A stretch of DNA of 64,000 nucleotides from Fidelibacterota bacterium (GTDB lineage Bacteria > Fidelibacterota > UBA8477 > JABMPR01): the NCBI GenBank assembly GCA_018673925.1, contig JABHBL010000004.1, positions 38,524 to 102,523 on the forward strand, given 5' to 3'. Every line of letters starts with the position of its first letter. Position 1 is the first letter of the stretch. The notes below the pieces were generated by a model. That model worked only from the letters and a program-made list of their open reading frames with translations. It was not told where the DNA came from and did no database searches. The translations under genes were made by a program, and so were the position numbers. Shown here one piece after another: positions 1 through 64,000 of this stretch.

Positions 1-1356
1 GGGAATCAGGAGCACTGGTATAATAGCTTCCGCTGGAGCTACAATAATGCATTTAGCAATCGACGGAAGTGGAGCTATCTGTCCTATGATAATCCTGACA
101 GTCAGGCAATGGATACACTCCTCTGGCAGGAAGACATTGTGGATACGCGAACCTGGAATCACAATATGAGTCTTTCAGGGGACACTCAGGTGATGAAGGT
201 GTTGAAACTGGTGGGGTCAGTTTCCTATAAAGATGCCTGGGGCTTTAAATACTTCGATCCCATTCTGGATGACAATGGTTTGGCCCTGGTTGATACTGGT
301 TCAGGTGCTATTGAAACCACAGAAATCGAAGGTTTTATTCGTCGTGGAACCTTCAGTACCAGCGCCAGTCTGAATACAAAAGTGTATGGAATCTTTCCAG
401 TAAAAATTGGACCACTACAGGCTATCAGACACACCTTGACCCCCTCGATGTCCCTGAGTTATACACCCGACTTTTCAACCGATTTTTGGGGGTATACAGA
501 ATCTCTGACAGACACAACTGGCGCAGAACAACGCTTCGATCGATTTGCCGGAAGTGATCTGGGAGCCACATCAAGCAATGAAGCCCTACGAATGAGTTGG
601 AGATTGAACAATGTTTTTGACTATAAATTGCTTCAAAATAATGTGGAGAGTAAGTCCCAGTTTTTCACATGGAATATGAGTGGATCATATAATTTTAAAG
701 CTGATTCCTTGAAAGCATCGGATATTTCCAGCAGCATGAAAGTGAATATTGGGAAATCCTTTCGGCTCAGTCCCAGCATGACTTATGAGGTCTATGAAAG
801 AGACTCAACAGGCACACATAAGATAGACAAGTTCCGAGCACCACGAATGACCCGGGCTGGTTTCAGCTTTGGTTTTAAGCTGGAAGGAGCGGCACCCGGG
901 GGTTTGCGTTCAGGTCCTCGTGAGAAAATTTCTGCAGATAGTTTGAGTGCTGACTCTGCACAAGGTTTTGATGAGGATTTTGATATTGGTGAGATCAAAG
1001 TTCCTAGGCCTGGTTCTGGCCGCAGCACCGCCGCCTGGACAGCTAATTTTAGTTTTAGTTATTCATATAGTCATCAGAATCCATTGGATGAAGCCAAACA
1101 AACTTTTAACCTGGGCACCAACTTAAAGTTTAATCTTTCTGATAACTGGGCTGTTAATTACAATCCTAGATTCAACCTCATGGATAAAAAATTGGTAAGT
1201 GGTTCTGTTGGAGTTACCCGGAAACTGCATTGTTGGAAGATGACCCTATCCTGGACACCCATGGGTAGATGGGGAGGTTTAAACCTGACAATCCGCCCCA
1301 ATGCTTCTCAACTTCAAGACTTGAAAGTGGAACATACTGCTCATAGAAAATATTAA
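1..1356 (+). CDS. lptD: Putative LPS-assembly protein LptD-like outer-membrane beta-barrel, C-terminal part (5'-truncated by window)
   Basis: Frame is open from base 1 (GNQEHWYNSFRWSY...). Alternating aromatic beta-strands. Motifs 'AIRHTLTPSMSLSYTPDF' and 'RKLHCWKMTLSWTP...LQDLK' resemble FCB-type LptD C-termini. Confidence 0.7.
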   Translation, partial: GNQEHWYNSFRWSYNNAFSNRRKWSYLSYDNPDSQAMDTLLWQEDIVDTRTWNHNMSLSGDTQVMKVLKLVGSVSYKDAWGFKYFDPILDDNGLALVDTGSGAIETTEIEGFIRRGTFSTSASLNTKVYGIFPVKIGPLQAIRHTLTPSMSLSYTPDFSTDFWGYTESLTDTTGAEQRFDRFAGSDLGATSSNEALRMSWRLNNVFDYKLLQNNVESKSQFFTWNMSGSYNFKADSLKASDISSSMKVNIGKSFRLSPSMTYEVYERDSTGTHKIDKFRAPRMTRAGFSFGFKLEGAAPGGLRSGPREKISADSLSADSAQGFDEDFDIGEIKVPRPGSGRSTAAWTANFSFSYSYSHQNPLDEAKQTFNLGTNLKFNLSDNWAVNYNPRFNLMDKKLVSGSVGVTRKLHCWKMTLSWTPMGRWGGLNLTIRPNASQLQDLKVEHTAHRKY

Positions 1357-1510
1357 AAGCTCTATAGTCCATTCCCGATTACTGCTTTAAACACAAAGAC
1401 ATCAGCACTAAAAAAACCTAAATAGTCTTGTGCAGAATAGGCGTAGACTTTTTTTTATCCGGGATTACTTTTAGTACAAGCATTTTAAAACCATAATTTC
1501 GGAGTGTCTG

Positions 1511-2140
1511 GTGTCCCAAGTCATTGAGTTGAAATCTCATCCACTCGTCTCACACAACTTAGCCATCCTGAGAAGTAAAGACACTGACAGTCAACGGTTT
1601 AGAGAATCAGCTCAAAGACTGAGCAGTATTGTGCTTATGGCTGCCACTGAATCATTAAACACTGTTGAGCAGAGTGTTGAAACACCCATGCAAAAAACCA
1701 CTGAAATGGTTTTCGCTGAAGACATCTGGTTTATCCCTGTTCTAAGAGCAGGCCTGGCTATGGTAGATATCGGTCTCAGTCTTTTACCAGATGCGCATGT
1801 TGGATTTGTGGGTCTCTATAGAGATGAAGAGACTCTGGAGCCCCAGTATTACTACAAAAATTTGCCGGATTATTCAATGTCCGCCCACAGCTGTTTTCTC
1901 ATGGATCCCATGCTGGCAACGGGTGGAAGTGCCTGTGCGGCGATTGATTTGTTAAAATCTCAAGGTGCCACAGACATCCGACTATTGACTCTGATCTGCG
2001 CTCCGGAAGGCATAAAAGAAGTCTTTGCAAAGCATCCAGATGTGGCCATTTTTACTGCTTCTGTAGATGAACGATTAAATGAGGTAGGATACATCGTCCC
2101 CGGTCTTGGGGATGCAGGTGACCGATATTTTGGGACTTGA
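1511..2140 (+). CDS. upp: Uracil phosphoribosyltransferase
   Basis: Motifs HPLV, PVLRAGL, GLYRDEETL, DPMLATGGS and YIVPGLGDAGDRYFGT. GTG start with GGAG RBS. Confidence 0.97.
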   Translation: MSQVIELKSHPLVSHNLAILRSKDTDSQRFRESAQRLSSIVLMAATESLNTVEQSVETPMQKTTEMVFAEDIWFIPVLRAGLAMVDIGLSLLPDAHVGFVGLYRDEETLEPQYYYKNLPDYSMSAHSCFLMDPMLATGGSACAAIDLLKSQGATDIRLLTLICAPEGIKEVFAKHPDVAIFTASVDERLNEVGYIVPGLGDAGDRYFGT

Positions 2141-2156
2141 GCTCTAAGTTCAGCCC

Positions 2157-2202
2157 AAAAACGGCGGAAGGGAGGACAGTCCGGGCGGACTGCCTCCCCT
2201 CC
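2157..2202 (-). terminator. GC-rich hairpin between convergent upp and fliG-like gene; probable terminator of the motor operon
   Basis: GGAAGGGAGGACAGTCC-gggc-GGACTGCCTCCCCTCC stem (2166-2202). On the minus strand a short T-run follows a few nt after the stem. Confidence 0.5.
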
Positions 2203-2245
2203 TATCTCGCTAGTGCAGGACAGCGGAGATATCTTCATCAGCTAG

Positions 2246-3175
2246 CTACTCGATAAAGTCGGCCTCGGCGAACTCCTCGATACTGAAATCATTATCTGGA
2301 TCAGCGTCCATTTGTAGGATGAATTCCACAACCTTCTTTTGTGCTCCCTCTACCTGCTTGCGAGAAACGGGTCCTTCTTTGGGTTCATACATGGCCTGCT
2401 TCTTCTGAGGCAGGTTCTCTATAACCCTGTCGCTTAATTCCTGATCTTGCCCCTTTAGTGCCAGAGCAATATCATCGATATCAAGACTGTTGAATACATC
2501 TCTGAGAATATTCTCCGGGAGCATGGGCACATTTTCAAAAGTGAAGTGATGTTTTTTCACTTCTTTGGCCAGCTCAGGATCTTCCTGGGAGAGATAATCA
2601 AGAAATTGTCGTTGTTCTTTAGCATCCATGGTTCCCAATAAACCTGCCATGGCTTTACCACCACCTTCTGAATATTCAGCTTGAGATGGAATTTGCTTGG
2701 CTTTTTCACGGAACTCTGAAGCAACTTCCAGGACAGCTTCCAGTGGAACGTCCTTAATCTTTCCAAGATCAACCATGGCTTCGGTGCGAATTTCAGTGGG
2801 AAGTCTCATGAGGAGACGACCTTGCATTTCTGTAGGAATTTGGGCCAGGAGTATGGAAATCGAACGAGTTGGTTCTGAGCGAATCAAATAGGCGAGATGA
2901 ACTTCAGTCATACCCTCAAGAAAAGCAAAGGGTTGGGAGGTTGCATCCTTGGCATCAGCTGCAAATTTCTTGGACATAAAGGAGAAATAGAATTCCTCGA
3001 GCACCATCTTCTTAAATTCAAAATGCACGCTTTTTATTTGGGGTACACGCTGGCGGACCGCAATGATTTCCTGATCGGTCAGATTTGGGAACAACTGTCC
3101 CGCAAGACGTGCTCCTAATATATCAAAAAGAATTGCGGCTTTATCAATACCGGCTAGTTTTTTTGTAGTAGCCAT
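2246..3175 (-). CDS. fliG: FliG-like rotor protein (divergent)
   Basis: N-terminal 'GIDKAAIL', GG linker 'EGGGKAMAGLL', MFXF-like 'HFTFE', 'IALALKG', and 'GPVSRKQVEGAQKKVV'. The EHPQ motif is replaced by EPTR. Confidence 0.85.
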   Translation of the reverse strand: MATTKKLAGIDKAAILFDILGARLAGQLFPNLTDQEIIAVRQRVPQIKSVHFEFKKMVLEEFYFSFMSKKFAADAKDATSQPFAFLEGMTEVHLAYLIRSEPTRSISILLAQIPTEMQGRLLMRLPTEIRTEAMVDLGKIKDVPLEAVLEVASEFREKAKQIPSQAEYSEGGGKAMAGLLGTMDAKEQRQFLDYLSQEDPELAKEVKKHHFTFENVPMLPENILRDVFNSLDIDDIALALKGQDQELSDRVIENLPQKKQAMYEPKEGPVSRKQVEGAQKKVVEFILQMDADPDNDFSIEEFAEADFIE

Positions 3176-5061
3176 TATTTTTGCCCCTTCTTTTTCTTTT
3201 TACCATTCGATTTTTCTTCTTCCTCAGTTTCTTCTTCCTCTTCGGCTTCGCCAGTATCCTGTAGCCAGTCCTTCACAATACTGGAGGCTGAACCAGGCTT
3301 ACTTACAGCCAGGGAGACGACTGATTTTTTAATACTATCCACTTCATCCAGTAACTCTGGATCGATTTCCGGTTCAGGAATGAGATCTTCTTCAGGTTCT
3401 GCTTCAACTTCAGGAGTTGGTTCAGGCTCTACTGTTGCCTGGGTCATGTCCTGTGATGGAGGTAATTCTGGAGCCTGACGACGGCCACCCATGAGGGCAC
3501 CGATAATCACGGCTAAACCGACCAGTACAGCAGCACCAATAATGAAAAGCCACAGGAGATCATCTTCATCTTCTGGTAGCATGGTTGCCTGGAGTCTCTG
3601 GTTCTCAAGATCATCCATTTGCTGTTTGAGTTTATCTTCGCGATCTTTGATGGCAGATTTTTCAGCTTCTCTACGTTTTTGCTCAAGCTCAAGCTTCAGA
3701 CGCTGCTCTTCTTCAAGATCCACAGCGGACAGTTGATCTTTGAGATCATCAAGTTGTTCAGAGAGAAGAGCTAACCTTAAGGAGTCCTGACGTAAGCGAT
3801 CCTGAGCTTGTTCCTGCTGGGCTTCAAATAATTGTCGACGTTCTTCTGCTAAACGGCTTTCTTCCTGCTCGCGTAAATCTCTTAACTCATTCTCGCGCTG
3901 TTGAATCCGTTCTTCTTCTTGAAGACGCAGTTGTGCTAGTTCAGCTTCATGTTCTTTCTGTTTATCAGCCTCTTCCTGTCGGATGCGGGCCATTTCAACG
4001 TCACGAGCTTCCTTGTTAGCTTGATCAAGTTTCATCTGCTCTTGTTGAGCTTCTAAATCTTTAATGCGCTTATTCTCAGTTTCTTCTTTCTGACGGGCTT
4101 CAATTGCTGTCATTTTTTCAGCAATGGATTTCAGAAGAAGTTGTTCTGTGTCAGGCTTGTCATTGGTAGCGCCCTGAAAATCAGCTGTCATAACCTGTAA
4201 CTTGTCACCACGCTCTCTGTTGAAATGGGCTGCAACCATGGTTACAGTGCGAATATTTTCAATAATCTGAGGGGAGATGGGGTCTTCCAGGATAACGGTC
4301 AACTCCATTTTGTTTACGCGTAGGCTTGGACCACTAATACTGGCAACCGTATGACGGGACAATTTTGCATTACCACTTTCAGAATAGCTCACCAGATTCT
4401 GGTCTTCGGTGTTTTCTGTGACGCTTTGAATATCCTCTTCCAGGATGACTTCATTTTCTTCAAGTGAAAGACTTGCCTCAGCGGCAACCTCAGTTTGTGT
4501 GGTATCAGGAATCTCAGCTACTTCGTCAAGATCTTCAGCAGCAGCATAAACAACATCTTCATTGGTGTCTTCTTCTACAGGTACTTCTTCTTCGTATAAT
4601 TCAAAACCAGGTGATTGAATTCCAGGGAATCCAGGGATATCGGATGGTACATCAGTTTTAATAGGTCGCTTTTTGAGAATGGTCCGAGTCTTTTTTACAC
4701 TTGGATCATCTGCTTCTGTACTGGATGATTGAGCCATTCCAGGAGTTTTGTTAAGAGATTGTTTGAAAATTTCCTGCTCAGGACTGACTTTTCCTTTTTT
4801 GGATCCAGGTGCTTCATAAACAGTTGTATATTTTTGAGTTGGTGTTGCTTCCATGACAACATTTACGTTCACAATGAAATTCTCATGTCGCAGAATGCGA
4901 TAAACAGCATCACTTACTCTTTGATGAATGGTATTCTCCAGCAGAATCTTTTGGGAGAGCACCTCTTTATTGGTGTCCGGTAGTGCGAACACCTGAGAGA
5001 TCAACATCAGTGAGGTAATGATACCGCCTGTTATGATGTGTTTAAATGCTGGATACTTCAT
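3175..5061 (-). CDS. FliF-like ring protein (RBM3-only, long coiled-coil stalk, single C-terminal TM)
   Basis: Split RBM3-like segments 'LENTIHQRVSDAVYRILRHENFIVNVNV' and 'VNKMELTVIL...AAHFNRERGDKLQV'. TM 'LLWLFIIGAAVLVGLAVIIGALMGG'. FliF-type tail 'KPGSASSIVKDWL'. Stop overlaps the fliG start (TAATG). Confidence 0.7.
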   Translation of the reverse strand: MKYPAFKHIITGGIITSLMLISQVFALPDTNKEVLSQKILLENTIHQRVSDAVYRILRHENFIVNVNVVMEATPTQKYTTVYEAPGSKKGKVSPEQEIFKQSLNKTPGMAQSSSTEADDPSVKKTRTILKKRPIKTDVPSDIPGFPGIQSPGFELYEEEVPVEEDTNEDVVYAAAEDLDEVAEIPDTTQTEVAAEASLSLEENEVILEEDIQSVTENTEDQNLVSYSESGNAKLSRHTVASISGPSLRVNKMELTVILEDPISPQIIENIRTVTMVAAHFNRERGDKLQVMTADFQGATNDKPDTEQLLLKSIAEKMTAIEARQKEETENKRIKDLEAQQEQMKLDQANKEARDVEMARIRQEEADKQKEHEAELAQLRLQEEERIQQRENELRDLREQEESRLAEERRQLFEAQQEQAQDRLRQDSLRLALLSEQLDDLKDQLSAVDLEEEQRLKLELEQKRREAEKSAIKDREDKLKQQMDDLENQRLQATMLPEDEDDLLWLFIIGAAVLVGLAVIIGALMGGRRQAPELPPSQDMTQATVEPEPTPEVEAEPEEDLIPEPEIDPELLDEVDSIKKSVVSLAVSKPGSASSIVKDWLQDTGEAEEEEETEEEEKSNGKKKKKGQK

Positions 5062-5093
5062 ATGCTTCTCCTCGTTTCTAGCGCCGGTCTCTA

Positions 5094-5723
5094 TTAACCG
5101 ACCGTTAGAAAAGTTATATCAACGCGTCTGTTTTTTGCCTGATTTGCTCTAGTATCATTTGGAAATTTTGGTTGAGTATCACCAAAACCTATCGCTCTAA
5201 ATTTCCTTGCATCAACACCTTCAGAAATTAGATAGCGCACCACCGCAGAAGCTCGAGATGCAGAGAGCTCCCAATTGGATTTAAAAATTGCTGAGCGCAT
5301 AGGTATGTTATCGGTATGTCCTTCTACTGCAATCGCATATGTCGCTTTTTTCATAGTAGGTACCATCTTTATCAAGAGAGCTTTTATTTCTCCCGAAACG
5401 TTAGCGGTACCAGAGGGGAAGGCAAAATCACCTGGAATTTTCATTGTGACACCACGGGCATTCTTGGTGACCTCAATCATATCCTCTAGCTTTTCCTCTT
5501 TTAACAGTTTTTTTACTTCATTCTTAACCGTGGTTAAGCTTACTTGGGGTTTTGCGTTTTCATCCGCCATACCATTCAACATATTATTGATTTTAACAGG
5601 GTCCAGAGTGGACATTGAAAACAATAACACAAAAAAGGTCATGAGCAAAGTTGCCATGTCCGCGTAGGTGGTTAGCCAGTCGTTGGAATCAGTGTCGCGA
5701 TTTTTATTTTGAGCATTGATCAT
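5094..5723 (-). CDS. motB: MotB/PomB-family stator subunit with OmpA-like peptidoglycan-binding domain
   Basis: TM 'WLTTYADMATLLMTFFVLLFSMS' with the conserved Asp; EGHTD, NWELSASRA, NRRVDI. ATG at 5723 follows GAGGA; alternative TTG at 5732. Confidence 0.93.
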   Translation of the reverse strand: MINAQNKNRDTDSNDWLTTYADMATLLMTFFVLLFSMSTLDPVKINNMLNGMADENAKPQVSLTTVKNEVKKLLKEEKLEDMIEVTKNARGVTMKIPGDFAFPSGTANVSGEIKALLIKMVPTMKKATYAIAVEGHTDNIPMRSAIFKSNWELSASRASAVVRYLISEGVDARKFRAIGFGDTQPKFPNDTRANQAKNRRVDITFLTVG

Positions 5724-5728
5724 GATTG

Positions 5729-6526
5729 TCAATCCTCACGAACCCAATCGCGTGGTGATAAATATGAGTTGAGAAATTCACGAACCAACATCGGGTGTTT
5801 CTTGATCTTGAGCATGATGATACCATCAATAATCATGTTCTGGGTAATATTTCGCTTCTCAATTTGTGAACGTAACTTGGCCGCAATGGGAATAAAGATC
5901 ATATTTGCAAACAGAGCGCCATAAAAAGTGGTTATTAAGGCAACACCCATTGAGGAACCCAACTGTGCAGCCATTTGATCAGCTTCTGTGTCAGAAGCTC
6001 CCATTCCAAGAAGCATGGCAACAAGACCCACCAGCGTTCCAACCATACCAAAAGCAGGTGAGAGGGATCCCATTGTCTTAAATACGTTGGCCTGGGCATC
6101 TTCTCGAAGTTGACGATTAACTACGCGAGTTTCCATGATATTTCGGATGTCTTCCTCCGAATGTCCATCAACAATCAATTGAACACCATCTTTTAGGAAA
6201 AAATTACGAACACCATCTGTTGCTTTCTCGAGATCTGAGGTACCCTTCCGTGCAACTGCAGCCAACTCAACCAATTCTTTCAAAGTCTCTGAATCTTTAT
6301 GTTTATCACCCTTGAACACTGCACCAAGATTGGTATACAGGGACAATACTTCTTTCACTGGAAAGGCTACGGCAGTAGCAGCAATGGTTCCACCAAGCAC
6401 GATCATTAAAGATTTTAAGTCAACAAAAGACATTGCGCCATGAGGTAAATCCAGGCTTACTTCAATTATGGCATAACCTATTAATCCAAGTCCAAGTAAA
6501 AATCCGATAATGGTTGCAAAATCCAT
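5729..6526 (-). CDS. motA: MotA/PomA-family stator subunit
   Basis: 'MDFATIIG', 'SLMIVLGGT', 'ARKG..LE', 'FLKDGVQLIVDG', 'PAFGMVGTLVGLV', 'ALITTFYGALFANMIFIPIAAKL'. Confidence 0.93.
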   Translation of the reverse strand: MDFATIIGFLLGLGLIGYAIIEVSLDLPHGAMSFVDLKSLMIVLGGTIAATAVAFPVKEVLSLYTNLGAVFKGDKHKDSETLKELVELAAVARKGTSDLEKATDGVRNFFLKDGVQLIVDGHSEEDIRNIMETRVVNRQLREDAQANVFKTMGSLSPAFGMVGTLVGLVAMLLGMGASDTEADQMAAQLGSSMGVALITTFYGALFANMIFIPIAAKLRSQIEKRNITQNMIIDGIIMLKIKKHPMLVREFLNSYLSPRDWVRED

Positions 6527-6544
6527 ATGCTAATCCTTTTCCAG

Positions 6545-7912
6545 TTAATCCCTTGCGGAAACGGCTGAACGCAACCGATTCTCGTTTAGAGCACGCAGGA
6601 TATTACGTACTTCGTCGTATCCGGGGTCGATCTGAAGCGCAATATTCCAATTGATGGTTGCTCTATCGATCTGATTAAGCTTGTAATAGATGGACCCCCG
6701 TCTGGCATAAGCTAATGCCAGGTTTGGATTGTATTCCAAAGCTTCGTTGATCTCAATAAGCGCATCATCGTATTCCTCGTTATAGAAGAGTCGTAATGAG
6801 CGTGAGAGGTGTTTCAAAGCCTGGTTGATCTGAGCATCGGAAACGTGGCGCGCCAATTGGAGGGAGGCCACGGAATCTTCCAAAACCTGATTTCGTTGTT
6901 CAAGATGTTCCACCATACGATTGAGGTGCTCAATCTCAGCACTTGACATTCTGAGCGAATCTCTCAGAACCAGCAGTTGACGCTCCTGAGCCTTGTGCCA
7001 GCTGGAGTCAATCACCGTTCGCATGGGCAAGCCGTCTTCAGTGACAACACCTGAAACCTTAATACCGCCGCGTTGCTTGCTGGCTGCTGATTTGACGCGG
7101 GGAAGGAAATAATCCAGCCCGATTCCTATTCCAGGTGGGTTCTCGCGATCCTCGCCAAGATAGGGTAAATTTTGCATGTTGGAGAAACCGACATTGATGT
7201 GGTATTCATGGGTTAATGGTACTTTAACTCCAGCATTGATACCCACGCCATCCCATTCAATGATGAAATCGAGACCTCCACGATCAGCCATGATATTGGT
7301 GTTCAATAATAGACCTAAAAAGAAACCAATACTGTTGGCCTTGGCAATCTTGATTGTGTCGCCAGGTGTGGTGGTTGTATCCAGATCAAATTTCCCAAAA
7401 TTGGATCCATAACGTCCAGAACCAATACCCAGATAGGTTTTGAGATTATACTCAGAAAAACTGTTCTCGCGGCTTAGTAGCATATAGTAGGAAAGATTAC
7501 GGACCTTTTCCTCAAGACCGGTAGAATCTGATTCCGTGCTGGTAACACTGATATCATTCACTCCAATTCCTACAGCGGTTTCACCATAGGTCAAGAGTCG
7601 GTTTTGAATATGTAATGCAATATCATTTTCATTGGCGTCAGAGCCGGATTGTATGGCAGAAAGACCCAACCTGAAATCACGGGTAATATCTGTTTCCAGG
7701 AAGGCACCCTTGTTCCAATAGTCGGTTTCGAGAGCACCACGGGTAGATTGACCCGCTACACCAATACGCAATAAATAGGATTCATTATATAGACTGGAAG
7801 TTGGAATATGCATCATCGGGCCAGGTCTTGAATAATTCAAGGTCGTCTGACCGTAAACTGACATACTAGATGCAACGATAACTAAAATCAGTATATGTTT
7901 TAATGTTTTCAT
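6545..7912 (-). CDS. Exported protein: predicted beta-barrel (YjbH-like) + coiled coil + C-terminal TPRs
   Basis: Signal peptide; amphipathic beta-strands ('GLDFIIEWDGVGINAGVKVPL', 'GIGIGLDYF'); heptad segment; TPRs 'YDDALIEINEALEYNPNLALAYARRGSIYY'. Confidence 0.6.
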   Translation of the reverse strand: MKTLKHILILVIVASSMSVYGQTTLNYSRPGPMMHIPTSSLYNESYLLRIGVAGQSTRGALETDYWNKGAFLETDITRDFRLGLSAIQSGSDANENDIALHIQNRLLTYGETAVGIGVNDISVTSTESDSTGLEEKVRNLSYYMLLSRENSFSEYNLKTYLGIGSGRYGSNFGKFDLDTTTTPGDTIKIAKANSIGFFLGLLLNTNIMADRGGLDFIIEWDGVGINAGVKVPLTHEYHINVGFSNMQNLPYLGEDRENPPGIGIGLDYFLPRVKSAASKQRGGIKVSGVVTEDGLPMRTVIDSSWHKAQERQLLVLRDSLRMSSAEIEHLNRMVEHLEQRNQVLEDSVASLQLARHVSDAQINQALKHLSRSLRLFYNEEYDDALIEINEALEYNPNLALAYARRGSIYYKLNQIDRATINWNIALQIDPGYDEVRNILRALNENRLRSAVSARD

Positions 7913-7946
7913 ATGATGATCTCCAGGATCAGCCTCTCATCTCGTA

Positions 7947-8819
7947 TCATTCCTGCACAAATCGTCTGGCCAGAGTCAAATATTCACTGCCAGGGTGACG
8001 GGTAACCAGCTCTTGAAATGCAAGCTTGGCTTCCGGAAGACGATCCTTGTTTTTAAAGGCCAACCCAATCATAACCAGGGCGTCGTCCAGCTTGTCAGAA
8101 TTCTCAAAGCGCTGCACCTGTTCAAGGGCGCTAATCGCATCATCATAGAGTCCTTTTTCAAAATAGCAGCGACCTACCCAATACTGAGCATTCGCGCGCA
8201 TGGTCACGTCAACACCGCCTTGAACGATGTTGTTAAAATCTTCAATGGCCTGGTAATAAAGCTCCTGATGGTACTTTGTAAGTCCACTTCTGTAGGCGGC
8301 CTGTTCTTCGCGTTCACTTAATTTTGGACCAGAGTATGTTTGTCTCACAGGTGATGTAGTTACGGCCACATGCTTCCAGGGAGTGTGTAATTCAGCAAAC
8401 ACACTATCTGAGGCCTGGCTTTCACCAGGTACAAAATTTGGGGTTTTCCGGGCATTTTCCTGTTGACCCACCAGGCTGGTAATGCGGGTGCTCAGCAGGG
8501 CGCGATCAGTTTCTCCAGCAGCTTTTATCTGGGCAATCTCAGACTGCAGGCTGTCAATCACATTGGTCTGATATCTCAAGCGAATTTCTGTTTCAGCCAA
8601 TTTGTGCTGATAGCGATTCAATTCTTCTTCAAGTTCCATTTGCTCCCCTAATAATTCAGGGGAATCATTGATCTCTGCATCTACATCGGGACTTACCTGG
8701 GTGCTGTCATCTATTCTCAATCCAATATCATAGAAGAGGCTTCCCTGACCGGTTTGACCATAAACTGTCAATCCCAAAAGGAGTACTATTAGTGTGATAT
8801 ATGTGAGTTGTGACTTCAT
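7947..8819 (-). CDS. Periplasmic coiled-coil + CpoB/YbgF-like TPR protein
   Basis: Signal peptide; heptads; 'NAQYWVGRCYF...KLDDALVMIG...LVTRHPGSEY'. Confidence 0.75.
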   Translation of the reverse strand: MKSQLTYITLIVLLLGLTVYGQTGQGSLFYDIGLRIDDSTQVSPDVDAEINDSPELLGEQMELEEELNRYQHKLAETEIRLRYQTNVIDSLQSEIAQIKAAGETDRALLSTRITSLVGQQENARKTPNFVPGESQASDSVFAELHTPWKHVAVTTSPVRQTYSGPKLSEREEQAAYRSGLTKYHQELYYQAIEDFNNIVQGGVDVTMRANAQYWVGRCYFEKGLYDDAISALEQVQRFENSDKLDDALVMIGLAFKNKDRLPEAKLAFQELVTRHPGSEYLTLARRFVQE

Positions 8820-8821
8820 AG

Positions 8822-20532: not shown

Positions 20533-20671
20533 GCCCGGGTTATAGATGTAGTTTTGTCGTTAATCATCACGTATCGATTCAATACCTTATCTTTGCCAGC
20601 GATTATGCCGGTCAATTTTCCCCATGTTTTAGAATCAGTTTGACGACCGGCTGTCCTGCCAAGATACCTGT

Positions 20672-21787
20672 CTATCCCTGAAGCCTGATGGGCATCAGGA
20701 GCATTACTAATTCTTCTTTTTCGGCCTGTACTTCAGGCAAAATTAATCCAGGACCAATTTCAGAACCCAGCCTGAAGACCACGCGATCCGTTTCAACATT
20801 TTTGAGCATATCCTTGAGATAAATTGAATTATAACCCAAGGTCAATTCTTCTCCATCATAGTCAGACAGGACCTGTTCTTTTGCACTTGTGCTGGCTTCT
20901 GGATCTTCCGTAAAGACTTCGATATATCCAGGATGCAGTTTCAAGGCTACCTGGTGGGTCGTACGGTTTGAAAATATGGAAACGCGGCGAACTGTGGTCA
21001 CCAAGTCTTTGCTGGAAAGCGTTACTGTCTTGTCATTGGTAGATGGAATAACACTTCCATAATCTGGGTATTGCTCATCAATCAGGCGGCTGAAAATGGT
21101 AGCCGTCTCTGTGGCGACGCTGATATACTTTTCCCCGACGGATAGATTGATGGTGTCACCATCATCCAGAAAAGACTGGATTAGCGATAAAAATTTTGGT
21201 GGAACAATAATGTTGGCTTCAAAATCAGCAGAGACAAAATCCCGGTTGGTATATTTTACCAGACGATGGCCGTCGGTGGCAACGGCGCGAATTTCGTTAT
21301 TCTTCAATTCAAAAAGAACACCGAGGAGTGCTGGTTTCAGCTCATCCTTTGAAACAGCAAACACGGTTTTTTCTACGGTTCGTTTTAAAACTTTTGATTT
21401 AATCTCGAGACTTTGGGCCGGACCCAGTTCAGGAGCATCAGGGAAATCCAAAGCAGGACGACCAACGATCTTATACGTACCTGCTGTTGTGGATAGCGTC
21501 ACCCGACTATCATCAGACCAGGCGAAGGTGAGTTCTGTATCAGGTAACTCGCTGGTGATCTCCTGGAGCAGACGGACAGGTAGTGCAACGGCCCCCTCAT
21601 CTTCTCCCAGGACATTCAGATTCAGGGTATATGTGATCTCGATATCAGTACTGCGCATGGAGAGAACATTCCCCTTCACGGTGAAGAGAATGTGGTTGAG
21701 AATGGGCATGGTTGAGCGGGTGGGGCTTACGCGGGCCACCTTTTGCAAGCCGTGTAAAAGGGTTGACGAGTCAACGGTAAATTGCAT
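20672..21787 (-). CDS. dnaN: DNA polymerase III beta clamp
   Basis: 'STMPIL', 'VATDGHRL', 'YPDYGSVIP', 'LLMPIR'. Confidence 0.97.
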   Translation of the reverse strand: MQFTVDSSTLLHGLQKVARVSPTRSTMPILNHILFTVKGNVLSMRSTDIEITYTLNLNVLGEDEGAVALPVRLLQEITSELPDTELTFAWSDDSRVTLSTTAGTYKIVGRPALDFPDAPELGPAQSLEIKSKVLKRTVEKTVFAVSKDELKPALLGVLFELKNNEIRAVATDGHRLVKYTNRDFVSADFEANIIVPPKFLSLIQSFLDDGDTINLSVGEKYISVATETATIFSRLIDEQYPDYGSVIPSTNDKTVTLSSKDLVTTVRRVSIFSNRTTHQVALKLHPGYIEVFTEDPEASTSAKEQVLSDYDGEELTLGYNSIYLKDMLKNVETDRVVFRLGSEIGPGLILPEVQAEKEELVMLLMPIRLQG

Positions 21788-22086
21788 GGTTTTGATCTCC
21801 GAATGTCGGGTTATTCACTGTCCTATTTAAAGCAAACCAAACTAAACTTGGAACCGAGCAATTCAAAGCTTGAACCTGTATAAATTAGCCAGTAACTGCA
21901 ATTTTTCGCCCATAACACCCCTTTAAAGGCCGTGAAATGACCTGAGGCAGGACTGACCCAGGGTAAATCGGCATATTTTCGTAGATTTTTAGCTCTGGGG
22001 AGAGTCATACAACCAGGAATGGAAGTACTCCTTGTTGAGACCCGATCATCGCCTAGTTTTGGAGCATCAATTTGTAAACATAATAA

Positions 22087-22530
22087 ATGGGGTGGTTTCT
22101 GAAAAATTTTATCTCGCGCTGGTTTATAAATAACCCAATCCGATTTAGACTCTTTCTGGTGTTTATAGGTATTCTGGCGGGAGTGTCACATCCCTGGTTC
22201 AAAAGTGAAGTAACAACTGAGTTGTCTCAAGTCAAAATGATGTTCATGCTGGGCTTCTCAACCGTGACCTTCACGTTTATGCTCACCCTCTACCGTATGC
22301 TCCAAAAGCTGTTTCGCAAGGGTGTTGAAGTTGAAGGTCGCAAAGTGGATTTTGATGAGCGTACCATGGTGAGGGCTAGTGGTATCTTTTGGTTTATCCC
22401 GTTTGGCCTGACCTTACAAGTATCAACCTTTAGCTCTGCCGCCCCTGACCCACATTTTGGGAAAGTTATGATTATTCAGGGTCTGGCCATTGCTCTCGGT
22501 GCCTGGCTATCTCAGATCATTAAAAAATAG
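22087..22530 (+). CDS. Hypothetical membrane protein (about 4 TM)
   Basis: 147-aa ORF with several hydrophobic segments. Confidence 0.6.
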   Translation: MGWFLKNFISRWFINNPIRFRLFLVFIGILAGVSHPWFKSEVTTELSQVKMMFMLGFSTVTFTFMLTLYRMLQKLFRKGVEVEGRKVDFDERTMVRASGIFWFIPFGLTLQVSTFSSAAPDPHFGKVMIIQGLAIALGAWLSQIIKK

Positions 22531-22550
22531 CAGAGACAGGGAATACTATT

Positions 22551-23729
22551 TTGAACACGCTTAGAGTCCTTCTTTTGCTCATTATGATATCAACTTCATT
22601 TGCTGAGAAATCATCAATAAATATTCAGACTGTTCCAATTTCAAAACCAACAGTGAAACTCTTCCCAGTTTATGATAAAGAATTGATAGGATTTATTGAT
22701 TCAACAGGCGCGACCATAATTAAACCGCAGTTCTCAGTACTCATTAATGATACAACTATTCGATACATGGAATCGGCTACTGGGACCAAAATGCCCTCAG
22801 TGCTCCCTTATTATTTTAAAGAGGGTAAGCTGATCTTGGGGCAATCTGAGGTCTACTCACTGCTTAAACATGGTAACCATTACTCAATTATTAATGAAGC
22901 AGGTCAGATTGAAACGGAAATGATCTTTGAATGGGTGGGAGAATTTAGTGAGGGCTTTGCACCAGTTTGTAAGGCACGAACATTTTTGGGAATAAAGATC
23001 GGTGAAAAGTGGGGTACAATTGATCACTCCGGACAGGTGCAAATAGAACCCTGGTTTGATTATCTTGGTCCTTTTTCAGAGGGCTTGGCTGTGGCCCGTA
23101 AGAAGAAACATTATGGGTTTATTGATACTTCTGGTGTATGGGTTATCCCACCGGAATTTCAAGAATGTCGACCATTCCATGAAGGATTGGCTGCAATAAG
23201 TAGAGATGGAAATTGGGGGTACATCAATAAGCAAGGTAAGCAAATAATTGAAACCAGTGCTGAGAAGGTCTGGGATTATAATGACGGACGAGCCCGGGTT
23301 AGTGTTGCCGGGCAATACGGCTTCATAGACTCTGAAGGTGGCTTTGTTGTAAGACCATCCCTTGATTTTGCCCTGGATTATCAGGAGGGCTTGAGTTGTG
23401 TTGCTAGAGATAGTAGTGGGGGATACATCGATCTGGATGGTCAGTGGGCGATAAATCTTCAATATGCAAATGCAGGTACATTTTCACAGGGTTTAGCCGC
23501 TGTAAAGGTGGGTGAGTTGTGGGGATATATCAATCGAGAGAATGAAATGATTATAGAACCTCAATATCAACTGGCCTTCCCCTTTCAGGGTGGTTTAAGT
23601 ATAGTCTGGGACAACTTCCAGCCAGTTTATATTAACTCTAGGGGTGAAAAACTATCAGTTCTATATCTTGACGTCACACCGAGCCAGAATTTTTTTAAGC
23701 GCTGGTTTACCTATCCCAAAACTATATAA
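22551..23729 (+). CDS. WG-repeat (KWG) exported protein
   Basis: Signal peptide; repeated 'F.EGLA.V....WG(Y/F)I...G' units. Confidence 0.9.
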   Translation: MNTLRVLLLLIMISTSFAEKSSINIQTVPISKPTVKLFPVYDKELIGFIDSTGATIIKPQFSVLINDTTIRYMESATGTKMPSVLPYYFKEGKLILGQSEVYSLLKHGNHYSIINEAGQIETEMIFEWVGEFSEGFAPVCKARTFLGIKIGEKWGTIDHSGQVQIEPWFDYLGPFSEGLAVARKKKHYGFIDTSGVWVIPPEFQECRPFHEGLAAISRDGNWGYINKQGKQIIETSAEKVWDYNDGRARVSVAGQYGFIDSEGGFVVRPSLDFALDYQEGLSCVARDSSGGYIDLDGQWAINLQYANAGTFSQGLAAVKVGELWGYINRENEMIIEPQYQLAFPFQGGLSIVWDNFQPVYINSRGEKLSVLYLDVTPSQNFFKRWFTYPKTI

Positions 23730-23836
23730 ACAAACTTCTCCTCTTTCAATCTACAAAGCTGGTATTATTTTTACTCAGTTAACCGCATTTCCTGAATAAC
23801 CTTTTCTTTTAATCCAAAGCAGTCTCATTTTATAAG

Positions 23837-26251
23837 ATGGAAAAAGCCATGTATGTTGAAATTGTTTTTCCCCTGAGTCTTGATCAGGCCTTTACCTATT
23901 CGGTTCCAGAAGAACTGAACGATGTCGTTCAAGTTGGCCAACGCGTGATTGCTTCCCTTGGTCGACGAAAACAACAGGGCATGATCATAGGTGTCAAGTC
24001 AGAACCACCGGCAGACTTTACCGGCAAATTAAAAAGTTTCGAAAATATCGTAGATCCAGTACCGGTTTTTGATCTACACCTCATCAATCTTCTTAAATGG
24101 ATGAGCCGCTACTATTTCACACCCCTGGGTAAGGTGATCCAATCCGCCATACCGTCTGATGCTCGCATGAAAAAAGAAGTCATTATTCAGCCCACGGCTC
24201 TCTTGCATGGAACAGATGAGTTCAGTAAATTTTTAAAAGTGAAAGGCCTCGTTCGGCTTTCAACCCTGAAAAGAAAATTCGGTGCAGACATTGCCGTAAA
24301 CCAGGTCGCCCGTCTGCAAAGGCAAGGTCTTCTGGAGCTTGAGAATGAATTTGAATTCAAAGGGAAAAGGGCCTCGAGCTACCTTGTTATTCCAGATCTT
24401 GGGCGGGATTCAGAAATTCCCACTAATGCTCGAGCCCAGCAAAAAGCTTTTGATATTCTCAATGACTTTCCAGATGGTATTCCCCTGGATAAGCTACGGG
24501 ATGACTATGAAGTATACCGGCCCATCATCCACAAGCTGGCTGATCGTGGCCTGGTGACTTTACAGGAAATTGAACCTGATATAGACCCCCTGAAGGACTA
24601 TCATCGACCACCACCGAAGACAGTTGAACTGAACCACGAGCAGAGCATTGCACTCAATGAGGTGACTCGCTCTCTGGATGATCGTGTATTCACACCCTAT
24701 CTGCTTTTTGGTGTTGCAGGGAGTGGGAAAACGGAAGTCTATTTAAATGCTGCCGCCCATACTCTTCAACAGGGACGTTCTGTCATTGTCCTGGTGCCTG
24801 AAATCGCTCTTGCTCCTCAAATTGCCTATCGCTTTCAATCGCGCTTCGGAAACATTGTAGCTCTTTGGCATTCAGGCCTCAAAGGAGCCGAACGGCTGTG
24901 GACCTGGCAGCAAATTCAGCAGAACAAATTTACCATAGTAGTGGGCGCCAGATCGGCGGTTTTAACACCCCTAAAAGACCTGGGTCTCATCATTGTAGAT
25001 GAAGAACAGGAGAACAGCTATAAGCAACAGGACAATGAGCCTCGTTATCATGCTCGCGATGTAGCTCTGGTACGCGGTCAGGAAGAAAAAGCAGTTGTAT
25101 TATTGGGATCAGCGACGCCGTCACTTGAAACCTATTACAATTTGACGACCAATCGCTATAAAGGACTCCATATCACCAAACGGTGGGAGAAAGCCAAACC
25201 GCCCCTGGTCGATCTCATAGATATGGGGGTTGAGCGGGATGAAACTCGTGATTATTCCAACCCCTTCTCCAGAAAACTTGTTGATGCCATCAGAGAGACT
25301 TTGGAGCAAGATAAACAGGTCATTTTATTTCAAAATCGACGTGGCTATGCACCAGTCATTACCTGTAAAGATTGCAACTGGACCATGGCCTGCCCACATG
25401 ATGATATGTCGCTGACCTATCATAAAATTGGCAATAAGATGCGTTGCCACTTTTGTGATTTTGAAGCGCCCACTCCTGTGAGTTGCCCTGAATGTCGATC
25501 ACTGGAGTTGAAATTTGGTGGAATGGGAACCCAGATGGTCGAAGAGGCCCTGGAGACCCAATTCCCAGATGTACCGGTCTGTCGTATGGATATGGATACC
25601 ACCAGGGGGAAGGGAGCTCACACCAAATTGCTTGGTGATTTCGCCCGTGGAGAGTACAAAATTCTGTTGGGCACCCAGATGATTGCAAAGGGTCTGGATT
25701 TTGAAAATGTTACGCTTGTGGGAGTGATTAATGCTGATTCAGGTTTGCATTTTCCAGATTTCAGGTCTCGCGAGAAAACCTTCCAACTGGTGTACCAGGT
25801 CTCTGGTAGATCAGGTCGTGGTGAATTCCCCGGTCGTGTTGTTGTACAGAGTTGGATGCCAGATGATATTTCCATCCAGTGTGCCACCAGAAGTGATGTT
25901 AAACTATTCTATAATGGGGAGCTAAATGATCGCGACCAGCTCCAGTATCCACCATTCTCAAGAATGATATCTTTCGGGTTTCAAGGGCGCTCAAGGGATG
26001 CGGTGATTCGATTGTCAGAGCGGGCAGCAGAAACGTTCAAAAATCAGAAGACTATTCAGTTATTGGGACCTGCACCTGCCATGATCGAAAAGAGTCACAT
26101 GGGGTACCACTGGAAACTAGTTTTGAAAACTTCCAAAGCAGATGATCCTAGCGGTGGAACTCTCCGACAGGCTGCAGCACATGTATTACAAACTACCCAG
26201 GACAAATATGTTCGAGTAACTGTAGATGTGGATCCATATCAAATCCTTTAA
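23837..26251 (+). CDS. priA: Primosomal protein N'
   Basis: 'GSGKTEVY', 'LVPEIAL', DEEQ, 'GSATPS', 'NRRGY', Cys clusters, 'GTQMIAKGLDF'. Confidence 0.97.
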   Translation: MEKAMYVEIVFPLSLDQAFTYSVPEELNDVVQVGQRVIASLGRRKQQGMIIGVKSEPPADFTGKLKSFENIVDPVPVFDLHLINLLKWMSRYYFTPLGKVIQSAIPSDARMKKEVIIQPTALLHGTDEFSKFLKVKGLVRLSTLKRKFGADIAVNQVARLQRQGLLELENEFEFKGKRASSYLVIPDLGRDSEIPTNARAQQKAFDILNDFPDGIPLDKLRDDYEVYRPIIHKLADRGLVTLQEIEPDIDPLKDYHRPPPKTVELNHEQSIALNEVTRSLDDRVFTPYLLFGVAGSGKTEVYLNAAAHTLQQGRSVIVLVPEIALAPQIAYRFQSRFGNIVALWHSGLKGAERLWTWQQIQQNKFTIVVGARSAVLTPLKDLGLIIVDEEQENSYKQQDNEPRYHARDVALVRGQEEKAVVLLGSATPSLETYYNLTTNRYKGLHITKRWEKAKPPLVDLIDMGVERDETRDYSNPFSRKLVDAIRETLEQDKQVILFQNRRGYAPVITCKDCNWTMACPHDDMSLTYHKIGNKMRCHFCDFEAPTPVSCPECRSLELKFGGMGTQMVEEALETQFPDVPVCRMDMDTTRGKGAHTKLLGDFARGEYKILLGTQMIAKGLDFENVTLVGVINADSGLHFPDFRSREKTFQLVYQVSGRSGRGEFPGRVVVQSWMPDDISIQCATRSDVKLFYNGELNDRDQLQYPPFSRMISFGFQGRSRDAVIRLSERAAETFKNQKTIQLLGPAPAMIEKSHMGYHWKLVLKTSKADDPSGGTLRQAAAHVLQTTQDKYVRVTVDVDPYQIL

Positions 26252-27137
26252 CTCAAAGGGTAGGATAGTTCTCGGTACCCTCATGGTACTCTTGGCATTT
26301 GTACCACTTTCAGGTGATGCCTTGATGTTGAAATCCGGTAACCTTTCCCTCATGAGTGACAGGGGTGACTCAACCCTTCTGCGCAATGCTCTTGAGTTGA
26401 TCCGAGAAGAGCAACAATACTACCAGGCCCTGTTTGGCTTGAGTCTCAACAAAGAGCTGGAAATTCGATTTTACTATAACCCTGATAAAGTGGGATCACG
26501 CTTACATAGCGTTCCATACTGGAGTGCCGGAATAGCCAGAGCAGGTTCAGAAATTTTGATTTACGGAAGAAATCGTAATCAATGGCTCTCAACCCTTAAG
26601 CACGAGCTGTTCCATGCCCTTCTCGGGCAAAATGAGGTTAGCGTCCCTGTCTGGCTGAATGAAGGTCTGGCGCAATGGCATGCTGGTCAGATGGACTGGG
26701 GTGGGTTTATGGGATTGGGGACTGCCACAGCGAGGGGGAATCTCATCCCTCTGGTTGATCTGGATGTCATTCTCAGCTTTAATCATAAACGGGCAAACCT
26801 GGCTTATGCTCAGGCTTTAGACGCCACAAGATTTTTGATCAAGCGTCATGGCGAATCCATTTTGCCCTATCTGCTTCGTGCAGATGATTTTGGTTTTCGA
26901 GAGCGCTTTAAAGCTGAAACAGGTGAGGATTTGATCAACTTTGAAATCGCCTGGCGAGAGAAGCTGGAAGAACAGTTCTGGTTTTTTAAAATTTCACGTA
27001 TTCCTGGAGTTCTCTGGGCGGTATCACCTCTCATCGTCGTTTTGGCCTGGTTTCTCAAACGTCGCAAGGGTAAAAAGAAACTGGAAGAATGGGATCAGGA
27101 AGAGTCTGTTCAAGATGAACCCAAGTATTTCGCATGA
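26226..27137 (+). CDS. Peptidase MA-like (gluzincin) domain membrane protein
   Basis: 'HELFH' plus 'PVWLNEGLA'; C-terminal TM segment. Start uncertain. Confidence 0.8.
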   Translation: MWIHIKSFNSKGRIVLGTLMVLLAFVPLSGDALMLKSGNLSLMSDRGDSTLLRNALELIREEQQYYQALFGLSLNKELEIRFYYNPDKVGSRLHSVPYWSAGIARAGSEILIYGRNRNQWLSTLKHELFHALLGQNEVSVPVWLNEGLAQWHAGQMDWGGFMGLGTATARGNLIPLVDLDVILSFNHKRANLAYAQALDATRFLIKRHGESILPYLLRADDFGFRERFKAETGEDLINFEIAWREKLEEQFWFFKISRIPGVLWAVSPLIVVLAWFLKRRKGKKKLEEWDQEESVQDEPKYFA

Positions 27138-27245
27138 TTATGATCCAATCAAGTCGTTTTGAAGCCATCGGAAATACGGTTATGTAGGATGCTGCCTACA
27201 GATATATTAGTATTTACTCACCAGGGGCATAACGAGGAGAATATC

Positions 27246-28134
27246 ATGAAAAAATCAATTATTATGCTGCTGATTGGTGTGCTGTTAAGTGGTTTCGCTA
27301 TGAGTCAAGACATACCCGATCCCCGCATAATACAAGCGCAGCAGCTTGAAGCTGAAAAAAAGTTCAAAGAAGCATTTAAGCTCTATGAGAAAATTCACAA
27401 AACTGCCCCAGAGAATAACACGATTACCTTCAAACTGGCTGGTATGGCGCACACGTCAAAAAACTATAAAAAAAGCAATCAAATATTATGAAAAACTTGC
27501 ACCTAATGGAAATCCGACGGTGCTTTATAATCTGGCTTGTTCCTATGCTATGCATGGGAGGGAAAAGAAGGCTTTGGAAGCTCTTGAGTCAGCTGTAGAC
27601 AAAGGCTTTATACAGCTCGGCCTGATGAAAACAGACTCTGATCTGTCCAGTATCAGAGATACTGATAAATTCAAAATGATTTTAAGCTCAGTGAAATCGA
27701 TTGAGAATGAACCTGAAGCTCAAAAGTTTGATTTTTGGGTGGGTGAATGGAATGTTTATGGTGTGAATGATGCAAAGGTCGGGGAAAGTAGTATTCAGAA
27801 AATTCTTAAAGGCAATGTCATCCTTGAGAATTGGAGTGGAGCTGGTGGTTTTATTGGCAAAAGCTTCAACCATTATCATATGGATTCGGGTCGTTGGATT
27901 CAATACTGGGTGGATCAAAGCTCAGGCAGGATCTATTTCGAAGGTAACTTTGATCCAGAACAGAACGCCATGGTCTATTTTGAGCAGGTAGATGAGAAAT
28001 CAGAAAAGCCACTACGACGACTCACCTTCTTCAACATTTCTCCTGACAGCGTAAGGCAGTTTTCTCAACTTAGTTCAGACTATGGAAAAAATTGGAATGT
28101 GGAATATGACTTTATGTATGTTCGGAAACCATAG
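27246..28134 (+). pseudogene. Exported TPR protein with C-terminal beta domain, split by an extra A in an A7 run (27468-27474)
   Basis: GAGGAG RBS and signal peptide MKKSIIMLL. Removing one A joins '...SKNYKK' to 'AIKYYEKLAPNGNPTVLYNLAC...FDFWVGEW'. Confidence 0.7.
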
Positions 28135-28143
28135 GGAAAGCTT

Positions 28144-28788
28144 ATGTCTTCCACCATTACTGTAATTGGATCAACTGGTTTAATCGGATTAGAATTTCTC
28201 AGTCAGATTACTGAAGGGGAGTACCAAAAGGTAAATGCCATAACCCGTCGTCAGATTACCAGTCTATCTGGCAAACCATTTATCCACCAGGCTGTTCATA
28301 ACTTTGAAGATCTTGAAAGTATGCGCGGTGAATTAAAATCTGATGTATTGGTTTGCACGCTAGGCACCACAATTAAAACCGCTGGCTCACAGGAACGCTT
28401 CATCGAGATTGATCATGATATTCCTCTGGCGCTGGCAAAAATCGCTCACGAGGAAGGTTGTAATACCTTCATCCTGGTGTCATCCATGGGTGCTGATGCC
28501 AACTCAAGTATCTTCTACAGCCGTGTTAAAGGTCAACTGGAGGAGGCTCTCAAGGCAGTAGGCTTTCCACGGTTGCACATCTTGAGACCAAGTATCTTGC
28601 TGGGAGACCGACAAGAAAGTCGCCCTGGTGAATTTGTAGGAAAACTCATCATGCAGCCCTTGTCTTTCCTCATTCCCTGGAAATACAAACCCATCCAGGC
28701 CAGCACGCTAGCAGCAAAAATTCGTGAAATCATTGCTGCAGAGAAATCGGGAGTAAGAATCTGGTCAGGTAAGAACCTTTTCCACTAG
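28144..28788 (+). CDS. NAD(P)-binding oxidoreductase (YraR/TIP30-like)
   Basis: 'GSTGLIG', 'CTLGTTIKTAGS', 'VSSMGA', 'FYSRVKG', 'RPSILLG'. Confidence 0.9.
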   Translation: MSSTITVIGSTGLIGLEFLSQITEGEYQKVNAITRRQITSLSGKPFIHQAVHNFEDLESMRGELKSDVLVCTLGTTIKTAGSQERFIEIDHDIPLALAKIAHEEGCNTFILVSSMGADANSSIFYSRVKGQLEEALKAVGFPRLHILRPSILLGDRQESRPGEFVGKLIMQPLSFLIPWKYKPIQASTLAAKIREIIAAEKSGVRIWSGKNLFH

Positions 28789-28894
28789 AATTGATCCAGA
28801 ACACACAATCATTCATCTGTGAGCACTAACACAACATAAAGCACTCTATTTTCTCATATTGTCTTCAGGCGGGGCAAACCTGGAGGATGGAGAA

Positions 28895-28978
28895 ATGGAC
28901 GATAACAAACAGTACGGTTTTCAACTATTTATGCTCATTGCCACCCTGGTTCTGGTACTTGGGATTTCTAGACTGTAA
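28895..28978 (+). CDS. Candidate small membrane peptide (27 aa)
   Basis: MDDNKQYGFQLFMLIATLVLVLGISRL*, preceded by GGAGG/GGAGA; one hydrophobic helix. Confidence 0.4.
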   Translation: MDDNKQYGFQLFMLIATLVLVLGISRL

Positions 28979-29014
28979 TGATCTTTATTCGATCCGCATG
29001 AAATCTAGACGACT

Positions 29015-30484
29015 TCACCTATTACCTTGATACAATTTCTCGGGGTAGATAAAATTGCTGCCAACCTTCACCTGGTAAATATTGCCCATTTCATCATATT
29101 GGAAAATGACCAGTTCACCATTTCCATTATCTCCCACCATGCGGAAAGTGTCTTTACCTTCAGGCGATAGTTCAATCACCTCACTTCCTGGATTGTCTTC
29201 AGGAGGGAAGCTCAAAGTGCTCATTACGAGCTGCTGATTTTTAACCAAAACCACAGTGTAGTAGGGACCTGGTTCGACATAGGTTCCAGCATATTTTTTC
29301 CACTTTGCATCGAATTCATCAGTTGGACTTGGTGGAGCAAAGGCTGATACAATTGGGGCGGCCATATAATCCAAAATATGACGAGCTAGAAAGCTGGGTT
29401 CACCATCATCAGAGTTTGTCATGACGATCACACCAACTTTCTCAGAGGGGATAAACATAATCTGGGTTCGATTGCCACCTACCCAGCCCCCATGACCATT
29501 AATGGTTTGTCCGTTACGCTGCCAGGCTGACCAACCCAGGCCCCACCCACTAGACCAGCTAGGACGAAGAAATTGAACACGATGCATTTCTCTCAGAGAG
29601 CTTCCCTTGAGCACTGCTGTAGAGGAGTTATCATCCTCACGGAATTGAAGACTTACATAGCTCGCCAGGTCGGTTACTGTGGAGGCGAGACTGGCTGCCG
29701 CAGCAATTCCCTTGGTGTCGGTGTATTCTTCCACCTCGTGGTCACCACCAGCTTGTCGATGGGAGTAGGGAGTAACCAATAATTGTTGATAGCTTGGATC
29801 TGGGATAACTGAGCTAGCATCCATTTTAAGGGGTTCCAGAATATGAGTTTGGACGTATTCTTCATAAGTCACTCCTGAAACGACAGCAACGATCTCTCCA
29901 GCCAATGACAATCCCAGATTCGAGTATTTAATTTCTGTTGAAGGTGGATATATCGTCTCTTGAGTGGACAGGGTTTCCTTGATCTGCTCCATGGTGGGAA
30001 ACTTATGGTCGGTCCAGTATGGAAAATCTGCCTCACGGGGTAATCCGGACGTGTGAGTAAGCAAGTGTCGAATGGTGATAGCAGGTTCACCTGGAAAACG
30101 TTGTGAAATGTTAAACCAGGGTAAGTACATTTTTACAGGATCGTCTAGACGAAGCTTCCCTGCATCTCGCAATTGAACCAGGGCAGTTGCCGTGAAGGTC
30201 TTGGTGATGGACGCCATGCGAAATGGATCCTGCACCGTCAGGAGTGTCTTCTTCTCCAGGTCAGAGAAACCAAAACTCTTGCTGTAAACCAACTCCTGGT
30301 CATAAACCAACCCAATGGTGATACCTGGAATATTGCGGTACCCCTGTTGGGCCTTGACCCAGGTTTCAAGGAGTTTTAAATCGCCTCCAATAGATTGAAT
30401 TGCTGTTTCAGATTTACTCATTGAAAAGCAAGTTGAGCTCAACAATATGAGAATAAGTGCACTGATCAGACGCTGTTTTTTCAT
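29015..30484 (-). CDS. Serine hydrolase, beta-lactamase/AmpC-like family
   Basis: Signal peptide; SxxK 'SITK', 'LLTHTSGL', 'YSN', 'HGG'. Confidence 0.92.
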   Translation of the reverse strand: MKKQRLISALILILLSSTCFSMSKSETAIQSIGGDLKLLETWVKAQQGYRNIPGITIGLVYDQELVYSKSFGFSDLEKKTLLTVQDPFRMASITKTFTATALVQLRDAGKLRLDDPVKMYLPWFNISQRFPGEPAITIRHLLTHTSGLPREADFPYWTDHKFPTMEQIKETLSTQETIYPPSTEIKYSNLGLSLAGEIVAVVSGVTYEEYVQTHILEPLKMDASSVIPDPSYQQLLVTPYSHRQAGGDHEVEEYTDTKGIAAAASLASTVTDLASYVSLQFREDDNSSTAVLKGSSLREMHRVQFLRPSWSSGWGLGWSAWQRNGQTINGHGGWVGGNRTQIMFIPSEKVGVIVMTNSDDGEPSFLARHILDYMAAPIVSAFAPPSPTDEFDAKWKKYAGTYVEPGPYYTVVLVKNQQLVMSTLSFPPEDNPGSEVIELSPEGKDTFRMVGDNGNGELVIFQYDEMGNIYQVKVGSNFIYPEKLYQGNR

Positions 30485-30509
30485 AAGGTCCCCTCCTGAT
30501 GAAAGTAGA

Positions 30510-31298
30510 TTAATTCGGTTTAAATATTATTTCTGTTAATCTGAGAAACTCCAGTGGACTGAGTTGCTCTGGTCGCAAATTCAAATCAAACTGATCCTCA
30601 ATACTATCCCGGTCCTTTAAAACTAATTTCAGACTATTTCGTAAAGTTTTTCGCCGCTGATTAAATGCGGCTCTGACAACTTGTCTCAAGTGAGGTTCAA
30701 GCTCAGCTGAAACTGGATTGTCCTGGTCAAAGGAAAAGCGAACAAAACAGGAATCCACATCAGGAATCGGGTAGAACACATGTCGGCTGATATCGAAAAG
30801 ATATTCTGTTTTGGCAAAGAGTGCTGCATAGACAGAAAGAATCCCATACACCTTGGAGCCATGGGGAGCAACCAAACGCTTGCCCACTTCTTTTTGCATG
30901 AGAAAATGGACATCCCCAATGCGTTCATGATGTTCAAAGGCCTGAAGTATCAACTGTGAGGTGATGTAATAGGGGATATTGCCCATGAGCCGAAAATTAC
31001 CCAGTTCTGCAGGAGGAGACCATTTCAGAAAGTCTAGATGTTCATATGAAAACGACGGTGTTTCATTTCGAATGGGCTCGAGATATTCACCCATGCGGGG
31101 GTCGATTTCGATGGCATGGAGCTGTTTCACCCGGGGAGCGAAAAGACGGGTAAGCGCACCAGATCCAGGACCAATTTCCACCATCATATCATCTGGTTGA
31201 GGATTCACGGTCCGCACAAGTTTATCCAGCATGGCAGGATCAGTAATGAAATTTTGACCCCATTTTTTCAGGGCATGTAAATCAGGTCTTAAACCCAT
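30510..31298 (-). CDS. rsmA: 16S rRNA adenine dimethyltransferase
   Basis: 'GQNF', 'EIGPGSG', 'NIPYYIT', 'QKEV', 'AFNQRRKTLRN'. Confidence 0.96.
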   Translation of the reverse strand: MGLRPDLHALKKWGQNFITDPAMLDKLVRTVNPQPDDMMVEIGPGSGALTRLFAPRVKQLHAIEIDPRMGEYLEPIRNETPSFSYEHLDFLKWSPPAELGNFRLMGNIPYYITSQLILQAFEHHERIGDVHFLMQKEVGKRLVAPHGSKVYGILSVYAALFAKTEYLFDISRHVFYPIPDVDSCFVRFSFDQDNPVSAELEPHLRQVVRAAFNQRRKTLRNSLKLVLKDRDSIEDQFDLNLRPEQLSPLEFLRLTEIIFKPN

Positions 31299-31355
31299 GT
31301 GGGAAACCTCATCTCACCGAATTGCGACCTTACTGCAATGATCAAAAAAATGGTG

Positions 31356-32132
31356 TTATCCAAGATCATTCAGACCAAAGAAGGCTATTGCATTCCTTGT
31401 GGTTGTTTTGGCCAGATCTTCGACCTTTATGTTTCTCAATGAAGCAATCTTTTCAGCAATGTGGGGGATGTATTTTGGTTCGTTGGGACGTTTTCCGCGA
31501 TGGGGGGCTGGTGTGAGAAAGGGGCTGTCGGTCTCCAGCATAAGACGTTCCAGCGGCATGCGTGTAGCCACATCCTGAACGGCTTCATTTTTCTTAAATG
31601 TCACGGTCCCTGTGAAGGAGATGTGATACCCTTTATCCAAAAGAGGTTTGGCTATTTCCCAGGGAGAGGGCCAGCAGTGAAAAACGCCTGATGTATTTCC
31701 ATGTTCGAGAATCTGCTGAACGATATCCTGGTCAGCTCCACGATTATGAATAATCGCCGGTTTCCCGGTAGCCAGCGCCAGATCAAGATGATCACGAAAA
31801 AAGATTTTTTGAACATCAGCTGGAGAGTCGTCCCAATAATAATCCAGACCCGTTTCACCAACAGCCACAACTTTTGGATGAGAGAGCATATCAACAATCT
31901 CTTTCTCCCAGTTTTCAGGTGCTTTTGAACAATCGTTAGGGTGGATTCCAGCGGCTGCATAAATCTGAGGGTGGTCATCAGCCAGACGAATGGCAATTTC
32001 AGATGTGGGGAGGTCAATTCCCACCACCACCATTTTGTGGATGCCCTGTTCAGCAGCCGCATCCAGAACCTCGTTCGTTCTATCCAATAAGGGTTCTATG
32101 TTCAGGTGACAGTGGGTATCTATGAAGTTCAT
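31356..32132 (-). CDS. tatD: TatD family hydrolase
   Basis: 'DTHCHL', 'GIHP', 'GETGLDY', 'ETDSPFL'. Confidence 0.94.
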   Translation of the reverse strand: MNFIDTHCHLNIEPLLDRTNEVLDAAAEQGIHKMVVVGIDLPTSEIAIRLADDHPQIYAAAGIHPNDCSKAPENWEKEIVDMLSHPKVVAVGETGLDYYWDDSPADVQKIFFRDHLDLALATGKPAIIHNRGADQDIVQQILEHGNTSGVFHCWPSPWEIAKPLLDKGYHISFTGTVTFKKNEAVQDVATRMPLERLMLETDSPFLTPAPHRGKRPNEPKYIPHIAEKIASLRNIKVEDLAKTTTRNAIAFFGLNDLG

Positions 32133-32156
32133 ATGTATTTTAATTTGGATGTTTAT

Positions 32157-32180
32157 GCTTCGATGGGCTCAGCATGACAC
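32157..32180. repeat. Second copy of the REP-like unit
   Basis: GCTTCGATGGGCTCAGCATGACAC is the reverse complement of 17166-17189 with one mismatch; lies in the metG-tatD spacer. Confidence 0.65.
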
Positions 32181-32204
32181 ATCCATGACAAACATAACTA
32201 AGAG

Positions 32205-34082
32205 TTATCGAACCTTGGATCCTGGATCAACATCCTTCAATGGAATCAGAGGGGATACTACTTTCCCATCATCCGCAGCTAGAATCATTCCTTGAGAAAG
32301 CTCGCCACGAATCTTGGCAGGTTTCAAATTAGCTACAATGGAGACCGTTTTGCCTACTAGATCCTCTGGTGAATAGTGCTCAGCAATGCCGGCAATCACC
32401 TGGCGTTGTTCAGCACCAAGATCCACTTGCAGCTTCAAGAGTTTATCGGCATTTGGATGTTTCTCGGCCTTAATAATTTTCGCAATCCGAATATCCATTT
32501 TCATAAAATCATCAAAACTGATTTCATCTTTAAGGTCCAGTTTCTCTGGTTCTTCTTCAGGGGCTTCCTGGACTTCGATACGGGGGAAAAGACCATCAGT
32601 TTTACCCAGTTTGGTCCCAGGTTTATTGTGTCCCCAATCAAACCAGCCCTGCTCACTGAGACGTGCCTGAGCTGAGGTACCCATCACCTCCAACAGTTGT
32701 GAGATTTTTTCCGGCATGACAGGATACAGGTGAACTGCACTAAGACGTAGAGCTTCTGCAGCATTATACAATACAGCCCCTGCTCGATCTTTATCAGTTT
32801 TCATCAATTTCCAAGGGGCGGTTTCTTCGAGATAGCGGTTGATCTCACGCAAGACATCAAAAACATGGGTGATGGCATAATTCACACGCATTTGATCCAA
32901 CTCTGAGCTAACCTTCTCACGCAAAGCAGCTACATGCTGAGCCAGATCTGAATCCACAGGCATGGTTTCGCCTGGATCAGGTAAGACATAATCAAAATTG
33001 CGGCCTAAAAGTTTGGTGATTCGGTTCACCATATTTCCCAGATCATTAGCCAAGTCAGAGTTATAGCGGGTGACAAAACCATCCATAGTAAAGCTGGCAT
33101 CCTGACCTGGAGTCATTTCCCGCATGAGGAAATATCTCAGGGCATCGACACCGTATTCATTGGCAAGATCCAGTGGACGCACAACATTGCCTAGAGATTT
33201 AGACATTTTAGCGTCTCCCATGAGCCACCAGCCATGGGCAAAAATAGTTTTAGGGAGGGGCAGGTCTGCCGCCATGAGCATGGTTGGCCAATAGACTGCA
33301 TGGGTGGTCAGGATATCCTTGCCGATAAGGTGAAAATCTACGGGCCACCATTGCTTGAAATTCTCTTCCTGGTTGGGATAGCCAATTGCCGAAATGTAAT
33401 TGGTGAGTGCGTCAAACCAGACATAAGTGACGTACTCATCATCGAAGGGCAACTCAATACCCCAGTTAAGCCGAGCTTTTGGGCGAGAAATACACAGATC
33501 GCCCAATTCTTGTCTCAGAAAACCCAGAACTTCATTTTTGCGAAACGCTGGCTGAATAAAATCAGGATTGTCATGGATATAGTTAATCAAATCTTCCTGG
33601 TAGGCTGACATTTTGAACCAGTAATTGGATTCAGAGAGACGTTTTACATCTCGCCATTCACCTTCTTCGTATTCCTTATCAGTCAGAAAGCGCTCTTCAG
33701 CAACAGAATACCAACCTTCATAGGTATCCTTATAAATCAAACCTTTGTCCCACAATTTCTGGAGTAAAAAACTCACGACAGACTTGTGATTTTCTTGAGT
33801 CGTACGAATAAACTGATCATACTGAATATTCAGAGCATCCCACTTTTCCTGGAAACGAACCACATATTCATCCACATGCTGTTGTGGGCTTACACCCCTC
33901 TTCTCAGCAGCCTGTTGGACTTTTTGACCGTGCTCATCTGTACCAGTTAAGAAATACGTTTCATCCCCGAGGGCTCGATGAAAACGGGCCACCACATCTG
34001 CTAGGATAGTCGTATAAGCATGACCAATGTGGGGTTCATCATTTACATAATAAATAGGGGTGGTAACATAAAAGCGCGACAT
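32205..34082 (-). CDS. metG: Methionine-tRNA ligase with C-terminal tRNA-binding domain
   Basis: 'HIGH', 'GTDEHGQK', 'YVWFDAL', 'KMSKS', C-terminal 'HPNADKL...SQGMIL'. Confidence 0.98.
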   Translation of the reverse strand: MSRFYVTTPIYYVNDEPHIGHAYTTILADVVARFHRALGDETYFLTGTDEHGQKVQQAAEKRGVSPQQHVDEYVVRFQEKWDALNIQYDQFIRTTQENHKSVVSFLLQKLWDKGLIYKDTYEGWYSVAEERFLTDKEYEEGEWRDVKRLSESNYWFKMSAYQEDLINYIHDNPDFIQPAFRKNEVLGFLRQELGDLCISRPKARLNWGIELPFDDEYVTYVWFDALTNYISAIGYPNQEENFKQWWPVDFHLIGKDILTTHAVYWPTMLMAADLPLPKTIFAHGWWLMGDAKMSKSLGNVVRPLDLANEYGVDALRYFLMREMTPGQDASFTMDGFVTRYNSDLANDLGNMVNRITKLLGRNFDYVLPDPGETMPVDSDLAQHVAALREKVSSELDQMRVNYAITHVFDVLREINRYLEETAPWKLMKTDKDRAGAVLYNAAEALRLSAVHLYPVMPEKISQLLEVMGTSAQARLSEQGWFDWGHNKPGTKLGKTDGLFPRIEVQEAPEEEPEKLDLKDEISFDDFMKMDIRIAKIIKAEKHPNADKLLKLQVDLGAEQRQVIAGIAEHYSPEDLVGKTVSIVANLKPAKIRGELSQGMILAADDGKVVSPLIPLKDVDPGSKVR

Positions 34083-34088
34083 GGGGTC

Positions 34089-35018
34089 TTAGTTCTTTCT
34101 TTCTTTATAGTCAGCATCCATATGCTTGAGTGCTTTTTTGATGGTTTCGAGATCATGAACTTCGATACCACCCTGCTCATATGAGACAGTACAACGTCCA
34201 TTGAGGACATCATTTGAGATGATAGTGCCAAGTCCCTCCTTTGTTTCAAGGGGTAGACCCACCGAAGGAAAATCCTTCATAGCTTCGTGATAAAAATCCC
34301 ATTCAAAGCGTAAGCAGCATTTTAGTTTTCCACAGGCACCGCTGAGTTTGCTGGGATTGATGGGCAGGTTTTGATCTTTAGCGTACTGGGTGGTAACTGG
34401 CTCAAAGCCATCCATAAATCGGGAACAGCAGATCTGTTGACCACAGGGACCTTGACCATCCAGACGCCGGGCATAATCGCGAACACCAATCTGCCGCATC
34501 TCGATGCGGGTTCTAAACTCATAGGCCAAGTCTTTAACAAGTTGCCGAAAATCTACCCGTTCTTCTGCAGTATAGAAAAAAGTCATTTTGCGACGATCAA
34601 GCTGAAACTCAACATCAACCAGTTTCATTTTTAAGCCATTTTTTGCAATGAGTTCCAGTCCACGTTTGAAAGCCTCTGGTTCATCACGTCGATTATTGTG
34701 ATGCGTACTTATTTCTTTTTCATTTGCTTTACGGAGGAGCTTGTGAATAGACTCGCCATTTTTACGATTATTAAATTCAGGCTCACTGCTGGGGCATCTG
34801 TTACACCCCTCAACCTTATTGCAGACCGGTGTGACCAGGCCAATGTCCTCACCAAGTTCGGTTTCAACAACGACATATTCGCCAGATTTCAGAGCTAGAC
34901 TATCGGAATTGGTAAAAGTTTCACGACGATTGCCTTTGAAACTAACCTTTATCAATCCTGGTGGTTTGGGATCACCCTGTTCAGAGGGCATTGGGTTGTG
35001 CTGTGCATATTGTGTCAT
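34089..35018 (-). CDS. ricT: PSP1/RicT (YaaT) family protein
   Basis: 'FFYTAEERVDFRQLVKDLA', 'RIEMRQIGVRD', 'CGQQICCS', 'SGACGKLKCCL'. Confidence 0.92.
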   Translation of the reverse strand: MTQYAQHNPMPSEQGDPKPPGLIKVSFKGNRRETFTNSDSLALKSGEYVVVETELGEDIGLVTPVCNKVEGCNRCPSSEPEFNNRKNGESIHKLLRKANEKEISTHHNNRRDEPEAFKRGLELIAKNGLKMKLVDVEFQLDRRKMTFFYTAEERVDFRQLVKDLAYEFRTRIEMRQIGVRDYARRLDGQGPCGQQICCSRFMDGFEPVTTQYAKDQNLPINPSKLSGACGKLKCCLRFEWDFYHEAMKDFPSVGLPLETKEGLGTIISNDVLNGRCTVSYEQGGIEVHDLETIKKALKHMDADYKERKN

Positions 35019-35071
35019 TTATTTATATCCTGACCTTTGGTCCAGAGACCGCTGGTTCTATTCTTTTACGT

Positions 35072-36205
35072 TCAATCCTGAGGTACTTGTCCCCGCAGGT
35101 GTTTTCGTAGTTGGAAAAATAAGGCAGTAATTGCGAGCTGCAAATGAACTTTACGTGCTAGGGCGTCCTTTGTGCGCTCGATCGCTTTGATAGCTCCATG
35201 ACTATCACAATCAGGAAACAATTTTTGCATCTGCTGTACCTGGGCTACCCAAAGGGCAGTTTCACCAGGCTTTATGTCTAGGGCCACATCTCTAAAAAAG
35301 AGGATGAGCAATGATAGAAATTGTTGTCGCGACTCATCATTCTCGAGGTCCTTGTCTTTAAGGAGCAGGGCCTGCTTATGCACGGAAACAAAATCTTCAC
35401 GGGCCAATGTGTTCAATGTTGCGCGTATACGGTCCAGCCAAAAAGTATTGTCCTGCTCTGCGTAGGTATGAGCCGCCGCCAGGTCTCCCATGGCCATGCG
35501 AGCGCTGATCTCGGCCTGGACAGCATCGGCACCTTTTTTCTCCACTAGATCATCTCTTATGAGCTTCCAACTCAAATCAGGAATATGATGCATGGAACAA
35601 CGGGAGCGAATCGTGTCGGGTAAACGATCGGGGAATTCAGTTGTCAGCAGAAACACGGTCCCTTTTGGAGGCTCTTCTAGAATTTTTAAAAGGGCATTGG
35701 CTGCTTCCACATTCATTCTGTGTGCTCGGAGAATGATGACGATGCGTGTGTTTCCTGGATCGTGAGCGAGATAAATATCTTTTCGCAATTTACGTATAGC
35801 CGCGATTCTGATATCATTGGCTCCATCAACTTGAAGGTGATAGTAGGGCCATTTAACTTTTTTGCTTAGCTCTTCATTTATCAGAGTCATCTCTCCATCT
35901 TTGATACCGGCAAAGGGGTCGGTTTGGCTGGGGGAGCGTCGAGGCAGCGCAAAGATGAGATGTAGAGCGGGATGTTCAAAATTTTGCATTTGTCGGCAGG
36001 CCGAACATTCTCCACAGGGTTTATTATTTTCTGCTTTGCAATTGAGGATGGTTCCAATGGTCAAAGCCATGGCGTCCTTGCCTACACCTGAATGTCCACT
36101 CAGGATGTGAGCATGACCAAAACGGCCAGAGCGTATCAGAGACTCCCAATATCGGCGAGTCTGGTCTTGTCCAATTAGATGGTATGGATTTAGCGTTTCA
36201 GCCAC
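35072..36205 (-). CDS. holB: DNA polymerase III delta' subunit
   Basis: 'GVGK', 'PCGECSAC', 'AANALLKILEEP', 'TIRSRC'. Confidence 0.93.
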   Translation of the reverse strand: MAETLNPYHLIGQDQTRRYWESLIRSGRFGHAHILSGHSGVGKDAMALTIGTILNCKAENNKPCGECSACRQMQNFEHPALHLIFALPRRSPSQTDPFAGIKDGEMTLINEELSKKVKWPYYHLQVDGANDIRIAAIRKLRKDIYLAHDPGNTRIVIILRAHRMNVEAANALLKILEEPPKGTVFLLTTEFPDRLPDTIRSRCSMHHIPDLSWKLIRDDLVEKKGADAVQAEISARMAMGDLAAAHTYAEQDNTFWLDRIRATLNTLAREDFVSVHKQALLLKDKDLENDESRQQFLSLLILFFRDVALDIKPGETALWVAQVQQMQKLFPDCDSHGAIKAIERTKDALARKVHLQLAITALFFQLRKHLRGQVPQD

Positions 36206-37383
36206 TTTAGAGGATCTACTTTATTTTTTCCGCGCCAGACTTCAAAATGTAATCGTGCTCCATCAAGACTGCCAGTATCACTCACTTGCGCAATAACCTG
36301 ATCCCTGAGCACATATCCATTCATGTTAACCTGAATATTATCGATATGAGCATAAACTGTATAATAGCTATCGCCATGATCGACAATCATGGTATTGCCA
36401 TAGCCGGGAATCCAGGTAATGGCTACCACGATTCCATCCAGAACGGCACGAACACCTTTGCCTTTGGGAGCCGCGATATCAATACCAGGATTGGTGGTAA
36501 CTGTACCCAGTTTCTCGTTTTTTTGGGGCCCAAAACGTCCAACGAGTTTGCCTTGTACTGGCCAGCTGAGTTTGCCTTTATGCTTGGCGAATTCTCCCTT
36601 GGCTTGATCCATGGTCATACCGCGTCGTCTTGCCAATTCCCGGAGACGTTCCTGCTTTTTCTTTTCCAGGTCCTCAATCATACCCTGAATTTTTTTGGCC
36701 GCGGCTTTTTTGGTCTTAACCTGTTGCTGCATGCCTTTGCGATCTCGTTTCAGGGTGCTTAGTTGGGATTCTTTTTTCTTCTGCTGAGAAGAAATTTGCC
36801 GGCTGGCTTGCTCTTCTTCACGTATGTTACGTTTGACCTCTCCCAGTCGTCTGGCCAGATTATTTTGATCGCTCCGATTATTCCGAATCATTAGCTGAAG
36901 CTCATTAAGGGTGATTTCTTCAGCTTTGTTAATGGCAGAGAGATAGGTGGTCCGGCGTAAAGCCTGATGAATATCCCCAGAGGTTAACAACAGGTCGATA
37001 TCGCGATTTTGGCCAAGTTTATAGGCTCGTACGGCACGTCTTGCTGCCCGTTCTTTCATCACCAGGATTTTTTGATCTGTTGTTTGAATGGTTTCGTTAA
37101 GCAGGTTTATCTGGCTTTCCTTGAGTCGTCGTTCTTTTTGAAGTTCTCTTTTTAACTGGGTTACCATGGCGATTTGCTTGTCCAGGTTTTGGATTTGCTT
37201 CAGCGTCGCTTTTTCATCTTTCTGGGTCTTGTTAATCCGCGAATTGAGTCTATCGATTTCCTTGCGAATTTCTTTGAGTTTTTTGGACTGAGAGTTAATG
37301 TTTTTATCAAGGTCTTCAGTCTGACCATAAGACATGCTGAAGGCAAAGAGTAAAGTAAGCAGTATATAGAGCGCTTTTTTCAT
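36190..37383 (-). CDS. envC: Murein hydrolase activator EnvC family (coiled coil + degenerate M23)
   Basis: Signal peptide, long coiled coil, 'LSWPVQG', 'NPGIDI', 'YTVYAH', 'LHFEV'. Confidence 0.88.
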   Translation of the reverse strand: MKKALYILLTLLFAFSMSYGQTEDLDKNINSQSKKLKEIRKEIDRLNSRINKTQKDEKATLKQIQNLDKQIAMVTQLKRELQKERRLKESQINLLNETIQTTDQKILVMKERAARRAVRAYKLGQNRDIDLLLTSGDIHQALRRTTYLSAINKAEEITLNELQLMIRNNRSDQNNLARRLGEVKRNIREEEQASRQISSQQKKKESQLSTLKRDRKGMQQQVKTKKAAAKKIQGMIEDLEKKKQERLRELARRRGMTMDQAKGEFAKHKGKLSWPVQGKLVGRFGPQKNEKLGTVTTNPGIDIAAPKGKGVRAVLDGIVVAITWIPGYGNTMIVDHGDSYYTVYAHIDNIQVNMNGYVLRDQVIAQVSDTGSLDGARLHFEVWRGKNKVDPLKWLKR

Positions 37384-37716
37384 CAGCGTTTAAACTAAGT
37401 GAATTCGAGTAAAAGCAACAGGGCAAAACCATCAGGATTTTGATTTGGAAAAGGGTGAATCGTTTATTGTTTTCATGAAGATCCAATAGGGTTTTTCGAA
37501 GAAGTTTCGATTTAAATCAGTGAAACGATGTTTGATAAAAGTTGAAATACACCAGTAAATGATTGTTTGCTTTTAGATTTGGCAGTCTAATATTCCACGG
37601 AATAGTCAGGAAAGTCCAATTGGATCAAAAGTGCTAAACACAGGAAACTGTGTAAGAGCCTGACGAGTAGGAAGCCGCCTCAGGCGGTATGTTTTAAGAA
37701 AGAGGTATAAGTACAA

Positions 37717-37929
37717 ATGGCTGAAGAATTAGTCAACGGTGTGGTAAAGTGGTTCAATGACGAAAAAGGTTACGGATTTATTCAGCAGGAAGATGGTCCG
37801 GATGTGTTCGTTCACTACCGTGCAATTAACTCAGAGGGACGTCGTTCTTTGAAAGAAGGACAGAGCGTCACTTTTAACGTTACTCAGGGCGAAAAAGGTC
37901 CACAGGCAGATAACGTTACTCCTGTTTGA
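37717..37929 (+). CDS. Cold-shock protein (CspA family)
   Basis: '[15 protein letters not shown]', 'DVFVHY', 'GEKGPQA'. Confidence 0.97.
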
Positions 37930-37950
37930 TTCTTATTTAAGAAATCAATT

Positions 37951-37991
37951 AGAGCGCCGGTCTCAACGCGAGTGCCGGCGCTTTTTATTTT
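37951..37991 (+). terminator. Rho-independent terminator after csp
   Basis: AGAGCGCCGG...CCGGCGCTTT followed by TTATTTT. Confidence 0.8.
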
Positions 37992-38022
37992 ATCTGGACT
38001 ATATTGTTTAAATCAGGTTTAT

Positions 38023-39096
38023 ATGATGAAAGTTAAACCAATCAATACTAAAGACTTTAGCTATAGCAGGGGTCTTCAGTTGCTGCGCGGGTTGGCAGCA
38101 CTCATGATTGTTTTTCTCCATCTCGGGGTTGCTGAATCCAGATATGGATCTGGTGGATGGCAATATCTCAAAGACTTCCGAGTTGGTGCTGCTGGTGTAG
38201 ACATTTTTTTTGTTATCAGCGGATTCGTTATGATGCTGGTTATAAAAAACAAAATGATCAGCCCGGTTTTGTTTTTGAAAAACAGACTTTCTCGCATTTA
38301 TCCCAACTACTGGATTTACTTTCTAATTGTTGTTCTGGTGTGGTTGATCCAACCCGGTTGGGTAAATAGCTCCCTTCCAGGTACACCTGACTTTCTCAGT
38401 TCACTCCTCTTGTTTCCATCTTCAGGTCCACCAGTTGTTTCAGTGGCCTGGACCCTTGAGTTTGAAATCTTTTTTTACCTGGTGTTTACGTTCTTTCTGT
38501 GGATTTCCCGCCAATATTTAGCTCCTCTTTTAATAAGCACTTTCACGGTTCTTGTGCTTTTAGGGGTGATTTACCAACCTGAATCACTTCTCCTGGAACG
38601 ACTAACCCATCCACTTCTGTTGGAATTTTCTGCAGGCGTTCTTTTGGGGCGCGTGTTGATGTTAAGGCAAATACCAGGTGCCTGGCTGACCATTCCAGTT
38701 GCGGTTTTAATATTTATCCTGTACCAGACAGGACTTGAACTCATTCAGATATTTCCTGTGGGGATTCATTTGGAACGCCTGGTTAACTTCGGTATACCTG
38801 CAGTTCTGCTGGTGCTTGGTATGGTCAGTTTGGACATGAAATATGATATAGCATATCCCGACCTCTTTATCAAAGTAGGTGATGCTTCTTACACGCTTTA
38901 TCTTTCACACATTCTGGTTATTTCTGCTTCAGGAAAGCTGTATCAGGCTTTGGGCCTGAATGAGATTCTCTCCAACTTTATCTTTATAATGGGAATGCTT
39001 ATTCTCTGCATCCTCAGTGCGCTTTTGGCATACCGGTATCTTGAGCTGCCCCTCCTGGCCTATGTCAGGAAAGCTCTCAAAAAAACCTCGGAATAA
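38023..39096 (+). CDS. Acyltransferase family 3 (ExoZ/OafA-like)
   Basis: 'QLLRGLAALMIV', 'GVDIFFVISGF', 'RIYP', 'WTLEFE', 'GDASYTLYLSH'. Start moved downstream of the csp terminator. Confidence 0.92.
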   Translation: MMKVKPINTKDFSYSRGLQLLRGLAALMIVFLHLGVAESRYGSGGWQYLKDFRVGAAGVDIFFVISGFVMMLVIKNKMISPVLFLKNRLSRIYPNYWIYFLIVVLVWLIQPGWVNSSLPGTPDFLSSLLLFPSSGPPVVSVAWTLEFEIFFYLVFTFFLWISRQYLAPLLISTFTVLVLLGVIYQPESLLLERLTHPLLLEFSAGVLLGRVLMLRQIPGAWLTIPVAVLIFILYQTGLELIQIFPVGIHLERLVNFGIPAVLLVLGMVSLDMKYDIAYPDLFIKVGDASYTLYLSHILVISASGKLYQALGLNEILSNFIFIMGMLILCILSALLAYRYLELPLLAYVRKALKKTSE

Positions 39097-39232
39097 ATTT
39101 AGGGGTCACCCCCATTGACCCGTTTTCCTGTCAAGCATGCTTCTGGATAATCCGGCCACTTTTTTGTGGCGAATGCCATTCATTTGGATTTATTTGAGTC
39201 CACACTGAACCTAACAGCACAAGATCAGGATA

Positions 39233-39712
39233 ATGACACATTCAAACGAATTACTGATAGAGCGATTTTATAAGGCCTTTTCCGAAAAGGATAGTCAGGT
39301 GATGACGGATAGCTATCACCCCGAGGCTGTCTTTGATGATCCAGTGTTTCAACATCTCCAGGGTTCAGAGATCGGGAATATGTGGACCATGCTGTGTCTC
39401 CAATCTTCATCACTTGAGATTACGTTTGAGAACATTCACGCAGATGAGGAAAAGGGACAGGCAGACTGGTCTGCGAAATACACTTTTGGTAAAGCCAGAA
39501 GAAAGGTTCACAATCAAATCCATGCTGAATTCACATTTAAGGATGGAAAAATTTTAAAACATATAGACCATTTTGATTTTTGGAAATGGAGCAGGATGGC
39601 CTTAGGTCCACTGGGATTATTGATGGGGTGGAATTCTGTGGTGAAGGTAAATATTCGTAAACAGGCCATGGCCAATTTGACCAAATTTATAACAATCACA
39701 AAAAACACGTAA
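39233..39712 (+). CDS. NTF2/SnoaL-like protein
   Basis: 'IERFYKAF', 'YHPEAVFDDPVF', 'HIDHFDFWKWSRMALG'. Confidence 0.88.
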   Translation: MTHSNELLIERFYKAFSEKDSQVMTDSYHPEAVFDDPVFQHLQGSEIGNMWTMLCLQSSSLEITFENIHADEEKGQADWSAKYTFGKARRKVHNQIHAEFTFKDGKILKHIDHFDFWKWSRMALGPLGLLMGWNSVVKVNIRKQAMANLTKFITITKNT

Positions 39713-39814
39713 AATACTTGTGTAAGTCCATTCTTTCTGTTATAGAAAGCGCGAAACAGCAGGGAAAAACATTTTGCTGATTTTTGAAGAATAAACGAGG
39801 AGAAGTCTCGAGAT

Positions 39815-40531
39815 ATGTATAGAAAAGTAGCCATCGTAACCGGAGCAAATAGGGGTTTAGGTCATGCCTTGACCAAAGCTTTGGCCGAAGATGATTATAA
39901 AGTTTTTATGGTAGGGCGCAACAAGATCGAAATTGACAACGCCTCTGCCAAACTACAAGAAGCCGGTCTGGATATTGAGGGTTTTGAGGCTGATGTGAGT
40001 AAAGCTCGTCATATCACTGCCCTTTCCTCTTATGTCTCATCACAGTTTGATCACCTGGATCTCCTCATCAACAATGCTGGTATTATTATTGAACCCGGTG
40101 GCCTGGATAGTCAGGTAACCTGCTTCACTATTAATCCTGAGCTTGTTGAAGAAGCCTTTTCCGTAAACACAGTAGGCGCCTTACGTTTAGTTCAGGCTTT
40201 TTATGACCTGTTAAAAAAGGCACGACAACCACGTATAGTAAATGTCTCCAGTGGCATGGGTTCAATTGCCCATATGGAAGCTGGATGGCCAGCCTATCGC
40301 ATGTCCAAAGCTGCGATGAATGCTCTCACAGTCATCTTAGCCAAGGAGCTTGTCGATACTCGGATTAAGGTCAACTCTGTTGATCCTGGCTGGGTGAGAA
40401 CTGATATGGGTGGTCCCAATGCAGATCGTTCCATTGAGGAAGGAATCGAAGGTATTCTCTGGGCAGCCAAGCTTGCGCCAGATGGACCTACCGGTGGATT
40501 CTACAAGGATGGAAAACTTCTGGACTGGTAA
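39815..40531 (+). CDS. Short-chain dehydrogenase/reductase (carbonyl reductase-like)
   Basis: 'TGANRGLG', 'NNAG', YxxxK 'YRMSK', 'PGWVRTDMGG'. Confidence 0.93.
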   Translation: MYRKVAIVTGANRGLGHALTKALAEDDYKVFMVGRNKIEIDNASAKLQEAGLDIEGFEADVSKARHITALSSYVSSQFDHLDLLINNAGIIIEPGGLDSQVTCFTINPELVEEAFSVNTVGALRLVQAFYDLLKKARQPRIVNVSSGMGSIAHMEAGWPAYRMSKAAMNALTVILAKELVDTRIKVNSVDPGWVRTDMGGPNADRSIEEGIEGILWAAKLAPDGPTGGFYKDGKLLDW

Positions 40532-40552
40532 AAAGAATTTGCCATTAATATT

Positions 40553-40582
40553 AAAACCCCGTGTTGCTGCATGGGGTTTTTT
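40553..40582 (+). terminator. Rho-independent terminator after SDR
   Basis: AAAACCCCGTG-ttgctg-CATGGGGTTTTTT. Confidence 0.75.
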
Positions 40583-40680
40583 GTATAAACTATTGATCTG
40601 ATGTATTCACAACTTGAATTATGAAGGAAAATACCAATCGGGTTATATGCTTCATAAATGCAAACAGGAGAAACTGAAAT

Positions 40681-41667
40681 ATGTATCATGCTGCAGAGAC
40701 ACGATATGACAATATGAGTTATCAGAGATGCGGTGTGAGTGGTATCAAGCTACCCCGGATCTCCTTGGGTCTCTGGCACAATTTCGGGGAACCAGATGAC
40801 TATGCCACTGCACAGTCCATGCTGAGAAGAGCCTTCGATCTGGGCATAACTCATTTTGATCTCGCCAATAACTATGGCCCACCATATGGTGCTGCTGAGA
40901 CGACATTTGGCAAATTGTTTAAGGAAGATTTTAGATCATATCGTGATGAACTCCTAATCTCGACCAAAGCCGGATGGGACATGTGGCCAGGTCCATACGG
41001 GGATCATGGCAGCCGTAAATATTTGATCGCCAGTATTGATCAAAGTCTTCAACGTATGGGTCTGGACTATGTGGATATTTTCTACCATCATCGTCCTGAT
41101 ACCAGCACTCCACTTGAAGAATCAATGGGTGCTCTCGATCAGATAGTACGTAGTGGTAAAGCCCTGTATGTTGGAATATCTTCGTATAACCCTGAGCAAA
41201 CCAGGCAAGCATCCAAAATTTTGAGAGAGTTAGGCACCCCATGTCTAATACATCAACCCAAATACAACATGTTCCATCGACAGCCGGAAAACGGTCTTTT
41301 TGACGAGCTTAAAAAGAATGGGGTAGGATCCATTGTTTTCTCTCCTCTGGCTCAAGGTGTCTTGACCGATCGCTATCTAGATGGTTTTCCTGAAGATTCA
41401 AGGGCGGTTCGTGATGGCCGCTATCTGAAGCCGGAGTTCATTAAAGATGCCCAATTGGAAAAGGTTCGAGCCTTGAAAAAAATCGCCAATGCCCGTGGTC
41501 AAAATGTTGCACAGCTAGCCATCGCCTGGGTGTTGCGCAAGGACGAGGTTACCTCCGCTTTAATCGGGGCTTCAAAGGTTTCTCAGATAGAGGATGCAGT
41601 TAGTGCTCTTGGCAATTTGAATTTTGATGCAACTGAACAAAGTGAGATCGAGAACATCCTAGGATAA
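40681..41667 (+). CDS. mgrA: Aldo/keto reductase, L-glyceraldehyde-3-phosphate reductase (YghZ/MgrA) type
   Basis: 'SLGLWHNFG', '[12 protein letters not shown]', 'MWPGPYG', '[10 protein letters not shown]'. Confidence 0.92.
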
Positions 41668-41807
41668 CCACGACTCTCTGGATCCAGGTAAACTGTCAGT
41701 CTGATGCCGATCAAATGGTCAAAAACCGTGTTTTGTCACCAATCTTTCAGATTAGATTAAACGCTACTCACATTATCGCTATTGAGCTTGTACTAAGGAA
41801 TAAATCT

Positions 41808-42212
41808 ATGGAACGGAAAATAAGAGTCATTCTGGCAAAACCCGGTTTGGATGGCCATGACCGCGGGGCAAAAGTTCTGGCGAACTCATTTAGAGATGCC
41901 GGCATGGAGGTCATCTACCTCGGTCTGAGACAAACTCCTGAAATGATTGTTGCTGCTGCAGTCCAGGAAGATGCCGACATCGTGGCCTTGAGCATTCTCT
42001 CGGGTGCTCATATGACCATCTTTCCTCGAGTGATGGAGTTGATGAAAGCTGAAGGTTTAACTGATGTTCTGCTTACGGGTGGTGGTATTATACCAGATTC
42101 TGATATGGAAGAATTGCACGAACTGGGTGTAGGTCGTCTGTTTGGTCCAGGGGCCAGCCTCATGGAAATTAATGACTATATCAACAATTGGGTTCAGGAA
42201 AACCGTAAATGA
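41808..42212 (+). CDS. Methylmalonyl-CoA mutase cobalamin-binding subunit
   Basis: '[12 protein letters not shown]', 'SILSGAH', 'GGIIP', 'FGPG'. Start at MERKI after AAGGA. Confidence 0.93.
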
Positions 42213-43759
42213 ATCGTCGTGATCGCCTGGAACAACTAAACAAGCTAAAAGCTGAAGCTCTGCTTGGCGGTGGGCAGGATCGTCTTGATGCCCAGCATGC
42301 CAAACAAAAATTATCCGCCAGGGAAAGACTCGACTTGCTCCTGGATCCAGGTTCATTCGAAGAAATGGGTATGCTGGTAACCCACCGATCCACCAATTTC
42401 GGTCTTGAAAAACAAAAATTTCTGGGGGATGGTGTCGTAACTGGTCATGGTACTATCGATGGTCGAACCGTTTTTGTCTTTAGCCAGGATTTTACGGTAA
42501 TGGGTGGCTCACTCTCAGAGGCATACGCCGAAAAAATTGTCAAAGTTATGGATTTGGCCGCCAAGGTTGGCGCGCCGGTTATCGGTTTGAACGACAGTGG
42601 GGGGGCACGAATTCAGGAAGGCGTGGTTAGCCTGGCAGGCTATGCGGACATCTTCCTGAGAAATACACTCATGAGTGGTGTGGTTCCGCAGATTTCAGCT
42701 ATCCTGGGACCGTGCGCCGGTGGTGCCGTCTACTCTCCAGCTATCACAGATTTTATCTTTATGACCAAGGGAACCAGCTACATGTTTGTCACGGGTCCTG
42801 AAGTAGTGAAAACTGTTACCCACGAAGAGGTTACCAAAGAAGATCTGGGTGGCGCAACAGCCCATGGCTCCAAAAGTGGTGTCAGCCACTTCACCTGTAA
42901 CAATGAAATTGAAGTCATCGAAGGTATTAAAAAATTACTAAGCTTTATCCCTCAGAATAATCTTGAGGATCCACCATCCATTCCCTGTGACGATCCGATT
43001 GACAGATCTGATGAAGGGTTGGATACCATTGTCCCAGAGAATCCCAACAAACCTTATGACATGAAAGATGTCATACACAGTATCGTTGATAATGGTGAGT
43101 TCTACGAGGTGCATGATGAATTTGCTATGAATATGGTGGTAGGATTTGGCCGTTTGAATGGAAAATCAGTTGGTGTGATTGCCAATCAACCTGCACATCT
43201 TGCAGGCGTCCTGGATATTGATTCTGCGGTCAAAGGCGCTCGATTTGTACGCTTTTGTGATGCCTTTAACATTCCCTTACTCACTTTTGAGGATGTCCCG
43301 GGATTTCTACCTGGAACCGATCAGGAATGGGGCGGTATTATCCGTCATGGAGCCAAACTTCTCTATGCTTTTGCTGAGGCAACGGTACCCAGGGTCACTG
43401 TCATTACACGCAAAGCCTATGGTGGAGCTTATGATGTGATGAACTCCAAACATATTCGCGGAGACATCAATTTCGCCTGGCCATGTGCAGAGATTGCTGT
43501 CATGGGTGCCAAAGGGGCGACTGAAATCATTTTCAGGAAAGAAATTGCCAGGGCAGATGATCCAGGGGAAGTTCTGGAGCGCCTCACAAATGAGTTTTCT
43601 GAGCGATTTGCCAATCCATATTCTGCAGCTGAACGTGGCTATGTGGACGAGGTCATAGAACCAAACGAAACACGTTTAAAAGTGATCAGGGCTTTTGAAA
43701 TGCTTGAAAATAAAGTTGATTCAAACCCACAAAAAAAACACGGAAATATCCCGCTATAA
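42209..43759 (+). CDS. pccB: Acyl-CoA carboxylase beta subunit (propionyl-CoA carboxylase / methylmalonyl-CoA decarboxylase alpha)
   Basis: '[10 protein letters not shown]', '[12 protein letters not shown]', 'DVPGFLPG', 'RKAYGGAY', 'KKHGNIPL'. Confidence 0.93.
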
Positions 43760-43779
43760 ATCAGGGAGAGGGGTTTCAA

Positions 43780-44856
43780 GTGGATAACAGAAATCGTGAT
43801 GAGTTATTGAAAAAGCAGGAAAGCCTGGAAGCATACTTGCTTAAGAATCCCCAGTCGACTCTATTCGCCTGGTATGCTAGACAGAATATGGAAGCCGGAG
43901 AACTGAATCGCGCTTTGAGTATATGTCTGCTTGGTATCCAGAATGTTGAGAGTCGAGGTGTTTTACATAAACTCATGGGTGAGATTTATCTGGCGAAGGG
44001 TGAAGTCACCAATTCCATGAAGCAGATGATTGAATGCATCTTGACCAAAGAACCTTTTCCAGGTGTGATTATTGAAGTGATCAAAAATTTGGGCGATACC
44101 ATGGAACCCCAGCAAGTCGCCTTCTTGATTTATTTGCTCAATAAAGCACTACCTGGTCATCCAGATGCCATCCAATTCTATAAAAAGTTTCCCAACTCCC
44201 GCAATTATATTGTGCAACCGGGAGAATATAAATTTCTGGAAGAAATGGCCGTTGGTCTGGAACGCTCTGCGCTTGTAGAAGTGATGCCTCTTGATGAGGA
44301 CGAGGAAAACCCCCTGGCCTTACCCGATTCAGTACCACCAGAGATGGAGTATGTCCAACAAGAACCCATGCAACCAACCCCAACTCCAACACCTCCTCAG
44401 CCTACTCCGGAACCTGTAGCTCAACCAGTACCTCAACCGGTACCAGAGCCAACACCTCCCGCTGCAGCAGCCCCGGAAATTGTTGAGCCAGAACCCGAGC
44501 TAAAGACTGAGCCACCTGTCCCAGAATACGAAATTCCTGATACCACACCTCCCCTGGAAGAGGTTATAAAGCAGGCGGAAACCATGACTGAAAATGTGGA
44601 ACCCCCTGTACAACAGGCTCCACCTCCACCACCTCCCCAGGAAGCACCCCTGCCACCTAAAAAACCAGCGATTAAGCACAATATTAATCGCTCCATGGCG
44701 ACTTTCACTCTGATGCAGATTTTTAAGGATCAAGGGATGTATGAAAATGCGTTGGAAGTCTTGTTGTTTCTCCGTGAGAAATCCAGTGATACCGAACGTA
44801 TCGACCAAGAGGAAAAAGACATTCGAGAACTCATGGCTCGAAACGGCAACAAATAA
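43780..44856 (+). CDS. Hypothetical TPR-like protein with Pro/Glu-rich linker
   Basis: N-terminal helical repeat 'NPQSTLFAWYA...RALSICLLG'; PTPTP/PEP linker; C-terminal 'TLMQIFKDQGMYENAL'. Confidence 0.7.
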   Translation: MDNRNRDELLKKQESLEAYLLKNPQSTLFAWYARQNMEAGELNRALSICLLGIQNVESRGVLHKLMGEIYLAKGEVTNSMKQMIECILTKEPFPGVIIEVIKNLGDTMEPQQVAFLIYLLNKALPGHPDAIQFYKKFPNSRNYIVQPGEYKFLEEMAVGLERSALVEVMPLDEDEENPLALPDSVPPEMEYVQQEPMQPTPTPTPPQPTPEPVAQPVPQPVPEPTPPAAAAPEIVEPEPELKTEPPVPEYEIPDTTPPLEEVIKQAETMTENVEPPVQQAPPPPPPQEAPLPPKKPAIKHNINRSMATFTLMQIFKDQGMYENALEVLLFLREKSSDTERIDQEEKDIRELMARNGNK

Positions 44857-44873
44857 GTCAACCTAGATAAGTA

Positions 44874-45818
44874 ATGCCTGAATCTCAACCGGGGGAAACC
44901 CTCGCGGATATGGAATTCCCGATTCAATTATCAATCCTCATTGTCACCTATAATTCCAGCTCGACAATTAGAGTCTGTCTTGAAAGTGTTTTTCAGGAGC
45001 TTCAATCACTTAGAGGTGAAGTTATCGTTGTAGATAATAAATCTACAGATGATACCGTTTCAATTCTAGATGAGCTTTTGGCTCAGAACCCCACCCTCAA
45101 AGTTGAATTAAATCGAACAAATCGCGGTTTCGCCGTTGGGAATAACCAGGCTCTCGAAATGGCCGGGGGGCAACACATCCTGATTCTAAATCCGGACACT
45201 ATTCTCCAGAAAGACGTTTTGAAAAACCTGCTGGTTGAGCTTGAGAAAGACTCAAAAACGGGTGTGGTTGCACCTCAACTACAATTTCCCGATGGGCGTA
45301 TTCAGAAAACCTGCCGGCGGTTTCCAAAACATATGGATGTTATATACAATGTCTTCGGATTGTCTGTTCTTTTTCCGGAAAACCGTAAACTTAATGGCTG
45401 GAAGATGGGTGATTTTGACCATAAAGCCCGTCGAAAGGTAGATCAACCTGCTGGCGCGGCCTTGCTGATCCGTGGTGATCTTTTAAGATCCCTGGGGGGA
45501 TTTGACGATAATTTCCCCATGTTCTTTAATGATGTAGACCTTTGTAAGCGCATTCGAGATGCTGGGTATGCCATCTGGTATTTACCAGAATATGCCATTC
45601 AACACCTGGGAGGAGCCAGTGTCAAACAGGTGAAGCTGAAGATGACCATAAGCTCCCATGTTTCATTTTTTAGGTATTTTGAAAAACATTTCACCCGGAT
45701 GTATCAACAGCCCTTCAACCTTATTGTAGGGGTGATGCTCTACCTCTCTCTAATACCTCGCCTGCTGGTTCTACTTCTTTTTAAGGGCCAGCGTTCTGCT
45801 TCCCGAGAAACCCTCTAG
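44874..45818 (+). CDS. Glycosyltransferase family 2 (WbbL-like)
   Basis: 'SILIVTYN', 'VVDNKSTD', 'GFAVGNN', 'LNPD', 'GGFDDNF', 'DVDLCKR'. Confidence 0.92.
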   Translation: MPESQPGETLADMEFPIQLSILIVTYNSSSTIRVCLESVFQELQSLRGEVIVVDNKSTDDTVSILDELLAQNPTLKVELNRTNRGFAVGNNQALEMAGGQHILILNPDTILQKDVLKNLLVELEKDSKTGVVAPQLQFPDGRIQKTCRRFPKHMDVIYNVFGLSVLFPENRKLNGWKMGDFDHKARRKVDQPAGAALLIRGDLLRSLGGFDDNFPMFFNDVDLCKRIRDAGYAIWYLPEYAIQHLGGASVKQVKLKMTISSHVSFFRYFEKHFTRMYQQPFNLIVGVMLYLSLIPRLLVLLLFKGQRSASRETL

Positions 45819-45834
45819 AGCCGCAAGCCTGATC

Positions 45835-46467
45835 ATGAATCGCAACCCCAAAATAAAAGCTATCTTCTTTGATATTGGTGGCGTCTTGGTGAAGGTTGAT
45901 TCCAGCGAGTCCATTCAAAAACTGTCCCATAAATTAGAAGTGAGCCCTGAAAAAATTCGCCAGGGGATGACCAGGGAATTGCTCTGTGAATATGAAAAGG
46001 GACATATGACTACCAACCAGTTTTATGAACTGCTATTCATCAACTATGGCAGTGAAAAGACCATGGAGATAGAAGTTTTCAAGTCATACTGGCTGGATAC
46101 CCTTTTCCCTCATCCAGAGAGTGTGGACTTTCTTCAACGAGTGAATAAAGATTACCCTGTCTGGCTCTTGAGTAACACCAACGAATTTCATTATGATTTG
46201 CTCATGCGGGATTTTCCCTTTATGAAATGGGTTGAAGGTGGGACCTACAGTTTTATGGTTGGTAGCATGAAGCCAGACCCACCGATTTATGAAGTGGCAA
46301 TCAAAAAGAGTGGGTTTCGACCAGAGGAAATACTTTTTATTGATGATTTAGAGGCAAATGTTCAAGCAGCACATGACCAGGGCATCAATATTATCCACTA
46401 TGTGGATTACCCCCGCTTTGGTAAAGAATTGGGCCAACGCTTTCCAGAATTGGAGTATTTGTTATGA
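45835..46467 (+). CDS. HAD family phosphatase (YihX-like)
   Basis: 'FDIGGV', 'LSNTN', 'KP', 'FIDD'. Confidence 0.9.
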   Translation: MNRNPKIKAIFFDIGGVLVKVDSSESIQKLSHKLEVSPEKIRQGMTRELLCEYEKGHMTTNQFYELLFINYGSEKTMEIEVFKSYWLDTLFPHPESVDFLQRVNKDYPVWLLSNTNEFHYDLLMRDFPFMKWVEGGTYSFMVGSMKPDPPIYEVAIKKSGFRPEEILFIDDLEANVQAAHDQGINIIHYVDYPRFGKELGQRFPELEYLL

Positions 46468-48890
46468 GACTTTTTAAAACAATCCTGGCCTTTATCGTCC
46501 TATTGATTCTTTTCAATTTACTGAACAACAGCCAGGGCAGTATACCTCCACTGGGAAAATTTTTAAACCCCTTTGCAGGATTCTGGCAAAATGGTGAAAA
46601 GCTGGACCAGATCGATGAAGTGCTTGATGTAAGAGGATTGAGGGATGAAGTACAAGTGGTTTGGGATGAACGTCATGTGCCTCATATTTTCGCTGAGAAC
46701 ACCTACGATGTTTATTTTGCTCAAGGTTTTTTAACAGCCCGTCATCGTCTCTGGCAAATGGAGTTTCAAACCCATGTGGCAGCAGGCCGCGTTTCAGAAA
46801 TCATCGGTGAGAAAGCCCTGGAATTTGATAGAATGCAGCGTCGTCGTGGTTTGTTAATGGCAGCTGAAACTACCATACAGCGTATGGATGAAGATCCTGA
46901 AACCCATCTCATCCTACAGGCCTATGCCAATGGTGTCAATACCTGGATTGAGTCCCTCACACCAGCGACCCTGCCCATGGAATATAAGCTGCTAAACTAT
47001 GAACCTGAGGTCTGGTCAACACTGAAAACAGCTTTGCTCCTGAAGTTTATGGCCTGGGATTTAACCGGACGCAATTCAGAAATGGATATGAGCATTATTC
47101 AGGCAACTCTAGGAGAGGAATTCGTCAATACATTTTATCCAGAAAACACCCCTCACACCGATCCAGTGATTCCTGCCGCAAAACCCTGGCGTTTTGAGGC
47201 TATGGAACCGGATTCTATCCCGCCTGTATTTGTACCACAATTTGTCAAGGATCTCAGGAAGGGCGAGCCGGATGAGGATAATGGGAGTAATAACTGGGCA
47301 GTTTCAGGTGAGAAAACGGCCTCGGGATATCCCATGCTTGCCAATGACCCACATCTTGGGCTAAAGCTGCCATCCATCTGGTACGAAATCCAGTTGAAGA
47401 CACCTGATATGAATGTGTATGGTGTTTCAATGCCCGGAGCTCCTGCAGTGATTGTCGGGTTCAATAAAGATGTTGCCTGGGGTGTGACCAATGCAGCCAG
47501 TGATGTCATGGACTGGTTCGAAATCGAATTCAAGGATGAATCATATTCTGAATATCTCTATATGGATGAATGGATAAAATCAGACCTGCGGGTTGAAGAA
47601 ATTTTTATTCGTGATGGGGATACGGTTCTGGATAGCTTTGCAATCACTCGCTTCGGACCCCTGGTTTATTTTGGTGAAAACACTCTGGAAAATGGACATC
47701 CCACAGGCCTGGCCATGCGCTGGTCCGCTCATGATCCCTCCAATGAAATGGGGGCTGTCAGGAATATGAATCTGGCTACAGATCGGGAGACCTTTTATAC
47801 TGCCATCGAAGCCTTTGAGGCACCAGGACAGAATTTCGCCATGATCGCCAGAGATGGTGATATAGCCATCAGGCATAATGGTAAATACCCACTTCGCGGT
47901 CAGGATCAGGGCAAATTTGTTCGGGCAGGTCGAGATACCATTTGGGAGTGGCAGGATTGGATTCCCTATGAACAACTTCCAGTGATTTCTAATCCCTGGA
48001 GAGGCTTTGTCAGCTCTGCCAACCAGAATCCAGTTGGAAAAAAATATCCCTATTACATGGGCTGGGATTATGATGACTATGAGCGGGGTTCACGTATCAA
48101 TGATCGTCTTGGAGATTTGAAGAAAATAAAATTTGGGGATATGCAGGACCTGCATATGGATAATTTTAATAAACAGGCCGAGCGCATGTTGCCATTTCTA
48201 CTCAAACAAATTGATCTGGAAAACCTGTCTGGTGATATGGGAGCCATATTAAATGATCTCAACAGCTGGAATTATGTTTCTGACCCACATGAAAAAGCGG
48301 CCTGGGTCTATAAACAATGGTGGCTGCGTTTAGAAAAAGCGATCTGGGACGATGAATTAACTATTTTTGGTGAGATTAGAAAAATTCCCACCAGGTCGGT
48401 GACAGCCAGACTCCTGCTTAAAAAGCCAAAGCTGGTTTACTATGATGATATCAACACGCCAGAACAAGAAGGTCGATCCGATATCATCAATCGTGCCTTC
48501 AAACAAACCATTTCGGAACTGACGGAAGAGTTGGGGGCTTACGGTGAAGCCTGGGAACTGGGTCGGGCCAGGGGAACAGATATCAATCACTTACTCTCGG
48601 TAAAAGGCCTGGGGCGAACTGGTCTTTACACCGGTGGTGGCCAGGGAATTGTAAATGCCACCAAGAAAGACCACGGACCTTCCTGGCGCATGTTGGTGGA
48701 ACTGGGTAATCGTCCCACAGCCAAAGGTATTTTCCCAGGAGGACAGTCTGGAAATCCTGGTTCACCATATTATGACAATGCTGTAAATAACTGGGTCGCA
48801 GGCAAATACTACGACATACATTTTCTGGATTCCACAGATATAGACCTCAATTCAAAACTCTCATTGACTCGCTTAAGGAATTATCAATGA
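46464..48890 (+). CDS. Penicillin acylase family (Ntn-hydrolase) protein
   Basis: 'VPHIFA', 'RLWQME', 'GSNNWAV', 'ANDPHL', 'PGGQSGNPGSPYY'. Confidence 0.94.
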   Translation: MRLFKTILAFIVLLILFNLLNNSQGSIPPLGKFLNPFAGFWQNGEKLDQIDEVLDVRGLRDEVQVVWDERHVPHIFAENTYDVYFAQGFLTARHRLWQMEFQTHVAAGRVSEIIGEKALEFDRMQRRRGLLMAAETTIQRMDEDPETHLILQAYANGVNTWIESLTPATLPMEYKLLNYEPEVWSTLKTALLLKFMAWDLTGRNSEMDMSIIQATLGEEFVNTFYPENTPHTDPVIPAAKPWRFEAMEPDSIPPVFVPQFVKDLRKGEPDEDNGSNNWAVSGEKTASGYPMLANDPHLGLKLPSIWYEIQLKTPDMNVYGVSMPGAPAVIVGFNKDVAWGVTNAASDVMDWFEIEFKDESYSEYLYMDEWIKSDLRVEEIFIRDGDTVLDSFAITRFGPLVYFGENTLENGHPTGLAMRWSAHDPSNEMGAVRNMNLATDRETFYTAIEAFEAPGQNFAMIARDGDIAIRHNGKYPLRGQDQGKFVRAGRDTIWEWQDWIPYEQLPVISNPWRGFVSSANQNPVGKKYPYYMGWDYDDYERGSRINDRLGDLKKIKFGDMQDLHMDNFNKQAERMLPFLLKQIDLENLSGDMGAILNDLNSWNYVSDPHEKAAWVYKQWWLRLEKAIWDDELTIFGEIRKIPTRSVTARLLLKKPKLVYYDDINTPEQEGRSDIINRAFKQTISELTEELGAYGEAWELGRARGTDINHLLSVKGLGRTGLYTGGGQGIVNATKKDHGPSWRMLVELGNRPTAKGIFPGGQSGNPGSPYYDNAVNNWVAGKYYDIHFLDSTDIDLNSKLSLTRLRNYQ

Positions 48891-49243
48891 TCAACATTTT
48901 AGTACCCCTTGTAATTGTATTTATTCTACAACTCATCTTTTACTCCTGGTGGTGGATTATTCTGATTCCCCTGGTAATAGGATTCTTTGAAAAAGATTCA
49001 GCCTTAAAAGCTTCTGCCGGTACGGGACTGGGCGTTTTTCTGCTCTGGTTTGGAATGGCCATATACCAATGGAAGAGCGGTGGTGAAATCATCGTCACTC
49101 GTATTGCTGAAGTCATGGGTATCGGATCAGGTTTTGTGCTGGCCCTGGTAACGGGTCTGGTTGGCTTTCTGGTTGCCCTGGTGGCAGGCTATGCTGGTTA
49201 TTCACTGAGAAAAGTTCTGATCAAGGAATACCAGATATCGTGA
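48887..49243 (+). CDS. Hypothetical membrane protein
   Basis: 118 aa, 3-4 hydrophobic segments; overlaps both neighbours by 4 nt. Confidence 0.75.
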   Translation: MINILVPLVIVFILQLIFYSWWWIILIPLVIGFFEKDSALKASAGTGLGVFLLWFGMAIYQWKSGGEIIVTRIAEVMGIGSGFVLALVTGLVGFLVALVAGYAGYSLRKVLIKEYQIS

Positions 49244-49818
49244 TTAAAAAACCCAAGGCCCCTCTCATTTATGAGGAACCCCTGAGAACCATCCCGCACA
49301 ATGTGTTCAGGGATAACAATCCCGATTACGATGAATTGGAGCGACGCCCTAGAATGCCAGTGGTAGCCATCTTGGATAATATCCGCAGCATGTTTAATGT
49401 GGGATCTATGTTTCGGACAGCTGATGGTGCCTGGTTGGAAGAAATGATTATTAGTGGCTATACAGACTCACCTCCCCGGAAAGAAATAGCCAAAACGGCT
49501 CTGGGAGCTGAGTACTCTGTGCCCTGGAGAACCATTCCAGACCCAGCTGAAGCGATTCGCGCGTTGAAACAGCGGGGTTATACTGCCATAGCACTTGAGC
49601 ATACCACGAGGAGCCAGTCTTATACCAGTGTTGAATATGACTTTCCCCTGGTCTTTGTGGTGGGGAATGAAGGTGTTGGGGTTCAGGATGATCTCGTCAA
49701 GGAATGTGATTTCGCTGTGGAACTACCTCAAAACGGTATGAAAAGTTCCATGAATGTTGCTGTGGCATTTGGAATCATGTTGTATGAACTACGACGCCAA
49801 TGGGATTTGAAAAAGTAA
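49240..49818 (+). CDS. TrmH/SpoU family RNA methyltransferase
   Basis: 'LDNIRSMFNVGSMFRTADG', 'KTALGAE', 'GNEGVG', 'SMNVAVA'. Confidence 0.92.
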   Translation: MIKKPKAPLIYEEPLRTIPHNVFRDNNPDYDELERRPRMPVVAILDNIRSMFNVGSMFRTADGAWLEEMIISGYTDSPPRKEIAKTALGAEYSVPWRTIPDPAEAIRALKQRGYTAIALEHTTRSQSYTSVEYDFPLVFVVGNEGVGVQDDLVKECDFAVELPQNGMKSSMNVAVAFGIMLYELRRQWDLKK

Positions 49819-50018
49819 CTCTGGGTGAGCTATGAAGCAAAGGACTCAATGGATCATCGCTGTTTTATATCAATAATTAGTACTGGCAATTCTTAAGGTG
49901 TAGCTTACTTTTTCACGAATTGACATGGCTCACAGGGGGTGAATCAAGCTTTGAACTGTGTTATACCGATCCATATATTAAATGATATTCAATTACAATA
50001 ATATTCTGAGGAGGAATT

Positions 50019-51149
50019 ATGATTAAAAAGGTACTTGTTTCAATTTTAGCTCTCTCACTGGCTGTTGGTGCTTTTGGCCAGTCGCTGGAAGAGAACTTGG
50101 GCACAATGCTCAGTGATAATGCGGAGATGTATCTTCAGCCACTGGGGGATGCCTTTGGTTCAGGAATGAATTCAGCCTGGTATCACAGATCCAAAGTTCA
50201 CAAAATGTTAGGTTTTGATATCAGTGTGAAAGCAATGATCGCTGCTGTTCCAGAGGAAAGTGAGTTTTTTAACTTTGCTCTTAGTCAGACAGACATGGAA
50301 TTTGATCTCGATGCTATCATCGGAGCTGATGTCAATCCACTATCACTTTCTTTTGATGATATTTATTATGAAACTGATACACGGACTCCAACTTTCTTTG
50401 GTCCTGCAGATAGCGCTGGTCTGCTGGTTACTAATCAGACTCACCTTGCCGGTCTATTTGAAGATCACCTTAGAACAGAGATGACAGCCCTGCTTACGAG
50501 CCAGGGTGTAAATGCTGCACTTATCCCTGGGCTGGTTGATCAAGCCATTGCTGATGCAGATCTGGCAAACGAAGTTGGTCTTATGGATCTGGATCTTCCA
50601 CTTCCTCCTGGAATTGGATTACCAGCCCTTCCGTTGGTCATGCCACAGCTTTCCCTGGGTCTCCCAATGGGGATTGAGCTGACCGTCCGTGGTATGCCGG
50701 ATATCGAAGATGAAGATATTGGTACAATCAGCATGTATGGTGGTGGTCTACGATTGAACATTGATCAGTTTATTCCAATTCCATTATTTCCTGTGGATAT
50801 TACAGCAGGTGCTTTTTATTCACAGATGGCCATTGGTGATATAATTGAATCTTCAAACATGTCACTTGGTCTCCAAGTAGGAAAATCCATGAATCTCCTG
50901 ATTTTTGGTGTCGGCGTTTATGTTGATGCTGCATATGAGACGAGCTCATTGAGCATTGGCTATGATGTGGATCCTGAATTCGGCATTGAGAATGATCGCA
51001 TGCAGTTTGATATGGAGACAGACCCAGGTATGAGACTTGGTGCAGGTTTACATCTGAAACTGATTCCATTGACTTATTTTAATGTTCACGTGAGTCAAAC
51101 ACCAACCAACAGCGTTGTTACAGCTGGGTTTGGTATTTCTCTGAGATAA
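50019..51149 (+). CDS. Exported/outer-membrane protein (DUF6588-like)
   Basis: GAGGAGG RBS; signal peptide; 'YLQPLGDAFGSGMNSAWY', 'PQLSLGLPMGIELTVR'; C-terminal beta-strands. Confidence 0.7.
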   Translation: MIKKVLVSILALSLAVGAFGQSLEENLGTMLSDNAEMYLQPLGDAFGSGMNSAWYHRSKVHKMLGFDISVKAMIAAVPEESEFFNFALSQTDMEFDLDAIIGADVNPLSLSFDDIYYETDTRTPTFFGPADSAGLLVTNQTHLAGLFEDHLRTEMTALLTSQGVNAALIPGLVDQAIADADLANEVGLMDLDLPLPPGIGLPALPLVMPQLSLGLPMGIELTVRGMPDIEDEDIGTISMYGGGLRLNIDQFIPIPLFPVDITAGAFYSQMAIGDIIESSNMSLGLQVGKSMNLLIFGVGVYVDAAYETSSLSIGYDVDPEFGIENDRMQFDMETDPGMRLGAGLHLKLIPLTYFNVHVSQTPTNSVVTAGFGISLR

Positions 51150-51168
51150 TTACTTCACAGATTGAAAT

Positions 51169-51204
51169 AAAAAAAGGCCATCCCAAAGGGTGGCCTTTTT
51201 TATT
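51169..51204 (+). terminator. Rho-independent (possibly bidirectional) terminator
   Basis: AAAAAAAGGCCATCC-caaa-GGGTGGCCTTTTTTATTT. Confidence 0.85.
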
Positions 51205-51366
51205 TGCCCGCTAATCTCTTCAATTCGTTTTATTGATATGATTGGGGCTAAATGTAGCTGTTGACAATCCTTCAATCGGATGAATTATTATTTGCCCTCT
51301 TTTATTTGAACTAGCTGAATTTACCTGAATATGTTGTATATTCAAGATTGATAACGGAGGATGATT

Positions 51367-51912
51367 ATGATCGATTATGATGAACATATAGATGAAGAAA
51401 TGAAAGTGATGAATGAACGTGGTTCTTCGACAAAAAAAGGACCAAAGCAAATCATTCGTCTCAATGACCCGGTGAGTAATCTGGAGCTCCGAAAATCAAT
51501 CTGTATCTCTGGTGATACCAGCATTGCAGCCTGTTTACAGCTGATGAAAGATGAGCGAATTGGTTGTCTTCTCATTACCGAAAATGGATCACTGAGAGGT
51601 ATTTTCACCGAGCGGGATATTATTCGTCGAATTGTTGGGAAAAACTTGTCCCACGACGACATTGATGTCGAGGACTATATGACCGGCGATCCTGATACCC
51701 TCATGGCAGATGCCCCATTGGCCTTTGCCTTGAACTATATGGTCGTAGGTGGTTACCGTCATGTCCCCATTGTGGATGAGAATAATAAACCACAGGCCTG
51801 TCTCTCCATTAAGGACATCGTGAAGCATATTGGGGATTATTATTTTAATGAAATTGCCAATCTGCCTCCAACCCCTAAAAATCCAGGCTGGGCTACCGTT
51901 GATGGTGGTTGA
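51367..51912 (+). CDS. CBS domain pair protein
   Basis: 'GIFTERD', 'YMT', 'YRHVPIVD'; GGAGG RBS 6 nt before ATG 51367. Confidence 0.9.
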   Translation: MIDYDEHIDEEMKVMNERGSSTKKGPKQIIRLNDPVSNLELRKSICISGDTSIAACLQLMKDERIGCLLITENGSLRGIFTERDIIRRIVGKNLSHDDIDVEDYMTGDPDTLMADAPLAFALNYMVVGGYRHVPIVDENNKPQACLSIKDIVKHIGDYYFNEIANLPPTPKNPGWATVDGG

Positions 51913-51954
51913 ATAACCCTTCTTTCCAGATAATAAAGAAAGTATTTAATTCAA

Positions 51955-52620
51955 TTGATTAACCGTCCTGATCTTGGTGACATAAAGGCCATACTCTTTG
52001 ATTTTGATGGTGTCGTTGTACAAAGTGAAGATGTGTATGATCGTGCCACCAAAAAACTTGGTGAATTGTATAAGGTACAGATTCCAGCCCCCTTTTATGA
52101 GGCCAATCGTGGTATTGCCGAGTCGCTTTTTTATGAAAGATTTAAAGCAGAATTCGATTTAGAGGTTGACATCACCTCTTTACAAAAAAATGGTAAAAGG
52201 TTGCTCTGGGCTGAGTTTTCATCTTCGGTTCATTACACGCCGGGATTTCAGCAATTTTTCGCTAAAATCCGCAAATACGTGGCCCATGTAGCCTTAGTAA
52301 CCGCCACCCCCAGACCACTCATTGATGAGATTTTTAAAAATTCAAACATATCGGTGAATTTTGATTTCATCGTGACATCAAGTGATGTTGAAAAGACTAA
52401 ACCGGCTCCTGATTCCTATCTGAATGCATGTAGCCAAAGTGGAGTGGACCCTGCTCAGGCTCTAGTTATTGAGGATTCTCCCACTGGTTTGCGAGCCGCA
52501 ACTGCTGCAGGTTGTCAAACCATTGCAATTACTACAAGTTGTAACAGGGATTCCTTAAAAGAGGCGAATTTTGTTGTTGACAGCTTCGGTGAACTCGAAG
52601 AACTTTTAACCATTGTGTGA
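51955..52620 (+). CDS. HAD family hydrolase (beta-PGM-like)
   Basis: 'FDFDGV', 'KPAPD', 'IEDSPTG'. Confidence 0.9.
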   Translation: MINRPDLGDIKAILFDFDGVVVQSEDVYDRATKKLGELYKVQIPAPFYEANRGIAESLFYERFKAEFDLEVDITSLQKNGKRLLWAEFSSSVHYTPGFQQFFAKIRKYVAHVALVTATPRPLIDEIFKNSNISVNFDFIVTSSDVEKTKPAPDSYLNACSQSGVDPAQALVIEDSPTGLRAATAAGCQTIAITTSCNRDSLKEANFVVDSFGELEELLTIV

Positions 52621-52629
52621 GGGACAAGA

Positions 52630-52992
52630 ATGAGTTGGTATAAACAGTTTGATCTAGTCTGGTTCCCTGTCGTTGATTTCGAGCGAGCCAAGGCCTTTTA
52701 TCAAGATGATCTGGAGTTTGAGCTGGTTCTTGAGGATCAGGAATCCAGTTGGGCTGAATTTCAAATTAGCCCGGGAGCCAAGATTGCCATCCACGGCGTC
52801 AAGGCCACAAACGCAAATCCCATCGGAGCTCTCGTTATTGATGTTGAAAATCTTGAAAAATCCGAACTTTTTCTGAGGGGAAAAGGTATCAAATTATTTG
52901 ATAAGGAAGAAATCCCTGGTCTTACACGCCTCGCCTCGTTTACAGATCCAGATGGTAATGTCATCCAACTAAGCCAGTCACTGGTGGAGTAA
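52630..52992 (+). CDS. VOC/glyoxalase family protein
   Basis: 'VVDFERAKAFY', 'FTDPDGNVIQL'. Confidence 0.88.
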   Translation: MSWYKQFDLVWFPVVDFERAKAFYQDDLEFELVLEDQESSWAEFQISPGAKIAIHGVKATNANPIGALVIDVENLEKSELFLRGKGIKLFDKEEIPGLTRLASFTDPDGNVIQLSQSLVE

Positions 52993-53002
52993 GCTAGCCT
53001 TC

Positions 53003-53872
53003 ATGAGCGCTATCATTCTTGATTCAGCTATGGGATCCCGCCTCGAAGAGATGGGTCACAAGCTCACCGCACCCCTCTGGTCGGCCACAGTTCTACAATC
53101 TAATCCTGAAGATATTACCCAGATTCATAAAGAGAATATTGAAGCTGGAGCTCAGGTTATTACCACCAACACTTTTCGAACCACCCCATATGCCTTACAT
53201 CAGGCTGGACTATCGGGAGTTGATGCACACACCCGTGCTCGAGCCTTAACTCTGTTGGCAATTCGCCTGGCCTGGAAAACAGTTCAAGAATCAGGCAAAG
53301 ATATCAAAATTGCTGCCGCTATTGCTCCTTTGGCAGACTGCTGGGCTCCCCAGGAATTTCCTGGAAACATTATTTCCCGACCCTGGCATGATGCCCAACT
53401 GGACAATCTGGCTCATCATTCAACTGATATTTTGTTGCTGGAGACTATGAATTCTGCCCGGGAAGCCAAAGGGTTAACTGAGCTGGCTTTACGATATGAA
53501 AAACCGGTCTGGGTCTCCTTTGCTCTCAACGGAGAAGGCAACATCTACAATGGTGATGATATCGTCACAACGGCCAAATTTCTTGAGAAGAAGGGTGTCT
53601 CCGCCATTGGAGTAAACTGTTCTAATCTAGAAGTTTCAAAAATGGCACTTAGCGAGCTGCGAGGAGCCGTTTCTGTGCCCTTATTGGCCTATCCCAATGT
53701 GGAGCTGGAGCAACCAGAGACTAAAAGAAAGAAAAAGATTAAAAAGGTTACCCCTGCAGCTTTTGTCACCTGGTCTGAAGAAGTAAAAGAGCTGGGTGTC
53801 GAATTTATAGGAGCTTGTTGTGGTTCGGATCATACTCATATCAAAGCATTGGCTGAACAAAACGATTCCTGA
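53003..53872 (+). CDS. Homocysteine S-methyltransferase family protein
   Basis: 'LDSAMG', 'AGAQVITTNTF', 'GVNC', 'YPN', 'GACCG'. Confidence 0.9.
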   Translation: MSAIILDSAMGSRLEEMGHKLTAPLWSATVLQSNPEDITQIHKENIEAGAQVITTNTFRTTPYALHQAGLSGVDAHTRARALTLLAIRLAWKTVQESGKDIKIAAAIAPLADCWAPQEFPGNIISRPWHDAQLDNLAHHSTDILLLETMNSAREAKGLTELALRYEKPVWVSFALNGEGNIYNGDDIVTTAKFLEKKGVSAIGVNCSNLEVSKMALSELRGAVSVPLLAYPNVELEQPETKRKKKIKKVTPAAFVTWSEEVKELGVEFIGACCGSDHTHIKALAEQNDS

Positions 53873-53881
53873 TCCCAGCAG

Positions 53882-54958
53882 TTGTTAAACCAGCAAAACT
53901 TTTCCAAAAAACTCATAAAATGGTTCCAGGCTGAACGATCGCATTTGCCCGTTCCTGGTAGGGGTGATTCAAATCCATATGCTATTTGGGTGGCTGAGGT
54001 CATGCTACAGCAAACCCAGATCACAACGGTTTGGCCTTATTACAAAAACTGGATGCGCAACTATCCCACAATTTCACACTTAGCTGCTGCAGAGCAGGAT
54101 CAGGTTTTAAAAAGCTGGGAAGGTCTGGGCTATTATTCCCGGGCTAGAAACCTCCATCGCGGAGCAAAATTTATCATGGAAGAGTTTGATGGTGTTCTGC
54201 CTGTCTCCGTTAACCAGTTGCTCAAAGTTCCAGGTATCGGTCCCTATACTTCTGCGGCTATCGCCAGCCTGGCATTTGAGGAGGCTGTTCCCCTGATAGA
54301 TGGCAATGTTTTGAGAGTTTTTGCCCGCTTAACCCGGCTCAAATCTGATATTTCGCTTACAAAAACCAGATCAGACATTCACGCAAAGCTTACAAAGCTC
54401 ATTCCTCATAAATATCCAGGCGCTTTTAATCAGGGCATGATGGATCTGGGACGAGCCGTCTGTAGCCCACGCAATCCTGACTGCTCCCATTGCCCCATAA
54501 ATCATATCTGTGAGGCCAGACTGGTTGGTGACGTGGAAGCCTACCCGGTGAAACCACAACGCCAGCCTATCCCGCATTATCATATCGCCATTGGTTTGAT
54601 CCGTCGTAATCAAAAACTCCTTATTCAAAGACGCCCTGAAACTGGTTTGCTGGGAGGACTCTGGGAGTTCCCTGGCGGTAAAATTGAAAAAGGGGAGCGA
54701 GGCGAAGCCGCTCTATTAAGAGAAATCAAAGAGGAGACCGGGCTTGATGTAGATCTGGCCGAGGAGATTGGAACCATCAATCACGCCTACACTCACTTTA
54801 AGATCACACTTACCGCCTGGTTTTGTGATTGGACTCGTGGTGAAGCCCAAAGATTTGCAGCCACGGAAAATCGCTGGGTGTTTATGGATGAGCTCAAGGA
54901 TTACGCTTTCCCAAAGGCAAATTTAAAAATTCTCGAACTTCTCCCTCCACGCCAATAG
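53882..54958 (+). CDS. mutY: A/G-specific adenine glycosylase with C-terminal Nudix domain
   Basis: 'EVMLQQT', 'WEGLGYYSRARNL', HhH 'PGIGPYT', 'DGNV', 4Fe-4S 'C..RNPDC..CP....C'. Confidence 0.95.
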   Translation: MLNQQNFSKKLIKWFQAERSHLPVPGRGDSNPYAIWVAEVMLQQTQITTVWPYYKNWMRNYPTISHLAAAEQDQVLKSWEGLGYYSRARNLHRGAKFIMEEFDGVLPVSVNQLLKVPGIGPYTSAAIASLAFEEAVPLIDGNVLRVFARLTRLKSDISLTKTRSDIHAKLTKLIPHKYPGAFNQGMMDLGRAVCSPRNPDCSHCPINHICEARLVGDVEAYPVKPQRQPIPHYHIAIGLIRRNQKLLIQRRPETGLLGGLWEFPGGKIEKGERGEAALLREIKEETGLDVDLAEEIGTINHAYTHFKITLTAWFCDWTRGEAQRFAATENRWVFMDELKDYAFPKANLKILELLPPRQ

Positions 54959-55057
54959 GAGTCAAATCTTTTTTACTTTCAAAGTGGGATCGGCTGGATG
55001 TACAGGTGTGGGGTGTTTATCTTATAGATCGTTTGAAACTTTGAAGGAGATAATTCC

Positions 55058-57520
55058 ATGATGCGTATTCTGTTTGTTCTGTTCCTGAGTATCACCAGTT
55101 TGATCGGACAAATTCAATTGATCCCGCAGTCTGTTGCTGCTAGTGATGATCCCATGTCTGTGGCGATCAACCCTGCTGGATTGGCTTTTAATAATCATAC
55201 CGAATCCATGTTGGTTGGACATTTTGACGGCTCTATTTTCACCAAAGATTTTGGCTACTATAGCCAATCAAAAACTGCAGGCTTTGGATACCAATGGGAT
55301 GTGGCGTCTGCCAGAAATATCTATCAATTCAGCCAAGGCTTTATGGTCTCAAACACCCATGCTATGGGACTTACCTATTCCTTTGATCATTCAAACTGGG
55401 ATGAAGGTCGATTGAACCTGGGGTGGATGCATCGCCCCTTCCCGATGGTGGCCCTTGGTGCCTCTATTGCCAACGCTTGGTCAGCGAATGATGAATTCAG
55501 ACATATAACAGGAGGAGTTGCCTTTCAAGGTCGTACAGGTCGTTGGGGTGGTGGTGTAGATCTGGGCATGACTATTGATGACTCAGGTGCAGAAACCGAC
55601 TATATCATGGATCAGAGCTTGACTGTATTTGTTGAACCACTCAATGGTATCAGAGTGAATGCCTGGATGGATCTTGACAACACAAGCTCAACGGGGATAT
55701 CCCTGAGCATGTTTTTACCAGATGTTGGTGTTGAAAGCCATGCAAGATCAAACAATAATGGAGCCCAGTCTGTGGTTGTGCGTTCAACTCAAAATCCATA
55801 TCGCACACTCTTTGGTGGGCAGACAATTAAGAAAAACCAGAAAACTTATTTACGTATGAATCTTAGTGGTCTGATAATCGAAGAACCTGAGATGAAACGC
55901 CCAAAAATTCCCTTTGACATCAACTTCAATATTCCCTTTCTAGGTGGTCAGACTGTTTATGGAAGACAACTGAGGAAACTGATTGACCAGATAGATGAAT
56001 ATACTGATGATCCAAATTTAGATGGTTTGATTATTGACCTGGGAAATATCCGTGGTGGGTTTAGCAAAATGTCTGAAGTTAGGAATGCATTCCAACGTTT
56101 CCATGATGCAGGTAAGGAAATTATCGTCTATAGTAAGTTTGGTTTGGGGAATGGGTCTACTTATTTACTCTCAATGGCCGATGAAATATATGTCCATGAA
56201 ATGGCAGGAGTTGATCTTCGAGGTTTAGGTATGGAAATCACCTTTTTCAGGGGTCTCCTGGACACTTTATCCATCGTTCCTGAAGTCTGGCGAGTGAGTC
56301 CCTACAAAACAGCAGGTGATGTGTATTTGAATAGCACCATGTCTGATGCCATGCATGAAAATTACTCACAGCTTCTTGATGGAGTTTATGAGGAATTTGT
56401 ACGTGGCATTTCAGAGGGTAAAATTTGGGAAGATGAAAAAACTAGAGCTGTGATTGATGCTGGACCCTACATGCTTACTGATGATGCTAAAGAAGCCGGA
56501 TTAATTACTGACACAATGTATCCAGATGAATTTGACGACTATGTTAACGATCTTAATGACGGTAAGGTCAATATCATCAAGCCCAAAAAAGAAAATCACC
56601 ACCCAGATTACCAATATGCCTGGCGCCATGATAAGGTAAACGATCGTATTGCTGTTATTTATGCTGTAGGAGGCATCGTTTCAGGCGAAACGAGACCAGG
56701 TCCTTCTGGATCAAAAAATATGGGTGATGAAACTATTGCAGCGGCTATTAAACAAGCTCGCGAGGATAAAAGTATAAAGGCGATTGTTCTCAGGATAGAT
56801 AGTGGTGGCGGCTCTGCGTTGGCCTCGGATATCATGTGGCGTGAAATAATAAAGACCACCAAGGAAGACTCTAGCAATGTGAAACCCTTGATCGCCTCAA
56901 TGTCTGATGTTGCTGCCTCAGGTGGTTACTATATTGCCTGTGAAGCAGATAGCATCATTGCATATCCATCTACCATCACGGGATCAATTGGTGTCATTGG
57001 TTCACGACTAAATTTTTCTCAACTCAAGGAACGCTTTGGTCTTCATACCGAAAGTATTCTCCATGGAAAACATGCTGATTTTGCCAGTGGTAATAGACTT
57101 GCCACTGAAGAGGAATCGACTATGATTCTGGCTTCAATTAATGATACATACCTGCGGTTTAAAGAACGAGTGGTGGCTGGTCGTGAAAAGATCCATGATG
57201 TAGATGCATTGGATAGCCTGGCCCTCGGTCGTGTCTGGACTGGTAGTGATGCAAAAGCATATGGTCTCATTGATGAATTGGGTGGCTATTATGAAGCCAT
57301 TGAGTTGGCCAAAGAGGCAGCCGGGATCGAGGGAGACGTGGATATTGTTGAATTACCCAATTACAAACAAAAGACAGATTTTAAGAAATTGCTGGGTGGT
57401 GAGACTAACATTCATCTGGGCTCTGATGTACTTGAGACGCTGCATGTGGATGATTTGATTACCATCCTTGAGGGTGATGAGATTCAGATGATTCTTCCAG
57501 TCAAAATTGAGATCAAATAA
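55058..57520 (+). CDS. sppA: Signal peptide peptidase SppA (two S49 domains) with N-terminal beta-rich extension
   Basis: 'YKTAG', 'LRIDSGGGS', 'AASGGYYIA', 'TGSIGV', 'GRVWTG', 'GLIDELGG'. Confidence 0.9.
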   Translation: MMRILFVLFLSITSLIGQIQLIPQSVAASDDPMSVAINPAGLAFNNHTESMLVGHFDGSIFTKDFGYYSQSKTAGFGYQWDVASARNIYQFSQGFMVSNTHAMGLTYSFDHSNWDEGRLNLGWMHRPFPMVALGASIANAWSANDEFRHITGGVAFQGRTGRWGGGVDLGMTIDDSGAETDYIMDQSLTVFVEPLNGIRVNAWMDLDNTSSTGISLSMFLPDVGVESHARSNNNGAQSVVVRSTQNPYRTLFGGQTIKKNQKTYLRMNLSGLIIEEPEMKRPKIPFDINFNIPFLGGQTVYGRQLRKLIDQIDEYTDDPNLDGLIIDLGNIRGGFSKMSEVRNAFQRFHDAGKEIIVYSKFGLGNGSTYLLSMADEIYVHEMAGVDLRGLGMEITFFRGLLDTLSIVPEVWRVSPYKTAGDVYLNSTMSDAMHENYSQLLDGVYEEFVRGISEGKIWEDEKTRAVIDAGPYMLTDDAKEAGLITDTMYPDEFDDYVNDLNDGKVNIIKPKKENHHPDYQYAWRHDKVNDRIAVIYAVGGIVSGETRPGPSGSKNMGDETIAAAIKQAREDKSIKAIVLRIDSGGGSALASDIMWREIIKTTKEDSSNVKPLIASMSDVAASGGYYIACEADSIIAYPSTITGSIGVIGSRLNFSQLKERFGLHTESILHGKHADFASGNRLATEEESTMILASINDTYLRFKERVVAGREKIHDVDALDSLALGRVWTGSDAKAYGLIDELGGYYEAIELAKEAAGIEGDVDIVELPNYKQKTDFKKLLGGETNIHLGSDVLETLHVDDLITILEGDEIQMILPVKIEIK

Positions 57521-57606
57521 TCTCGGTTAAACGCGAATTGAGTAAATTCGTGAAAAATTGAATCTGACCCCTGTTGAAATTCGAGCTCCACTGATTTAGG
57601 TGCTGA

Positions 57607-59580
57607 ATGCCCCAGAACTTGATCGAAAAAATCGTCCAAAAGTTCGCTCCAAATCTGAAGCAAGGAACTTGTGTACAGCAAGGCGATTTCATATTCATTT
57701 CCCCACAGCATCTTCTGACCCATGACAATACGGGTGCAGTGATAACCAAGTTTCAGACGATTGGTGCTAAACGAATACATAATCCCCGGCAACCCATGTT
57801 TGCTCTTGATCACAATGTTCAAGATACGGGGAGTAGTAATTTGCAGAAATATGCGGACATCGAAGCCTTTGCCAATGAAATGGGTGTAGATTTTTATCCT
57901 GCAGGTCGTGGTATTGGCCATCAGATCATGTGTGAAGAGGGCTATGCATGGCCAGGAACACTGGTCATGGCTTCTGATAGTCATGCCAATATGTATGGTG
58001 GGCTCGGAGTGCTGGGAACGCCTGTGGTTCGTACAGATGCAGCAGCTATCTGGGCGACTGGGCAAACCTGGTGGCAGATTCCACCAATTGCGTGTGTTGA
58101 ACTAAATGGAACTTTGAGACCAGGCGTAACAGGTAAAGATGTTATCATCACCTTAACAGGTATTTTCAATAAGGATGAAGTGCTGAACCACGCGCTAGAA
58201 TTTTCTGGCGACGGTGTGGCATCTCTCAGTATTGAGGATCGATTGACCATTGCTAATATGACCACGGAGTGGGGTGCCCTCGCAGGGGTATTTCCCATTG
58301 ATATAGTGACATTTGACTGGCTTGAATCAAGGGCTGTTGAACTGGAAAAACGAGGTCTATCAGGGGTTCCTTCTGATGTGGACTCTGTCGAGGGTGAATC
58401 TCCCCGTTTAAATTTTGGGAAGATCTCCAAGTTAAAACATTCAGCACCTTTTGCTGACCCAGACGCTTACTATGCCAAAACGTTAAGCCTCGACCTGGCT
58501 TCTGTCGAGCCATATATAGCGGGCCCCGATTCAGTGAAAAAGACCTCCCCAGCGAACGCACTTGAAATTGAGCGCCTAAAGATTCATAAAGCCTATCTGC
58601 TATCCTGTGTTAATGGTCGTGTAAGTGATCTTGCAGATGCAGCCCAGACAATCAAGGGTCAAAAAGTAGCTGATCATGTTGAGTTCTATATGGCAGCGGC
58701 CTCTAGTGAGGTGCAGATAGAGAGTGAAGCCCGAGGTGATTGGCAGACATTGATAGATGCTGGTGCAATGCCGCTACCTCCTGGTTGCGGACCATGTATT
58801 GGACTTGGTTTGGGTTTGCTTGGAGAGGATGAAGTTGGAATTTCTGCCACCAATAGAAATTTTAAGGGTCGCATGGGTGCTCAAAGCGCCAAAACCTACC
58901 TGGCCAGTCCATCGGTTGTAGCTGCCTCAGCCGTAGCAGGTATGATAGTATCCCCTTTTGATTTTCCCGGCGAAAGCCCCAGGGGAGAAATTCAGCTAAA
59001 TGTGAAGGAATTCTCCCAGGCTCAAGACATTGAAATTCTGGATGGTTTCCCTCCAAAGCTTGCAGGCAATATTCTCTTTTGCCATCAGGACAACCTGAAT
59101 ACTGACGGTATCTTCCCGGGCAAGTATACCTATATTGATACTCTCACTCCGGAGCAACTAGCTGCTGCAGCCATGGAGAATTATGACATTGCCTTTAAGG
59201 ACCTGGTCAAGCGGGGTGACTTTCTTGTTGGTGGGTTCAATTTTGGAACAGGTTCTTCTCGAGAACAAGCAGTCACTGCATTGAAGTATTGTGGTCTGGC
59301 TCTGGTTATCGCTGGTTCATTTAGTGAGACGTATAAAAGAAATGCAATCAACAATGGCTTTTTAGCGCTGGAAGCGCCTGATCTGGTTAAGGATTTGCTA
59401 GATGATTATGGACGAGAGATACTTACTGTAGCCACAGATATTGAGGCCACGATACATTTTAGTAACAGTAGTATTAATTATAATGGGAAGATGTATTCGC
59501 TCAGTCCTGTGGGGATTGATGCCCAAGCTCTATTCCTTTCAGAAGGGCTGGAGAATTGGGTAAAAGAAAGGCTGACATGA
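57607..59580 (+). CDS. lysF: Homoaconitase, single-chain (large and small subunits fused; Lys4/LysF-like)
   Basis: 'PQNLIEKIVQ', 'HDNT', 'GRGIGHQIM.EEGYAWPG', 'DSH', 'SCVN', 'CGPCIG', 'NRNFKGRMG', 'DNLNTDGI.PGKYTY', 'GSSREQA'. Confidence 0.85.
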   Translation: MPQNLIEKIVQKFAPNLKQGTCVQQGDFIFISPQHLLTHDNTGAVITKFQTIGAKRIHNPRQPMFALDHNVQDTGSSNLQKYADIEAFANEMGVDFYPAGRGIGHQIMCEEGYAWPGTLVMASDSHANMYGGLGVLGTPVVRTDAAAIWATGQTWWQIPPIACVELNGTLRPGVTGKDVIITLTGIFNKDEVLNHALEFSGDGVASLSIEDRLTIANMTTEWGALAGVFPIDIVTFDWLESRAVELEKRGLSGVPSDVDSVEGESPRLNFGKISKLKHSAPFADPDAYYAKTLSLDLASVEPYIAGPDSVKKTSPANALEIERLKIHKAYLLSCVNGRVSDLADAAQTIKGQKVADHVEFYMAAASSEVQIESEARGDWQTLIDAGAMPLPPGCGPCIGLGLGLLGEDEVGISATNRNFKGRMGAQSAKTYLASPSVVAASAVAGMIVSPFDFPGESPRGEIQLNVKEFSQAQDIEILDGFPPKLAGNILFCHQDNLNTDGIFPGKYTYIDTLTPEQLAAAAMENYDIAFKDLVKRGDFLVGGFNFGTGSSREQAVTALKYCGLALVIAGSFSETYKRNAINNGFLALEAPDLVKDLLDDYGREILTVATDIEATIHFSNSSINYNGKMYSLSPVGIDAQALFLSEGLENWVKERLT

Positions 59581-60770
59581 GTTTCAATTTATTTCTGATA
59601 AACAAAACGTTACCGAGGGGTGCTCAACCAGGATCACCTGAATATCGGGGTCATGTAGGGGTGCTTGAAGGCTGGGTCTCCATTATTGGCAACTTTATTC
59701 TATTTATTATCAAATTGATCTTTGGATGGATGGTTAGCAGTATTGCACTAATTGCAGATGCCTTCCATACACTATCAGATGTGGCTACCTCCATTGTGGT
59801 CATCTTTGGGTTTAAGGTTGCGCAAAAACCAGCGGATAAAGAACATCCCTTTGGTCATGGTCGTGCAGAAACCATTGCTACTTTGACCATTGCCATCCTC
59901 ATGGCGGTGGTGGCTCTGGAATTCTTCAAGGGAGCTATTGATCGACTATTCTTTTCTGAAGCGGATATCGATGTATCAAAAATTGATTGGCTGGTAATCG
60001 GTATTGTGTCATTGACCGCCCTTGGTAAGGCCTGGATGGCTTACTTTGCTTATCAGCTTGGCGAGCTAATAGATTCTGATGCTTTAAGGGGTGACGCAGT
60101 TCACCATAAGAGTGATGTCTATACTACTTTGCTAGTGATTGCGGCATTGGTAGGTGCTTATTTTGGTGTCCCTTTTGTGGATGGTATCATGGGTGTCGGT
60201 GTGGCTATTATGATTCTTCACGCGGCCTATGAAATCGCTCGCGAAGCCATTGATGATTTGTTGGGCAAACCGGCCACGACTGAGTTTATACAAGAAATCA
60301 CTACTCTGGCAACAACGGTTCCTGGGGCACGCCAAGTTCATGATGTCGTCGTTCATAACTATGGTGATCAGAGCTTTATCTCATTGCATATTGAAATTGA
60401 TGAGGCCACATCGCCATCAATTGCACACAACATTGCTGATAATGTTGAACATAAATTGGCACACGACCTAAATGCTCAGGTTGTTACTCATATTGATCCG
60501 GTTGCTGTTTCTGGAAAAAATGTAAACAAGGTTCGCAAGATCATAGAGAAGGCTATTTCTGTATTTAATGATCAATTCACTGTTCAGGACTTAAGAATTG
60601 TTGGTGAGGATCCAGTAGAATCCATCCTTTTTGAACTTCCAGTACCTGCAGATTGCGAAAAAAAGAGTGAGATAGAAGCTTCTATCCGCGAAGCACTCGG
60701 TTTGGCCTATGAACGCGCTGCTGTCATTATTGAATTCAAAGCGCAGATGACAGAATCCCAAAACAATTGA
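59577..60770 (+). CDS. Cation diffusion facilitator transporter
   Basis: 'ALIADAFHTLSD', 'PADKEHPFGHGRAE', 'HHKSD'. ATGA overlap with the homoaconitase stop. Confidence 0.93.
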   Translation: MSFNLFLINKTLPRGAQPGSPEYRGHVGVLEGWVSIIGNFILFIIKLIFGWMVSSIALIADAFHTLSDVATSIVVIFGFKVAQKPADKEHPFGHGRAETIATLTIAILMAVVALEFFKGAIDRLFFSEADIDVSKIDWLVIGIVSLTALGKAWMAYFAYQLGELIDSDALRGDAVHHKSDVYTTLLVIAALVGAYFGVPFVDGIMGVGVAIMILHAAYEIAREAIDDLLGKPATTEFIQEITTLATTVPGARQVHDVVVHNYGDQSFISLHIEIDEATSPSIAHNIADNVEHKLAHDLNAQVVTHIDPVAVSGKNVNKVRKIIEKAISVFNDQFTVQDLRIVGEDPVESILFELPVPADCEKKSEIEASIREALGLAYERAAVIIEFKAQMTESQNN

Positions 60771-60787
60771 ATGATGGTCACCCAAAG

Positions 60788-61432
60788 ATGAGCAACTTTC
60801 CCTACAAACACATCATGTGGGATTGGAATGGCACCCTCCTAGATGATTCAAGGATGGCAGTCATGGTTATCAATAAGACCCTGGCAAAAAGGGCTATGCC
60901 CACTATCAGTCATGCCCACTACCAAAAAATATTTGGGTTTCCAGTGATTGATTATTACCGACGCCTGGGCTTTGATTTTGTTGATGAATCTTTCGAGGTA
61001 GTTGGTACAGAATTTATAGACGGGTATGAGAAGCATAAGTTTGATGTCGGCTTACATGCAGGTGTTGAGGAGATTTTATTAAAGCTAAGCTCATTAAGAG
61101 TGAGTCACTCAATCTTATCGGCTTATAAGCAAAATACATTGGATGAATTGGTAGCTCATTTTGGACTTACCCATCGATTCTTGAAAATAGTAGGTTTAAA
61201 CAACCACTATGCTCACAGTAAGGTAGACAACGCTATTCAGCTGATGTCGGAGCTTGAATATGACCCCTCAGAGACATTGTTTGTTGGTGATACGGAGCAC
61301 GATTTTGAAGTTGCAGAGGCGATTGGCGTGAACTGTGTGCTCATCCCGGGAGGACATCAGACTAGAGAAGCTTTAGAAAGCACCGGTGCCCAGGTCATTA
61401 ATAATTTAGTAGAACTTTTAAATTTGGTATGA
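60788..61432 (+). CDS. HAD family hydrolase (phosphoglycolate phosphatase-like)
   Basis: 'WDWNGTL', 'VGDTEHD'. Alternative TTG start at 60767. Confidence 0.88.
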   Translation: MSNFPYKHIMWDWNGTLLDDSRMAVMVINKTLAKRAMPTISHAHYQKIFGFPVIDYYRRLGFDFVDESFEVVGTEFIDGYEKHKFDVGLHAGVEEILLKLSSLRVSHSILSAYKQNTLDELVAHFGLTHRFLKIVGLNNHYAHSKVDNAIQLMSELEYDPSETLFVGDTEHDFEVAEAIGVNCVLIPGGHQTREALESTGAQVINNLVELLNLV

Positions 61433-62637
61433 GTGATAAAAACACCAAGCGAACCATAGTTACACTCCCTGGAGACGGGATTGGCAAAACTGTTTTAGAG
61501 TCTGCCCTACAAGTGTTGGAGGCTGCTGGGTTTATTGCAGACTATGTTGAAGGTGATATTGGTTGGGAATTTTGGCGGGCAGAAGGAAACCCACTTCCGC
61601 GGCGTACCCTGGATCTCATTGCTGAGCATAAGATCGCACTATTTGGTGCCATTACATCTAAACCAAAAGATGAAGCCTTTGAAGAGCTTGCGCCAGAATT
61701 GAAATCATTAGGTCTAATATACGCCAGCCCCATTGTCGGTTTGCGCCAACATTTTGGGTTAGATATCTGTTTACGCCCTTGTCATTCCTATCATGGAAAT
61801 CCATTAAATTTTGTACGACGTGGTCGAGATGGGATCTTTGAAGAACCATCAGTTGATGTAGCGATATTCAGACAGAATACGGAAGGATTGTATGGGGGGG
61901 TGGAATGGAGTAATCCTCCTGATGATGTACATGATGCATTAATGACCCATCCTAAATTCAGCCAGAATTTTGGTGACACACCTATTGATGAGCTTTCTAT
62001 TTCTACTCGCATCTTCACAAAAAAAGCCACGGAACGAATCCTACGAGCTGCTTTTGAACATGCTAAAAAATATGAATATAAATCAGTGACCGTTTGTGAA
62101 AAACCCAACGTGATTCGAGAAACCTCTGGCATGATGTACAAAATGGCTCAGGAGATTCAGGCTGCTGATTTTCCAGGCATTGAGCTATGGAATACCAATA
62201 TCGATGCACAGATGATGTGGTTAACCAAAAACCCCGAAAATTATGATGTCATCGTGGCAGGTAATATGTTTGGGGATATTGTTTCTGATGGTTTTGCAGG
62301 TCTCATTGGTGGGTTAGGTTTTGCAGCAAGCGCACAGTACAATACAGATACAGGAATTGGAGTATTTGAGCCCACCCACGGTTCAGCTCCCAGGTATGCT
62401 GGTTATGCTACCTCCATTGTCAATCCCATTGCCATGATTGAGGCAGCCTGTATGATGCTTGATTTCATTGATGAACAAGCCATTGCTATCAAAATCCGGA
62501 AAGCCGTGGCTGAAATCATTGATGAGGGGGTTATACGTACCTACGATATGGCTCGGCTCACTGGCACTGCAGATGTCATCCATAGAGGTGCAGCTTCAAC
62601 TGTTGGCATGGCAGAGGCAATCATAGCCAGGCTTTAG
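61429..62637 (+). CDS. Isocitrate/isopropylmalate dehydrogenase family, probable homoisocitrate dehydrogenase
   Basis: 'PGDGIG', 'FGAITS', 'RQNTEGLY', 'KPNV', 'NMFGDIVSD', 'FEPTHGSAP'; same gene run as homoaconitase. Confidence 0.85.
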   Translation: MSDKNTKRTIVTLPGDGIGKTVLESALQVLEAAGFIADYVEGDIGWEFWRAEGNPLPRRTLDLIAEHKIALFGAITSKPKDEAFEELAPELKSLGLIYASPIVGLRQHFGLDICLRPCHSYHGNPLNFVRRGRDGIFEEPSVDVAIFRQNTEGLYGGVEWSNPPDDVHDALMTHPKFSQNFGDTPIDELSISTRIFTKKATERILRAAFEHAKKYEYKSVTVCEKPNVIRETSGMMYKMAQEIQAADFPGIELWNTNIDAQMMWLTKNPENYDVIVAGNMFGDIVSDGFAGLIGGLGFAASAQYNTDTGIGVFEPTHGSAPRYAGYATSIVNPIAMIEAACMMLDFIDEQAIAIKIRKAVAEIIDEGVIRTYDMARLTGTADVIHRGAASTVGMAEAIIARL

Positions 62638-62786
62638 CAATTATTTCTGAGGTCAGGGCATTTCGACCAGTCTACGCTCATGAGTTTCGACTAGGCCGGC
62701 AGACTCTATCTCCGGATATAAACTATCTATTATACATGTTTTAAGCACTTTTTGCGAAGATTGATATCTCCAAAGAAAATATCTAT

Positions 62787-62809
62787 TTAATAAATTAAGT
62801 ATTTATTAA
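62787..62809. promoter_or_regulatory. AT-rich inverted repeat, candidate operator
   Basis: TTAATAAAT-taagt-ATTTATTAA, about 30 nt upstream of the XRE regulator gene. Confidence 0.35.
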
Positions 62810-62838
62810 GTCATAATTTTTTATTTAATTCAAGCACT

Positions 62839-63393
62839 ATGATGGACTTGATGGGAGAACGGATAAAACGCAGGAGAGAAAAACTCCATATTCAAGCCAG
62901 TGATCTGGCCAAGTCAATTGGTGTTACAGCAAGTCTGATCTCTCAAATAGAGCGGGCTAAAGCGTTTCCTTCCATACTGACCCTAAAGAAGATTGCTGAT
63001 GCTCTGCACATTACGGTGGGAGCTCTCATCGGTGAGGAAAGCAGTCTCAACCAGCACCCACTTGTTCACACGAATGAGAAGAAATTTGTGAAAAAGAACA
63101 AAACGGGGACAAAATCATATCTTCTTTCTCACCATGACTCAGATAAAATTATGGATCCCTTCTTCCTGGATTTTCCGGTAAAGGGCAATTCAAATGATAT
63201 AATGACTACCAACAACCCCCGGCAGGAATACTGCTATGTAGTACGGGGAGCATTTGATGTGGTAGTTGGAGCTAATAGTTATTCAATAGAGGAAGGTGAC
63301 AGTTTTTACTTCACCTCAAAAGAACAGCATTTATTCACCAACACATACTCAGCCCACTCACAGTTGTTGTGGGTCGTAAATCAAAGCAGCTGA
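62839..63393 (+). CDS. XRE-family HTH + cupin transcriptional regulator
   Basis: 'GERIKRRR...LAKSIGVTASLISQIERAKAFPSILTLKKIADAL'; cupin 'EYCYVVRG...EGDSFYF...H'. Confidence 0.92.
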   Translation: MMDLMGERIKRRREKLHIQASDLAKSIGVTASLISQIERAKAFPSILTLKKIADALHITVGALIGEESSLNQHPLVHTNEKKFVKKNKTGTKSYLLSHHDSDKIMDPFFLDFPVKGNSNDIMTTNNPRQEYCYVVRGAFDVVVGANSYSIEEGDSFYFTSKEQHLFTNTYSAHSQLLWVVNQSS

Positions 63394-63426
63394 GCCCAGT
63401 TAATCACCAGAAACAGGAGTGATAAG

Positions 63427-64000
63427 ATGTCATCAGGAAACAACGATATGCAGATTTTTCAGCAGTCAGATATAGATGTACTTATGGATCGTCACGATCT
63501 TAGCCAGGAGAGTAGAGATACGATCAAAAATGAAAACCTGCTGCCACCGAGCATGCTCTCGCGGATGCACAATAGTTTTCCCCAACATTCCATATTGAAG
63601 CCTAATTATGGAGCACTTTTTACCCACGGGAAGAACAAATATTCGACCATTATCGGATTCAGGGAAGTCTGTGGTATTCTAAAAGAAAACGGTATAAAAC
63701 TCACAGAAATGAAAGAGCGAGAGCTCTTTGTAGAGGTTTATGCTTTTTTGGCTACCAAGCACATCCTGAATACCATCAATTGGAATAATTACCTGGAAGA
63801 TCCTGTCTTCCAGCTGGTCTTTCCTCAGCCAGGGATGATTGCTAAAGAAGTGGTTGATGAGTATAAATCCATTGAGGATGATGCTGAAAGAATGAAGATG
63901 GTCGTCAGTTATCGCGACAAAACCAATCCACATGATGGCAATCAGATTTTGAACCGTCCCTCTTTTTATGATGAGGAAGGTGGGCTTGAAGCCGTCGATG
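63427..64000 (+). CDS. KamA-like radical SAM (aminomutase-like) protein, N-terminal part (3'-truncated by window)
   Basis: AGGAG RBS; ATG 63427 open to the window end (absent from the ORF track). Translation contains 'INWNNYLEDPVFQLVFPQPGMI' and 'NPHDGNQILNRP'. The CxxxCxxC motif is not within the window. Confidence 0.65.
   Translation, partial: MSSGNNDMQIFQQSDIDVLMDRHDLSQESRDTIKNENLLPPSMLSRMHNSFPQHSILKPNYGALFTHGKNKYSTIIGFREVCGILKENGIKLTEMKERELFVEVYAFLATKHILNTINWNNYLEDPVFQLVFPQPGMIAKEVVDEYKSIEDDAERMKMVVSYRDKTNPHDGNQILNRPSFYDEEGGLEAVD

Follow-up and report, generated by a model that had tools for sequence, protein, structure and literature searches.

FliF (PF01514 and PF08345; PDB IDs: 6sd1, 7d84, and 8t8p from Salmonella, 8z5s and 8z5v from Vibrio) is the flagellar MS-ring protein, with a split RBM3 domain and an insertion at the collar position. 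RBM proteins of the SpoIIIAG and SctJ types constitute periplasmic or intermembrane rings in non-flagellar systems; SpoIIIAG consists of an RBM3-like domain with a beta insertion. CpoB is a Tol-Pal protein that binds TolA. The GldLM motor of type IX secretion and gliding in Bacteroidota is ion-driven, and its periplasm-spanning part passes rotation toward outer membrane components.

The window (the whole 64,000-nucleotide stretch of Fidelibacterota DNA analysed here) contains an operon that combines MotA, MotB, and FliG with a FliF-like protein, P0001, whose gene lies directly upstream of fliG. P0001 and FliF have in common the split RBM3 with its collar-position insertion, the F..RGD..V....F motif, the C-terminal transmembrane (TM) segment, and a cytoplasmic tail of the type ...W(L/I), which in P0001 aligns with the FliG-binding terminus of FliF. 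Unlike FliF, it lacks RBM1 and RBM2, its N-terminal segment is signal-peptide-like and does not resemble TM1, and a helix of 95-177 residues separates RBM3 from the TM segment, where FliF has almost nothing. The module encodes no export gate, rod, FliE, or FliM/N, and it occurs in genomes without flagella. It differs from SpoIIIAG and SctJ-type proteins, neither of which is coupled to FliG or MotAB, by its operon linkage to both.

The motor proteins resemble the MotA5B2/PomA5B2-FliG core (MotB Asp32 and plug; MotA Pro173, Pro222, and Glu98), and the FliG has the N, M, and C domains, the Gly-Gly linker, and the equivalents of Lys264 and Arg/Lys281. In contrast to flagellar FliG, the EHPQR motif is lost and the torque helix is four residues shorter in 8 of 13 copies; in contrast to the flagellar stator-rotor system, the module has no switch complex and its own genome no chemotaxis receptor match. 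The long charged periplasmic helix beside a single TM segment is known from TolA, and the 5:2-type ion motor, the OmpA-like peptidoglycan binder, and the CpoB-like coiled-coil and TPR proteins are known from Tol-Pal. The motor, however, is of the MotAB rather than the TolQR type, coupling would run through cytoplasmic FliG, and the P0001 helix, unlike TolA, is anchored C-terminally and bears a ring-building domain; neither TolB nor Pal is found in the operon, and the CpoB-like matches to TIGR02795 (67-80 bits) lie below the 90.1-bit cut-off. The likeness to GldLM, from the related FCB lineage, is one of concept only, as GldM is driven inside a GldL ring and not via FliG.

P0001 probably (with a probability of about 0.7) forms the rotor ring, anchored in the membrane, of a MotAB-FliG machine that works independently of the flagellum and is conserved in Fidelibacterota. 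Full-text search found no published description of a MotA/MotB/FliF-like/FliG module, and the consulted passages of PMC12505986, PMC13277936, PMC10359470, and PMC11652737 do not mention it.

Domain layout and homology of the FliF-like protein

The gene product comprises the following segments:

3175..5061, minus strand: FliF-like protein P0001, 628 aa (ORF, PF08345, PDB profile, Foldseek)
4984..5061, minus strand: N-terminal signal-peptide-like segment, residues 1-26, ...SQVFA/LPD (sequence pattern, family alignment)
4804..4980, minus strand: RBM3 first half, residues 28-86, with helix 30-58 and strands 62-83 (8z5s and E. coli FliF alignment, AF2)
4360..4803, minus strand: acidic, low-complexity insert at the beta-collar position, residues 87-234 (alignment, AF2)
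4171..4359, minus strand: RBM3 second half, residues 235-297, ending HFNRERGDKLQVMTADF (PF08345, 8z5s alignment, A1 profile)
3610..4140, minus strand: single predicted helix of 177 residues (308-484), periplasmic stalk (AF2)
3727..3834, minus strand: conserved heptad core of the stalk, residues 410-445, beginning RLRQDSLRLALLSEQLDDLKDQL (a/d occupancy, A1 alignment)
3490..3561, minus strand: single TM segment, residues ~501-524 (AF2 helix 505-524, hydropathy scan)
3253..3363, minus strand: cytoplasmic FliF-type C-terminal tail, residues 567-603, two helices, ...SASSIVKDWL (8z5s and E. coli FliF alignment)

Judged by its sequence, P0001 is a FliF paralogue reduced to the RBM3/collar domain, a single TM segment, and a FliF-type tail, which bears out the original prediction for this open reading frame. 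Residues 28-297 are homologous to the FliF RBM3/collar domain. PF08345 matches the second half of RBM3 over profile positions 59-147 (E 2e-4) at 22.3 bits, below the 23.8-bit cut-off; four relatives (P0191, P0202, P0205, and P0238) pass it at 24.2-32.7 bits, with profile positions 1-147, 3-147, or 10-147 covered. The best match in the PDB profile search is the flagellar M-ring 8z5s (E 2.7e-4), whose residues 270-319, 417-457, and 547-580 correspond in colinear order to the first RBM3 half, the second half, and the tail; the two RBM3 halves are also colinear with E. coli FliF. In a library of 1.84 billion proteins, the A1 family profile reaches a fragment of canonical FliF (P0315, E 4e-10) in the region of the second RBM3 half.

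The AF2 monomer model of P0001 is mediocre (mean pLDDT 62.8, pTM 0.22). With this model as the query, the first 18 Foldseek matches are FliF entries without exception (E 2.5e-4 to 4.8e-2), and the next match follows at E 0.95. The VIA structural comparison of the whole model with FliF (best Z 5.5, rmsd 9.2 Å, 95 residues aligned) adds little to Foldseek, since unrelated rows reach Z 4-4.7. No SpoIIIAG chain is present among the Foldseek and VIA matches listed, for which the query was the whole 628-residue model. The NCBIfam matches to SH3_and_anchor (E 2e-4) and TonB (E 7.5e-4) score far below their cut-offs; they map to the charged helix and to the Pro/Glu linker and were rejected as composition noise.

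The N-terminus consists of a K-rich start, a 21-residue uncharged run, and the signal-peptidase-like VFA/LPD (Val at -3, Ala at -1); in most relatives outside family f1, the segment ends with A/Q or G/Q. The pattern agrees with the cleavable signal that had been proposed, the cleavage site being putative. RBM3 begins only about five residues past this site, which leaves no room for RBM1 and RBM2, and PF01514 (YscJ_FliF, RBM1-RBM2) has no match in P0001 or elsewhere in its 90%-complete genome; the predicted absence of both domains is thus upheld.

The two halves of RBM3 (residues 28-86 and 235-297) are split by the insert, whose length varies freely across the clade (128-154 residues). It had been described as acidic and of low complexity; this holds for its composition (34 of 148 residues are acidic) and for the low pLDDT over most of it, but two strands within it (residues 125-133 and 153-161) are predicted and conserved in the family. 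The single C-terminal TM segment, likewise expected, appears in AF2 and in the hydropathy scan with acidic residues on its N-side and RR on its C-side. The tail, aligning to 8z5s and to the E. coli FliF C-terminus, is plausibly of the proposed FliG-binding type; Pro589, Ala592, Ile595, Trp599, and Leu600 are invariant in alignment A1.

The TM segment follows about 200 residues after RBM3, and 177 of these form one predicted helix (block-mean pLDDT 81-97). Residues 298-495 are 60% E/D/K/R/Q, and about 50% of the helix is charged. The earlier description of some 190 heptad residues (nucleotides ~4150-3580) is right as to the span, but clear heptads are limited to about 35 residues, and the remainder is a helix of high charge: the a/d positions reach a hydrophobic occupancy of 0.62-0.75 only around residues 410-445, compared with 0.25-0.5 across 312-410. 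Asp426, Ser427, Leu433, Leu440, and Gln443 of this core are invariant in A1. The stalk length of 25-30 nm given at that time is arithmetically correct for 177 residues at 0.15 nm per residue; such a stalk might, as also proposed there, place the ring near the outer membrane as a shaft or cage.

The helix has exactly 177 residues, without insertions, in all but a few of 56 sequences (mean pairwise identity 0.74 across the helix region), whereas the other two low-complexity regions of the same sequences vary (128-154 and 35-56 residues); this constancy counts for a spacer role of the stalk. The distance between the RGD motif and the TM segment nevertheless differs between clades of the phylum (134-138, 161-171, 184-185, 196, or 209-218 residues), and the outer membrane barrel protein of the operon has a 78-residue periplasmic helix of its own, both of which argue against the simple reading that the stalk must reach the outer membrane. 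Compensation of stalk length by partner proteins was considered and rejected: barrel proteins stay at 444-474 aa with short and long stalks alike, and no trend with stalk length is seen for MotB (212-293 aa).

Operon partners and motor residues

The FliF-like gene is the seventh of eight genes, which encode, in order, a lipoprotein, two CpoB/YbgF-like TPR proteins, an outer membrane 12-strand barrel with helix and TPR domain, MotA, MotB, the FliF-like protein, and FliG:

10860..10888, minus strand: promoter-like site upstream of the operon, TTGACA-17-TAAATT (sequence scan)
9789..10817, minus strand: orf342, conserved, 342 aa (alignment A5)
8822..9799, minus strand: CpoB/YbgF-like lipoprotein, 325 aa, with LMAC, lipobox-like by our reading of the sequence (TIGR02795 80.3 bits, below cut-off)
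7947..8819, minus strand: CpoB/YbgF-like coiled-coil and TPR protein, 290 aa (TIGR02795 67.4 bits, below the 90.1-bit cut-off)
6545..7912, minus strand: outer membrane protein of 455 aa with, in order, a 12-strand beta-barrel, a 78-residue helix, and a TPR domain (AF2, TPR Pfam)
5729..6526, minus strand: MotA/PomA-type stator subunit (NCBIfam PomA 176.5 bits vs TolQ 24.3 bits; all NCBIfam equivalog scores for MotA and MotB stay below their cut-offs)
5094..5732, minus strand: MotB with plug and OmpA-like domain (PF13677, PF00691; NCBIfam)
2246..3175, minus strand: FliG paralogue, 309 aa (FliG_N, FliG_M, and FliG_C all pass Pfam cut-offs)

All 12 loci compared from other families of the phylum preserve the order orf342, CpoB-like (0-2 copies), barrel-TPR, MotA, MotB, FliF-like, FliG, and three non-flagellar partner genes are better conserved than the FliF-like gene (E 1e-59 to 1e-102). 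Foldseek relates the barrel protein to FapF, PelBC, NanC, and KdgM. The orf342 product has a Cys past its signal segment, a coiled coil, a small beta domain, and a conserved C-terminal domain; it has no Pfam match, and the PDB profile search returned none. A terminator-like site was not found at the 3' end of the operon. The start codon of the FliG paralogue overlaps the FliF-like stop codon by 1 nt; the protein is the only FliG_C match in its genome and scores 132 bits against TIGR00207 (cut-off 226.7 bits).

Motor residues were compared in 13 module copies. The equivalents of MotB Asp32 and of MotA Glu98, Pro173, and Pro222 are present in all 13, while the MotA Arg90 column holds Ala or Gly, with an invariant Arg one column on. 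In FliG, Lys264 is kept and Arg281 is Lys or Arg in 13/13; Asp288/Asp289 of E. coli corresponds to Asp-Glu in five copies, and the other eight have a four-residue deletion that alters the torque helix. Loss of the FliM-binding EHPQR motif is complete at His126 and Gln128 (0/13 each), and Arg160 of the FliM-binding motif is likewise absent from all copies.

A model of the P0001 tail with the FliG N-domain, which the original prediction had proposed, was obtained from our own alignments. It scores 0.47 vs 0.01 for the best of three controls, with at least 84% contact agreement between runs and partner pLDDT of at least 64, and lends weak support to the contact: among 80 solved complexes, 58 attain the score mark, as do 2 of 110 mismatched pairs, and at 0.60 or under it is attained by both of these mismatches but by only 7 of the 80 complexes. 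Complexes of this kind are already solved, and the pass may for this reason reflect memory.

Distribution and relation to flagella

The FliF-like gene occurs in 131 of 201 Fidelibacterota (Marinimicrobia/SAR406) genomes, representing 61 of 78 genera, and a profile of the diverged subfamily finds it in 132 of 201. This distant subfamily (alignment A4) comprises families f7, f12, f14, and f17 of the same phylum. Almost all FliF-like matches of the survey have uninterrupted reading frames. Among the best 120 of 1061 matches in a search with the barrel protein, names are of the Marinimicrobia type or lacking. One FliF-like relative bears the source label Lentisphaeria.

The occurrence of the module is independent of FlhA. 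Across the phylum, 48 of 201 genomes have an FHIPEP (FlhA) match above the cut-off. By manual cross-tabulation of the two genome surveys, these are 31/131 module-bearing and 17/70 module-less ones, i.e., the same frequency, which leaves 100 of the 131 genomes with the module lacking such a match. In family f19, 19 of 20 genomes contain the module, and FlhA is represented by one weak sub-threshold match. Within the genus of the analysed genome, 7 of 22 genomes encode FlhA. That genome has no match to FHIPEP, YscJ_FliF, Flagellin_N, FliP, FliMN_C, Flg_bb_rod, or MCPsignal, in line with the predicted lack of an export gate (FHIPEP, FliP, and YscJ_FliF), though it is a metagenome-assembled genome of 113 contigs and 90% completeness from which a flagellar island could have been missed. 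All five flagellated relatives compared encode a canonical FliG (135-148 bits) and a second FliG (69-99 bits), the latter adjoining the FliF-like gene by the listed coordinates in four of the five.

Proposed machine and alternative readings

As the FliF-like gene belongs to a conserved MotA/MotB/FliG operon found with or without flagella, P0001 is probably a non-flagellar rotor. Exported by a cleavable signal peptide, it would be anchored by its C-terminal TM segment only, and its tail would bind the N-domain of the adjacent FliG. MotA5B2-type stators, held to peptidoglycan by MotB, might push the FliG C-domain and so turn the FliG/FliF-like ring without a FliM/FliN switch. The charged helix, constrained in length, would place the RBM3/collar ring some 14-27 nm deep in the periplasm according to clade. 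There the ring may meet its envelope partners, namely the lipoprotein, the CpoB-like TPR proteins, and the outer membrane barrel, which has a helix and a TPR domain of its own. Candidate outputs are surface movement, secretion through the barrel, and outer membrane remodelling. The altered FliG torque helix, the missing Arg in the MotA Arg90 column, the uncompensated differences in stalk length between clades, and the lack among the operon genes of an obvious bushing for a rotating ring of ~30 helices that crosses peptidoglycan count against this reading.

More tentatively, the operon might represent a new class of envelope-spanning rotary machine, a MotAB-driven switchless rotor with an RBM3 ring on a charged-helix bundle or cage that engages a FapF/PelB-like outer membrane barrel via TPR adaptors, and inner membrane ion flow would thereby rotate or gate a cell-surface component. 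If this envelope-spanning reading is true, the flagellar torque core can be a free-standing module, which bears on the origin of the flagellar motor.

Textbooks assign FliF, FliG, and MotAB to the flagellum. In some two thirds of the sampled genomes of a globally abundant, uncultured marine phylum, they instead make up a conserved module that is represented in RNA libraries, is accompanied by three or four envelope proteins of other kinds, and lacks the export gate, rod, hook, filament, and switch. If the module rotates, the flagellar torque generator would have a second use, and structural and biophysical work would gain a minimal rotor from nature that consists of the FliF-like protein and FliG only. 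It would then also inform on how, and in what sequence, flagellar evolution combined motor and secretion parts. Motility surveys that score fliG, motA, or motB will miscall module-bearing genomes.

The FliF-like helix could instead act like domain II of TolA or like TonB, with MotAB and FliG pulling or twisting a small or non-ring assembly; ion-motive energy would then reach the outer membrane barrel and the CpoB-like proteins for envelope maintenance or gated transport, without continuous rotation. Such a force transducer would suit the two CpoB/YbgF-like TPR proteins of the operon, the long, charged helix in the periplasm that precedes a single TM segment, and an outer membrane partner resembling the secretion channels FapF and PelB. 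It seems unlikely, however, in view of a MotA scoring 176 bits for PomA/MotA vs 24 for TolQ, a MotB with the flagellar plug, and a three-domain FliG and an RBM3/collar domain, both of them ring-building parts in every known case. Outside the operon, the genome has two additional genes of the MotA/ExbB/TolQ family as well as other matches of the YbgF-like and TolB-like kinds, which also speak against it and indicate that a separate Tol-type system is probably present; the idea of the module as a Tol-Pal replacement was dropped on the same matches.

A role as an accessory or alternative rotor of a true flagellum, whose genes the analysed genome lost or failed to assemble, might be suspected from FlhA in 7/22 genomes of the genus and 48/201 of the phylum and from the 113-contig, 90%-complete assembly. 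The equal FlhA frequencies with and without the module, the 100 of 131 module genomes without FHIPEP, family f19, and the seven unmatched flagellar and chemotaxis families make it very improbable, as do the location of canonical FliG elsewhere in flagellated relatives and the absence from P0001 of RBM1 and RBM2, the domains that surround the flagellar export gate. Least credible of all is a decaying, functionless remnant of a lost flagellum: the loss of RBM1/RBM2 and of EHPQR and the low-complexity inserts could look like decay, but frames are intact in nearly all matches, gene order is kept at 12/12 loci, catalytic and structural residues are invariant, the helix length is fixed, and three non-flagellar partners outdo the FliF-like gene in conservation.

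Coverage of the operon in RNA libraries likewise argues against decay. The stretch is represented in 20 marine metatranscriptome runs from 17 studies, and 19 of them hold half or more of its words. In four runs from four studies, contig word depth, a poor measure of expression, is 12-196 over positions 2171-10850 vs 0-2.3 at 10851-11284, the drop lying just upstream of the promoter-like site at 10860..10888.

Architecture and homology of the FliF-like protein

The FliF-like protein P0001 is composed of the segments listed below.

Segments of P0001
3175-5061, minus strand: FliF-like ORF, 628 aa, the sole ORF at these coordinates
N-terminus: short basic start, then 21 uncharged residues to VFA/LPD
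Residues 28-86: conserved segment 1
Residues 87-234: variable acidic segment
Residues 235-297: conserved segment 2, with HFNRERGDKLQVMTADF at its C-terminal end
Charged stretch: ~200 residues, E/D/K/R/Q 60%, no Gly, one Pro
Residues ~501-524: single hydrophobic segment, preceded by acidic residues and followed by RR
Pro/Glu-rich linker: between hydrophobic segment and tail
Conserved tail: 37 residues, SASSIVKDWL at its end
After the tail: Glu/Lys-rich terminus

Four independent lines of evidence identify P0001 as FliF-like. Its sole Pfam match is YscJ_FliF_C (PF08345; E 2e-4), with 22.3 bits, slightly lower than the cut-off of 23.8 bits; four more distant members of the family pass this cut-off (24.2-32.7 bits) over approximately the whole profile. 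In a search of all PDB sequences, the top match of the family profile is the Vibrio flagellar M-ring protein 8z5s (E 2.7e-4), aligned in three weak but colinear pieces: RBM3a (query 42-91 to 8z5s 270-319), RBM3b (258-298 to 417-457), and the extreme C-terminus (571-605 to 547-580). Among 1.84 billion representative proteins, the family profile matches the RBM3b region of a canonical FliF fragment (E 4e-10), which itself carries PF08345 (135 bits) and PF01514. Finally, Foldseek places FliF RBM3/collar entries of the PDB at ranks 1-18 for the P0001 model (E 2.5e-4 to 4.8e-2; the next match has E 0.95), the resemblance on which the original prediction had proposed to be judged. The VIA structure comparison, aligning model residues 61-295 with Salmonella FliF 261-438, is weak (Z 5.5, rmsd 9.2 Å, 95 residues, 18% identity). 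Direct alignment with E. coli FliF yields the same correspondences.

P0001 was originally described as a remodelled FliF containing RBM3 alone, and this observation holds with two corrections, concerning the collar insert and the extent of the heptads. The RBM1-RBM2 profile PF01514 has no match in P0001 or in the whole genome, and RBM3a begins only some five residues after the N-terminal hydrophobic segment. The anticipated single TM with a FliF-type tail is likewise found, as one hydrophobic segment and a C-terminus that aligns with 8z5s. In E. coli FliF, TM2 lies immediately behind RBM3, whereas the FliF-like family has a long helix in that place. The AlphaFold2 model (mean pLDDT 62.8, alignment of 19 sequences) contains helices at 30-58, 264-280, 505-524, 568-587, and 589-603, strands at 62-83, 125-133, 153-161, and 235-258, and one unbroken helix at 308-484 (block-mean pLDDT 81-97). 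The collar insert is variable and, as predicted, acidic, but it is not simply of low complexity: it includes two family-conserved strands (the TRTILKKRPI and PGFELYEEEV regions).

Judging from the residue pattern (-3 V, -1 A), cleavage of a signal peptide is plausible. Most other clades have A/Q or G/Q at the putative site, a pattern resembling the Q rule of Bacteroidota, which applies to substrates of signal peptidase I.

The operon and its motor proteins

The FliF-like gene is the seventh in a tightly packed operon on the minus strand, and its stop codon overlaps the fliG start codon by one base.

Genes and promoter-like site of the operon, minus strand
Gene 1: 342 aa, family unknown, Cys behind a signal segment
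Genes 2-3: CpoB/YbgF-like, coiled coil and TPR; the first with a lipobox-like LMAC by our own reading
Gene 4: 455 aa, predicted barrel, helix, and TPR
Gene 5: MotA, best score with PomA (176 bits, vs 24 bits with TolQ)
Gene 6: MotB, plug and OmpA-like domain
Gene 8: FliG, N, M, and C domains each above its Pfam cut-off
10860-10888, minus strand: promoter-like site

In the model of the 455-aa protein (mean pLDDT 69), twelve beta strands are followed by a 78-residue helix (residues 300-377) and then by TPR helices, and Foldseek relates it to FapF (E 2.4e-6), PelBC, a designed 12-strand barrel, and NanC/KdgM (TM-score up to 0.69). Because of the model and these matches to outer-membrane barrels, the protein is probably an outer-membrane barrel whose helix and TPR domain would reach into the periplasm. 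Gene order is kept in all 12 loci examined from other families of the phylum, with only the number of CpoB-like genes varying (0-2). The FliF-like protein is less conserved (E 1e-25 to 1e-41) than the barrel and 342-aa proteins (E 1e-59 to 1e-102).

The 8.6-kb operon is present in 20 marine metatranscriptome runs from 17 studies, 19 of them containing at least half of its words. Contig depth was compared over window positions 1-13000 in four runs from four studies. Word depth at 2171-10850 is 12-22, 27-52, 85-196, and 57-176, compared with 0, 2.05, 1.7, and 2.3 at 10851-11284, directly upstream of the promoter-like site, and 1.6-11.5 across the lptD-like gene (435-1302). Depths taken from contigs measure expression poorly, and RNA libraries can contain DNA. 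The sharp drop at the 5' edge of the operon, common to the four runs, argues against uniform DNA carry-over but is not proof of a single transcript. Every gene junction is bridged by contigs.

Alignment of 13 module copies to the E. coli proteins shows that MotB Asp32, MotA Glu98, Pro173, and Pro222, and FliG Lys264 are invariant, and the FliG Arg281 position is Lys or Arg in every copy. In MotA, Ala or Gly occupies the Arg90 column, and an invariant Arg stands one column on. At D288/D289 of the FliG torque helix, five copies have Asp-Glu and eight have a four-residue deletion behind a Glu. FliG's Gly-Gly linker is kept and its EHPQR motif is lost (H126, Q128, and R160 each in 0 of 13). This motif binds FliM, and its loss agrees with the absence of FliM/FliN.

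A complex of the FliG N-domain (1-105) with the FliF-like tail (560-612), predicted from our own alignments, scores 0.47 (best of three controls 0.01), with at least 84% of contacts agreeing between runs and partner pLDDT of at least 64. Of 80 solved complexes, 58 reach the mark for a complex, as do 2 of 110 mismatched pairs, but only 7 of those 80 and both mismatches do so at scores up to 0.60. As similar FliF-FliG complexes have already been solved, the pass indicates likeness rather than binding, and it lends weak support to a predicted FliG-tail pairing.

Upstream of the operon neighbourhood lie an SSB-like gene (12238-12729, read from its translation) and a DivIVA-domain protein (13221-13826), which are ordinary housekeeping context. 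Further genes follow on the minus strand.

Replication-associated genes, minus strand
14555-17077: gyrA
17203-19140: gyrB
19414-20532: recF
20672-21787: dnaN

Beyond dnaN there is a 760-bp gap with a strand switch (~21.8-22.5 kb), and cumulative GC skew has its minimum at ~18-20 kb. No dnaA adjoining dnaN is seen in the window; a replication origin may lie within 19414-22551. A 392-aa protein with six WG_beta_rep repeats (22551-23729; PF14903, 226 bits) adjoins priA.

Relation to flagella and possible mechanism

The operon is very probably not part of a flagellum. In the genome of the window (3.41 Mb, 113 contigs, 90% complete), FHIPEP, YscJ_FliF, Flagellin_N, FliP, FliMN_C, Flg_bb_rod, and MCPsignal have no match, in line with the predicted lack of an export gate, and the only FliG_C match is the operon's own FliG. 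In an even draw of 201 genomes from across the phylum, 131 match the FliF-like profile (100/141 of high quality; 61/78 genera), 132 match the profile of a diverged subfamily, and 48 match FHIPEP above its cut-off, including 7 of the 22 from the window's genus. When the two lists are cross-tabulated by hand, FlhA occurs in 31/131 genomes with the module and 17/70 without it, so the two are unlinked, and the module as an accessory of the flagellum is poorly supported. Some entire families have the module but no FlhA, for example f19 (module in 19 of 20 genomes, one sub-threshold FlhA match), while f13 shows the reverse pattern (module 1/9, FlhA 9/9). All five flagellated relatives examined encode two FliG proteins, a canonical one (135-148 bits) and a second (69-99 bits) whose gene, by the listed coordinates, adjoins the FliF-like gene in four of them.

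P0001 is a new FliF variant within what is probably an undescribed non-flagellar envelope machine, either rotary or force-transducing. The original interpretation is partly supported. In the rotary case, the FliF-like protein would be exported and anchored solely by its C-terminal TM segment, its RBM3/collar domain building a ring in the FliF manner and its tail holding a ring of dedicated FliG. Peptidoglycan-anchored MotAB units might rotate the FliG ring in a single direction, and the helices could carry this rotation to the periplasmic ring, which would make contact with the outer-membrane barrel and the TPR proteins. The strongest alternative is a force transducer of Tol/Ton type that does not rotate freely; the operon combines CpoB/YbgF-like proteins with a MotA nearer to PomA than to TolQ. 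A decaying remnant is likewise poorly supported.

A full-text literature search, with subscription journals and supplements outside its range, found no published description of the module. It is not mentioned in the available portions of papers on MotAB evolution (PMC12505986) and the ancestral flagellum (PMC13277936), nor in those of a study of oxygen-deficient-zone MAGs that scored motility genes from fliG, fliM, and fliNY (PMC10359470) or of the description of Fidelibacter multiformis, there called non-motile (PMC11652737).

A diverged FliF-like subfamily occurs in families f7, f12, f14, and f17 (loci L028-L033; proteins P0237, P0244, P0294, and P0331). Its RBM3b-like segment carries a CxxC pair, and its TM segment is directly followed by an invariant YLKPK. 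Another relative, P0033 (748 aa; source name 'DUF2058 family protein, partial'), extends beyond the usual C-terminus into a DUF2058 domain (PF09831), which may reflect a read-through or frameshifted gene call and not a true fusion.

The stalk helix

Over most of its length, the stalk is a heavily charged helix. The predicted heptads are present at residues ~410-445 (hydrophobic a/d occupancy 0.62-0.75) but do not extend over residues 312-410 (0.25-0.5 in the best register). The former stretch is the best conserved of the stalk (RLRQDSLRLALL..QL..LK.QL), with D426, S427, L433, L440, and Q443 invariant.

Within the window's clade, nearly all of 56 sequences have 177 residues in the helix region (169 in the few exceptions), which contains no insertions and has a mean pairwise identity of 0.74. 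Their acidic inserts comprise 128-154 residues and their cytoplasmic linkers 35-56. The spacing of RGD motif and TM segment differs between clades in discrete steps (134-138, 161-171, 184-185, 196, 209-211, and 215-218). Constancy within and discrete values between lineages indicate that stalk length is tightly constrained in each lineage and different among lineages, which fits a ruler or spacer role. Such a role is not proof of ring contact with the outer membrane. The helices would span ~14 to 27 nm at 0.15 nm per residue, and the barrel protein's own ~12-nm helix, together with the CpoB-like coiled coils, could cover the remaining distance. Neither the barrel protein nor MotB shows a compensating change in length among the module copies compared.

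The helix of the barrel protein (gene at 6545-7912) and the stalk core (3727-3834) have a common (R/L)(Q/R)DSL(R) motif where the heptad stretch of each begins, a sequence likeness that may be due to chance or hint at pairing of the two helices.
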